DNA of 44,087 nt from Candidatus Hermodarchaeota archaeon (lineage in GTDB: Archaea; Asgardarchaeota; Hermodarchaeia; Hermodarchaeales; Hermodarchaeaceae). The translations under genes and the position numbers were made by a program. Each line of letters starts with the position of its first letter. The stretch's first letter is position 1. The stretch covers positions 1-44,087 of the forward strand of contig JAEOUH010000068.1 in NCBI GenBank assembly GCA_016839365.1, in the 5' to 3' direction. Positions 1 through 44,087 of this stretch are shown here, one piece after another. The notes beneath the pieces are model-generated. The model saw only the letters and a program-made list of their open reading frames with translations, ran no database searches and was not told the origin of the DNA.

Positions 1-565
1 AGGCTGAGACCGTAATCCCGTTCTTTTCAAGTTGCTCTCCAAGCTTGGCCATTTCAAGTTCTATTGCATCAAGTTGCTCCTGAACCTGTTGATCCATTTC
101 AACAGCTTCATCAGGCGATGTACGACGAGCTCTAAGGTACTGTGAACTTGAGGCTGCACTCTGAAGCGAATGCGATGGTTCAGAATTAGATGAATTTGCC
201 ATAGTAGCAGTACTTGCTACTGCACTTGGTTCAACTACTATTGTTTCAAGCTGCGCAGCACGTTTGTCTCGCCTAATTCGTGGCTTTGGACGTGTAGTTT
301 CCATTGGCTGCCCCGAAGCAGATCGAGCGCCTTGAGGTGGTCGACGAGAGGGACCATTAATGAGCTCAGGGGTTGTGCGACGATCGAGTAAAAGACTAGC
401 AAAAATAAAGGGAATTAGAGCGAAAATTAAGACGTTTGCGATACCGCCTAACCCAGGGAAAAGCCTATCAAGTAGAAATCCTGAAAAGAGGAAAGCATCA
501 GCAATTACTAGGGCCGCCACAATAACCCAAAGGCCGATTATCGCGGACGTTCGCTTACTGGGCAT
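1..565 (-). CDS. Partial membrane-anchored protein (2 TM, low-complexity linker, coiled coil); runs off the window
   Basis: Manual translation from ATG 565: MPSKRTSAIIGLWVIVAALVIADAFLFSGFLLDRLFPGLGGIANVLIFALIPFIFASLLL...QVQEQLDAIELEMAKLGEQLEKNG. Open to base 1 and starts 3 nt after the stop of 569..1213. Confidence 0.8.
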   Translation of the reverse strand, partial: MPSKRTSAIIGLWVIVAALVIADAFLFSGFLLDRLFPGLGGIANVLIFALIPFIFASLLLDRRTTPELINGPSRRPPQGARSASGQPMETTRPKPRIRRDKRAAQLETIVVEPSAVASTATMANSSNSEPSHSLQSAASSSQYLRARRTSPDEAVEMDQQVQEQLDAIELEMAKLGEQLEKNGITVSA

Positions 566-568
566 GAC

Positions 569-1213
569 CTATTTGTCACCTGTGCTAGAGTCTTTTTTTC
601 CCCGCTTCTTCGAAGAAGCTTCACGTTTCCGTTTTGTTTTCTTTATTCTTTCTATATACTTGTCGCGTAACCGCGTATATAATTGCTCTGTGATTGCGCC
701 TTTCGCAAGTTTCTCTTCAAGCGTTTCTAATAATTGTTGAACGGCTTTTTCTGAAAGGTCCTCTTCATCGTTCTCGCCATTCTCTTCAAAAGTTTCAGAA
801 GGTATAATCCTAGTCGCAGCAACTGAGGAGGGATCCCTTGCAAGTTCTTCTTTAAGTGATTGAACGCGCCTTTCCAATTCTTCAATGCGTTGCTGGAGAA
901 CTGCAGTTGCTTCTGTTTTTTCACCATCGTCAAGGGTTTGAAATGGAAAAGGGGTAACTTCAGACACCGAATGTCCTTTATCTGCCTGAACAAGGACTTC
1001 GTTAGTGAAGTCTGGAGTGAGAACGGGTTCTTCTGCTGTGGATTGAGGTTCCTCATGACTATCTGATTGATGGATGTAGATAATCGCAATTGTGAGTGCA
1101 GCGATGATCGCTACCATGACGGCAATAATTGGGTTTATTATTACAAAGAAAATAGCAAATGCCATAACAAAAATCGGGCACCCATACACCCAAGTTCCAT
1201 GTCTACGACTCAT
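569..1213 (-). CDS. Membrane-anchored coiled-coil protein with SHOCT/CdvA-like C-terminal motif
   Basis: N-terminal hydrophobic hairpin, heptads LQQRIEELERRVQSLKEEL, motif LEEKLAKGAITEQLYTRLRDKY, basic tail. Confidence 0.75.
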   Translation of the reverse strand: MSRRHGTWVYGCPIFVMAFAIFFVIINPIIAVMVAIIAALTIAIIYIHQSDSHEEPQSTAEEPVLTPDFTNEVLVQADKGHSVSEVTPFPFQTLDDGEKTEATAVLQQRIEELERRVQSLKEELARDPSSVAATRIIPSETFEENGENDEEDLSEKAVQQLLETLEEKLAKGAITEQLYTRLRDKYIERIKKTKRKREASSKKRGKKDSSTGDK

Positions 1214-1376
1214 ATTATATCAACCGAACTTTACTTCCCTCAATAGATAGCGTCAAATACTCCCTCTTGGTCGTCGCCTTAAAAGATTGTGTGCATTTCT
1301 TGTTAAGCTATCTGTATAGTGATAAACACACATTTAAGCCAATTTTCCTGCAGAATGCCTAAGAGGTGTCTACTAG

Positions 1377-2393
1377 ATGCCAACCCTGCCATTAGGAAAA
1401 GTCCCACCAAAGATTCTCGAAAAACATGTGTTCCCCTTTCTTGGAGTAGGAGACACCAGTATTTTACATGGTCCTGGAATCGGTCGAGATGCAGCGCTAG
1501 TCCGTGTAGGTCAGCAAGTTGTTGTCGCAAGTACAGATCCAATCACCGGAGCTGTTCAAAATATAGGAGCGTATGTGGTTCATATTTGTGCAAATGATGT
1601 AGCGACATTCGGTATTCGTCCCAGATGGTTCCTAGCAACGATTCTGCTCCCTGAAGACTCCCGAGCTCAACAACTAGAAGAAATCATGGCGTCGATGCAT
1701 ACTGCTGCCAAAGGTTTGAACGTCAGCATCATTGGTGGGCATACTGAAGTGACACCTGAACTGAAAAGGCCAATCATTATTGGCTTTATGCTGGGGGTGG
1801 CAGAACAGGATCATTACGTTACCTCAACCCAGGCTCTACCGGGAAACGTAATTATTCTAACCAAGGGGGCCGCCATTGAAGGAACTGCAATTTTAGCTAC
1901 CGAACGAGCTACAATTTTGCAACAAAAACTCAGTTCCTCACTGGTAAATCGTGCGCAGCAGTTCATTCACAGGATCAGTGTTGTACCAGAGGCGCTTGCG
2001 GCAATGTCCACAGGTGCCGTGAGAGCCATGCACGACCCAACGGAAGGTGGAGTATCGAATGGGCTTCACGAGTTAGCGAATGCGTCTGGATTAGGCTTCA
2101 TTGTAGATCGAAGTAAAATCATCATCCAAGAAGAAACCCGACAAATCTGTCAGGTTTTTGACGTTAATCCTCTTGAATTAATTGCTAGCGGAGCCATGCT
2201 CATGGCCGTTGAAGGGAAGCAAGCACCCCATATCCTAGACGTTCTACAAAAGGAAAAAATCACTGCGGCGGTCATTGGGCGTCTAGTAGCTGATGCCTCA
2301 CAAAGAATGATAATCGACTTTGATGGGTCGATTAAACAACTAATGCAGCCCACTGAAGATGCGCTTTGGAAGGCTCTCCAGAAATCTGCATAA
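1377..2393 (+). CDS. AIR synthase (PurM/HypE/ThiL) family protein
   Basis: GPGIGRDAA, STDPIT, ICANDVATFG, IIGGHTE, MHDPTEGG motifs. Confidence 0.85.
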   Translation: MPTLPLGKVPPKILEKHVFPFLGVGDTSILHGPGIGRDAALVRVGQQVVVASTDPITGAVQNIGAYVVHICANDVATFGIRPRWFLATILLPEDSRAQQLEEIMASMHTAAKGLNVSIIGGHTEVTPELKRPIIIGFMLGVAEQDHYVTSTQALPGNVIILTKGAAIEGTAILATERATILQQKLSSSLVNRAQQFIHRISVVPEALAAMSTGAVRAMHDPTEGGVSNGLHELANASGLGFIVDRSKIIIQEETRQICQVFDVNPLELIASGAMLMAVEGKQAPHILDVLQKEKITAAVIGRLVADASQRMIIDFDGSIKQLMQPTEDALWKALQKSA

Positions 2394-2405
2394 ACAGATT
2401 CTGTA

Positions 2406-3665
2406 TCACTTCTTCTGTAACAATTTCAACATGACATCGAGTAACTTATGTGCAGCTTCTGTTTTTGTCGTTTTGGAGATATGGATCACTTTCTTCTTTT
2501 TATCAATCAGGAACAATTCGTTAGTAGCTGTACCAAAACCCACTCCAGGGCGACCCACATCATTAGCGACTATCAGATCGCCTTTAGCACTGACTAAACG
2601 ATTGTATGCCCTTGTTATCAATTCGTCGTCTGTGACACCATGTTCAGCCTTGAAAAGCACAAGGAAGATCGATTTTTGCAGGTTCTTAACTGCATCAACG
2701 ATTTTCGGAGTTGGTTGAAATGTGACTGAAAATGTCTTTGTGTCCGCAGTTGGAACCTTCTCTTTTTGGCGAGTTTGCGGAGTCCAATCCGCCACAGCTG
2801 CAGCTGCGATTAAAATGTCGTAATTGGATTTTTTCAACTCGTTGGTGACCGCATCATACATCTCTTGCGTGGTTTCAACTTGGATGAGTCTGACCTTTTC
2901 GGGAGGCGGTATTTTCCCATGACCATACACCAATGTCACATCAGCGCCTCTTTCGTAAGCGGCATTGGCTAGTTCAACTCCCATTCTCCCCGAGCTTTTA
3001 CTGGTCACTATCCGGACTGGATCAATATATTCGAGAGTGGGTCCTGCCGTAACAAGGACGTGTTTTCCCGCCAGATCAGCAGGTCTCGCTAACTTTGTTA
3101 GGACAGTTTTCAACACTTCTTTAGGAGTAGCAATTTTTGCTTTTCCTTCCTCCATCCGGGGGCCGATGAACTCCACACCCAGCTTTTCGAGTTTCTGAAT
3201 GTTTTCTCGAACTATAGGGTGTTTGTACATAGAGGCATGCATAGCTGGAACGATGACAATAGGTATTCCGGAACCAAATGCAGTTGTCACCGTCGACGTA
3301 ACCGGTGTGTCATCGATGCCCATCGCAATTTTTGAAATAGTATTAGTGGTTGCTGGTGCCACCAAGATTAGATCTGCTTTTTCTGCATGCTCTCCGGCAA
3401 GGGCAACGTGCTCTATTTTACCTGTTAGCATTGTAATCACTGGGTTCCCGGTTGCCCATTCCATCAAATATGGGTGGATAATCTCATGAGCTGCCTCTGA
3501 AAATACCGTCACCACTTCGCCACCATGGCGCATTAATAGTCTGGCTATTTCAGGACTCTGCACGGCAGCGACGCTACCGGTGATGCAGAGTACAATTAGT
3601 TTTCCTCGCAGCTCAACGCCTAAAGACTCTACGATGTCCTTTGAAGGGTGAGTATCCATCGGCAT
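2406..3665 (-). CDS. coaBC: Bifunctional phosphopantothenoylcysteine decarboxylase/synthase
   Basis: ITGSVAA, EHVAL, APATTNTISK, PAMH, TAGPTLEYIDPVR, SSGRMG, AAVAD. Start set at ATG 3665 (AGGAG upstream); GTG 3698 is possible. Confidence 0.95.
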   Translation of the reverse strand: MPMDTHPSKDIVESLGVELRGKLIVLCITGSVAAVQSPEIARLLMRHGGEVVTVFSEAAHEIIHPYLMEWATGNPVITMLTGKIEHVALAGEHAEKADLILVAPATTNTISKIAMGIDDTPVTSTVTTAFGSGIPIVIVPAMHASMYKHPIVRENIQKLEKLGVEFIGPRMEEGKAKIATPKEVLKTVLTKLARPADLAGKHVLVTAGPTLEYIDPVRIVTSKSSGRMGVELANAAYERGADVTLVYGHGKIPPPEKVRLIQVETTQEMYDAVTNELKKSNYDILIAAAAVADWTPQTRQKEKVPTADTKTFSVTFQPTPKIVDAVKNLQKSIFLVLFKAEHGVTDDELITRAYNRLVSAKGDLIVANDVGRPGVGFGTATNELFLIDKKKKVIHISKTTKTEAAHKLLDVMLKLLQKK

Positions 3666-3703
3666 ATCAATCGACTCCTGCTTTCTTTTCGCTTTCACAG
3701 TTC

Positions 3704-4474
3704 TTAATGGTATGTGTGTTCTTTATCGGGGTATTTACCGTTTCTTACCTCATGTGCGAATTCGGTTACAGCTTTGCCGATAACCTTGTCTAGGTTCGTA
3801 TACTGCTTCACAAATTTTGGTAGATGATCTTTGCTAACCATCCCTAAGAGTTCAGTGATTACAAGAACCTGGCCATCACAGTATTTCCCTGCTCCGATAC
3901 CGATGGTTGGGGTTTTCACATCATGTGTGATTTTTCTAGCCAACCACTCCGGCACGCACTCTAAGACCATTGAGAAAACACCAAGTCTATCCAATTCTAA
4001 AGAATCACGCCAGATTTGGTCTGCTTGTTCAGGAGTTTTTCCCTGGACCTGATACTTTTCTGCTGTTTGTGGTAGCAGGCCCACATGCCCCATAACTGAA
4101 ATGTTGTGCTTTTGAAGTAATTTAATCACTTCAGGTTGGTTACCTTCAATTTTTACTGCATGAGCTCCCGCTTGGCACAAGCGCTTGGCGTTGACCAGCG
4201 CTTCTTCCGGTGTATCATAACTGTGGATCGGCATATCAGCAGTGATTAACGTGGTTTTCGCACCTTTCGCAACCGCCTGGGTGTGATATAGCATGGCTTC
4301 CATAGTGACTTGTTTGGTATTCGGATTCCCCTGAAAGACCATTCCTAGACTATCGCCTACAAGAATCATGTCAACGTTATTGGCTTCGAGAATCCTCGCG
4401 ATCTGGTAATCATAGGCTGTGAGCATTACGATCTTTTGTTTGCCTTTTAATGCCTGAATCTGATTTGGGTTCAT
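3704..4474 (-). CDS. panB: Ketopantoate hydroxymethyltransferase
   Basis: MLTAYDY, LVGDSLGM, VKIEG, GHVGLLPQ, IGIGAG, DGQVLV. Confidence 0.97.
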   Translation of the reverse strand: MNPNQIQALKGKQKIVMLTAYDYQIARILEANNVDMILVGDSLGMVFQGNPNTKQVTMEAMLYHTQAVAKGAKTTLITADMPIHSYDTPEEALVNAKRLCQAGAHAVKIEGNQPEVIKLLQKHNISVMGHVGLLPQTAEKYQVQGKTPEQADQIWRDSLELDRLGVFSMVLECVPEWLARKITHDVKTPTIGIGAGKYCDGQVLVITELLGMVSKDHLPKFVKQYTNLDKVIGKAVTEFAHEVRNGKYPDKEHTYH

Positions 4475-5364
4475 TGCTTTTCAGCCTCCAAATATCGGAT
4501 CAACTGTGCTAGCGTCTCATTAACGGGTGTCGGAATTTGGTGTTCTCTTCCTAGTTCAACAATTCTTCCGTTGAGAAAGTCAATCTCTGTTTTTCGTCCA
4601 TTTAACACATCTTGTAACATCGAACTGCGGTTCTTAAAACTCGGTAAATTCGATTCCATTATCTCCAAGATACCTAAGTCTAGGTATATTCCCTCTGCTT
4701 GTCCAACGGCTATACATTCTTCGACAACGCTTCGTTTAATGTTTGCAAGCTGTGGAGATACAAGGCTCTTCGTTGGAGCTTGTAAGATTGCACTCAAGGG
4801 ATTAACGACACAGTTGATCACTACTTTTCGCCACACATCTGCCTGGAAATCCTCTGAATTCACAACAACGAGGCCAGATTCAGTAAAGAATTTGCCAACT
4901 TCCTTTGAATTTGCATCGATGTCTAAAAATGTGAAGCCTAAATTTGCTCTAATGTGTCCTGGTTCAAGGAAATCTGCTCCAAAGACAACAACGCCACACA
5001 CGATTTTCCCCCTGCCATTCAATATCTCCTGGGCAAGTTCCTCGATGCCAAGGCCATTTTGTAAGAACAAGACTGTGGTATCCTTCTGGATTAAGTCTCG
5101 AATCGGTTTGAATGCTTCGCGTAAATTATGGGCTTTTACAGTGACTAATAGTAGTGTTTTGGGGGGGATTTCGGTTATCTCAGTGGCCGTTTCCATTGTA
5201 TAGGTTCCTGCAGCATCTCCAATTATTGTTAATCCCTTTTCCCGTATTGCCTTCATGTGTGCGGGCCTTCCGATGAGTGTAACCTTGTGCTTTTGTGAAA
5301 GCAGAGCACCATATGTTGACCCTATTGCTCCTGCGCCAAGTACAATTACCTGATCGAATGTCAT
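4471..5364 (-). CDS. panE: Ketopantoate reductase
   Basis: GAGAIG, LQNGLG, WRKVVINCVVNPL, SSMLQD, TEIDFLNG. Confidence 0.95.
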   Translation of the reverse strand: MTFDQVIVLGAGAIGSTYGALLSQKHKVTLIGRPAHMKAIREKGLTIIGDAAGTYTMETATEITEIPPKTLLLVTVKAHNLREAFKPIRDLIQKDTTVLFLQNGLGIEELAQEILNGRGKIVCGVVVFGADFLEPGHIRANLGFTFLDIDANSKEVGKFFTESGLVVVNSEDFQADVWRKVVINCVVNPLSAILQAPTKSLVSPQLANIKRSVVEECIAVGQAEGIYLDLGILEIMESNLPSFKNRSSMLQDVLNGRKTEIDFLNGRIVELGREHQIPTPVNETLAQLIRYLEAEKQ

Positions 5365-6161
5365 TTTTTCTCAGCCCCAGAATCTAGAACGCCATGGTTT
5401 TTGGCTAGCGCGCTTAACCGATCATTAATGAGACTTATTGCTTCAGCGAGATTATATTGGTTATCGAAGTTATCGAGGATTATTTTCAGTTTTTCATACG
5501 GTTCATCTTGTAATTTCTCGACTGCCTTGATTAATAGTGGCATCGCCCGAACCACATTATCCACGATTGTTATGTTTGCCTTTTGTGCAGTCCGTGACAA
5601 CGGATTAAGATCCACGGTGATAACGCGTTTTCCTAATCGAACAAGTCCCTCGGTTCGATCCCCATCCTCCAAAGGAACAAAGGCCACATCAGCTGCGAAT
5701 AATCCACGACTATCAACTATTCGACGCTCACTATGAATCTCTGGAATCGTCTCATGGTAATCGGAGTCAAGACCATAGATTTCCTCTGCACCAGCTTCCT
5801 TGAGCACTCTGGCAATTGCCTCTTCGCGGTCCTTTGAACGATGATACAAATTAATCTCTAATTTTGCCCTAGACGCATTTGCGAGTTTTATTAAATCATC
5901 AGGGACTAAAGCCGCAACATTACCGTTCACGGATAACACCGGATTTTGACCTAACAGAAGACATGCCGCTGCGGCGTTAATGGCATGCTTTGCATTGTTG
6001 GTTGTCCTTTCCCCAATCAGGTAATCGAACGCCTCTCCACGTCCATGCGCAAATAAACCAAAGCTGGAAGTTACGCCAGTTTCAAAGCCTTGTACGAGTT
6101 TTTCTCGAATACGTAAAGATGTTGCTCGTGGGTGTTTAGGAGACACTTTGTTGTTAGGCAT
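5361..6161 (-). CDS. pps: Archaeal 4-phosphopantoate--beta-alanine ligase (PPS)
   Basis: AHGRGEAFDYLIGE, SVNGNVAAL, VPLEDGDR, DLNPLSRT. Confidence 0.95.
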   Translation of the reverse strand: MPNNKVSPKHPRATSLRIREKLVQGFETGVTSSFGLFAHGRGEAFDYLIGERTTNNAKHAINAAAACLLLGQNPVLSVNGNVAALVPDDLIKLANASRAKLEINLYHRSKDREEAIARVLKEAGAEEIYGLDSDYHETIPEIHSERRIVDSRGLFAADVAFVPLEDGDRTEGLVRLGKRVITVDLNPLSRTAQKANITIVDNVVRAMPLLIKAVEKLQDEPYEKLKIILDNFDNQYNLAEAISLINDRLSALAKNHGVLDSGAEKK

Positions 6162-7071
6162 CTAAGACTTTCGCCCCCATACAGTCGATTTCCATAACTA
6201 GCACACCATATTCAGGGTCACAATGGCGCTCTAGAATATCAGCTAATTGCTGAACTTGGTCAGAGAGAACAAGAGAAAAGATATTTTCACCAAATATCGC
6301 AGTGCTGCATGTGAATCCAGCCTCATCAGTTTCTTTCAGCACTATTTTGACCCGTTCATTAAACAGGCCAATGTATTCTGCAAAATGCCGGGAATATTCC
6401 ATAAAGTGTTCAACCGTCGGATGGGCACGGAGGGCATCAGTTAAGAGTCCTCCTCGTTCATTGATTCGTTTTCGGGCATTTTGATCGCTCAGGTATTTGG
6501 GTGTGGGAATGGAACCCAGGGGCAAGCACACCACCTGGTATTCCTCACTTGTACGAAGTGTCTCGACCTGGCCTACTCCTGGTCCTCCTGCAGTGCTTCG
6601 AATTTCAATTCCTCCTGCCAATTCTGCAATTACAGTTCCTAGCCCCGTACGATGTTGGACTTCCATGATGTGAGCCACTTGGGCTGCCTCTAGCCGCGTT
6701 AGGTTATATTTTGCAGCTTCATTCAAGGCTAGAGCGAGACTAAGTGCTCCAGCTCCGCTCATTCCGAAGCCCGCACCGATGGGTAACTCAACTCTATGGT
6801 TTACTTTGATTTGGTAATTTTGTTCAGGTCGTAGCTGCAAGAACCAGGCAATGACGCTCTCAGAGACTGGAGCATGGTAGGACGGATCTCCGTTTATTTC
6901 TATTCGAACCGTCGAGGACTTAGCAGGCTCAATTTCTACTTCAGTAGTAACGCCTTTACTTACCGAAACGCCCGCTCCACGCGAACCCTTTTCCAGCGGG
7001 TCCTCTGGTTCATCACATATCTGAAAGAAGCCAGTGATATGCCCGGGGGAAAACGCACGACAGGTATTCAT
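6154..7071 (-). CDS. pok: Pantoate kinase (GHMP family)
   Basis: AFSPGHITGFF, GSRGAGV, LPIGAGFGMSGAGAL, TGLGTV; overlaps the PPS start. Confidence 0.92.
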   Translation of the reverse strand: MNTCRAFSPGHITGFFQICDEPEDPLEKGSRGAGVSVSKGVTTEVEIEPAKSSTVRIEINGDPSYHAPVSESVIAWFLQLRPEQNYQIKVNHRVELPIGAGFGMSGAGALSLALALNEAAKYNLTRLEAAQVAHIMEVQHRTGLGTVIAELAGGIEIRSTAGGPGVGQVETLRTSEEYQVVCLPLGSIPTPKYLSDQNARKRINERGGLLTDALRAHPTVEHFMEYSRHFAEYIGLFNERVKIVLKETDEAGFTCSTAIFGENIFSLVLSDQVQQLADILERHCDPEYGVLVMEIDCMGAKVLDA

Positions 7072-7251
7072 CTCAGAGCCCTACTTTCGAATGTATTTTG
7101 ACTCACATTGGCATGTCGCGTGAAGCTGGTAGTGAAATAAAAACTATGCGACGCAAATTTAAATGCAGTTAGTTGAAATAGCCTTCCCTGGGAATGAACT
7201 GTCATCATGCCATTAGTTTAAAGAAGTGCGACACCTGAAGATTTACACTAT

Positions 7252-8178
7252 ATGAAGCGTGCGTCAGCTTTTTGCCCTGCAGGAATTTCAAGCTTCTTTC
7301 AAGCGGTTACTCCTGATTTACCTCCCAAAACCATGCAAGATGCCTATACAGTGGGAGCCAGAGGCGGCGGATTTATTCTAAAGAAAGGGGTCTATACCCA
7401 AGTTAAAGTTGAACCCACTGAATCCACTGAAATAGAAGTCACTATCAACGGCAAAAACGCCCCTGAGGCAAAGGTTACTTGCGAGGTATGCCGACTTCTC
7501 CTCGATGAAATCGAAGGCAGCTATCGAATACAAGTTGATCATGAGGTAGAAGTGCCAATCGGAGCAGGATATGGAGCAAGCGCCGCAGGCGCTGTCAGCA
7601 CCACCATGGCCTTAAGTCGCGCCTTTGGCATGCATCTTACCTTAAACCGGATAGGACAGTTTGCGCATTTTGCCGAAATACGTTGTGCTACAGGGCTAGG
7701 GAGTGTTAGCGGGGTCATTCGAAGTGGTATGATTCTCATCTTAGAACCCGGAGCCCCCGGATATGATCGTGTAGATTGGTTGCCCCTTGATCCCTCACAT
7801 CGAATCATTACCGCAAGCTTCGCGCCCATTTCAAAGGAGGATATCATTTTCTCTCCCAACGCGTTACAAGCGGTTAATCGGGAGGGGGCAAAGGTCTTGC
7901 AACAGATTCTTGCCAATCCGACTCCTGAGTATTTCATGAAGTTGTGTAATAGGTTCGCAAATAAGGTTGGATTTCTTTCAGAACGAATAGCAGACGTGTT
8001 AGAGAAAGTCATCGATGCTGGTGCACTTGGCGCTACCCAAAACATGATTGGTGATGCTTTTCACGCATTGGTTGACGTTGATAGCGTTGATTCTGTGATT
8101 CAGTCTGTAGCACACCTATTTCCACCCAATGCCCTGCTTGTTTCTCAAGTGACTTGTACTGGACCAAGACATACATAA
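7252..8178 (+). CDS. Second pantoate-kinase-like GHMP kinase
   Basis: AFCPAGISSFF, GARGGG, VPIGAGYGASAAGA, TGLGSV, GAPG, QNMIGD. Confidence 0.85.
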   Translation: MKRASAFCPAGISSFFQAVTPDLPPKTMQDAYTVGARGGGFILKKGVYTQVKVEPTESTEIEVTINGKNAPEAKVTCEVCRLLLDEIEGSYRIQVDHEVEVPIGAGYGASAAGAVSTTMALSRAFGMHLTLNRIGQFAHFAEIRCATGLGSVSGVIRSGMILILEPGAPGYDRVDWLPLDPSHRIITASFAPISKEDIIFSPNALQAVNREGAKVLQQILANPTPEYFMKLCNRFANKVGFLSERIADVLEKVIDAGALGATQNMIGDAFHALVDVDSVDSVIQSVAHLFPPNALLVSQVTCTGPRHT

Positions 8179-8205
8179 ACTAGAAACTTCCTGTAGCAAA
8201 TAGAA

Positions 8206-8982
8206 GTGAGAAAAATGAACATGGTCAAGCCATCACTGTTTCTCCCGCAGATGCCTAAATCGTTGCTAATTTCTGTTACTGCATTGATGACTGCACTTGT
8301 AGCGATTCTAACCGCAGCATTCCAAATCTATGTGCCTTTCACCTATGGTTACTTCAATTTTGGTGAGGTAGGAGTCTACATAACAGCTATTTTGTTTGGT
8401 CCAATTGTCGGGGCTGTAGCCGGTGGGGTTGGTTCAATGCTTGCTGATATTATGACTGGCTTTCTTCACTATGCGTTAGCAACACTAGTAATCAAAGGAG
8501 CGGAAGGATTCCTCGTTGGATATTTGAGCTGGGCGTTTAGAGACAGGTTTTCATCAAAGATGCTTAGATATCTTGGGCTTGTACTTGGGCTCGGTTTAGC
8601 CACCTGTCTAATTTTCATCGGGGTCCTTCGATTTAGTGGCGAAATTCAATGGAGTGGCGGCAGCGAGGTACTTCCTTGGTGGCTTATTCCCTTCTTCCTC
8701 CCCTCATGGGTGTGGATAGTCTTTGGAATTGTGTTTGGAGCAATGACTGTTTATATCACCTACCACTATCAACCAAAGGCCGCGTGGAATGCAACCGCAA
8801 TGCTGCTGGGTGGCTCAATAATGATAACTGGGTACTTTCTCTACCAGCTGCTGATTTTTCAATACGCAGCATTCGCCGAATTGCCTTTCAACTTTATGCA
8901 AGCCATTATAGGAATTATGATAGCCCTCCCAATCACTGAACGACTCCTACTTACTGTGAAGAATTTAGGATGGATAGGCTAA
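8206..8982 (+). CDS. ECF transporter S component
   Basis: GYFNFGE, LFGPIVGAVAGGVGSMLAD, TLVIKGAEG, NFMQ; multiple TM helices. Confidence 0.88.
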   Translation: MRKMNMVKPSLFLPQMPKSLLISVTALMTALVAILTAAFQIYVPFTYGYFNFGEVGVYITAILFGPIVGAVAGGVGSMLADIMTGFLHYALATLVIKGAEGFLVGYLSWAFRDRFSSKMLRYLGLVLGLGLATCLIFIGVLRFSGEIQWSGGSEVLPWWLIPFFLPSWVWIVFGIVFGAMTVYITYHYQPKAAWNATAMLLGGSIMITGYFLYQLLIFQYAAFAELPFNFMQAIIGIMIALPITERLLLTVKNLGWIG

Positions 8983-9051
8983 TACTAATGGCGAGCCGCA
9001 GATTTTTAACCGCCTGAATCAAGTGATAGTGCCAATATCAGCCTATTCCCC

Positions 9052-9456
9052 GTGTTGTCTATGACCGAGCCACCCGAAATTGAAGATCCAATGGAAGCCA
9101 TAATGCAGATACTTCGGGAGGCAGAACAGAGCGTAGACGGCATCCAAGGCGTTGCTGTTGTTTCTACCGACGGGCTTCCCATGGCGAGTGCAGTTGATGC
9201 AAAGATCGGGGAAGCTGAATTAGCCGCCTTAGCCTCTTCCATGCTCTCCATCGGATCAACGACCATGGACAATCTCAAGAAAGGCGACCTTGATAATATC
9301 TATGTGAAATGCGAAAAAGGCTATATTCTACTACGGTACAGCGGGCCCTTAGCGGTTGTTCTGTTTATCACGGAAAAGGATGCACGGCTGGGTCCTTTAC
9401 TGTTGGAGCTTAAACGGACTGCAGCGCGTTTAGAAAAGATGCTAGGCTTTGGCTAG
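9052..9456 (+). CDS. Roadblock/LC7 (MglB/LAMTOR-like) protein
   Basis: VAVVSTDGLPMAS, LAALASSM, GDLDNIYVKCEKGYILL, ARLGPLL. Confidence 0.9.
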   Translation: MLSMTEPPEIEDPMEAIMQILREAEQSVDGIQGVAVVSTDGLPMASAVDAKIGEAELAALASSMLSIGSTTMDNLKKGDLDNIYVKCEKGYILLRYSGPLAVVLFITEKDARLGPLLLELKRTAARLEKMLGFG

Positions 9457-9472
9457 AAGTTAAAATCTAATC

Positions 9473-10225
9473 TTAGAATCCTAAGTATTGGATTACCTCA
9501 TCAACCCCAATATTGTTTCGCACACTTGTTCTAAAAACCTTAAGTTTCGGATTAATTTGCTTAGCGTCTCGTTCCAATTGGTCAACATCAACTTCCATAA
9601 CTTTGGCCAAATCGATTTTATTGATGACCAAGATGTCTGCTTCATGAAACATAACCGGATGTTTTTGAATCATCCATGGTCCCTCTGTGACACTCACTAC
9701 AACAAGGCGTAGGTGACTCCCTAATGGAAAATCCGCTGGACAGATAAGGTTACCAACGTTTTCGATGATAATGATCTTCGTTGAAGATATATCAGCTGAG
9801 GCAAGAGCCTTTTGGATGAGTTTCGCATCCAGGTGGCATTCAACGCCAGTATTAACCTGAATGGTCTTCACACCATGCTGGGCGATACGGTCTGCATCAA
9901 TGGTTGTAGTAACATCACCTGCGATAACCAGAATCTCATCCTGCCGGTGAGCAAGTTTTTGTGAAATGGCTTCAATCAATGAGGTCTTTCCCGACCCAAC
10001 ACTACCTAGAATATTGACAGTTCGAATTCCATGTTCGTTGAAATATTCAAGATTCTCATGGGCTAGCGCTTTGTTACGATCCATGAAGTTTTCTTCTAAC
10101 TTGATATCAACGATTTCAGAACCTGTGGGATGGGAATGCCCGTGACTGTGACCATGAGCGTGATGGTGTTCACCTTCATCTGGGGTGATGACGATACGTT
10201 TCTTCTCTTCCTCTTTAGGCGCCAT
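9473..10225 (-). CDS. hypB: Hydrogenase nickel incorporation GTPase
   Basis: His-rich N-terminus, GSVGSGKT, CHLDA, ENVGNLICPADF, NKID. Confidence 0.95.
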   Translation of the reverse strand: MAPKEEEKKRIVITPDEGEHHHAHGHSHGHSHPTGSEIVDIKLEENFMDRNKALAHENLEYFNEHGIRTVNILGSVGSGKTSLIEAISQKLAHRQDEILVIAGDVTTTIDADRIAQHGVKTIQVNTGVECHLDAKLIQKALASADISSTKIIIIENVGNLICPADFPLGSHLRLVVVSVTEGPWMIQKHPVMFHEADILVINKIDLAKVMEVDVDQLERDAKQINPKLKVFRTSVRNNIGVDEVIQYLGF

Positions 10226-10377
10226 CGATTATCCTCCCTGTCTGAAAATCCTAGCCTGCTCTGTGCTTTTTCAATGATTCCATCATTCTAATCGGCTAAT
10301 GAAGAAGGCGACTAAAATCGTGACTTTTTAAAATAAATAGAAGTTGCACCCTACATTGTACGGTTGGAGGTATTTAG

Positions 10378-11175
10378 GTGCAGGCACTACACATCACCGA
10401 AACCCGAGCGATAGTTCCCGTTACCCGGAAGCTGACCCAACTCCGTTATACAGTTGATGATTTAGCAGGTTCAACAGGAGCTGGCGAAGAAGAAACCTCC
10501 TCTCAAAGAGGGCAGCGTGGTCGAATGAGTGCACGACGGATTGGGCAACTTCTCCCTAATGCCACTTTACAAGTTCAGAAAGCCTCATCCGAATTCATCG
10601 AATTGAACCTTTCCTATGAACGCCTCGTTCGAATTCCCGAAATCAGCGGACGTCAAAGACGATATCGAACAGTTCCCTATTCTGTGACCTCACAAATATT
10701 GTGGAGGCCAGAAACAGGCTTCTGCTTCATCATGGATGTTCCCCGCCGGTCCGTTAGTGCAGCGACTTGGTTATTATCATCTGCAGTTCTCGGATATCCT
10801 GGGCGACTTAACTCGTATGACATTAATCGGACGAAGATGCGTAATATTATCCGTTATGTCACAGGTTCTTCAGATGGAGGACCAGGTGAATTAGTTCGAG
10901 CTGTCTTTCGAGGCGTTGAGTTCAACGGAACTAGCCTAGACGAAGTCAATCTTCGTGCCCATGATTTAGATAAATTGGATCTCTATAAGGATGTTCAAAA
11001 AAGCGCCGATTCCATTCACGCAATCAGTTTCATCACTCCTATCATAGAAGACATCGGGCGACCACTGGCATGCCGAATGGATGCAACCGGGGCAGTACAA
11101 ATCTATTCACAACGAATTGCGGATGAGACCCTCAAGGCCTTTCTACTATGGATTGAGGGTATGCTTGCGAAGTAA
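10378..11175 (+). CDS. Hypothetical globular alpha/beta protein
   Basis: 265-aa ORF, GGAGGT 5 nt before the GTG start, AT-rich TATA-like element upstream. Confidence 0.75.
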   Translation: MQALHITETRAIVPVTRKLTQLRYTVDDLAGSTGAGEEETSSQRGQRGRMSARRIGQLLPNATLQVQKASSEFIELNLSYERLVRIPEISGRQRRYRTVPYSVTSQILWRPETGFCFIMDVPRRSVSAATWLLSSAVLGYPGRLNSYDINRTKMRNIIRYVTGSSDGGPGELVRAVFRGVEFNGTSLDEVNLRAHDLDKLDLYKDVQKSADSIHAISFITPIIEDIGRPLACRMDATGAVQIYSQRIADETLKAFLLWIEGMLAK

Positions 11176-11265
11176 TCCATGCACAATAATTCCGCAATTG
11201 ACTTCCATTAAGCTTATTTGCCCTTGGTCGAACGTAAGGGACACCACCTCTTGAGGACATGGTCC

Positions 11266-12156
11266 ATGGTCTTAGTTACAAGTGGTACACCATCTAAATT
11301 CCTCGCTTGGAATGTCGCCCAAACGCTCAAAGCCGAGTACTTGAACACCGAAATCAAGCACTTCCCTGATGGTGAGACATACATTCGATTTCTTGGAGAT
11401 GTCACAAAAGAAGATGTCATTGTCATCCAATCCTTGGCTCTCAAACCCAACGATTATCTCATCGAACTCTTCCTCATGCTAGATGCCCTCAAAGATCTCA
11501 AAGCGAAACGTGTTGTCACCGTCTTACCTTATTTTGCTTATGCTCGACAGGATGAGCGCTTCAAGCCAGGCGAAGCTATTAGCCTAAAAACTGTAAGCAG
11601 ACTAATCGAAGCCGCTGGTTCAGATTATATCTATACAATCGACTCTCATCGGCACCGGGTTGTTGATCAAGATGAACTCACAACTGTTCCCCTACATGAT
11701 CTAAGTGCTATGGAAGAACTAGCGAAGTACATGAACAGCAAACATACGCTTCACAATCTCGCTGTCATTGGTCCTGATTCGGAGGCAGGGGCATGGGCAA
11801 AAATTGCTGCAGACGCCCTATCTGTGGATTACGATGCCCTCGTTAAGAAACGACACGACGCTGAAACCGTAGAAATTCAACCCCGTGAACTAAACCTCAA
11901 AGGACGGGACGTACTCATCGTCGACGACATCATCAGCACAGGAAACACCATTATCAAAGCCATTGACGTCTTGAAGAAAAATGGGGCCAAAGACGTCTAC
12001 GTTGCATGTACACATCCGCTCTTGGTCCTCAATGCATTGGTCCGAATATATGAGGCAGGCGCTCTCGATGTAGTCGGTACAGACACAGTGCCCTCAGGCA
12101 TAAGCCATGTTTCAGTTGCTCCCGTCATTGTTGATGCCCTAAAGAAGTTGAAATAA
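11266..12156 (+). CDS. prs: Ribose-phosphate pyrophosphokinase
   Basis: FPDGETYIR, PYFAYARQD, GEAIS, VDDIISTGNT, CTH, GTDT. Confidence 0.96.
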   Translation: MVLVTSGTPSKFLAWNVAQTLKAEYLNTEIKHFPDGETYIRFLGDVTKEDVIVIQSLALKPNDYLIELFLMLDALKDLKAKRVVTVLPYFAYARQDERFKPGEAISLKTVSRLIEAAGSDYIYTIDSHRHRVVDQDELTTVPLHDLSAMEELAKYMNSKHTLHNLAVIGPDSEAGAWAKIAADALSVDYDALVKKRHDAETVEIQPRELNLKGRDVLIVDDIISTGNTIIKAIDVLKKNGAKDVYVACTHPLLVLNALVRIYEAGALDVVGTDTVPSGISHVSVAPVIVDALKKLK

Positions 12157-12171
12157 CTGGTGAAATCTTGC

Positions 12172-12441
12172 ATGTCTAGCCCTCCACGAAAATTCTGGAA
12201 AGCACTCAAATGCCCAGTCTGTGGTGAACGTGCAGTATTTTACGTTACGATGGATGCAGTTAAGGATGCAACCCAATATCCTGTTCCATTCGAAGTTATA
12301 CACGAGGACCACAAATTCACAATATTTCTTGATTCGGGGTTGCTGATTAGCCGGATAGAGGAATTTCCAGCACCTCCCCAACCGGTAGTTACACAGCAAC
12401 GCAAATCCAAACAGAAAACCAAAAGCAAAAAGACTAAATAA
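12172..12441 (+). CDS. Small putative Zn-binding protein (CxxC...HxxH)
   Basis: CPVCG...IHEDHKFTIFLD, Lys-rich tail, GGTGA upstream of ATG 12172. Confidence 0.7.
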   Translation: MSSPPRKFWKALKCPVCGERAVFYVTMDAVKDATQYPVPFEVIHEDHKFTIFLDSGLLISRIEEFPAPPQPVVTQQRKSKQKTKSKKTK

Positions 12442-12447
12442 GGCATC

Positions 12448-12453
12448 TTTAAA
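12448..12453 (+). promoter_or_regulatory. Probable TATA element for tRNA-Gln
   Basis: TTTAAA just upstream of the tRNA; spacing to the mature 5' end is rather short. Confidence 0.35.
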
Positions 12454-12465
12454 TCCTTGCGCTGA

Positions 12466-12591
12466 AGCCCGTTAGTGTAGAATACTTCAAAGCGAGTATA
12501 CACCATGGTCAATCATCCGAGGCTCTGGACCCACTCATCATAGCGGAGGAGAAACCTTGGGACCGCGGTTCGAATCCGCGACGGGCTACCA
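12466..12591 (+). tRNA. trnQ: tRNA-Gln(CUG) with two introns (12481-12505 at 15/16; 12529-12553 at 37/38) and encoded CCA
   Basis: Acceptor AGCCCGT/ACGGGCT, D-arm GTG..TGGTCAAT..CAT, anticodon stem CGAGG/CCTTG around CT-CTG-GA, T-arm CGCGG-TTCGAAT-CCGCG; BHB-like pairing at both introns. Confidence 0.95.
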
Positions 12592-12609
12592 CTTTTCTTC
12601 TACAACAAA

Positions 12610-13158
12610 CTATCGGTCGAAGAATATATTCTTGCCCGTGACGGCTAGCGGAATTCCAATAATAATCGTGGAGTCGGGCATGAGGTTTAGTCCATATGCT
12701 GCGGCTCCAGCACGGAAGAATATCCGGTTATCAACATTATGGATTTGAGCAGTTTTCACAGCACTTCCCAAGGCAATGCCCATATCCAGTGCTTTGATGA
12801 TACAGGTAGGTCCGGCAAAAAAGTGCCCCTCTTTTCGTCCTGCCTTTAGCATCTGGCTACAATTTTCGTATCCACAAGCACCACATTGTGTGCCCAAAGC
12901 CTTTGGTCCCTTCAGCCCAATCAGAACTAATACGGCACAATCTTCAACATTTTTTGCATCGCGAGTCCAATGATCGTCAGGGGCATTTGACATCTTACGT
13001 AATTCCTTGGCAACAACATCCTTTTCATTCCCTGTCAAAATCATCGATTCAAGATCATCAATTCCTTTGCCCTTCGGTGCGGTTCGTGCTGCAAGCAGCA
13101 TCATTCTAGCAACATCGATGAGGGCTTTGGTTTCTTCTTCTGAGCCAGTAATTCGCAT
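12610..13158 (-). CDS. DUF2148-type ferredoxin-domain/nitroreductase-like protein
   Basis: AARTAPKGKG, CGACGYENC, GPTC, DMGIALGSAVK, VDNRI. Confidence 0.85.
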   Translation of the reverse strand: MRITGSEEETKALIDVARMMLLAARTAPKGKGIDDLESMILTGNEKDVVAKELRKMSNAPDDHWTRDAKNVEDCAVLVLIGLKGPKALGTQCGACGYENCSQMLKAGRKEGHFFAGPTCIIKALDMGIALGSAVKTAQIHNVDNRIFFRAGAAAYGLNLMPDSTIIIGIPLAVTGKNIFFDR

Positions 13159-13315
13159 AAGAACACCAGTTCCTGTGTGTTACCCTTTCTAATTTTAGGC
13201 TTTACCTTCGACGGGTTGTCTATAATTCATAAACCCGAAAGGCTAATTTTTGTTGTCTGTGCTGCTATGTACCATATTACATCGAACTAGGCAGAACCTC
13301 AGTGAGGAAGGGTAC

Positions 13316-14311
13316 TTGTCAAACGTACTTTGTCTATCAATTGGGACAGCAGCACTACTCGGACTCGTCCAGTGTAAATTAGATGCTCTACCGACAACAG
13401 CATACACCATGACCTATACAGAGTCACGCTGTAGCGCGAATTGCGCATTCTGTGCCCAGGCACGTAAAAGCCGTGCAAAGGCCAATCAGCTCTCACGGAT
13501 AACCTGGCCATCATATCCGCTTGACAAAATCATTAACGCCCTAATCGAACAAAATTCGAACCAGCCCTTTCAGCGTCTCTGTATCCAAACACTTTGCTAT
13601 CCAAATCTGTTCGAGAATCTGACACAGTTGGTTACTCTCTTCAGGAGCCATCTGCCAAATATTCCCCTATCCATTGCGCTCCCTCCTATGGAAGCAAAGC
13701 AGCTTCAAGCCCTCTACAATCAAGGCGTTGATCGTGTGGCAGTGTCGCTTGACGCTATTACTCCAAGATTGTTTAATGAAATCAAAGGCGCTGGAGTGAA
13801 AAGCCCTTTTTCTTGGAAGCATCATCTTCGCGCTTTAGGCATTGCACGATCGATTTTTGGACCGGGTCGGGCAACTACGCACCTCATCATTGGGTTGGGT
13901 GAAACAGAACGCCAAGCGGTTCATCTGATCCAACAGCTTGTCAACAAGTCCATCACCGTTGGACTATTCCCCTTCACACCGATTCCTGGAACCTCCTTAG
14001 CAAATCGAGAACGTCCAACACTTCAGCAATACCGTCGAATTCAACTAGCTCATCATTTGTTACAAAACCGACTTGTAACCTTGGATCAGATTCAGTACAA
14101 CTCAAGACAGGATATTACGAAATTTAATGTGCATCGAGAAATCCTAGCGGATATTATTGCACGAGGGAAGGCTTTTCAAACAGCAGGTTGCCCGTCATGT
14201 AATCGCCCTTTCTTTACAGAGCAACCCGGAGGCCCAATCTACAACTATCCAGAAGCGCCTACCGCGCATGTCCTTGAAGAAATCGCATATCAACTGGCAG
14301 GAGTTCTCTAA
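13316..14311 (+). CDS. lipS2: Radical SAM lipoyl synthase component LipS2
   Basis: CSANCAFCAQ plus the LipS2 signature TAGCPSCNRP; TTG start after GAGGAAGG (track start 13250). Confidence 0.88.
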   Translation: MSNVLCLSIGTAALLGLVQCKLDALPTTAYTMTYTESRCSANCAFCAQARKSRAKANQLSRITWPSYPLDKIINALIEQNSNQPFQRLCIQTLCYPNLFENLTQLVTLFRSHLPNIPLSIALPPMEAKQLQALYNQGVDRVAVSLDAITPRLFNEIKGAGVKSPFSWKHHLRALGIARSIFGPGRATTHLIIGLGETERQAVHLIQQLVNKSITVGLFPFTPIPGTSLANRERPTLQQYRRIQLAHHLLQNRLVTLDQIQYNSRQDITKFNVHREILADIIARGKAFQTAGCPSCNRPFFTEQPGGPIYNYPEAPTAHVLEEIAYQLAGVL

Positions 14312-14314
14312 TAC

Positions 14315-15112
14315 ATGGCCACACTGTGGCGCTTAATCCGCACCGGCATCTTCAACGCCTATGAAAACATGGCGATTGACCATGTTCTACTCGATGCATG
14401 CCATAAAGAAACCGCTGCTAACACAGTTCGATTCTATCGCTGGAACCCCTCCGCTGTCTCTATTGGACGATTTCAGCACCTCGAAGACGAAGTCGATGTG
14501 GATGCCTGTCGGAAGCTCAACGTTGACATCGTCCGGCGACTATCAAGTGGTGGCGCGGTGTACCATGATTTTGAAGGCGAACTCACCTACAGTATTATCT
14601 GTCGAACGCAAGATATGCAACTCTCGTCCGACGTTGTTGAAACTTACCAGCACCTATGCCAAGGACTTCTCATAGGGTTGAATCGGCTTGGTGTTAGTGC
14701 TAAGTACTCAGCTGGGTCAGAGAATTTTTGTCCCAACCTCTTTGTGAGGAAACGGAAAATCTCTGGAAATGCCCAATCCCGTCGTGGAAACACCTTACTT
14801 CAGCATGGCACGATCCTTCGTAAACTCGATTTTGTCAAGATGTTCACCGTCTTGAAGGTGAATAAACAAAAAGCCGATGAAATCATAATCAAGAAAGCAG
14901 TTAGTAGCCTAACCTCACTACAGCATGAACTCGGAACACCTCCACCCTTCGGCCAAATCGAAGAAGCCCTGATTGAAGGATTATCTGGCACATTACCGGC
15001 ACGGTTCTATGAAGAAGGTTTGACTGATGCTGAACTCCAATCTGCTCAAAAAATAGCCGAATCTTGGTACGCAAAGTCCGATTGGACATACCAACGGGGG
15101 CTAACGAAATGA
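14315..15112 (+). CDS. Lipoate/octanoate-protein ligase catalytic domain (LplA-N/LipM-like)
   Basis: NMAID, RFYRW, VSIGRFQ, VRRLSSGGAVYHD, KISGNAQ, LQHGTI. Confidence 0.92.
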   Translation: MATLWRLIRTGIFNAYENMAIDHVLLDACHKETAANTVRFYRWNPSAVSIGRFQHLEDEVDVDACRKLNVDIVRRLSSGGAVYHDFEGELTYSIICRTQDMQLSSDVVETYQHLCQGLLIGLNRLGVSAKYSAGSENFCPNLFVRKRKISGNAQSRRGNTLLQHGTILRKLDFVKMFTVLKVNKQKADEIIIKKAVSSLTSLQHELGTPPPFGQIEEALIEGLSGTLPARFYEEGLTDAELQSAQKIAESWYAKSDWTYQRGLTK

Positions 15113-16068
15113 GCTCCTTGAGTAAGGGAGCAAACAACCTACGTGACTGGTTCAGAGTGCCCTCCACAGAACTCATGGAACTATTCTCATATACCCAAAC
15201 CCTGACCGAAGAAGCTTTCAAACGGCAAATTACCATTTTCAATCCAGGTGCCGAATTTCCCTCTATTTCTATTACAGGCCATCAGTGCCAACTAAATTGT
15301 CAACATTGTGCCAAGCATTTCATTCAATCAATGCACCCGATTACAAACCCTCAGGAACTCATCACCTTTTGTGAAGAACTAGATCGCCGAGCAGCTGTCG
15401 GTTGCCTAATCAGTGGCGGCTGCGACGACACTGGCGCTATCCCTCTTACTCCCTTTTTACCCGCTCTAGCACACATCAAACACTCAACGAAACTTTTTCT
15501 GAATGTTCATACGGGATTCCTCACCGATTCTCAAGCAGCTGAACTATCTCAAACTGGAATAGACTGCGCATCGATTGATGTTGTAGGTGACGACTCAACG
15601 ATTCAGCTAGTCTATGGTTTGAAGCAACGAACCACAAAGGACTATTTCACAACTCTAGCAGCACTTCGAGCGCACAAGATTTCCACAGCACCTCACATTT
15701 GTGTGGGTCTCCATCATGGAAAACTAGTCGGTGAATTTGATGCCTTACAACTCATCAAGCAAACTATTGAACCTAGATTCCTTGTTATAATTGCCCTAAT
15801 GCCCACTAAAGGCACACCTATGAGTAATTGCCAACCTCCACACCCCTACGACATTGCCCGCGTCTGTGCCATCGCCCGGCTATTCTTCCCCAAAACGGAA
15901 ATCACCCTTGGCTGCATGCGACCCCGTGGCAGCATTCGGCGTCAAACGGAACAGCTCGCAATTCAGGCTGGGGTTACACGCCTTGTTCAACCTACCAGAG
16001 CTACGCTCCAATACCTGGAAAAAAATGGTTATACAATCAACAGGCAAAATGCCTGTTGTGTGATTTAG
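15109..16068 (+). CDS. lipS1: Radical SAM lipoyl synthase component LipS1
   Basis: CQLNCQHC, LISGG, GCMRP and terminal CC; ATGA overlap with the ligase stop. Confidence 0.88.
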   Translation: MSSLSKGANNLRDWFRVPSTELMELFSYTQTLTEEAFKRQITIFNPGAEFPSISITGHQCQLNCQHCAKHFIQSMHPITNPQELITFCEELDRRAAVGCLISGGCDDTGAIPLTPFLPALAHIKHSTKLFLNVHTGFLTDSQAAELSQTGIDCASIDVVGDDSTIQLVYGLKQRTTKDYFTTLAALRAHKISTAPHICVGLHHGKLVGEFDALQLIKQTIEPRFLVIIALMPTKGTPMSNCQPPHPYDIARVCAIARLFFPKTEITLGCMRPRGSIRRQTEQLAIQAGVTRLVQPTRATLQYLEKNGYTINRQNACCVI

Positions 16069-16095
16069 GCACTTGCTTCGAAGACGGTTTCAGGT

Positions 16096-16713
16096 TTACA
16101 CTTGTTCGCGTGAGATGTCAACGCCTTCACTGTTAATTATCGCTATCTGAATGGCGCCGCCTGACGCAATATCGCGCTTTCGAGCAGCACTGACAGCCCG
16201 TGTGACCAACTCTTTCCCTTCATCAATGGTCATATTATCACGATACTCATCTTCAAGAACACCATATGCTACGACTGATCCACTTCCTGTGGCCGTAAAT
16301 TCTTCCTCCTCCAACATACTGCCCAATGGATCAAGCATGTAAATGTGTCCTCCTTTTTTGTCAACACCACCAACGATAAGCATGGTGATTAAAGGAAACA
16401 TGCGGTTTCGAAATAGAATCGAGGATGTGAGTCGTGAAATCGCTTTAACTGTCAACTCCCGACCGGTCTCTAAAGCCTCTAGTTGGGCAATTGCGCGAAT
16501 ATTATTAGTGAGTTGCTGCGCATCGGCAACGGATCCTGAAATCGTCATTGCCGTATGATCTGTAATCTGCAGGATTTTAGGTGCCGTATCGCTTGCAACA
16601 AGGTAACCCATTGACGCTTGCGATTCAGTACCAAGAATCACCCCACCGTTTACTTTCACAGCAACAGTGGTCGTGTGAGACATTAAGCGATGATTATCAT
16701 TTTGTCCCATCAT
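16096..16713 (-). CDS. psmB: Proteasome beta subunit
   Basis: Propeptide then TTTVAV, Glu17, Lys33, ISGSVADAQ, ATGSGS, RDIASG. Confidence 0.95.
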   Translation of the reverse strand: MMGQNDNHRLMSHTTTVAVKVNGGVILGTESQASMGYLVASDTAPKILQITDHTAMTISGSVADAQQLTNNIRAIAQLEALETGRELTVKAISRLTSSILFRNRMFPLITMLIVGGVDKKGGHIYMLDPLGSMLEEEEFTATGSGSVVAYGVLEDEYRDNMTIDEGKELVTRAVSAARKRDIASGGAIQIAIINSEGVDISREQV

Positions 16714-16895
16714 GGCTGATAAAACCTCTAAATCAATGACTAATTGCCCACGAATATCCCTACCAATTTAAGTTTTCTTCTCTTTTTGGTTTCATCAAAA
16801 GCTTGTCACAATTTACTCATGGCGGCTGCTGGGTCAAAACATTTTTAGCTGGGTCCTTTCACGTCTCCAGCACTCAGCTTAATGGTGAACAAACC

Positions 16896-17606
16896 ATGGC
16901 GTTTCGACCAGAAATTCACGCTCCTCAAACGGGTGAAACTCGCCGAGGTCGGGGGTTTAGCCACTCTGAACTGAAAGATGCAGGTATCGCGCTAGCTGAT
17001 GCTCGCTGGATGGCAATCCCCATTGATGGCCGGCGTAAAACAAAACACCCTGAAAACGTTAAACTGCTAATGGATTTCGCTAAACGAATCAGCAAATTAA
17101 AAATCACTCCGAAGCCCCCAGTAGCTGAGAAACCAAAGCCAACTAAGGCTAAACCTAAACCTAAATCTAAACCTGAACCCGAGCCCAAGCCGATTGAAAC
17201 AGACTTGGCCACTCTTAGCGGCGTAACAAAGAAACTCTCCGAGAATCTTGTAGAGGCAGGGGTAAGGAATATTCATGATCTAGCAAGAACTTCACCCAGA
17301 CGCTTAGCGCGTATTACTGATTTGAAACGGGATCGTGCTGAAAAGCTCGTAGACGCTGCGAAACGATACGAACGAGAAAAGACCAAGGCCACACGTGAAG
17401 AGAAGACTAAAGAGCCTAAGATTAAGGAACTCAAAGATCTCCCCGAGATTAACCGTACTAATATCAGGCAACTCAAAGAGCTGGGTGTAGAGTCGCTCGA
17501 CGACCTTAAAGCCGAAAATCCCCGAGATCTATCATTGCTCACTGGTATTCCGGAAGCCCGCATCAAAGAATGGCGAAAAGAAATCCGTACCCAGGTTGAA
17601 GAATAG
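16896..17606 (+). CDS. rpl13e: Ribosomal protein eL13 fused to two C-terminal helix-hairpin-helix domains
   Basis: RRGRGFSHSELKDAG...IDGRRKTKHPENV, a Pro/Lys linker, then two RadA-N/NusA-AR-like HhH repeats. Confidence 0.85.
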   Translation: MAFRPEIHAPQTGETRRGRGFSHSELKDAGIALADARWMAIPIDGRRKTKHPENVKLLMDFAKRISKLKITPKPPVAEKPKPTKAKPKPKSKPEPEPKPIETDLATLSGVTKKLSENLVEAGVRNIHDLARTSPRRLARITDLKRDRAEKLVDAAKRYEREKTKATREEKTKEPKIKELKDLPEINRTNIRQLKELGVESLDDLKAENPRDLSLLTGIPEARIKEWRKEIRTQVEE

Positions 17607-17643
17607 CATCGGTTCAATCGCGGATTTGATTCAGTTCCCCTTT

Positions 17644-18624
17644 TTAGAGGTAAGGATTCCATGGAAATGCTTGTTCTGTGGAATACCATCCAAACTCACG
17701 ATACAATATTGCGATAGCTCCTTGCGGCGGGATAACGCCCCGCTCGGTGATGATGGCATCTATGTATTCTGGAGGCGTGACATCAAATGCAGGATTACGA
17801 ACACTCACATGTTTCCACTCTGCAAGCTTTTCTTTCGAAACGACTTCTGAGATATCCCGTTCTTCAATTTCTACTAGCTCACCTGCCATTGTGGCGGGGC
17901 TGAACTTGTAACTTTCAGCAGCGACCAAGAAGTCCAATCGAGCTTCATCAGCGGCTAATGCGACTAAACTGGTTCCGATCTTATTCACTACTGCACCGTT
18001 GGCCGTAATCGCATCAGCTCCCACAAATACCTTATCAGATCGTGCAATTAAGTACCGGATGGAATTATCCGTTATTAACGAACAGGGGATTCCTGCTTCA
18101 TCTAGCCAGGTAGCAGTAATATGCCCCTGATATTTCGGTCGGGTCTCGGGCACGAAGACACTGAACTCCTTCCCCATCGAATAGGCGGTTTTTAGGACAC
18201 TGAAGGCTGTGGCGCTGTTACAGTATGTAAAGATGATATCTCCATCCTGGATTAGCCGTGAACCAATTTGCCCTATGGTCTTCACTGCATTATTTGACAT
18301 CTCGATGAAGCCTTCGCCAATTTTTACACTAGCCTCTCTTAGCGCGTCAATGCCCTGAGCTTCTTCAAGCCGGTTGAGTAGTCTGGTGTAAAAATAGCTC
18401 AACGCATTAGGTAATGAGACTGCGGTCGGTCTTGTTTCATAGAGTAACTGAGCCGCAACAGCTATGTCGCGAAGAAATGAGGGAACATGTCTTGCCTTGG
18501 ACTCCTGTGCAGCAATAACTAGCCCCTTGGCCGCTGCACGGGCGATACGTCCTGCCCCACGCGTACGCATTGACTGAATATCCTCAGCGATTTTCTGAGT
18601 TTCAGGAGGAATTAATGCCATCAC
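17644..18624 (-). CDS. Ribose-1,5-bisphosphate isomerase (eIF2B family)
   Basis: MRTRGAGRIA, RPTAVSL, TYCNS (catalytic Cys), ETRPKYQG, VGADAI (catalytic Asp), NKIGT, NPAFDVTP. Confidence 0.9.
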   Translation of the reverse strand: MMALIPPETQKIAEDIQSMRTRGAGRIARAAAKGLVIAAQESKARHVPSFLRDIAVAAQLLYETRPTAVSLPNALSYFYTRLLNRLEEAQGIDALREASVKIGEGFIEMSNNAVKTIGQIGSRLIQDGDIIFTYCNSATAFSVLKTAYSMGKEFSVFVPETRPKYQGHITATWLDEAGIPCSLITDNSIRYLIARSDKVFVGADAITANGAVVNKIGTSLVALAADEARLDFLVAAESYKFSPATMAGELVEIEERDISEVVSKEKLAEWKHVSVRNPAFDVTPPEYIDAIITERGVIPPQGAIAILYREFGWYSTEQAFPWNPYL

Positions 18625-18685
18625 TCATCGCCGAGGCATTTAATACACAATCAAGGTATTAATGCTGTCATGGAGGCGGTACACA

Positions 18686-19606
18686 TTGAACGTTGATTGG
18701 CTCATCAAGAAATTCAAGAATTATGAAATCGCCAGTGCCGATGGAACAGCCATTGCAGCGGCGTCAGCGATTAAAGATGTTGCTTTAAAGGCACCTGCCA
18801 AATCTACAAAAAAGTTGCTTGAACAGATTAAAATCGCCGCATACGGTCTCCGGGAAGCTCGTCAAAGTTCAGCGGCTTTACATAACTGCCTCGACTACAT
18901 CGAAGATGCAGCCCAACAGGTATATCAGAAAAAAGCCTCAATACAGAAAATTCGCAAAACAATTGCGAATGCGTGCGATGACTTTGTAGCCCGAATTGCT
19001 GATGCTAAGCAACGGATAGGTGAAATTGGTGCAAAACGGATTAGCTCGGGTGATCGTATCTTAACACTCTGTCGTAGCACCACAGTTTTAGCTATTCTGA
19101 AAAAGGTCAAAGAGCAGGGGAAGGAAATCCAAGTAGTCGTTGCCGAAAGTCGTCCCGACTTTGAGGGTCGTCTTTTAGCGAATGAAGTCGCAGAACTTGG
19201 CATTCCGGTCACACTCATTACAGATTTCGCTGCGCGCATATTCTTACCAGATATTGACATTCTGTTGACCGGAGGCGAAGCCATTGCTGCCAATGGGGCA
19301 ATAGTTTCTAAAGTAGGAACAGCCACGCTAGCAGAACTATGTCACGCTGCGCGGGTTCGTGTTCTTATTGCTGTGGGGAGCTACAAATTCTCTCCTGAAA
19401 CCCTCTCAGGGCGTCTCATTACCATTGAGGAAGGAAATCCAACTCAAGTCGTTCCCACTGCAGAAATAAATCCAACTATCACAATTCGAAATCCGCTCTT
19501 CGACGTTACTGGCCATGAACACATTGACGCAATCATCACAGAACGAGGTCTTATCCCACCACAAGGCGTCTATCTTGTTTTCACGACAACTGAGCAAAAC
19601 AAATAG
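18686..19606 (+). CDS. eIF2B alpha/beta/delta-family paralog with degenerate isomerase site
   Basis: ESRPDFEG, TGGEAIAANG, SKVGT, SYKFSP, NPLFDVT, IITERG; lacks RGA and RPT motifs; TTG start after GGAGG (track start 18662). Confidence 0.85.
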   Translation: MNVDWLIKKFKNYEIASADGTAIAAASAIKDVALKAPAKSTKKLLEQIKIAAYGLREARQSSAALHNCLDYIEDAAQQVYQKKASIQKIRKTIANACDDFVARIADAKQRIGEIGAKRISSGDRILTLCRSTTVLAILKKVKEQGKEIQVVVAESRPDFEGRLLANEVAELGIPVTLITDFAARIFLPDIDILLTGGEAIAANGAIVSKVGTATLAELCHAARVRVLIAVGSYKFSPETLSGRLITIEEGNPTQVVPTAEINPTITIRNPLFDVTGHEHIDAIITERGLIPPQGVYLVFTTTEQNK

Positions 19607-19669
19607 TAGAAAGGCTCAAAAGCTCCAACCTCCCGTGTTCTCAGCAAGTAAACAACGGATGTATAATGT

Positions 19670-19891
19670 ATGCCTCCAACAACCTCAACTTCAGGAAAAA
19701 AACGGGACAAGAAATTAGCTGATGTCGATGGCGAGCTCTGTGGAGTCTGTCAAGCGTGTGCAACCGTTTGTCCTGTGAACGCAATAGAAGTCACAGAAAG
19801 TTACATCAAAATCCTTCCCGAGAAATGTACTGGTTGTGGAGTCTGTGTGAAAGTATGTCCTGTAGGAGCAATCGTTCTGATTGACCGGTAA
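19670..19891 (+). CDS. 2[4Fe-4S] ferredoxin
   Basis: Two CxxCxxCxxxCP motifs. Confidence 0.92.
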   Translation: MPPTTSTSGKKRDKKLADVDGELCGVCQACATVCPVNAIEVTESYIKILPEKCTGCGVCVKVCPVGAIVLIDR

Positions 19892-19916
19892 TGGTCAAAA
19901 CTCTTTGTGTGAGGAA

Positions 19917-21134
19917 ATGAAAATGACGAATCATATTATCGTGGTTGGTGCTGGACCAGCCGGGTCATCCGCCGCCATGGGGGCCCTCCGTGCAGGGGCA
20001 AAAGTAACAATCGTGGACAGAAAAACCAATGTCGGAATCCCTGTTCAATGCGGCGAGGCGATTGGAAAAACGGGGCCAGGGGTTGCGGAAATTGAAATCC
20101 CTGAGGAATCCATTCGTGCTCCGGTACGTGGCTTTCGCATCTACAGCCCCGGACAGGTCTCTGTTGATTATGCTACCAAGGAACCCAGCGGGTTCATCAT
20201 TGATCGCCGTGTATTTGATAAAGAACTCTTTGCTCGTGCCACCGAAGCCGGCGCAGATAGTTTGCTGGGCGCTCGCGTCTTAGATGTCACTCGCTCTAAT
20301 GGAACCATCGACGGGGCTGTTGTGCGATATAATGGTCAGCGACAGACCCTGAAAGCACAAATAGTAATCGGGGCAGATGGGGTCAACAGCCAGATTGCAC
20401 GGTTAACGGGGTTAAGGAAAGCGTACAAACCGGATGATATCGACTCCTGTTTTGCTTACGAGATGGCCAACTGCAACCTTGAAGTAACCGATTTGATGGA
20501 ATTTCTCCTCGGAAGTGAAGTCTCACCCCGTGGGTATATCTGGATCTTTCCTAAGGGGAATGGACGTGCGAATGTAGGAATCGGAATTGGTGGAGGAATC
20601 GAGACAAAAACAGCCAAAGAATATCTTGACCATTTTCTTAAGAACCACGATGTTGCAAAGCGGCAACTTAACGATGCCAAGGTCATCGAAACCAGGGTAG
20701 GTGCGTTACCAGTCTGTGGACCTAACAAAGTAAACGTTGTGAATGGCGCGCTTTTAGTGGGCGATGCAGCAGGGCAAATCCATCCAATAACAGGAGGCGG
20801 AATGGGCTACGCCATGGTCTGTGGGAGTATTGCTGGTCGGGTGGCCGCAGAAAGTGCACAAAAGGAAACTGTAACGGCTACAAACCTACAACAATATGAG
20901 AAAGAATGGCGGAAACTCTATGGCGCTGAATTCGACCAATCCCTCCGACTTCGTGAGCTAATCTTACAAACCGAAGATGCAACCCTCGACAAACTTGCTA
21001 ACATCGTTACCGGCGAATCTATTGTACAACTAACCGCCGGAAAGAAAGTGAAGATCTTCATGAAAGCCATGTCCACAGGAGACCGAAAGTTAATTACCTT
21101 GATGCAAGAATTACGAAAACTTCGCATGGTCTAA
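19917..21134 (+). CDS. Geranylgeranyl reductase family flavoprotein (DGGGPL reductase-like)
   Basis: GAGPAG, QCGEA, IGADG, YIWIFPKG, VGDAAGQIHPITGGGM; start 19917 or 19923. Confidence 0.92.
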   Translation: MKMTNHIIVVGAGPAGSSAAMGALRAGAKVTIVDRKTNVGIPVQCGEAIGKTGPGVAEIEIPEESIRAPVRGFRIYSPGQVSVDYATKEPSGFIIDRRVFDKELFARATEAGADSLLGARVLDVTRSNGTIDGAVVRYNGQRQTLKAQIVIGADGVNSQIARLTGLRKAYKPDDIDSCFAYEMANCNLEVTDLMEFLLGSEVSPRGYIWIFPKGNGRANVGIGIGGGIETKTAKEYLDHFLKNHDVAKRQLNDAKVIETRVGALPVCGPNKVNVVNGALLVGDAAGQIHPITGGGMGYAMVCGSIAGRVAAESAQKETVTATNLQQYEKEWRKLYGAEFDQSLRLRELILQTEDATLDKLANIVTGESIVQLTAGKKVKIFMKAMSTGDRKLITLMQELRKLRMV

Positions 21135-21207
21135 CATTGAACCAATTCCTGTAAACAACTTTAAATCATCAGTCTCCTCTCATAAACAAGGAACCGAGGT
21201 AAGCTCT

Positions 21208-21690
21208 ATGGCATCTTCAAACACAAACTTAATCGTCGGAATAATTGTTGGCTTCTTAGCCTCATTAGGTATCGCATACGGAATCATCTATGCAACAGCC
21301 GCCAGTATTCTACCCCTCGTTGGACCTGGACTGGTTCCAAGTAACGTTGCCACGATCTTTCTCACAAGTTCAATAACATCTCAGCTTTTCATGATCTACA
21401 ATGACATGCTTCTCAACATTCTTGTTGTCTATATCCTAGCTCCTGCAGTGTGGCTCGTCGCTGGACTCATTGCTGGGTTACTTGTCCGAGATATGGTCAA
21501 GGGTGCCGCAGCAGGACTAATCATGGCAATGATTGCTCCTTTCTTCACATATGGGCTAGACTTCCTTCTGGGTGGAGTTAACGGCGCACTTCTTCTCACT
21601 TGGGTCCTCAACGGCTTATTGGCAGGACTAATCGCAGCCGTTGGAGGCGTTATAGGCGGAACTCTCACATCACAATTTGAGGCGCATTAG
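21208..21690 (+). CDS. Gly/Ala-rich multi-pass membrane protein
   Basis: About 4-5 hydrophobic helices with GxxxG motifs; GAGGT upstream. Confidence 0.8.
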   Translation: MASSNTNLIVGIIVGFLASLGIAYGIIYATAASILPLVGPGLVPSNVATIFLTSSITSQLFMIYNDMLLNILVVYILAPAVWLVAGLIAGLLVRDMVKGAAAGLIMAMIAPFFTYGLDFLLGGVNGALLLTWVLNGLLAGLIAAVGGVIGGTLTSQFEAH

Positions 21691-21728
21691 AACCACATTA
21701 ATAGGCTCACACTTAAAGGCTCCATATC

Positions 21729-22337
21729 ATGCCACAAATACGGAGTTCCAAAATCGCACCCATAGGACTCCTTATTGGTCTTAGCCTTGCTATTACGCTC
21801 TACTTCACACAAACTTCGACAATACAAGCCCAAGTCTACACCATCTACTTTCCTTTCGTCGACCTTCTCCAATTATTTGAACTCGCATGGATCATGGCCA
21901 CAGTTGACCTGCTGCTAAACTTTACATTTCCCGTTTCCCTGTTGCTCTGGTTTAGTGTCGCTACAATTATTGCACTACTCTTTAGGAGTCTTAGTGTCAC
22001 CCTTTCCACTCTCAGTGCAGCCCTTCTTCTTCCAGCAGGAACCTGGCTGTTATTTATGATCAAATACCTTTACTTGCCTGGTTTTTCCATCGGTTTTCTT
22101 GCCTCATTCTTCCTCTGGCAGATTCTTTTTCCTCTTGGCTTAGTCCTTGGGTTTGCTGCACTGATTACATTTCCTTTTACATTCTACAGGCGACAAAAGC
22201 CTCCTTTACACAAAGTCCCATCGACTATCCAATCAGCTTGTACTAATTGTGGTGCCGTATACCATTCCCAGCCATTGATTTGTGTTTACTGCGGCGCTGA
22301 AGGTGCAATTATCGAAACGAAACTGGACGAATCTTGA
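21729..22337 (+). CDS. Membrane protein with C-terminal zinc ribbon
   Basis: Several TM helices, then CTNCG...CVYCG. Confidence 0.8.
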   Translation: MPQIRSSKIAPIGLLIGLSLAITLYFTQTSTIQAQVYTIYFPFVDLLQLFELAWIMATVDLLLNFTFPVSLLLWFSVATIIALLFRSLSVTLSTLSAALLLPAGTWLLFMIKYLYLPGFSIGFLASFFLWQILFPLGLVLGFAALITFPFTFYRRQKPPLHKVPSTIQSACTNCGAVYHSQPLICVYCGAEGAIIETKLDES

Positions 22338-22430
22338 GAAAACAGCAATAATTTTTGTGAATTCTGCAATCTTGAGACGGTTAGTTTGAGAAAATCATAT
22401 CAATATATAATTCACGAACCATATTATTCA

Positions 22431-22577
22431 TAAGCCGGTTGGAGCAGTGACGCAATTTTAAATCCAATCCTAACTCCTCATAGGCAGAATCCTCCCAAGG
22501 AGGTCTCAGGCCCAAATCGTCCTCGCCCTCCAATAATATCCCTCCTCCCTCGACTGCTCTTCCGGCATTATTTTTTT
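22431..22577. other. Structured intergenic element: candidate ncRNA (alternatively part of a 50-aa ORF, 22381..22533 minus)
   Basis: GCCGGttGGAGCAGT (22434-22448) pairs with ACTGCTCTtCCGGC (22553-22566); internal hairpin CCTCC-CAA-GGAGG; TATATAA upstream and T7 downstream. Confidence 0.4.
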
Positions 22578-22606
22578 ACATCACCCAACGCCGAGCTGGT
22601 CCGATA

Positions 22607-23467
22607 TTAGGCAGCTACGGGATTTGCTAATATCCGGTTACTAATGGCGAACTCTAGAACTTCAACAATAGCATACTCAGGAAGCCCTAACAGGAAGGCG
22701 ATAGTCTTGACATCACGCTTTCCATCGACCAGAAAAAGTACATCCCGGGCATATGGCCCGAATTTGTCGTATAGGGCACTACCTACCAGTGATCCTGTAT
22801 CGAGGGCTGCTAGCAGGGCTTGACCACCTTGAGGAATGAAGGTTAAGTCAATTCGCCCCTCTGAGGGTGTTAGTGGAGGGGGTGGCGGTTCAATGGCTTC
22901 TAGGGGTTCTAGGGGTGGTGGTTCGATGGGGGGAGGCATGGGTTCTGTTTCGGGGAAAGTGGGTGTTTTAGATAGAGGTGGAATTGGTTCTGGTGATGGT
23001 TCGGTTGAAATGGGTTTGCTGGGTTCGGGTTGGGGTTTGGGAGGTGGAATAGTTGGTGTGGGTTGAGCGGTAGGTGGAGATGTTGTGGGTTTTGGTGGTG
23101 GAGCTGATTTTGTTACAGCTGGTGCTGCGGGAATGGTCTTTATAATGTTTAGATCTAGCTCACGAAGTGCTAGCAGGGTTGCTTTAGTTTTCACAACTGC
23201 AATTCCAAGAGAGAGGTTAGGGGGAAAAAGAACGGCAAGGAGCCAATTTTCGGCAATTTTTGAAATGACAACGAGGCCCGCTTCTGTGTTGACAGTCAAT
23301 TGGCTGATTTGTCCTTTATACAGACTCACCGTTTGCTTGACCATCGCTTCTGTGTCTTCATCCAAGGTACTTTGATAAATCATATTTTCAGGAGATATAA
23401 TACAGAATGCTTTGACCATTCGGTCGAAACGAAGGTTATCCAGTGCCCGCTGTACATCCTCGGCCAT
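22607..23467 (-). CDS. Roadblock-like domain, Pro-rich linker and C-terminal winged helix
   Basis: N-terminal LTVNTEAGLVVISKIAENWLLAVLFPPNLSLG, about 90-aa Pro-rich tract, C-terminal LVDGKRDVKTIAFLLGL. Confidence 0.75.
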   Translation of the reverse strand: MAEDVQRALDNLRFDRMVKAFCIISPENMIYQSTLDEDTEAMVKQTVSLYKGQISQLTVNTEAGLVVISKIAENWLLAVLFPPNLSLGIAVVKTKATLLALRELDLNIIKTIPAAPAVTKSAPPPKPTTSPPTAQPTPTIPPPKPQPEPSKPISTEPSPEPIPPLSKTPTFPETEPMPPPIEPPPLEPLEAIEPPPPPLTPSEGRIDLTFIPQGGQALLAALDTGSLVGSALYDKFGPYARDVLFLVDGKRDVKTIAFLLGLPEYAIVEVLEFAISNRILANPVAA

Positions 23468-23547
23468 AGGCTAGCCTGTACCCCCGATTGCGCAAATCTA
23501 GCTATACGGTACTGGGAATTAACGCTCAAAAATCTTTGCGCCCTACT

Positions 23548-25278
23548 TCATTCCGTCAAGTTAATTTTGACTTTCTCACCATCTCTCTCCACATAACCGA
23601 ATCCCTTACGTTCCAATTGAACAATTGTTCCCGATTTCAAAACCATAAGTGTGCGTTCTCCAAATCCTTCAATGATTTGAAGACTTTTCGGGTTAAACTT
23701 GTCCTTGATAAACAGCACATCAGGAACAAAAAGCTGAACAGGAATCGAATCAGAAGTCACCCACTGGATTTTCAGTTCTGCCTGTTCTAGCACATCCCCG
23801 GCGAATACACATTTAATCGATTTGGCAGTTTTCTTTTCAACCTGGAGGTTAAAGGCGTGCTTTAACCGAAAAATATCTCCCTTCGAGAGTTGTTTAGCAT
23901 CTTGTCCATCAATATGCACATGATCTTTAATTGTAATTTGACGGGCTCCTCGGTCGCTGAAATCCGGATGATATGGAATTTCTGCACTAAACTGCTTACC
24001 ATCGGAAATTTCTACAAGTATCGGTTCAGTCACACAATAGTATCGGTTAGCTATGGCATCGACAAGTTTTCGGTTAATCCCTAATAATAGCGACCAATCT
24101 ACAATTGGTTGGGCCACACTTAGACCAACTTCCCGTGTCATCTCACGAATAGCCTCAGGAATTATCCCTCTTCGCCGAAGACCTGATAGGGTTGGAAGGC
24201 GAATGTCGTCCCACCCACTAATTTTCTTCGATTCAATTAGAGGTCTTATCTTGCGTTTACTAACCGGGCTTCCCTCTAAGCTAAAGCGTGACCACTCTTG
24301 AATAACCGGTTGGGGATAGCCAAAGAGGTCTCGGATATAGGCTTGGAGTTCTCCACGACTGGCAAATTCATTGCTACGTAACACATGACTGATCTGGTTA
24401 CGGTAATCCTCTAAGGCATTTGCAAAGTCGTAGGTGGGCCAAAGCCGATACCGGTCTCCTTGTATCGGATGGGAATAATCGATAATCCGGAAAATGTTGG
24501 GATCTCGCATCACCGCATTCGAATGGGACATATCTATTCGAAGACGGCACACTATTTGTCCTTCTTCGTATTTCCCATCAATGATATCATCCCAGATTTG
24601 TTGGTTGTTCTCCTTGTTGCTTTGACGGTGTGGGCAAACTCTCCCCTTGCGACGATTTTCGCTAATCTCTTCAGCTGGACACGCACAGAAGTACACATCC
24701 CCACGACCTAGCAGCTGCTTTGCATGGTCGTAAAAATACGGCATATCGTCTGAAACATTCAACTCTTCATCCCAATCAATTTCCATCCAACGATAGCCTT
24801 TCTTGAAAGCTTCATAATATTCACTTTGAACATTCCGTGGGTTGGTGTCTTCAAACCGGAGAATTAAGTGTCCTTTGTACTTCCGCGCATAGAACCAGTT
24901 AATGTATCCCGCATACGCATGTCCGATATGGGGATATCCACTCGGTTCTGGAGGTAAACGAGTAACAACTTGTCCCTCTATTGCGTTCTGAAGCGCAGGA
25001 AGTTCTTTAGTTCGTTTTTCCCGACTACGTTTAAGCAATTCCGGAGCTAGTTCTTCAAGTTCCGCAGTTTGGTTTACTAAAGTCATCTGGTTGACTTCAT
25101 CAACAACTCGATTCACTTGGTCAGTAATCTCTCGTGCTTGTGAACGTAGTTCAGGACGCTCCGCTAAGAGTTTCCCAATCACCGCCTTAGCGTTGGCTTT
25201 CCCTTCATATTTAATGGCGTTTGCTAAGCTGTACTTCCGAATTAACTCTCGAACTGAAGAGTCACGTTCATCGGTCAC
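23548..25278 (-). CDS. gltX: Glutamate--tRNA ligase (archaeal type)
   Basis: RLPPEPSGYPHIGH, LRFEDTNP, WPTYDF, VSKR, GWDDIRLPT, QLERKGF. Confidence 0.97.
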   Translation of the reverse strand: MTDERDSSVRELIRKYSLANAIKYEGKANAKAVIGKLLAERPELRSQAREITDQVNRVVDEVNQMTLVNQTAELEELAPELLKRSREKRTKELPALQNAIEGQVVTRLPPEPSGYPHIGHAYAGYINWFYARKYKGHLILRFEDTNPRNVQSEYYEAFKKGYRWMEIDWDEELNVSDDMPYFYDHAKQLLGRGDVYFCACPAEEISENRRKGRVCPHRQSNKENNQQIWDDIIDGKYEEGQIVCRLRIDMSHSNAVMRDPNIFRIIDYSHPIQGDRYRLWPTYDFANALEDYRNQISHVLRSNEFASRGELQAYIRDLFGYPQPVIQEWSRFSLEGSPVSKRKIRPLIESKKISGWDDIRLPTLSGLRRRGIIPEAIREMTREVGLSVAQPIVDWSLLLGINRKLVDAIANRYYCVTEPILVEISDGKQFSAEIPYHPDFSDRGARQITIKDHVHIDGQDAKQLSKGDIFRLKHAFNLQVEKKTAKSIKCVFAGDVLEQAELKIQWVTSDSIPVQLFVPDVLFIKDKFNPKSLQIIEGFGERTLMVLKSGTIVQLERKGFGYVERDGEKVKINLTE

Positions 25279-25325
25279 AAGAGGTCCACCCTGCTTTCTC
25301 TACTGTTCAAATAAGTGCTTCACTC

Positions 25326-25940
25326 TTATGCTTTTTGTGATGGTGAGGGCAGCTGCCTATCTTCCATGATCTGGTGAATAAGCTGTGGCTCAAGTGTCCG
25401 AAGCCACGAAATCTTCCCAATGGCATACTCCTTTCCGCTGCCCGCCAGAATAGCCTCAATTGTAGCTACCTCCTTTTCTACCGAGGAATCTGATGTATCA
25501 ATTTCAAATATTCGGTCTCTACTGTGTTGCCCTAAACCGTCGGAAATACACGTTCCAAGGATTTCTGCCTGTACATTTTCAAGAATTTTCTTAGAAGACC
25601 ATTGACGGGCTGCTAATCGCTGCATTAGAGTGATTGGATGACAACGAAGAACAATCAAGACTGCTAAATATTCTTTTGGAACCAAATCGGCAAAATGACC
25701 AACAACTACAAACTGTTTCTTTGTCTGTTGGAATTGAGAAACAAGATAATCCTGCAGTTCGTCAGTATCAGCGATGAGGGTGCTACGGCTTGAATCCTCC
25801 CCATGATGGAATTGCTGATCCTTGACGACTTGACCAAGCTCAATAAATTCAGCATCAATGCGCGTGGCAAGTGCCCTTCCGACTGCGGTCTTACCAGTCC
25901 CAGGCGTTCCAGAAATGGCAATCACTTGGTCCACTGTCAA
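25326..25940 (-). CDS. AK6/Fap7-type adenylate kinase family protein
   Basis: GTPGTGKT, VLRCHP, KILENVQAEILG, EIDTS. Confidence 0.88.
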   Translation of the reverse strand: MTVDQVIAISGTPGTGKTAVGRALATRIDAEFIELGQVVKDQQFHHGEDSSRSTLIADTDELQDYLVSQFQQTKKQFVVVGHFADLVPKEYLAVLIVLRCHPITLMQRLAARQWSSKKILENVQAEILGTCISDGLGQHSRDRIFEIDTSDSSVEKEVATIEAILAGSGKEYAIGKISWLRTLEPQLIHQIMEDRQLPSPSQKA

Positions 25941-26066
25941 TCACCGAACACACATATCACTAAGAGTCCAGGTGAACTGAGTCGGCTAACTGATAAGAAT
26001 ACTCCCACTAACACTGAAAAATGATCTTCGAGATGACAATAGTTGCCAAAAACCATGAAGTCAGGA

Positions 26067-26255
26067 TTATTGGCGTTTTTCTCGCTCATAATCTTCCAGG
26101 GCGGCTAATTCACGCTGCAGGCGTATTCGATGGGCTCCACTAGACACAGCAATCGCTTGGCGGAGTAACCGCTTTTCACGGCGAATATCCTTGCGTGGAA
26201 CATCATCTAGGGTTCTTTGAATGCCTCCGATGGGTTCTACATAATCAGTACTCAC
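26067..26255 (-). CDS. Small hypothetical helical protein
   Basis: 62-aa ORF filling a gap, co-oriented with neighbours; TTTAAATA upstream on the minus strand. Confidence 0.5.
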   Translation of the reverse strand: MSTDYVEPIGGIQRTLDDVPRKDIRREKRLLRQAIAVSSGAHRIRLQRELAALEDYEREKRQ

Positions 26256-26332
26256 TTGAGTGGCACCAAATGATATTCATCAAAAAGACTATTTAAACTA
26301 ATAGAGGGTTGTGTATAAGTGAAATTGAATGT

Positions 26333-26968
26333 TTAGGTGTCATTCGTTAACTGATAGCGGGTTCCTCGGGTGAAGCTCTTTTTTTGCGACACCATCTTCT
26401 TCGCTTTGAGCGAGTCTAATGCAATTTGAGTTCGTACCTGTGACCAACCTGTGGAAACCATAATCTGTTCCATAGAAACTTTCCCACTCTTTCGTGAAAC
26501 AATATCAAGAATTGTGGCTTCATCTTCACTGAGAAAATCATCTTGTAGTTTGATGACAAGAACACCCTGAATTTCGGTGAGATGAACCATTTCTTCCTCT
26601 TCCAGCTGCTTGAGTTGCCTCTGGAATTCCTTTTGTGAAAGTCCCTTGTATTGTTCCACTTCATGAATCTTAGAATACAAATCTGCCACTGCAATAGCTG
26701 CAGCGGTATCTTGGGCTAGAAGAAACACTAAATATTCTTGCAGGGTTTGGGGCTTTTGAACCTCGATCTGAAACTCTTCTTGCAACTGTTCCAATCGAGA
26801 ATTTGTTTCGACGAATAGTTTGGATTTCGATGGAGCTTGACGGTTAACTTCTTCAAGGCGGGTTCGCAAGGCTTCATCTTTTGTTGGATCCTGTGCTGCT
26901 TCCTTGGATTTCAACCGTTTCCCCAAGCGTGAATACGCTTCATCGAGATCATTTTCTTTCGAAGGCAT
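26333..26968 (-). CDS. ESCRT-II Vps22/Vps36 (EAP30)-like tandem winged-helix protein
   Basis: N-terminal helices, then two wHTH; the second, EDEATILDIVSRKSGKVSMEQIMVSTGWSQVRTQIALDSL, matches the EAP30 pattern. Confidence 0.7.
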   Translation of the reverse strand: MPSKENDLDEAYSRLGKRLKSKEAAQDPTKDEALRTRLEEVNRQAPSKSKLFVETNSRLEQLQEEFQIEVQKPQTLQEYLVFLLAQDTAAAIAVADLYSKIHEVEQYKGLSQKEFQRQLKQLEEEEMVHLTEIQGVLVIKLQDDFLSEDEATILDIVSRKSGKVSMEQIMVSTGWSQVRTQIALDSLKAKKMVSQKKSFTRGTRYQLTNDT

Positions 26969-27088
26969 CGTTGCCGCTCCTAGTATTCAGTTCATTATCA
27001 CTTAGAAATGACGCACTTTTAAAGCCTCGGAGCAACTCTCTTGCCTAAAATGTGGGTTATTGAATAGTTGAGGATTACCCAACGCTCC

Positions 27089-27112
27089 TTTCTTCCAACG
27101 CATTGGAAGAAA
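27089..27112. terminator. Perfect 10-bp inverted repeat (terminator or operator)
   Basis: TTTCTTCCAA-cgca-TTGGAAGAAA, 7 nt past the stop of 27120..28511. Confidence 0.5.
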
Positions 27113-27119
27113 TGTTGTT

Positions 27120-28511
27120 CTATCTGATGTGAATCACTCGTCGTGATTCGATAAACCATATTACTGGTTCTAGCTTTAACTCACTTGAATTAGCCTCAAA
27201 CCCATCTAATCCAATTACCATTCTTGATCCTGGTTCTCGATTCATCGGAGGTGTGATTGGATAGCTTTGTGGGCCAAACGATGCTGGCGTAACCTGAAAG
27301 ACAATCGTTTCATTATCCACGCATACTGCTGGAAAGCGTATGATAATGTCGGTTACGTTCTGTTTTTCGTATGCTAGATTCGGCGTATCAATGCTGATTT
27401 CAGCCTTGGGGAATTGCATGGGTTGATCTTGCACTGCACCCGTAAAACCGGTTTGCATGAAGAACTCGTTCATCGAACTTGTAAGGTCCAATAGACAGAA
27501 CGTTTCATTGGTAAATGTTGTAACGTTCAAGTCGAAGATGTATCCCCATGTCTGGTTTTGCGACATAGCAACTGTAATCGGATTTGCTCGGAATCCAATG
27601 TGCGTTTCATTATTGGTTGTGTGCGGTTCAAAATCGTTGGTCTTGCTTCCGATTCGGAAAATCTCATGAAGCGTAATGTTCGCGAGGAGTGTGGTATCGT
27701 TGTAGATCTGCTTGGGGAAGATTATGCTTGACTCGCCAAAATTATAGACGTTTGCATCAGGATCGGTGAGTGTGCTAAAGGTGATGTTACAGTGGACGAT
27801 AGTCGGGGTGTTTTCAGGAAGCGTGTCATTTTCTGGATGAATATCGAAGGTGAAAGTGAACATATTCTCTAAGTTATCATTTCGGAGCCAGCTGTTGTCA
27901 CTACTATTGATGATGTAGCTCCAAAACAGCGACCAGTACCCTGTCATGGATGCCCCACCTCGCAGGGCATATTCTTCGAAGGTGTATTGCTTATTCGGTT
28001 GAATATTGTCGACAACGAATGCGAGGCTGTCGGCTCCAACTTCTGGAGGGATATAGTATGCATTTCCAAAGTAGTCATAGAAGACATAAGGGTCTCGTAA
28101 TGTGAAGTTCACTTGTCCTCTTTCGAAGTCACGTGTAAATGACACGTTGAGTGGTTGATAGCCTCCGAAGGTGCCTCCTGCAAATCGGCCAAGCATGTAA
28201 TCGATTTGAACTTGGCCGGTATTATTGATGTACACGTAAAAGATATCCTGTTGGAGGATATCGACATCACCCTGTAAGGGCTCAGGAGGTTCAATTGGCG
28301 GTAGATTGATCCACCAGATCCAAGCGCTACCACCAATGATGATGGAAATTAGAACTACTACAAGGCCATATTGAACCCATCTTGGTGTTCGTCGGGTTCG
28401 TTGCCTGACTTGACGGTCACGTTTTCGTTGTAACTTTTCTGGAACTGATTCAAGGCGTCTCTTCTGCTTTGTCTTCTTCTGTCTCCGTTGTCGTCGTGAC
28501 ACAGCGAACAA
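27120..28511 (-). CDS. Single-pass surface glycoprotein-like protein with very basic N-tail
   Basis: Arg/Lys-rich N-terminus, one TM helix, beta-rich ectodomain with about 15 N-x-S/T sequons. Confidence 0.8.
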   Translation of the reverse strand: MFAVSRRQRRQKKTKQKRRLESVPEKLQRKRDRQVRQRTRRTPRWVQYGLVVVLISIIIGGSAWIWWINLPPIEPPEPLQGDVDILQQDIFYVYINNTGQVQIDYMLGRFAGGTFGGYQPLNVSFTRDFERGQVNFTLRDPYVFYDYFGNAYYIPPEVGADSLAFVVDNIQPNKQYTFEEYALRGGASMTGYWSLFWSYIINSSDNSWLRNDNLENMFTFTFDIHPENDTLPENTPTIVHCNITFSTLTDPDANVYNFGESSIIFPKQIYNDTTLLANITLHEIFRIGSKTNDFEPHTTNNETHIGFRANPITVAMSQNQTWGYIFDLNVTTFTNETFCLLDLTSSMNEFFMQTGFTGAVQDQPMQFPKAEISIDTPNLAYEKQNVTDIIIRFPAVCVDNETIVFQVTPASFGPQSYPITPPMNREPGSRMVIGLDGFEANSSELKLEPVIWFIESRRVIHIR

Positions 28512-28676
28512 CCTACCTTCAGGCGAGAGCGTCGATTATGTTTCCCGTATTTCAACCTTACGGCTACGGAAACAAATCCCTCTACTAGGATAGATGAAGG
28601 GTTATCAGAAAACTTAAATGACCCTCGGTGAATTGAGGTCGCGCCACCCAATGCCCAACATTGGGGTAAGAAATAT

Positions 28677-29063
28677 GTGGCGATGAAGTTGTCAGAGAAA
28701 AAAGAGACATCTGAAGAAGCCCCTAAGGAACCAGTTCCTGAAGAACCCAAATCAGAAGCGACTCCAGCATCAACTGCCGATGAAGAGGACGAGGAACTTG
28801 AGGATTTAGAGGATGAACCAGTCGAGGACACCAAATCCAAACGTAAAAAGTCCTCTAAGAAACGCGCTAAACTCACAGTTCTACAAGCAGCTGTCCTTGA
28901 AACTATTCGCGAACGACCTCAACGTCCACGAGCCATTCAGACAATCATCCGGGGAACTGGCGGGGTAGATCTTCCTCGGAATGAGATTATCAGATCGCTC
29001 AACGAGTTGCGTAATAAAGGGCTCGCTGATAAGGTGACAACTAAAGCGTGGCAGGCAAAATAG
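28677..29063 (+). CDS. Acidic/basic disordered N-terminus plus winged-helix domain
   Basis: DEEDEELEDLEDE, KSKRKKSSKKRAK, LQAAVLETIR...EIIRSLNELRNKGLADK...W. Confidence 0.75.
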   Translation: MAMKLSEKKETSEEAPKEPVPEEPKSEATPASTADEEDEELEDLEDEPVEDTKSKRKKSSKKRAKLTVLQAAVLETIRERPQRPRAIQTIIRGTGGVDLPRNEIIRSLNELRNKGLADKVTTKAWQAK

Positions 29064-29085
29064 GTCGCTTGCCGTTATTTCTGGT

Positions 29086-30615
29086 TCAGCGACCCTTGAG
29101 TTCTGCCAGTGCTCGTTCTGCAATGTTCATCGCTTTCTGGTATTTTTTCTCTGCCTTTTTCAGCTCTGCTTCGAGTTGCCGAATCCTAGCTATTAATTGC
29201 GTGTTTTCCTCTCGGAAATCATGGAGTTTCTGTTCTGCCGCTTGCAGCTCTGATCGAAGGGTATGAACTTGTTGAGGCATCTGACCACCATTAGCATCTG
29301 CGGTCAATTGCTGGAAACGTTCAACAGCCGCTTTGATTCTACCTGCAAAATCTGTTCGTAATCGAATTCGACGTTTCTCCAATTCTTCCAAGGTTTGTTT
29401 TTCGGCAAAGTCTAACGGATTGAAACCAGTTGCACCGTGGGTGGTTTCTCGATTTCGAACGTCAAGAAAGACTGGCACCTCCACGGCATCACCAGCGACC
29501 ACCACTTGACCAGTATCAAGGCGTTGAATGTCTTCGGCCCACTCTTTGGAAAGCCCCTCAGTGCTAGACACTGTGATATCCACGTCCCGAATATCAGTTA
29601 GCTGGTGAATAATCCAGGTCCCGACCTGGCTTCTAACCGTTGTATCAAGGAGCTGGGGCTTTTGAGTGATGACGACGAGGTTTGCAGCGAATTTACGACC
29701 TTCCTGAGCGAATAAGCGCATCATCCCAGTCGTTGCAGCTTTACCTCGATTTGGAGCTAGAGTGTGAGCCTCGTCAACGAAACAATAGAACGGGGGAATT
29801 TCGCGATTAACAGCTGCATGATACAAATCATTTAGAATTTCCTGTGACAAAGCCTCTTGGACTCCAAGGTCAAGGCCACGTAAGTTAATGATGGTTCCCT
29901 GCCCCGAGACTACCAAATCCTGAGGATGCGTCCCCAAAAGGGCTTCAATCGGTAAATCAGCTCCAGGATTCGCATGCAAGTCTGCAAACTCAATGACACT
30001 CATCTCATACCCACGGGGCTCCACTTCAAAACGCTCACTTCCTGCTTCGGCTGCGATTTTCAGACTGGAATATTCTCCATGTCGGTCCAAGACCACAATT
30101 GGGATGCCCTTTTTTAGAAATTCTTCCATGATGACGGCCGTGGTGTAGCTTTTTCCACTCCCTGTTTTTCCAACCACAAACAATCGACCTAATCGTTTCA
30201 CTGGTAAGCGGACCGGAACCGTAGTCCCAGAGATTTGTCCGACAAATGTCCCCTCATCAACAGGAATATCTATTCCCAAAGCCGCATTTACTGTTCGTGG
30301 AGTTGCCTTATAGACCATCATCTCAGGATTAAACGGAGTTCTGGGCATCGGACCTACTACACTACACTGCCCTAATGTTTTCCCTCCTTCCCGCCACAAT
30401 TCCTTACACAGGAGCAGATACTCTTCTCCTCGATGATTAATTGCTAAAAAGTCATTTCGACCCACTTCGCCTTGTTTAGTCACCCGAATCCTTAAAGTGT
30501 GGGTGGTCGTCTTGCCCACAATTTCTGCTACGGGCTCAATCGGCTCTGATTCGGAGGCGGCTTCAGCCAGCTCTTCAATCTTTTCGGGTTCTTCGTTGGG
30601 TGGATCTGATGGCAT
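29086..30615 (-). CDS. HerA/FtsK-family ATPase with C-terminal coiled coil
   Basis: HAS-barrel-like N-terminus, GKTGSGKS, LDRHGEY, VDEAH, EGRKF, ITQKP. Confidence 0.9.
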   Translation of the reverse strand: MPSDPPNEEPEKIEELAEAASESEPIEPVAEIVGKTTTHTLRIRVTKQGEVGRNDFLAINHRGEEYLLLCKELWREGGKTLGQCSVVGPMPRTPFNPEMMVYKATPRTVNAALGIDIPVDEGTFVGQISGTTVPVRLPVKRLGRLFVVGKTGSGKSYTTAVIMEEFLKKGIPIVVLDRHGEYSSLKIAAEAGSERFEVEPRGYEMSVIEFADLHANPGADLPIEALLGTHPQDLVVSGQGTIINLRGLDLGVQEALSQEILNDLYHAAVNREIPPFYCFVDEAHTLAPNRGKAATTGMMRLFAQEGRKFAANLVVITQKPQLLDTTVRSQVGTWIIHQLTDIRDVDITVSSTEGLSKEWAEDIQRLDTGQVVVAGDAVEVPVFLDVRNRETTHGATGFNPLDFAEKQTLEELEKRRIRLRTDFAGRIKAAVERFQQLTADANGGQMPQQVHTLRSELQAAEQKLHDFREENTQLIARIRQLEAELKKAEKKYQKAMNIAERALAELKGR

Positions 30616-30833
30616 TATTACTACCCCAGTTCGTGTAATGCCTTTGAAAGCACGCCCTTATAGACTTCGCGTGTCATTGAACGAGAACAACTTCCATACA
30701 ATTTTCTCTCACCCAATCTATAATTCGTCGAATAATCAGTTAAAATGCCCTTTCAATTCCCATTCCCACCTTAATCACGGACTAACAGAACACTTTTTTC
30801 CTCTTCAACGAAAGTCTGTAAGGGGATACTGCC

Positions 30834-31472
30834 GTGTCAACAGAGATTTCCATCGGACAACTATCACCCAGCCTTGCCTTTGGAGCCGCATATTTCTGCG
30901 TCTCATCCATCGGAACCCGTTTAACCAACATCGCCGAAACCTACACCGAAGAAGGCTTCTTCGGCACCGCAACTGTCTCGTTCCGGATACCAAGCACTAA
31001 AGACCGCCTTGAAGTCACCCTCCTTGTCGATTCAAAAACACCAACTATCCAACTCGAAATTATGGGTGGAGACGACGATAAACGCCCTACGTACCTCAAC
31101 GAAATTGCCAAACGGATCACCGAAACCTTGGAGCGTTTTAGCAGTGTACCTGGTGTCAAACTCTCACACGCCTCCAAAGCTGTCGTCGTTGAGCGTAAAA
31201 TTGATGAAGCCCTCAATCAACTCCTCTCTGACCCCGACTATCAAAAAGTCTACGTTCAAATCGCAGATGCCCGTGAACGCCTCATCCGTATCGGCGGCGA
31301 CTTCCAACCCGCCACCCTTGAAATGGGGGCCATCCTCACTCCACTTGCCGGAAAAAACGGTCCAATCCCCGAAGAAAACCGCGAAGAACTAGCCCTGAAC
31401 TTACTCCGCTGGAAGAAACAAATTAAAAAAGTCGTCAACCAACTGACCACTGAAACCGACGACGAAGACTAG
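30834..31472 (+). CDS. Hypothetical protein
   Basis: 212-aa ORF, AGGGG upstream of GTG, divergent from the HerA-like gene. Confidence 0.75.
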   Translation: MSTEISIGQLSPSLAFGAAYFCVSSIGTRLTNIAETYTEEGFFGTATVSFRIPSTKDRLEVTLLVDSKTPTIQLEIMGGDDDKRPTYLNEIAKRITETLERFSSVPGVKLSHASKAVVVERKIDEALNQLLSDPDYQKVYVQIADARERLIRIGGDFQPATLEMGAILTPLAGKNGPIPEENREELALNLLRWKKQIKKVVNQLTTETDDED

Positions 31473-31483
31473 CCCCCTACTCG

Positions 31484-31708
31484 CTAGGCGCCATACCGCC
31501 ACTTATCCACTTTCTTATCCTGCTTCGTCTGCTTCTTATACAGCTTGTAGTGTTTCTGGCACAAGTACAACCGACGTGGCTGCTCATCCTCAAACGCGGC
31601 ACCTGCAGCCTGCAATCCTTCACGTGCCTTCTCAGCCGACACTGATCGAGTTGCCTTTTCATCGCACCCCTTAACACTGCAAACCGTACCAGTTTTCACT
31701 TTTCCCAT
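31484..31708 (-). CDS. Small basic Zn-finger-like archaeal protein
   Basis: CSVKGC...LYLCQKH, basic C-terminus. Confidence 0.75.
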   Translation of the reverse strand: MGKVKTGTVCSVKGCDEKATRSVSAEKAREGLQAAGAAFEDEQPRRLYLCQKHYKLYKKQTKQDKKVDKWRYGA

Positions 31709-31729
31709 CTAATCACACACCACACAATA

Positions 31730-32869
31730 CTACCCATATTCCACCTTCACCGAATCATGACCACACTTGGCAACACAGTCAAGACAGAGGATGCATTCGG
31801 AGTCGTGGATGGGTCCGAAGGGTTTGGCCATGACGTCGATGCCGACTGGGCAGGCTTGTTTGCATCGTGGGGAGTCACAGGTGGGGCCGAGGCATTCGGT
31901 GGCGCTACGGCTGACGGTGAGGAAGCTAAATTGTCCGACAAGTCCCATAAGTGCACCAGTAGGGCAGATATATCGGCAGTATGGGCGCATCATGAAGAGG
32001 GCCATGAGAAGTATAACGATAAGGAATCCGAGGCGAATGTACATTGGAAAGCCCCAGGCGATGAATGGGGGGTTCCATGCTGTGAGGATGGGTGATACGA
32101 CCCCATTCAGGTATAGGTAGGGTAGAATCACGAAGAAGACCCCAGAGGGGTTAATGGTTGCCCAAAATGCCGTGGCAAAGGGCGTGGTAACGGCAGCTCT
32201 GAAATTTTCCGCGAGCACTGGGTTAATGACTCCAATTGCGCCGAGAAAAGTCCAAGTACCGAGCCAAGCAACAAGGAAAAGGACGACGAATAAGATGACG
32301 TATTTGATGCTTTTCAGGCGTTCATCCCATTTTTTGGAAGGGTAGCGTTTGCGAATCGGTGTAAGTGCAAAAAGGTCTTGAACGAAACCAAAGGGGCAAA
32401 TCCAACCGCAGAAACTACGTCCAACGAGGATTGGAACGACGAGGATAACACCGACAGCGATATAGGGGAATATCCCTTGTTGCCCCATAAACTGGATCAT
32501 ATCAAAATAACCGATTCCTGTTCCTTGGGCAGAACCTTGGGGCATATCAAAGGGGAGCGGGATGTATCCAAAGATGGGGATGAGCCAACCGATTCCACCT
32601 AGGACGGTCCCAATGAGGGGATCATAACCTAATACGAAGACGATACCGGCATAGAATAGGACTAGGAAGGCAGATAGTTGGACGATGAATCGAATGATGC
32701 GGATGGCCAGCAGTTCTTCAAAGGCTTTGTTCACCCAGTAGTGAAGCGTTTTATGGGGCCGGGTTCTTTCCAAAATCTGCCGTTTCCATTTTGGGAATGG
32801 ACGTCCAATCTTGTCCCAAATACGTTCAGATTTCTCTTCTGCTTTGGATTTGTCTTCAGTTTCGCTCAC
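31730..32869 (-). CDS. NapH/MauN-type membrane 4Fe-4S protein
   Basis: GRSFCGWICPFG, RPYCRYICPTG, CKQACP, CILCLDCVAKC; start moved to GTG 32869 because an upstream small ORF overlaps the longer call. Confidence 0.9.
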   Translation of the reverse strand: MSETEDKSKAEEKSERIWDKIGRPFPKWKRQILERTRPHKTLHYWVNKAFEELLAIRIIRFIVQLSAFLVLFYAGIVFVLGYDPLIGTVLGGIGWLIPIFGYIPLPFDMPQGSAQGTGIGYFDMIQFMGQQGIFPYIAVGVILVVPILVGRSFCGWICPFGFVQDLFALTPIRKRYPSKKWDERLKSIKYVILFVVLFLVAWLGTWTFLGAIGVINPVLAENFRAAVTTPFATAFWATINPSGVFFVILPYLYLNGVVSPILTAWNPPFIAWGFPMYIRLGFLIVILLMALFMMRPYCRYICPTGALMGLVGQFSFLTVSRSATECLGPTCDSPRCKQACPVGIDVMAKPFGPIHDSECILCLDCVAKCGHDSVKVEYG

Positions 32870-32882
32870 AGTGGCAATCCCC

Positions 32883-33038
32883 TTAGGGTGGTATAGGCTG
32901 TGGGAAGAAGGGTGCATACGCATCGGAGAAGACTTGGAGCCATGAGCGCACGATCTCGTGTTGGCCTATTGAAATTCCAAACGCGAGTGCAGCTAATCCG
33001 ATACATAGAATGGCAATAGCAATCGCTCGTCGGTTCAT
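32883..33038 (-). CDS. 51-aa single-TM peptide (not in ORF track)
   Basis: GGAGGT 8 nt before ATG; MNRRAIAIAILCIGLAALAFGISIGQHEIVRSWLQVFSDAYAPFFPQPIPP. Confidence 0.75.
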   Translation of the reverse strand: MNRRAIAIAILCIGLAALAFGISIGQHEIVRSWLQVFSDAYAPFFPQPIPP

Positions 33039-33131
33039 CTGAAATTACCTCCGGTGAGAGGTTCAGAATTACGCAAGCGTATAAAATGTTTTGTGTTCGG
33101 GTGGGATTTTCACGTAAGAGAACTTGGGTAA

Positions 33132-33887
33132 CTAAAAATCACGGAGCACCGTTTCAAAGATTTCGACCTGATGACCGAGGGTTTTTGAGCGTTTTTCCAG
33201 GTTCTCTTTCCGTGATTTATAATCAACCTCTTTTACTTCGCCCACAGAATGGCGCGCATCTAACAATGACAGCTCATCGCGCACGGCCTTATATTGAGCT
33301 TTCAGTAAGGCAAGCCATTCGCGGGCTAGAACCACCTTTTCTTGGTATTGGGCATCGGCTTCTGCGATTCCTTGCCCATATTCATCTTGCAGTCGCACAT
33401 ACACACTTTCACGGACCTTCCCGGTTTCCTTCAGTCCTTCCAGCTTCTCCATTCGCTCCTTTAATCGGACCCGTTCCTTACCCGCTTTTTCAAAGTCAAA
33501 CTCTTTGACCTTGGATTGTAGCTTCTTTTCCTTTGTCTTCAACTCTTTGATCTTCTTCTTAAGCGGTTTAATCTCCTCTTCTAGCTCCGCTATTGACCGA
33601 TCACCCTGCTCCAACTCTTTTTCGAGCGACTCCAATTCACTAAGCAGCTCCGTCTCCTCTTCTTCTATTCCCATCAATGCAGATCGGACTTCAAGTTGCG
33701 CCAAGACTTCAGCGGGTACCTCTGTCACCGGTTCACGATCTACGACGATCGCAGGAGCTGCACGACCCGTTGTTACTGGACGGGATACTGGCCTTGATAC
33801 CGGTGCACCTAGTTTCGACCCACAATACTTGCAAAACTTAGCCGAATCCTTCACCGATTGCCCGCAATTAGGACAGATACGAGACAT
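33132..33887 (-). CDS. Zinc ribbon plus CdvA-like coiled-coil protein
   Basis: CPNCG...FCKYCG; LEGLKETGKVRESVYVRLQDEY and LDARHSVGEVKEVDYKSRKENL motifs; AGGTGA before ATG 33887. Confidence 0.78.
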   Translation of the reverse strand: MSRICPNCGQSVKDSAKFCKYCGSKLGAPVSRPVSRPVTTGRAAPAIVVDREPVTEVPAEVLAQLEVRSALMGIEEEETELLSELESLEKELEQGDRSIAELEEEIKPLKKKIKELKTKEKKLQSKVKEFDFEKAGKERVRLKERMEKLEGLKETGKVRESVYVRLQDEYGQGIAEADAQYQEKVVLAREWLALLKAQYKAVRDELSLLDARHSVGEVKEVDYKSRKENLEKRSKTLGHQVEIFETVLRDF

Positions 33888-34023
33888 AGACTCACCTGCC
33901 GAATTCCTTGTAATTTCAAGCCTAAAATCCTTCGCCACCATATGTTTTCCAAGTGCAAACCCGGAAAGCTCCGTAAAGTATTTTCCTCTGAACTAAGCAC
34001 CATTACATGAAGGGATAGGAACC

Positions 34024-34914
34024 ATGCAATTCGATCTATTCTTCTTTCTTCAACAGTATTGGTGGCTCATCGTCATCCTCATCTTCATCATCATCTTACT
34101 CCTTATCATTCCCTTCATCCGTATCCTCAAAGAATACGAACGCGCCGTTATCTTCCGCCTTGGCCGCGCTGTTCCTGGCGTCAAAGGTCCTGGCGTCCTC
34201 TTCCTCATCCCCATCCTTGACAAAATGGTCAAATGCGACCTCCGCGAACAATTTTTCGAAATCGAACACCAACGCTGTATCACTAGCGACAACGCCCCCG
34301 TCGACATCGACCTACTCATCTATCACCGCGTCGTCAACGCCCGCGACAGTGTACTCCGTATCCGTGATTTCAGCGGAGCTGCACTCGGAATCAGCCAAAC
34401 CACCCTCCGAGCCGTCGTTGGCGATATCACCTTGGACGATGTGCTCGCAAAACGTGAATATATCAACAGCGTACTGCGAGAGAAACTCGACGAAAACACC
34501 GAACCATGGGGCGTCAAAGTAACCAAGGTTGAGATCCGTGAGATTCTCCCTCCAACCAAGGTGAACGAGGCGATGATCATGCAAATGGAAGCCGAAAGGC
34601 GCCGTCGTGCCATGGTCACAGAAGCTGCTGGGAAACGGGAATCCACAATTGCTATCGCTGAAGGTGATAAACAATCCGCTATCTTGCGAGCTGAGGGTGA
34701 ACGGCAATCAGCGATTCTTCAGGCTGAGGGTGAAGCCTTGGCGTTGCAGAAGGTCTTTGATGTTGCGAAGGGTATTGATGAAAAAACTATGATTATCCAG
34801 TACTTGAATACAGTTCAGGCGCTGGGTGCAAGTCCGAGTACCAAGTATGTGATCCCCATTGAGTTTACCCAGCTAGTTGCGCCGATACAGAAGTTCTTGA
34901 AGGGTCTCAAATAG
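34024..34914 (+). CDS. SPFH/Band 7 (stomatin/QmcA-like) membrane protein
   Basis: N-terminal TM, EYERAVIFRLG, GPG, ITSDN, QTTLRAVVG, WGVKVTKVEI, AEG repeats. Confidence 0.95.
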   Translation: MQFDLFFFLQQYWWLIVILIFIIILLLIIPFIRILKEYERAVIFRLGRAVPGVKGPGVLFLIPILDKMVKCDLREQFFEIEHQRCITSDNAPVDIDLLIYHRVVNARDSVLRIRDFSGAALGISQTTLRAVVGDITLDDVLAKREYINSVLREKLDENTEPWGVKVTKVEIREILPPTKVNEAMIMQMEAERRRRAMVTEAAGKRESTIAIAEGDKQSAILRAEGERQSAILQAEGEALALQKVFDVAKGIDEKTMIIQYLNTVQALGASPSTKYVIPIEFTQLVAPIQKFLKGLK

Positions 34915-34935
34915 GATTGGTGATGTTATAGCCAT

Positions 34936-34960
34936 GACCGGGATTTTCTTCCCCCCGGTC
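34936..34960. terminator. GC-rich hairpin between convergent genes
   Basis: GACCGGG-N11-CCCGGTC followed by a pyrimidine tract. Confidence 0.5.
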
Positions 34961-35000
34961 GCTTCTTCTATTTACAATGCTATTTGGTTATCTCGCGGGT

Positions 35001-36887
35001 TTAGCCTTGTAGGCTTATAGTTCCAAGATGGCTGAGGTCATTTAGATCATACATTGAGATGGTGAAGAAGGAGATCGTATAGAGAACATCACCAATGTAG
35101 AGTGACCGGTACACGAAGGGCGTTGTTGGGTACCAGTTCCATACTCCAATCCAATCAAGATACCAGCTTTCGTACAGATTGTAAACTGAGGGATTAGTAA
35201 TATCAGACAATTGACCGCGTACTGTAATCGTAGCATTATCTGGATTGATATAAAAAACATAAACTCCAGCCCAAATAAAGTCACCAAGTTGTGAAGTGGA
35301 GTCTGGAGGTCCTGAGGTGTATTCACGAAGATATATCGGGATTACTAGTAAATTCATTTCTGGGTCACAAAGAACAGCATGATGGTCATAAAGAGCCGGA
35401 GACGTGGTTCCACGCACACCGATAATCATGTTTGCGGTTTCTTGTGGATCGCTTGGGTCTGTGGCATTAAATAGGCTTATTTTCATTCCAGTATACCACC
35501 ACCACGACCCTGAACCTGCTATAGTTACATTTTTTCCCAACCCCAAGAGCTGATTATTTCCTAAGGGGTGCAGGTAGTTAGAATATCCTGGAATATGCAG
35601 TTCTCCAAGAAGTTGGGGATTGGTTGCCTGAGTTAAATCGATGACAAACAAGGGGTCAGTCAATTCGAAGGTCACAAGGTATCCGGTTGGACCGATAAAC
35701 CTGACAGAATAAATCATTTCATCGGGAGCCAATCCTTCAAGGTGACCCACACGGCTCATAGTCATATTCAGCACATAGACATTGCTAACCTGCTGGATAT
35801 CCCATCCATAAGGATTCGACATATTCAGCCATGCAGTGGTAGCCACTCGGAGATGATTGTCAAATTCATCTAAGGCAAACTGGTTGATAAGGTAACCTGG
35901 CACCTCTCCACTAGCAACATATTCGGCTCTACCTTCGGCAATAGTGAAACGATGAATGGCCGTTTTTCTATCGGTCCACCAGCCAAACCATGGGTAGTGA
36001 GCTGAGGCAATATACAGGTTTGTAAGTGAAGTGTAGATCACACCGGCTCGTTGTCCGGTAAGAATAGTTTCTACGTTCGGGTTTGCATCTGAATCTGTGA
36101 CATCCAAACCTAAGATGGAGTTGTAATAGAATATCCTATCATATATTCCTGGGTCATAATAGATGTTCCAAGGAAGGATTATCATTGACTCATAGTCGAT
36201 AATAAATTCCGGAAGATGAAAAGTATCATTTTCATCAATTGGGTACGAATACCCAACAAAGTACAGATACTGACCTATAAGACGTGCACTACGGTAATAC
36301 CCATTATATGTAATCAGTCGTGTTCGCACCACATTATTGGGGTTCGAAACGTCGAAGATTTCAATGGTTTGATTTCCCCAATTAACTCGGCTCAGAATTA
36401 CCAGCCTAGAAGATTCGTACAAAAATATTGCCTGTGGAGTGCCTATAGATTTAATTTCATTAATTATCTGGGCGCTCTCGGAAGGGTAAGCTTGCACAAC
36501 AAATACGGCATCATTTGAAATTGAATAGATGTATAATCCATCTGTTTTCACTAAATCGGGTTCATCTACTCCTTCAACCTGGACATTTGTTTCTGAATGA
36601 GGGGGAGGTTGATTTGCTACACCATAACCAAGACCTGCAAGCGAAGCAGACGATTCGATTTCTCCCGAATAGTACCAAATGTAATCTTCAGCATAATGTG
36701 TATCGAAGTAATCGAGTATATGTTGGATTGATTTGAATTGATACAATTTTCCTGGAGGTGGATATTCAAAGTGTATCGGTCCTTGTTGAATCGGTAAGAC
36801 GATGGATAAAGATGCCACGATTAGAATAGTGGCAAAGAACGCGGTAGTAACAATCTTAACAGTACCTCTTGTGTTGTCCCCAGGCAT
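35001..36887 (-). CDS. Secreted/anchored beta-propeller domain protein
   Basis: N-terminal TM, SETNVQVEGVDEPDLVKTDG, NQFALDE, DPLFVIDL, GELHIPGYSNYLHP. Confidence 0.9.
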   Translation of the reverse strand: MPGDNTRGTVKIVTTAFFATILIVASLSIVLPIQQGPIHFEYPPPGKLYQFKSIQHILDYFDTHYAEDYIWYYSGEIESSASLAGLGYGVANQPPPHSETNVQVEGVDEPDLVKTDGLYIYSISNDAVFVVQAYPSESAQIINEIKSIGTPQAIFLYESSRLVILSRVNWGNQTIEIFDVSNPNNVVRTRLITYNGYYRSARLIGQYLYFVGYSYPIDENDTFHLPEFIIDYESMIILPWNIYYDPGIYDRIFYYNSILGLDVTDSDANPNVETILTGQRAGVIYTSLTNLYIASAHYPWFGWWTDRKTAIHRFTIAEGRAEYVASGEVPGYLINQFALDEFDNHLRVATTAWLNMSNPYGWDIQQVSNVYVLNMTMSRVGHLEGLAPDEMIYSVRFIGPTGYLVTFELTDPLFVIDLTQATNPQLLGELHIPGYSNYLHPLGNNQLLGLGKNVTIAGSGSWWWYTGMKISLFNATDPSDPQETANMIIGVRGTTSPALYDHHAVLCDPEMNLLVIPIYLREYTSGPPDSTSQLGDFIWAGVYVFYINPDNATITVRGQLSDITNPSVYNLYESWYLDWIGVWNWYPTTPFVYRSLYIGDVLYTISFFTISMYDLNDLSHLGTISLQG

Positions 36888-36991
36888 ACAGACTCAGCCC
36901 TCCGTTGTAATGGTATTTACTTTTACTCTTGACCTTATATGTAATGGTAAAGGCACTGATGATTTGCCAAATTAGTGGTTGACACTGTTCA

Positions 36992-37312
36992 TTATTTCGC
37001 AGATGCCTGGACCTTCTCTTTGACGGTTTCACGGGTGTCATTATCGAGGACGGTTGTATAGCTCTTATAGCCCGGGAGGCCAGTAGTGATTTCTTCGATG
37101 AGAAGCATCAGAGCTTTTTCGGTATCTAGGTCGCGAACTTCTAGGCTCGCATCATCAAAGATGAAACTGGCTTCTTTCCATTTCCCTTCTCCGACTTGAA
37201 ACATCATATAAAGGTAGTCATCAGTCATTACGATGGCTGATTTTACTTTCCACGCTTCTTCGAGTAGTTCAAGAGCTTTGTTTGCGTTCTCCTCTTTGCT
37301 CATTAGCATCAC
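36992..37312 (-). CDS. Hypothetical protein
   Basis: 106-aa ORF co-oriented downstream of endA. Confidence 0.65.
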   Translation of the reverse strand: MMLMSKEENANKALELLEEAWKVKSAIVMTDDYLYMMFQVGEGKWKEASFIFDDASLEVRDLDTEKALMLLIEEITTGLPGYKSYTTVLDNDTRETVKEKVQASAK

Positions 37313-37382
37313 GTCAGTGTAAATGAACTCTACAATGCCTCATAAAAATCCAGTGGTTAATTTTTGGAGGGTTGTATTATCT

Positions 37383-37943
37383 TTAGGGTTTGTGCCAACT
37401 AAACACGAAATAACGGACCTTCCCTGATTCAGCAGCGGTTGCTAACACAAACCGTTTGCGCACCGAAGTCGCCAACCTGCCAGCTCGTACAACCTCAATG
37501 GCGGAGACTTCGTCGGATTTGGCAATTACTTCAACGATGAATAGAGAGTGATCAATTCCTGGCCCACGACGATATACAGCAAAGTCAGCGCCAAATTTGA
37601 GGCCAGGTCGGACGATGAAGCCCCGTTTTCGCAGATCTTCATAGACTTGGTATTTGCGGCTGAACTCTTTGTGCTGTTGTTCAGCAACAGCGATGAGGTC
37701 TTTTTCTTTGATGGGAACACTGGAATCTTCCATATATACCTCGATTTTTCGTTTCCGCAAAAGATGGAGGGCTTCGAAAAAGGAGAGCTGGGATGGGCGA
37801 TCGAATTCTGTTGTTTTTGGTTTGCGAATGCCTAGGGGCTTACCATAGAAGCCATCGCTGTAAAGTTTTGAACCATCTTCGGGGTTCCAGACAACGACTT
37901 TGTTTTCCACAATTTGGGCAGGAATCGGTTTATCGGTTGGCAT
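37383..37943 (-). CDS. endA: tRNA splicing endonuclease, catalytic subunit
   Basis: LSFFEALHL, VYEDLRKRG, GLKFGADFAVY, GPGIDHS, SVRK (Tyr-His-Lys triad). Confidence 0.96.
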   Translation of the reverse strand: MPTDKPIPAQIVENKVVVWNPEDGSKLYSDGFYGKPLGIRKPKTTEFDRPSQLSFFEALHLLRKRKIEVYMEDSSVPIKEKDLIAVAEQQHKEFSRKYQVYEDLRKRGFIVRPGLKFGADFAVYRRGPGIDHSLFIVEVIAKSDEVSAIEVVRAGRLATSVRKRFVLATAAESGKVRYFVFSWHKP

Positions 37944-38001
37944 CTCAACTCACATGAATCTGACTCTGGTTATCCTGTGAATGCGGAGTTTAAAAGAGGT
38001 G

Positions 38002-38682
38002 CTATGAGGTGCGGGCGATTGCGATTATGCGGACTGCGTCAGCAGCATCTTCAGCTGCATCGGCAATTTCCTCAAGGTGCTGACCCAGATCCTTTAATCT
38101 TAACAGAACGGTGATTTCAAATTTAGATCGGTACAGAAATTGGGTGAAGCTGCGATGCGCCGAGTCTGCTTCTCTTTCAGCCAAATCCACTTGTGTAGCA
38201 AACTCAACGGCTTTGTCAGAATTTTGTTCTAGGAACATGATGGCTTGGCGCATCTTATAAACAGCATCAGAAAGAGGATCGAGCATAGCTGTGAAATGCT
38301 TACGGGTCTTTTCGTCGGGCTGAAACTGTTCAAGTCCTGACAAATCCCAGGCTGAAGCTTCGCAGAGATCTGCAATATCGTCGGTACGCATCACCAGGCG
38401 GAAGTAATCGCTACGTCGCAACATTGTTTCTGAAATGGATAATTCGTCCAAGAGGGTTCGTTTAATTTGATCAGCTTCTCTTTCCAGTTTGGCGAGTTTG
38501 TTAAAGTGGTCGCGTCGTTCCTCTTTTCGTCCTTCCATCCAATCTTCAATCATCACCCGCAAGGCTTTAGCAGCCTGCAACACAATGCTGGCATGATCTT
38601 GAGCTATAGCCATGGCTTTGAATTCAGCCCGGTTCCCTGATGTTTCTAACGTCACGTTCTTGGACCTCTGAGCGTGGGTCAT
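38002..38682 (-). CDS. DUF47/PhoU-like phosphate transport regulator
   Basis: LEREADQIKR, DDIADLCE, AEREAD, LEEIADAAEDAAD; GAGGT before ATG 38682. Confidence 0.88.
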   Translation of the reverse strand: MTHAQRSKNVTLETSGNRAEFKAMAIAQDHASIVLQAAKALRVMIEDWMEGRKEERRDHFNKLAKLEREADQIKRTLLDELSISETMLRRSDYFRLVMRTDDIADLCEASAWDLSGLEQFQPDEKTRKHFTAMLDPLSDAVYKMRQAIMFLEQNSDKAVEFATQVDLAEREADSAHRSFTQFLYRSKFEITVLLRLKDLGQHLEEIADAAEDAADAVRIIAIARTS

Positions 38683-38714
38683 GTATACCTCTATTAAAGC
38701 ATATCGCCTTGACT

Positions 38715-39569
38715 TCATGGAATTGGAAACACAATTCCGGGGATTGTAAGCACTACAACGATGATGCCCAATCCAAGGCAAAAGATCCACCACGGCACCT
38801 TGACGGCATAATATCGAAGCAGAGCCAAAGTAACGATCCCCGTGAAGAAAGCGACGAGTATGAGGCTCAATAGAATGAACACGGGCAAAATGAATACAGC
38901 ACCTTCAACAATGAAGTCTAAGACAACGACCCCAAAGATTGCAGGTACACTTAATAAAAAACTCAGTCGCAGGGCTTCCTCTCGCTCAACGCCTCGTACC
39001 AGCAGCCAGGTCAACGTCAATGCGGAGCGGCTAATCCCTGGAAGCACGGCGATGCCCTGAAGCAACCCCAGTACAAAGGCTTCGCGAAGCGAAATATCCG
39101 CCAACTTGAGGTCTCCTCTTGCACCTCGCTGAAAAAATAACACGATACCAGTTATGATGAGCAGAATTCCGATTATAAGAGTAACAACACTGCCCATAAG
39201 ATACGTTACCCAGCTCTTGAGAAAGAAGTACAACGGCAAAGCAATAACAATGGTTCCGATGGTTCCCACGATGACAAACACGAACAGCGGACCAAACCAT
39301 CTTTGAGGTTCCTCGTCGGTTGCGACTGTGCTTTCGGGTCGAAGTCGCGAGTAAACTGGACTAAAAATATCCCTATGATAGAAGGCAATCACTGTGAGGG
39401 CGGTTCCCAAATGGAACCAGAAAACAAGAGATAAGACGAAAGAAGGATCAAATAGAAAGATGTTCACTCCAACAAGTAAAATTTGCCCCTCACTACTCAC
39501 AGGCAAGTACTCAAGTAGCCCCTGCATTAAGGCTAGAATCAAGAGTGGTATTATCATGGTAAACATCAC
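38715..39569 (-). CDS. uppP: Undecaprenyl(polyprenyl)-diphosphate phosphatase
   Basis: QGLLEYLPVSSEG, HLGT, QGIAVLPGISRS, SFLLSVP. Confidence 0.92.
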   Translation of the reverse strand: MMFTMIIPLLILALMQGLLEYLPVSSEGQILLVGVNIFLFDPSFVLSLVFWFHLGTALTVIAFYHRDIFSPVYSRLRPESTVATDEEPQRWFGPLFVFVIVGTIGTIVIALPLYFFLKSWVTYLMGSVVTLIIGILLIITGIVLFFQRGARGDLKLADISLREAFVLGLLQGIAVLPGISRSALTLTWLLVRGVEREEALRLSFLLSVPAIFGVVVLDFIVEGAVFILPVFILLSLILVAFFTGIVTLALLRYYAVKVPWWIFCLGLGIIVVVLTIPGIVFPIP

Positions 39570-39741
39570 TCAGGCTGGTCTTCGATGATAGCATCCTTTC
39601 CCTTTAAGACTTGTCTGATAACGCGCCAATAATCTTGACTCACCTGCATATCTGCAAAATTCCAAGGATGCGCCATTGCTTTTTTTTCAAGGGCGAATCG
39701 CTTAAAACCTGCCGTTGACAAAAGCCTGTCGAGGATTAGCT

Positions 39742-40068
39742 GTGGAACCCGAACGTCCCTCTCCAGCGGAAAGTCAAAAACTCATACTACTTCGCAAAAT
39801 GGTTGAAGATCCAGCAAAGCGCGCGATTCTACGTTGCTTAAGCGATGGACTATGGCACACTACCTCCGAGCTTGCCCGATATGCGAAAAAGGCGAACCCG
39901 GTCATCGGCTTAGTCACTGTGGGGACCATCCTAACACGGATGCAACACCAACTCAGCGAACATTTTTTGGAGCAAATGGTCCAACAAGCTGATGAAGGGG
40001 TTACTTCCTGGCGGATTGGAGTAGAGTGGTTGGATGCTGTCACAGGGCTCTTGAAAACGCCCGGATAA
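39742..40068 (+). CDS. Winged-helix DNA-binding protein
   Basis: DPAKRAILRCLSDGLWHTTSELAR (ArsR-like start) and a wing ending in WRI; GAGGA before GTG. Confidence 0.65.
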   Translation: MEPERPSPAESQKLILLRKMVEDPAKRAILRCLSDGLWHTTSELARYAKKANPVIGLVTVGTILTRMQHQLSEHFLEQMVQQADEGVTSWRIGVEWLDAVTGLLKTPG

Positions 40069-40212
40069 GGGGCGATAAATCGCTTTAGACGCGTCATTTC
40101 GAAAGAATAAAGGGATTAATACACTATTTATAAAGAAAAAGCTTTTTAATCGGTGTAAAACTTAAGTAGGAGCAGTAAGAACGGTTATTTTAGGAAAATA
40201 CCGGTGTTGCTT

Positions 40213-40452
40213 ATGCCCCGAGAAAAAACAACTCGCATCATTCCCATTGCTCCGATTGACCGACTTATTCGGAGGGCTGGAGCTGAACGTGTCAGTGAGC
40301 ACGCAGCTACTGAACTGGGCGAAGTCCTTGAGGAATTAGGCATCGAAGTCGCCACAATAGCTAAGGAACTCTCGGAGTTTGCCGGTCGAAAAACCGTCAC
40401 CCGCAGAGATGTCAAACTCGCGTATAAACAATGGAAGAAGACACGACGGTAA
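40213..40452 (+). CDS. Archaeal histone
   Basis: IPIAPIDRLIRRAGAERVS...AGRKTVTRRDVKLA. Confidence 0.95.
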   Translation: MPREKTTRIIPIAPIDRLIRRAGAERVSEHAATELGEVLEELGIEVATIAKELSEFAGRKTVTRRDVKLAYKQWKKTRR

Positions 40453-40544
40453 CGTTTCAATTCGATAACGAACAATCTTAATGCTTAAAATGGGTTTCTT
40501 GGCACAGTCATAGCTAATGCCCTATTTTTTGTAGGTGACACATC

Positions 40545-41762
40545 ATGCCCAACCAACCCTTTCGCCAAAATTTAGTCACAGACAGAACAAAGACAATCCA
40601 TTATGCAATCCGTGATGTAGTCGTAGCTGCTAAGCGACTTGAAGCATCCGGTAAACGCATCACATATTTGAATATTGGAGACCCAATTGTCTACGATTTC
40701 ACAACTCCCTCCTTTCTGATTGATGCCTTTTGTGCCGCGGCCAAGGAGGGCCACAATGGCTATTCAGCATCCGATGGCATTCCCGCGTTTCGTGAAGCAG
40801 TTGTTGACAAAGAGCAACGCATCAACCACGTATCCATCAATGCCTCTGATGTGATTGCGACAGCCGGGATATCTGAGGGAATCCAAATGATAATGGCTGC
40901 TTTGGTTCACCCAGGTTCGCAGGTCTTGATGCCTGGACCTACCTATCCTCCTTATCTCGCTTTTGTCCGGTTTTTTGAAGGCACTCCAGTGACTTATCAT
41001 TGCGTTGAGGAAAGTGGCTGGCAACCTGACATTGACGACATTCGAAACAAGATTTCAGACAAAACCGTAGCGCTGCTTCTCATTAACCCGAACAACCCCA
41101 CTGGCTCCGTTTACTCAGAGAAAGTCGTCAAGTCCATCATCGATCTTGCTGGCGAATATGGGCTTCCTCTAATTTCCGACGAAGTCTACGATCGGCTTGT
41201 CTTCGACCAAGCCCCAAAGAGCACCGCCGCCTTGGCTAAGGACGTCCCCGTCATCGGGTTCAACGGGTTATCCAAGGTATATCTCGTGCCTGGTTGGCGT
41301 ATCGGTTATATGTACTTCCACCACCCCAACAACCAACTTAACGACCTAAAAGAACACATCCTCAAGCAAGCGCGTATTCGCATCTGTACCAACGCCCCCG
41401 CTCAATATGCCGCTGCGGTTGCGCTCCGCGAAAGCGATACCTATCTTCAAGACGTCATAACCCGTCTTCGCCAACGTCGGGATATTGTCTACAAACGCTT
41501 GAATGAAATCAATGGCATCTCTACTTCAAAGCCTGAAGGGGCCTTCTACATTTTTCCATCAATCGATTTGCAGGGTCGATGGAAAACGGATGAAGCCTTT
41601 GTCATGGAGTTATTGACAGAAACAGGCGTGCTCGTCGTCCACGGATCGGGTTTTGATCCCAATTATGGCGCCAAGCACTTCCGTCTGGTTTTTCTTGCCC
41701 CACCATCCACGCTCAATTCAGCGTTAGATGAGATACAAATCTTTGTCGAAAAAAGATCCTAA
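40545..41762 (+). CDS. Class I/II PLP aminotransferase (alanine aminotransferase-like)
   Basis: LNIGDP, INPNNPTG, SDEVY, GLSKVYLVPGWRIG, PEGAFY. Confidence 0.93.
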   Translation: MPNQPFRQNLVTDRTKTIHYAIRDVVVAAKRLEASGKRITYLNIGDPIVYDFTTPSFLIDAFCAAAKEGHNGYSASDGIPAFREAVVDKEQRINHVSINASDVIATAGISEGIQMIMAALVHPGSQVLMPGPTYPPYLAFVRFFEGTPVTYHCVEESGWQPDIDDIRNKISDKTVALLLINPNNPTGSVYSEKVVKSIIDLAGEYGLPLISDEVYDRLVFDQAPKSTAALAKDVPVIGFNGLSKVYLVPGWRIGYMYFHHPNNQLNDLKEHILKQARIRICTNAPAQYAAAVALRESDTYLQDVITRLRQRRDIVYKRLNEINGISTSKPEGAFYIFPSIDLQGRWKTDEAFVMELLTETGVLVVHGSGFDPNYGAKHFRLVFLAPPSTLNSALDEIQIFVEKRS

Positions 41763-42097
41763 TCCGAATCCGAGAAATCCGGTTCTGGTTGCGAGAAACG
41801 CTGGGCTCCTGGCTGTGCTTCTGTTGCTCCAGACGCATGCATCCGCGCCTCTTGTACCATCCGCCCAATGGTCCCAAACATGCGTTCTGGTGAAAACATG
41901 GGCATTGACACGTTGTTTTGGATAGCGTTGAAGATTTCGTTATGATTGAGGTCAGTTGTTAAAGGTGTGGTTCCAATTTCCGTTGGTCCCCGAAATATCT
42001 TAACTGCCCAACGATCCCCCATTCGCCCAAGCTCCACTAGGTACGAAGTCATTGGGAGCAGGTACTTCTGCGTAACCGCCTGATATTCTTGCGACAT
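41759..42097 (-). CDS. Hypothetical protein
   Basis: ORF downstream of the coiled-coil gene; probable ATG 42097 after GAGG (track start 42181). Confidence 0.6.
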   Translation of the reverse strand: MSQEYQAVTQKYLLPMTSYLVELGRMGDRWAVKIFRGPTEIGTTPLTTDLNHNEIFNAIQNNVSMPMFSPERMFGTIGRMVQEARMHASGATEAQPGAQRFSQPEPDFSDSD

Positions 42098-42161
42098 CAA
42101 ATATCGCCTCAGATAATCGTATCCTCGTGTCTGGGCTAAAAAGGCTTTGTGCAATCTCAGT

Positions 42162-43412
42162 TTAGGTTTCGTCGGTTGCATCTTCTTGAAGTACTGCCAA
42201 AACTTCGTCGGGAAATTCGATTTGAATACTTCCCCGAAGAATTCCTGATAAGGACTTTTCTAAACGATTTTGTAGCGTGTTTAGCCGCGCTGACACCCTT
42301 TCAATCTGTTCTTGAGCGTGTGCAATTTCTGCGCCTAAATCCCGTTTCTCCCACTCCGCGCGTTCCAAAGATTTCTCCAGTTCACGGCGTTCTTCCACAG
42401 ATACCGAAGACTTCAGTTCCTCCTTCCGCGAATTTAGCGTTGAAAAACGTAAACGATACTCGTCTAACGCACCTTTCTCGACAACTTGGTTACGCCGGTC
42501 AACCACCTTGCGATTTAGGCTCGCTTTGAATGAAATCTTGTTATCCTGAATAGCGGATGCAAGCGCATTAAGCCCTGCTTTGAGTTTTGAAAGAGATTCA
42601 GTATCTCGCTGAAAGGCGTGCCACGGATCAGCGGAATATGCATCTGCCCCTTCATTGGCATCTGATGGGATCATAATCGATTGACCCGCTTCTTGGCTAA
42701 GCTTCTTAAATGGTTTCTTCAGGAAATTTAACTGGTTGGTTACCACCATTCGGATACTATCAATTTCCTTATGAATTCCGTCGATTTCCGCAAGTCCTGA
42801 GTCCATTCGAAATTGCTCAATACCATCTTGGTGCTGCTCTACTCGCCCTTCTGCTTGCTCCTTCTGTTTTTGCAGGTCCTTTAGGTCCTCGGCAAGTTTA
42901 ACCAGCTGGTGGGATCGGTCTTCTATTTCGTCAACCTCTTCTTGGATGAGCTCCAGCTGCCGAGGTAGCTTCTCCTTTTCCCAGATTTTCTTGATCTTTT
43001 GATAACCCTGATTAATTACCCGGAACTGATAGTCTAACTCCTTAATGACCCGTTTATGCACCTTAGGTAATCGGCGAATATACCGCTGGCCCGCCATCGC
43101 CACGTCACGGATATACCCTTCCAGATCTTTTAGCAGCTCTTCCACTGACGTATGGGTAATTTGCTCAGGAAACTCGACCTCCTCAAACAACGCTTTCAAG
43201 CGACCCGCCAGCTTCGACGCCGCACCCGGTACCGTCATCTCGCCATCGATAACCACTTCTTCCAACAGCTTATCCGCCGTTTCCGTCGAGCTCACCAACG
43301 CCTCTTCAATCCGGTCCATCTGCTTCTGAATATCCGTCCGGTAATTAAAGAGCAAATCCTCTGTTTGCTTTGCAAACCACGCAGGCAACTCGTACACGTC
43401 AATCGCTGACAC
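42162..43412 (-). CDS. Long coiled-coil protein
   Basis: 416 aa, extended heptads around a central helical segment, no ATPase motif. Confidence 0.8.
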   Translation of the reverse strand: MSAIDVYELPAWFAKQTEDLLFNYRTDIQKQMDRIEEALVSSTETADKLLEEVVIDGEMTVPGAASKLAGRLKALFEEVEFPEQITHTSVEELLKDLEGYIRDVAMAGQRYIRRLPKVHKRVIKELDYQFRVINQGYQKIKKIWEKEKLPRQLELIQEEVDEIEDRSHQLVKLAEDLKDLQKQKEQAEGRVEQHQDGIEQFRMDSGLAEIDGIHKEIDSIRMVVTNQLNFLKKPFKKLSQEAGQSIMIPSDANEGADAYSADPWHAFQRDTESLSKLKAGLNALASAIQDNKISFKASLNRKVVDRRNQVVEKGALDEYRLRFSTLNSRKEELKSSVSVEERRELEKSLERAEWEKRDLGAEIAHAQEQIERVSARLNTLQNRLEKSLSGILRGSIQIEFPDEVLAVLQEDATDET

Positions 43413-43536
43413 ACCGTCGTCCTCGCCACATCAAAAACCTCCATGCATTAAAAGATTACCTCAGAAGAACCTAACCCACACACCCCTCCTACACCGGTCG
43501 CCAAAAAGCTTATCAGCGCCACACCAATAAACAGAA

Positions 43537-44087
43537 ATGACGAAGCAACCACCCTGGGAAGTGCGGGCCATAATTCATAATGCAATCCTTTTCAGCATCA
43601 CCCCCCGCAAAGACGAAGTCGGTCTCCAAGCCAACGTCATATTCCGCAAACAATACTGGCGCGTCGCCGTCCCCGACAACCAAATCCGCGAATTCCTCCG
43701 CGCCTACAAAGAATTCATGAGTCACGTCCAATCCACCGACATCCCCGCCCTCCCCATCCACATCCAAGGCTGCAAATACATCTTCACCCACATAGACGAC
43801 CTCCTCCTCGTCTTCATCAGCCACATGCAAGACGAAGACAACCGCGTCGGAGAAAAAGTCAAAACTGCCCTCCGCATGCTCGTCGGTAAATATGGCACCG
43901 AACAAATCAAAGAACTTGGCCAAAGCAACAACCCCGAAGCCCTCGAAACCCTCATCGACGACTACATCATGAGCAAACTCAAAGTCAGCCTCGTCGGCGA
44001 AGGCGGCGTCGGCAAAACCACCCTCCTCCGCCTCCTCAAAGGCACCGCACCACCCACCGAATACGTCCCCACCATCGCCCTCAGCAT
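43537..44087 (+). CDS. Partial longin-like domain plus Ras-superfamily small GTPase fusion (not in ORF track)
   Basis: Manual translation: MTKQPPWEVRAIIHNAILFSI...GCKYIFTHIDDLLLVFISHMQDED...KLKVSLVGEGGVGKTTLLRLLKGTAPPTEYVPTIALS; open to the window end. Confidence 0.88.
   Translation, partial: MTKQPPWEVRAIIHNAILFSITPRKDEVGLQANVIFRKQYWRVAVPDNQIREFLRAYKEFMSHVQSTDIPALPIHIQGCKYIFTHIDDLLLVFISHMQDEDNRVGEKVKTALRMLVGKYGTEQIKELGQSNNPEALETLIDDYIMSKLKVSLVGEGGVGKTTLLRLLKGTAPPTEYVPTIALS

What the first reader, a model, noticed from the sequence alone, without database searches (positions are those of the whole stretch)
12466..12591. tRNA-Gln(CUG) with two equal-length introns, one in the D-loop
Seen: removing 12481-12505 and 12529-12553 (25 nt each) gives a normal cloverleaf. 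Intron 1 at 15/16: helix GTGT/ACAC, bulges AG|A and CA|T, inner helix ATACTT/GAGTAT, no outer helix (relaxed motif). Intron 2 at 37/38: helix CTCT/GGAG, bulges GG|A and AA|A. The intron 1 helix uses the D-stem strand, so splicing must precede final folding. A1-U72 is the known GatDE identity pair. Multi-intron tRNAs are best known from Thermoproteales and are easily missed by annotation.
Basis: partly seen in the sequence, partly recalled or inferred. Interest (0 to 1): 0.75.

Follow-up and report, generated by a model that had tools for sequence, protein, structure and literature searches.

The report
Two-intron glutamine tRNA gene, Asgard archaeon
This is a real glutamine tRNA gene of an uncultured Asgard (Hermod-group) archaeon, broken by two small introns, one of them in the D-loop where standard tRNA finders miss it; such genes are already documented in Asgard archaea, so it is a clean example, not a new kind.

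Summary
Removing 12481-12505 and 12529-12553 in silico gives a 76-nt tRNA-Gln(CUG). ARAGORN and Rfam find nothing in the unspliced window.

The boundaries of the D-loop insert are fixed without using any motif. All 19 held genomes of the class carry the syntenic ortholog. Six of them lack the insert exactly and 13 carry it, at 21-25 nt. Exons are almost invariant and introns vary freely, while their helices are kept by compensatory changes.

Intron 1 forms an HBh' bulge-helix-bulge motif whose central helix uses the D-stem strand G10-U13. Intron 2 is a canonical 37/38 intron.

The genome encodes a catalytic EndA with the specificity-loop lysine, a His-less EndA paralog, RtcB and GatE.

The host is Hermodarchaeia, not Thermoproteales. 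Multi-intron tRNAs with hidden D-arm introns are already in print for Asgard archaea (PMC11291895; bioRxiv 10.64898/2026.10.13.758758). This scan had already noted such genes elsewhere in this genome.

Verdict: new member of a known kind. Splicing itself is inferred, not shown. The most interesting extras are precise intron presence/absence among congeners and possible intron exchange between the two Gln isoacceptor genes.

The parts
12427..12443 (+). Conserved purine-rich plus TATA-like promoter element (AAAAAGACTAAATAAGG), about 23-39 nt upstream of tRNA position 1
   Evidence: The block is nearly identical upstream of the 15 genus-g1 orthologs. A similar AAAAAGCCTATAAA block sits at the same distance in the 4 genus-g2 orthologs. 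Its promoter function is inferred from position and conservation only.
12466..12480 (+). Exon 1: tRNA positions 1-15 (acceptor 5' strand, U8, A9, D-stem 5' strand G10-U13, A14, G15)
   Evidence: The exon is invariant in 19 orthologs except position 7 (G or U), which co-varies with position 66.
12481..12505 (+). Intron 1, 25 nt, between positions 15 and 16 (D-loop); HBh' bulge-helix-bulge motif
   Evidence: It is absent precisely in 6 of 19 orthologs. The central-helix complement (RCAC) sits at a fixed offset from the 3' boundary in 12 of 13 copies. The inner helix has 4 of 6 pairs with changes on both sides.
12506..12528 (+). Exon 2: positions 16-37 (rest of the D-loop, D-stem 3' strand, anticodon stem 5' strand, anticodon CUG at 12525-12527)
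   Evidence: The exon is invariant in all 19 orthologs.
12529..12553 (+). Intron 2, 25 nt, canonical 37/38 position; hBH(Bh') motif with the anticodon stem as outer helix
   Evidence: It is present in 19 of 19 orthologs at 24-26 nt. The inner helix has 5 of 5 pairs with changes on both sides. The boundary can slide by 1 nt (A|A) without changing the product.
12554..12591 (+). Exon 3: positions 38-76 (anticodon stem 3' strand, 4-nt variable region, T arm, acceptor 3' strand, discriminator A, encoded CCA)
12592..12599 (+). T-rich stretch directly after CCA, a likely transcription stop
   Evidence: T-rich tracts follow the gene in the orthologs. The function is inferred.
37383..37943 (-). EndA catalytic (alpha) subunit, 186 aa, with the Crenarchaea-specific loop (L1) lysine
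   Evidence: E 6.3e-46 to A. pernix EndA alpha (3P1Z_B). Y, H and K are conserved in the printed alignment, and K41 aligns with APE K44. PF02778 plus PF01974. K44 is needed for D-loop intron cleavage in A. pernix (PMC3241643 passages).

Best explanation
12466-12591 is the functional, single-copy tRNA-Gln(CUG) gene of a Hermodarchaeia (Asgard) archaeon. It is probably transcribed from the conserved A-rich/TATA-like element about 30 nt upstream, as a 126-nt precursor with an encoded CCA.

In the precursor, the D-stem 5' strand G10-U13 pairs with the intron-1 stretch ACAC instead of its mature partner. Together with a 6-bp intron hairpin and two 3-nt bulges, this forms an HBh' bulge-helix-bulge motif. 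The anticodon-loop bases C32-U35 pair with intron 2 to form the canonical motif at 37/38.

The (alpha-beta)2-type splicing endonuclease then cuts inside each bulge. It consists of the catalytic alpha subunit at 37383-37943, which carries the specificity-loop lysine, and a His-less paralog on contig C19. RtcB joins the three exons. Only then can the D stem, the 9-nt D-loop and the L-shape form. Next come Glu charging and GatDE transamidation, and GatDE reads A1-U72 and D-loop size.

Shown here: the anatomy, the cloverleaf after in-silico removal, exact intron-less alleles, covariation, and the presence of the enzymes.

Inferred: transcription, the cut sites, the order of events and ligation.
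For: -: in-silico removal gives a 76-nt tRNA-Gln(ctg) by ARAGORN.
- all 19 genomes held for the class carry one ortholog, between the same PRPP-synthetase and DUF2148 genes. 6 of 19 have GTGTAG|TGGTCAA contiguous, which is exactly the predicted junction. 13 of 19 have a 21-25-nt insert there, and 19 of 19 have the 37/38 intron.
- 74 of 76 exon columns are invariant among the 13 aligned precursors. Only 2 of 25 intron-1 positions and 2 of 25 intron-2 positions (numbered on the window's sequence) are invariant. Position 7 co-varies with 66 (G-C in 8, U-A in 5).
- 95.2% of cells are paired against 36-51% when partners are slid. 10 pairs have changes on both sides, and 0 of 500 shuffles reach the covariation score.
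- RNAalifold independently predicts the central and inner helices of intron 1 with the 3-nt bulge.
- the central helix of intron 1 is in the MFE of 11 of 13 precursors. Enforcing the D stem costs 8.0 kcal/mol in the window's copy.
- about 2e-4 chance of such a motif at one fixed site and length.
- Rfam's tRNA model hits 4 of 5 intron-1-less orthologs and 0 of 2 with the intron.
- there are two EndA paralogs. The one in the window keeps Y, H and K and the K44-equivalent lysine. The other has Thr in place of the catalytic His.
- RtcB and GatE are present.
- tRNA-Gln(UUG) has an intron at the same 15/16 site in 15 of 15 genomes where it was recovered.
- PMC3241643 passages show A. pernix (alpha-beta)2 EndA cleaving a D-loop intron in vitro.
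- PMC5829648 passages state that Asgard archaea have (alpha-beta)2 EndA with the L1 loop.
Against: - No RNA data. Neither transcription nor either junction has been observed.
- The genome is a metagenome-assembled draft (83.7% complete), so a second gene copy cannot be strictly excluded.
- The window's intron 2 has a poor inner helix: a C.A mismatch next to the central helix, then 2 pairs. Its BHB register is in the MFE of only 5 of 13 precursors, and RNAalifold prefers a register shifted by one.
- A second BHB register exists for intron 1 in the window. It cuts 1 nt further in on both sides, also has H 4/4, and my own scan preferred it.
- One ortholog (L014) has a degenerate inner helix with 2 of 5 pairs. 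One (L016) has only 3 of 4 central pairs.
- HBh'-like motifs arise by chance about 0.6 times per 126 nt.
- The beta-subunit assignment rests on sequence only.
Confidence: 0.88

Rival explanations
1. Same gene and same mechanism, but EndA uses the alternative register for intron 1. Here the central helix is TGTA/TACA and the cuts fall after 12481 and after 12504. That removes 23 nt and leaves a D-loop 2 nt longer.
For: In the window this register also has 4 of 4 central pairs, a 5-bp inner helix and one outer G.U pair. My BHB-plus-ARAGORN scan ranked it first. The unconstrained MFE draws a 5-bp helix that includes A14-U.
Against: - Across 13 orthologs, register a has 4 of 4 central pairs in 12, and register b in only 7.
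- The 6 intron-less alleles equal the product of register a exactly.
- Under register b, the two retained nucleotides would vary between species, inside a D-loop that is otherwise invariant in 19 of 19 orthologs.
- GatDE rejects tRNA-Glu for its enlarged D-loop (PMC2943598 passages), so a longer D-loop is likely to be harmful.
Confidence: 0.06
2. The 25-nt D-loop insert is not an intron. It stays in the mature RNA as an extra arm, and only the 37/38 intron is spliced.
For: The 2026 preprint warns that some D-arm insertions may not be introns at all. There are no RNA data here.
Against: - The insert conserves exactly what a BHB motif needs: the RCAC complement at a fixed offset, 3-nt bulges, and an inner helix kept by compensatory changes.
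- That central helix sequesters the D-stem strand, by 8.0 kcal/mol, which would prevent the cloverleaf from forming.
- Otherwise the insert's sequence and length drift freely.
- An enlarged D-loop is a GatDE anti-determinant.
Confidence: 0.03
3. A decaying pseudogene. The functional tRNA-Gln(CUG) lies in the unassembled 16% of the genome, or CAG is read by tRNA-Gln(UUG) alone.
For: The assembly is 83.7% complete. No standard tool detects the gene.
Against: - Exons are invariant across 19 species, while introns and flanks diverge.
- There is a compensatory 7:66 change.
- The promoter block and synteny are conserved.
- Each of the 19 genomes has exactly one CUG ortholog, always at this locus.
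- No other CUG gene was found in G000.
Confidence: 0.02

Closest known systems
Multi-intron tRNA genes of Asgard archaea (Atabeyarchaeia and Freyarchaeia, PMC11291895, passages read; Jordiarchaeia, Atabeyarchaeia and others, bioRxiv 10.64898/2026.10.13.758758, abstract, the first part of Results and found passages read)
   Same: - Short BHB-type introns of about 20-30 nt sit at non-canonical positions.
- Two or more introns per gene are common.
- D-arm inserts are the ones standard annotators miss.
- Intron-less relatives serve as a motif-free way to define the inserts.
- Most of these genomes have two EndA paralogs.
   Different: I therefore cannot say whether this class, or this gene, is in its tables. 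Here the intron burden appears lower. My heuristic scan gives 14 of 35 genes intron-less and 7 of 35 with two or more introns. The focal families in the preprint have 97% of genes interrupted.
Aeropyrum pernix pre-tRNA-Thr(UGU) with a D-loop intron, cleaved in vitro by (alpha-beta)2 EndA (PMC3241643, passages read)
   Same: There is a D-loop intron with a BHB motif. The enzyme is a heterotetramer type whose alpha subunit carries the specificity loop, and its lysine (K44) is required. The window's EndA aligns K41 to K44.
   Different: That case is a crenarchaeon with a single intron whose motif includes an outer helix (the paper calls it a canonical BHB). Here no outer helix can form (HBh'), the central helix consumes the D-stem strand, and a second intron is present.
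Methanopyrus kandleri pre-tRNA-Glu(UUC) with an HBh' intron in the D-loop (PMC5829648, passages read)
   Same: The motif class is the same (HBh', no outer helix) and so is the region of the tRNA.
   Different: M. kandleri EndA lacks the L1 loop and cuts that intron inefficiently. The window's EndA has the loop lysine.
Multiple-intron tRNAs of Thermoproteales (Sugahara et al. 2008 and Fujishima et al. 2010, seen only as cited in PMC4033280)
   Same: Up to three BHB introns per tRNA, non-canonical positions, similar introns shared between different tRNA genes, and (alpha-beta)2 EndA.
   Different: A different phylum (Thermoproteota against Asgard). According to the 2026 preprint, standard annotators find nearly all introns there.

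Membership tests
Archaeal BHB (tRNA-type, EndA-dependent) intron | A 4-bp central helix flanked by two 3-nt bulges on opposite strands, with the exon/intron boundaries inside the bulges | tested here: met
   Intron 1: GTGT/ACAC, 4 of 4 pairs, bulges AG|A and CA|T. Intron 2: CTCT/GGAG, 4 of 4 pairs including one G.U, bulges GG|A and AA|A. Across orthologs, 12 of 13 copies of intron 1 and 19 of 19 copies of intron 2 have 4 of 4 central pairs.
Archaeal BHB (tRNA-type, EndA-dependent) intron | At least one flanking helix (h from exon or h' from intron) | tested here: met
   Intron 1 has h' of 6 bp and no h. Intron 2 has h as the anticodon stem (5-6 bp), and h' is weak in the window. The h' helices are supported by compensatory changes: 4 of 6 pairs in intron 1 and 5 of 5 in intron 2.
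Archaeal BHB (tRNA-type, EndA-dependent) intron | Removal restores a functional RNA | tested here: met
   cloverleaf tRNA-Gln(ctg); natural intron-1-less alleles have the same junction and are recognised by Rfam RF00005 at 44-45 bits.
Archaeal BHB (tRNA-type, EndA-dependent) intron | Actual cleavage by EndA and ligation by RtcB | not testable with these tools
   No RNA-seq or enzymology is available. The genes for EndA alpha, a His-less EndA paralog and RtcB are present.
tRNA-Gln (archaeal, GatDE route) | Cloverleaf with a CUG or UUG anticodon, an A1-U72 first pair and a small D-loop | tested here: met
   anticodon ctg, A1-T72, 9-nt D-loop after splicing. The identity elements come from PMC2943598 passages. 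GatE is present in the genome. Aminoacylation was not tested.
(alpha-beta)2 splicing endonuclease with broad specificity | A separate catalytic alpha with the Y/H/K triad and the L1 (CSL) lysine, plus a non-catalytic beta subunit | tested here: inconclusive
   Alpha: met by alignment to 3P1Z_B. The second paralog (L032:1210-1800) has Thr where M. jannaschii has the catalytic His. It matches the structural N-terminal repeat of fused EndAs and, weakly, the beta subunits 3P1Z_A (E 2e-6) and NEQ261. Heterotetramer formation was not tested.

The most novel reading that the evidence does not exclude
The 15/16 intron of the two tRNA-Gln genes behaves as an exchangeable cassette.

- It has been lost precisely at least 2-3 times from the CUG gene within one class.
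- In three genomes (G000, G007, G012) the UUG isoacceptor carries a CUG-type intron: 0.68-0.80 identity to the CUG intron of the same genome, and up to 0.88 across genomes.
- Their relatives keep unrelated 20-21-nt or 34-35-nt introns at the same site.

This would be gene conversion of an intron between isoacceptor genes through their identical flanking exons. It would be a concrete, datable route of BHB-intron spread and replacement in Asgard archaea, a route for which the 2026 preprint found no general evidence.
Probability: 0.4. Interest if true: 0.5.

Novelty: new member of a known kind. Interest (0 to 1): 0.33.

Why it matters
- Annotation. Without this gene the genome appears to lack tRNA-Gln(CUG). 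The UUG gene is hidden in the same way, so the genome would seem to have no glutamine tRNA at all.
- A clean natural experiment. Congeneric genomes with and without the D-loop intron define its boundaries to the nucleotide without using the splicing motif. This removes the circularity that the 2026 preprint criticises.
- A testable folding dependency. The splice motif and the D stem compete for the same four bases, in a tRNA whose D-loop size is read by GatDE.
- What it does not change. It fits what is already known about archaeal tRNA splicing.

Tried and rejected
- Standard detection failed. ARAGORN default and Rfam at gathering thresholds found nothing in the window. The whole-genome RF00005 search gave 31 matches (23 over the cut-off), none at this locus. 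ARAGORN -i gave a wrong call, tRNA-Ser(aga) with a 55-nt intron.
- The motif alone is weak evidence. It is expected about 0.6 times per 126 nt.
- My own SPLITS-like scan uses T-arm and acceptor pairing, then BHB enumeration, then ARAGORN at rising thresholds. It is permissive, giving tens to hundreds of acceptable variants per gene. For this gene it picked the alternative 23-nt register, so its per-gene boundaries are only good to about 2 nt. It cannot see genes with an interrupted T arm or acceptor stem, or with more than three introns. I use it only for rough counts. Before counting I dropped 4 of its 39 rows: three that share a 3' end with a better row, and one without CCA and with an undefined anticodon.
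- A near-copy of intron 1 on contig C71 (5 mismatches in 25) has no tRNA context, and I treat it as chance.
- Rfam did not list L013, although its exons equal those of L012. I did not find out why.
- The UUG gene was not recovered in 4 of 19 genomes (G003, G015, G017, G018). I cannot tell whether this is assembly gaps or divergence.
- The tree built from two flanking proteins leaves 7 of 16 inner branches unresolved. I therefore cannot separate gain from loss of intron 1, or count the conversion events.
- I could not search papers for the string '15/16', so I make no claim about whether this exact position is in print.
- Supplementary tables of the 2026 preprint and of PMC11291895 were closed. 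They may already list Hermod-group genomes or tRNA-Gln D-loop introns.

Full report
**What is there.**
The stretch 12466-12591 lies in a 168-nt gap. Upstream is a PRPP-synthetase gene (11218-12156) followed by a small conserved ORF (12160-12441). Downstream is a DUF2148 gene on the other strand (12610-13158). ARAGORN and Rfam at gathering thresholds find no RNA gene anywhere in the window. ARAGORN with introns allowed miscalls this stretch as tRNA-Ser(aga) with a 55-nt intron.

Reading the sequence, the ends form a perfect 7-bp acceptor stem with A1-U72. There is a 5-bp T stem with a TTCGAAT loop, a discriminator A and an encoded CCA. Slicing out 12481-12505 and 12529-12553 inside a script gives 76 nt, which ARAGORN calls tRNA-Gln(ctg). 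Removing only one of the two stretches does not restore the gene: removing the first alone gives nothing, and removing the second alone gives only a distorted call that starts 25 nt in.

**The splice motifs.**
For intron 1, the four bases before the last two exon bases (GTGT, tRNA positions 10-13) pair with ACAC. ACAC sits exactly four to seven... more precisely, it occupies the four positions just before the last two intron bases. The 3-nt bulges are AG|A and CA|T. A 6-bp hairpin (12482-12487 with 12494-12499) stacks on the intron side, and no exon helix can form on the outer side. This is the HBh' form.

For intron 2, C32-U35 pair with GGAG (one G.U). The bulges are GG|A and AA|A, and the anticodon stem is the outer helix. 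The inner helix is poor in this copy.

Such motifs are not rare. With 4 of 4 central pairs and at least 5 inner pairs at lengths 15-40, they occur at 1.9e-4 per site-and-length test, which is about 0.6 per 126 nt. The motif alone therefore proves little.

**Motif-free evidence from relatives.**
A DNA search of related genomes found the same gene in every one of the 19 genomes held for this class (15 in the window's genus, 4 in a second genus). It always lies between the same flanking genes. Parsing the orthologs gave:
- 19 of 19 have an insert of 24-26 nt at 37/38.
- 13 of 19 have an insert of 21-25 nt between G15 and U16.
- 6 of 19 (L012, L013, L015, L017, L018, L019) have no insert there and read straight through the predicted junction.

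In the window, neither boundary of intron 1 can slide, because the bases on either side differ. The intron-less alleles therefore fix it as exactly 12481-12505.

Among the 13 aligned precursors, 74 of 76 exon columns are invariant. The two variable columns are the pair 7:66 (G-C in 8, U-A in 5). Only 2 of 25 intron-1 positions and 2 of 25 intron-2 positions (numbered on the window's sequence) are invariant.

Rfam's tRNA model finds 4 of the 5 intron-1-less orthologs I gave it (44-45 bits, full length). It finds neither of the two intron-1-containing ones. So the D-loop insert is what hides the gene.

**Structure conservation.**
I tested the precursor structure that I wrote from the window on the 13 precursors:
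- 95.2% of cells form standard pairs, against 36-51% when partners are slid by 1-3 columns.
- 10 pairs show changes on both sides.
- 0 of 500 shuffles reach the observed covariation score.

All variation is in the intron helices. Four of 6 pairs of the intron-1 hairpin and 5 of 5 pairs of the intron-2 hairpin show changes on both sides (for example ATACT/AGTAT, CTCCT/AGGAG, CCTCT/AGAGG).

RNAalifold, given no structure, returns the intron-1 central helix, the 3-nt bulge and the hairpin. For intron 2 it prefers a register shifted by one.

The central helix of intron 1 is in the unconstrained MFE of 11 of 13 precursors. That of intron 2 is in 5 of 13.

**The competition with the D stem.**
G10-U13 cannot pair with both ACAC and the mature partner UCAU, which gives only 3 pairs plus U.U. 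In the window's precursor, enforcing the mature D stem costs 8.0 kcal/mol relative to the BHB conformer (37 C parameters). The precursor should therefore sit in the splice-competent fold, and the D arm can form only after excision. That splicing 'must' come first is an inference.

**An ambiguity.**
In the window the helix is 5 bp long (A14 can pair with U12499). A second register therefore exists, with cuts 1 nt further in on each side. It would remove 23 nt and leave a D-loop 2 nt longer, and my own scan preferred it. Three things argue against it:
- The alternative would put two variable bases into an otherwise invariant D-loop.

I give the alternative 6%.

**Machinery.**
The ORF at 37383-37943 matches the catalytic alpha subunit of the A. 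pernix heterotetrameric endonuclease (3P1Z_B, E 6.3e-46). It keeps the Tyr, His and Lys, and its K41 aligns with APE K44. According to passages of PMC3241643, K44 in the Crenarchaea-specific loop is needed to cut a D-loop intron.

A second paralog on contig C19 (196 aa) has Thr at the catalytic His. It matches the structural half of fused endonucleases and, weakly, known beta subunits. This fits the (alpha-beta)2 type that PMC5829648 reports for Asgard archaea, with the L1 loop.

RtcB and GatE are also encoded. Passages of PMC2943598 say that GatDE recognises A1-U72 and rejects tRNA-Glu for its enlarged D-loop. Exact removal of a D-loop insert therefore matters for this particular tRNA; this last step is my inference.

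**Organism and context.**
Close relatives of the EndA protein (72-95% identity) lie on contigs titled Candidatus Hermodarchaeota, Candidatus Hermodarchaeum or Promethearchaeota. The host is thus an Asgard archaeon of the Hermod group.

The genome is intron-rich. ARAGORN finds 16 tRNA genes without introns and 34 with introns allowed. My heuristic scan finds 35 genes with an encoded CCA: 14 intron-less, 14 with one predicted intron, 6 with two and 1 (His) with three. Eleven of them have an intron 5' of the anticodon stem (boundaries approximate).

The other glutamine tRNA, tRNA-Gln(UUG) on contig C41, has the same two-intron layout. An intron sits at 15/16 in all 15 genomes where I recovered that gene.

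**Comparison with what is known.**
- D-loop introns cut by (alpha-beta)2 EndA are experimentally established (A. pernix tRNA-Thr, PMC3241643; M. kandleri tRNA-Glu HBh', PMC5829648).
- Multi-intron tRNAs are classical in Thermoproteales (as cited in PMC4033280).
- They are reported for Asgard archaea: 92-95% of tRNA genes in Atabeyarchaeia and Freyarchaeia (PMC11291895).
- A 2026 preprint shows that tRNAscan-SE misses about 30% of inserts in the focal families, half of them in the D-arm.
- Earlier notes of this scan on other pieces of the same genome describe multi-intron tRNAs as well.

The finding is therefore a new member of a known kind.

**What is mildly new.**
- On a tree of the two flanking proteins, the presence of intron 1 needs at least 3 changes, of which 2 are forced by well-supported branches. 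The CUG gene has therefore lost (or gained) this intron repeatedly and precisely within one class.
- The UUG genes of G000, G007 and G012 carry an intron that resembles the CUG-type intron: 0.68-0.80 identity within a genome and up to 0.88 across genomes. UUG genes of related genomes carry unrelated 20-21-nt or 34-35-nt introns at the same site. This pattern suggests gene conversion between the isoacceptor genes through their identical flanking exons. The tree is too poorly resolved to count events.

**Verdict.**
- Observation: confirmed.
- Interpretation: supported, with the lineage corrected to Asgard.
- Probability that this is a functional, twice-spliced tRNA-Gln(CUG) gene: 0.88.
- Novelty: new member of a known kind.
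- Interest: 0.33.

Noticed in passing
G000 contig C41:6942-7070 (+), outside the window: tRNA-Gln(UUG) has the same layout: a 25-nt intron at 15/16 and a 28-nt intron at 37/38. ARAGORN -i miscalls it as tRNA-Phe(aaa). Both glutamine tRNAs of this genome are therefore hidden from standard finders.
   Followed up: partly
L064 (G016:C88) and L065 (G011:C23): The tRNA-Gln(UUG) genes of two related genomes carry a third insert of 31 nt directly after TGGTCAA (about position 21/22). That makes three inserts, two of them in the D-arm. I did not analyse the motif of the third insert.
   Followed up: no
tRNA-Gln(UUG) genes of G000 (C41), G007 (L053) and G012 (L063), compared with the CUG genes L001-L011: The 15/16 intron of UUG in these three genomes is of the CUG type (0.68-0.88 identity). 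UUG genes of G002, G014, G009, G006 and G008 have an unrelated 20-21-nt intron there. G005, G004, G001, G010 and G013 have a 34-35-nt one. This suggests intron replacement by gene conversion between isoacceptor genes.
   Followed up: partly
L014 (G006:C2), tRNA-Gln(CUG) ortholog: Its 21-nt intron 1 keeps the central-helix complement, but the inner helix is degenerate (2 of 5 pairs, T-rich loop). It may be a poorly spliceable or decaying copy. Its closest relatives in the tree include the two genomes that lost the intron.
   Followed up: no
G000 contig C19, L032:1210-1800 (+): This is the second EndA paralog (196 aa), with Thr in place of the catalytic His. It is probably the structural beta subunit. 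It lies in a tRNA-rich stretch of contig C19, which also carries RtcB (38833-40143).
   Followed up: partly
window 12427-12443 and the same offset in L002-L019: An A-rich plus TATA-like block (AAAAAGACTAAATAAGG) is conserved upstream of all 15 orthologs in the window's genus. A similar block lies upstream of the 4 orthologs in the sister genus.
   Followed up: partly
G000 contig C71:3176-3200 (+): A 25-nt near-copy of intron 1 (5 mismatches) with no tRNA-like context around it. About 0.05 such hits are expected by chance (my own estimate, made from no tool call). I treat it as chance.
   Followed up: partly
whole genome G000: My heuristic scan predicts an intron 5' of the anticodon stem in 11 of 35 tRNA genes: Pro x2, Val, His, Ile, Phe, Lys, Leu x2, Gln x2. 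tRNA-His has three predicted introns (8/9, 15/16, 36/37).
   Followed up: partly
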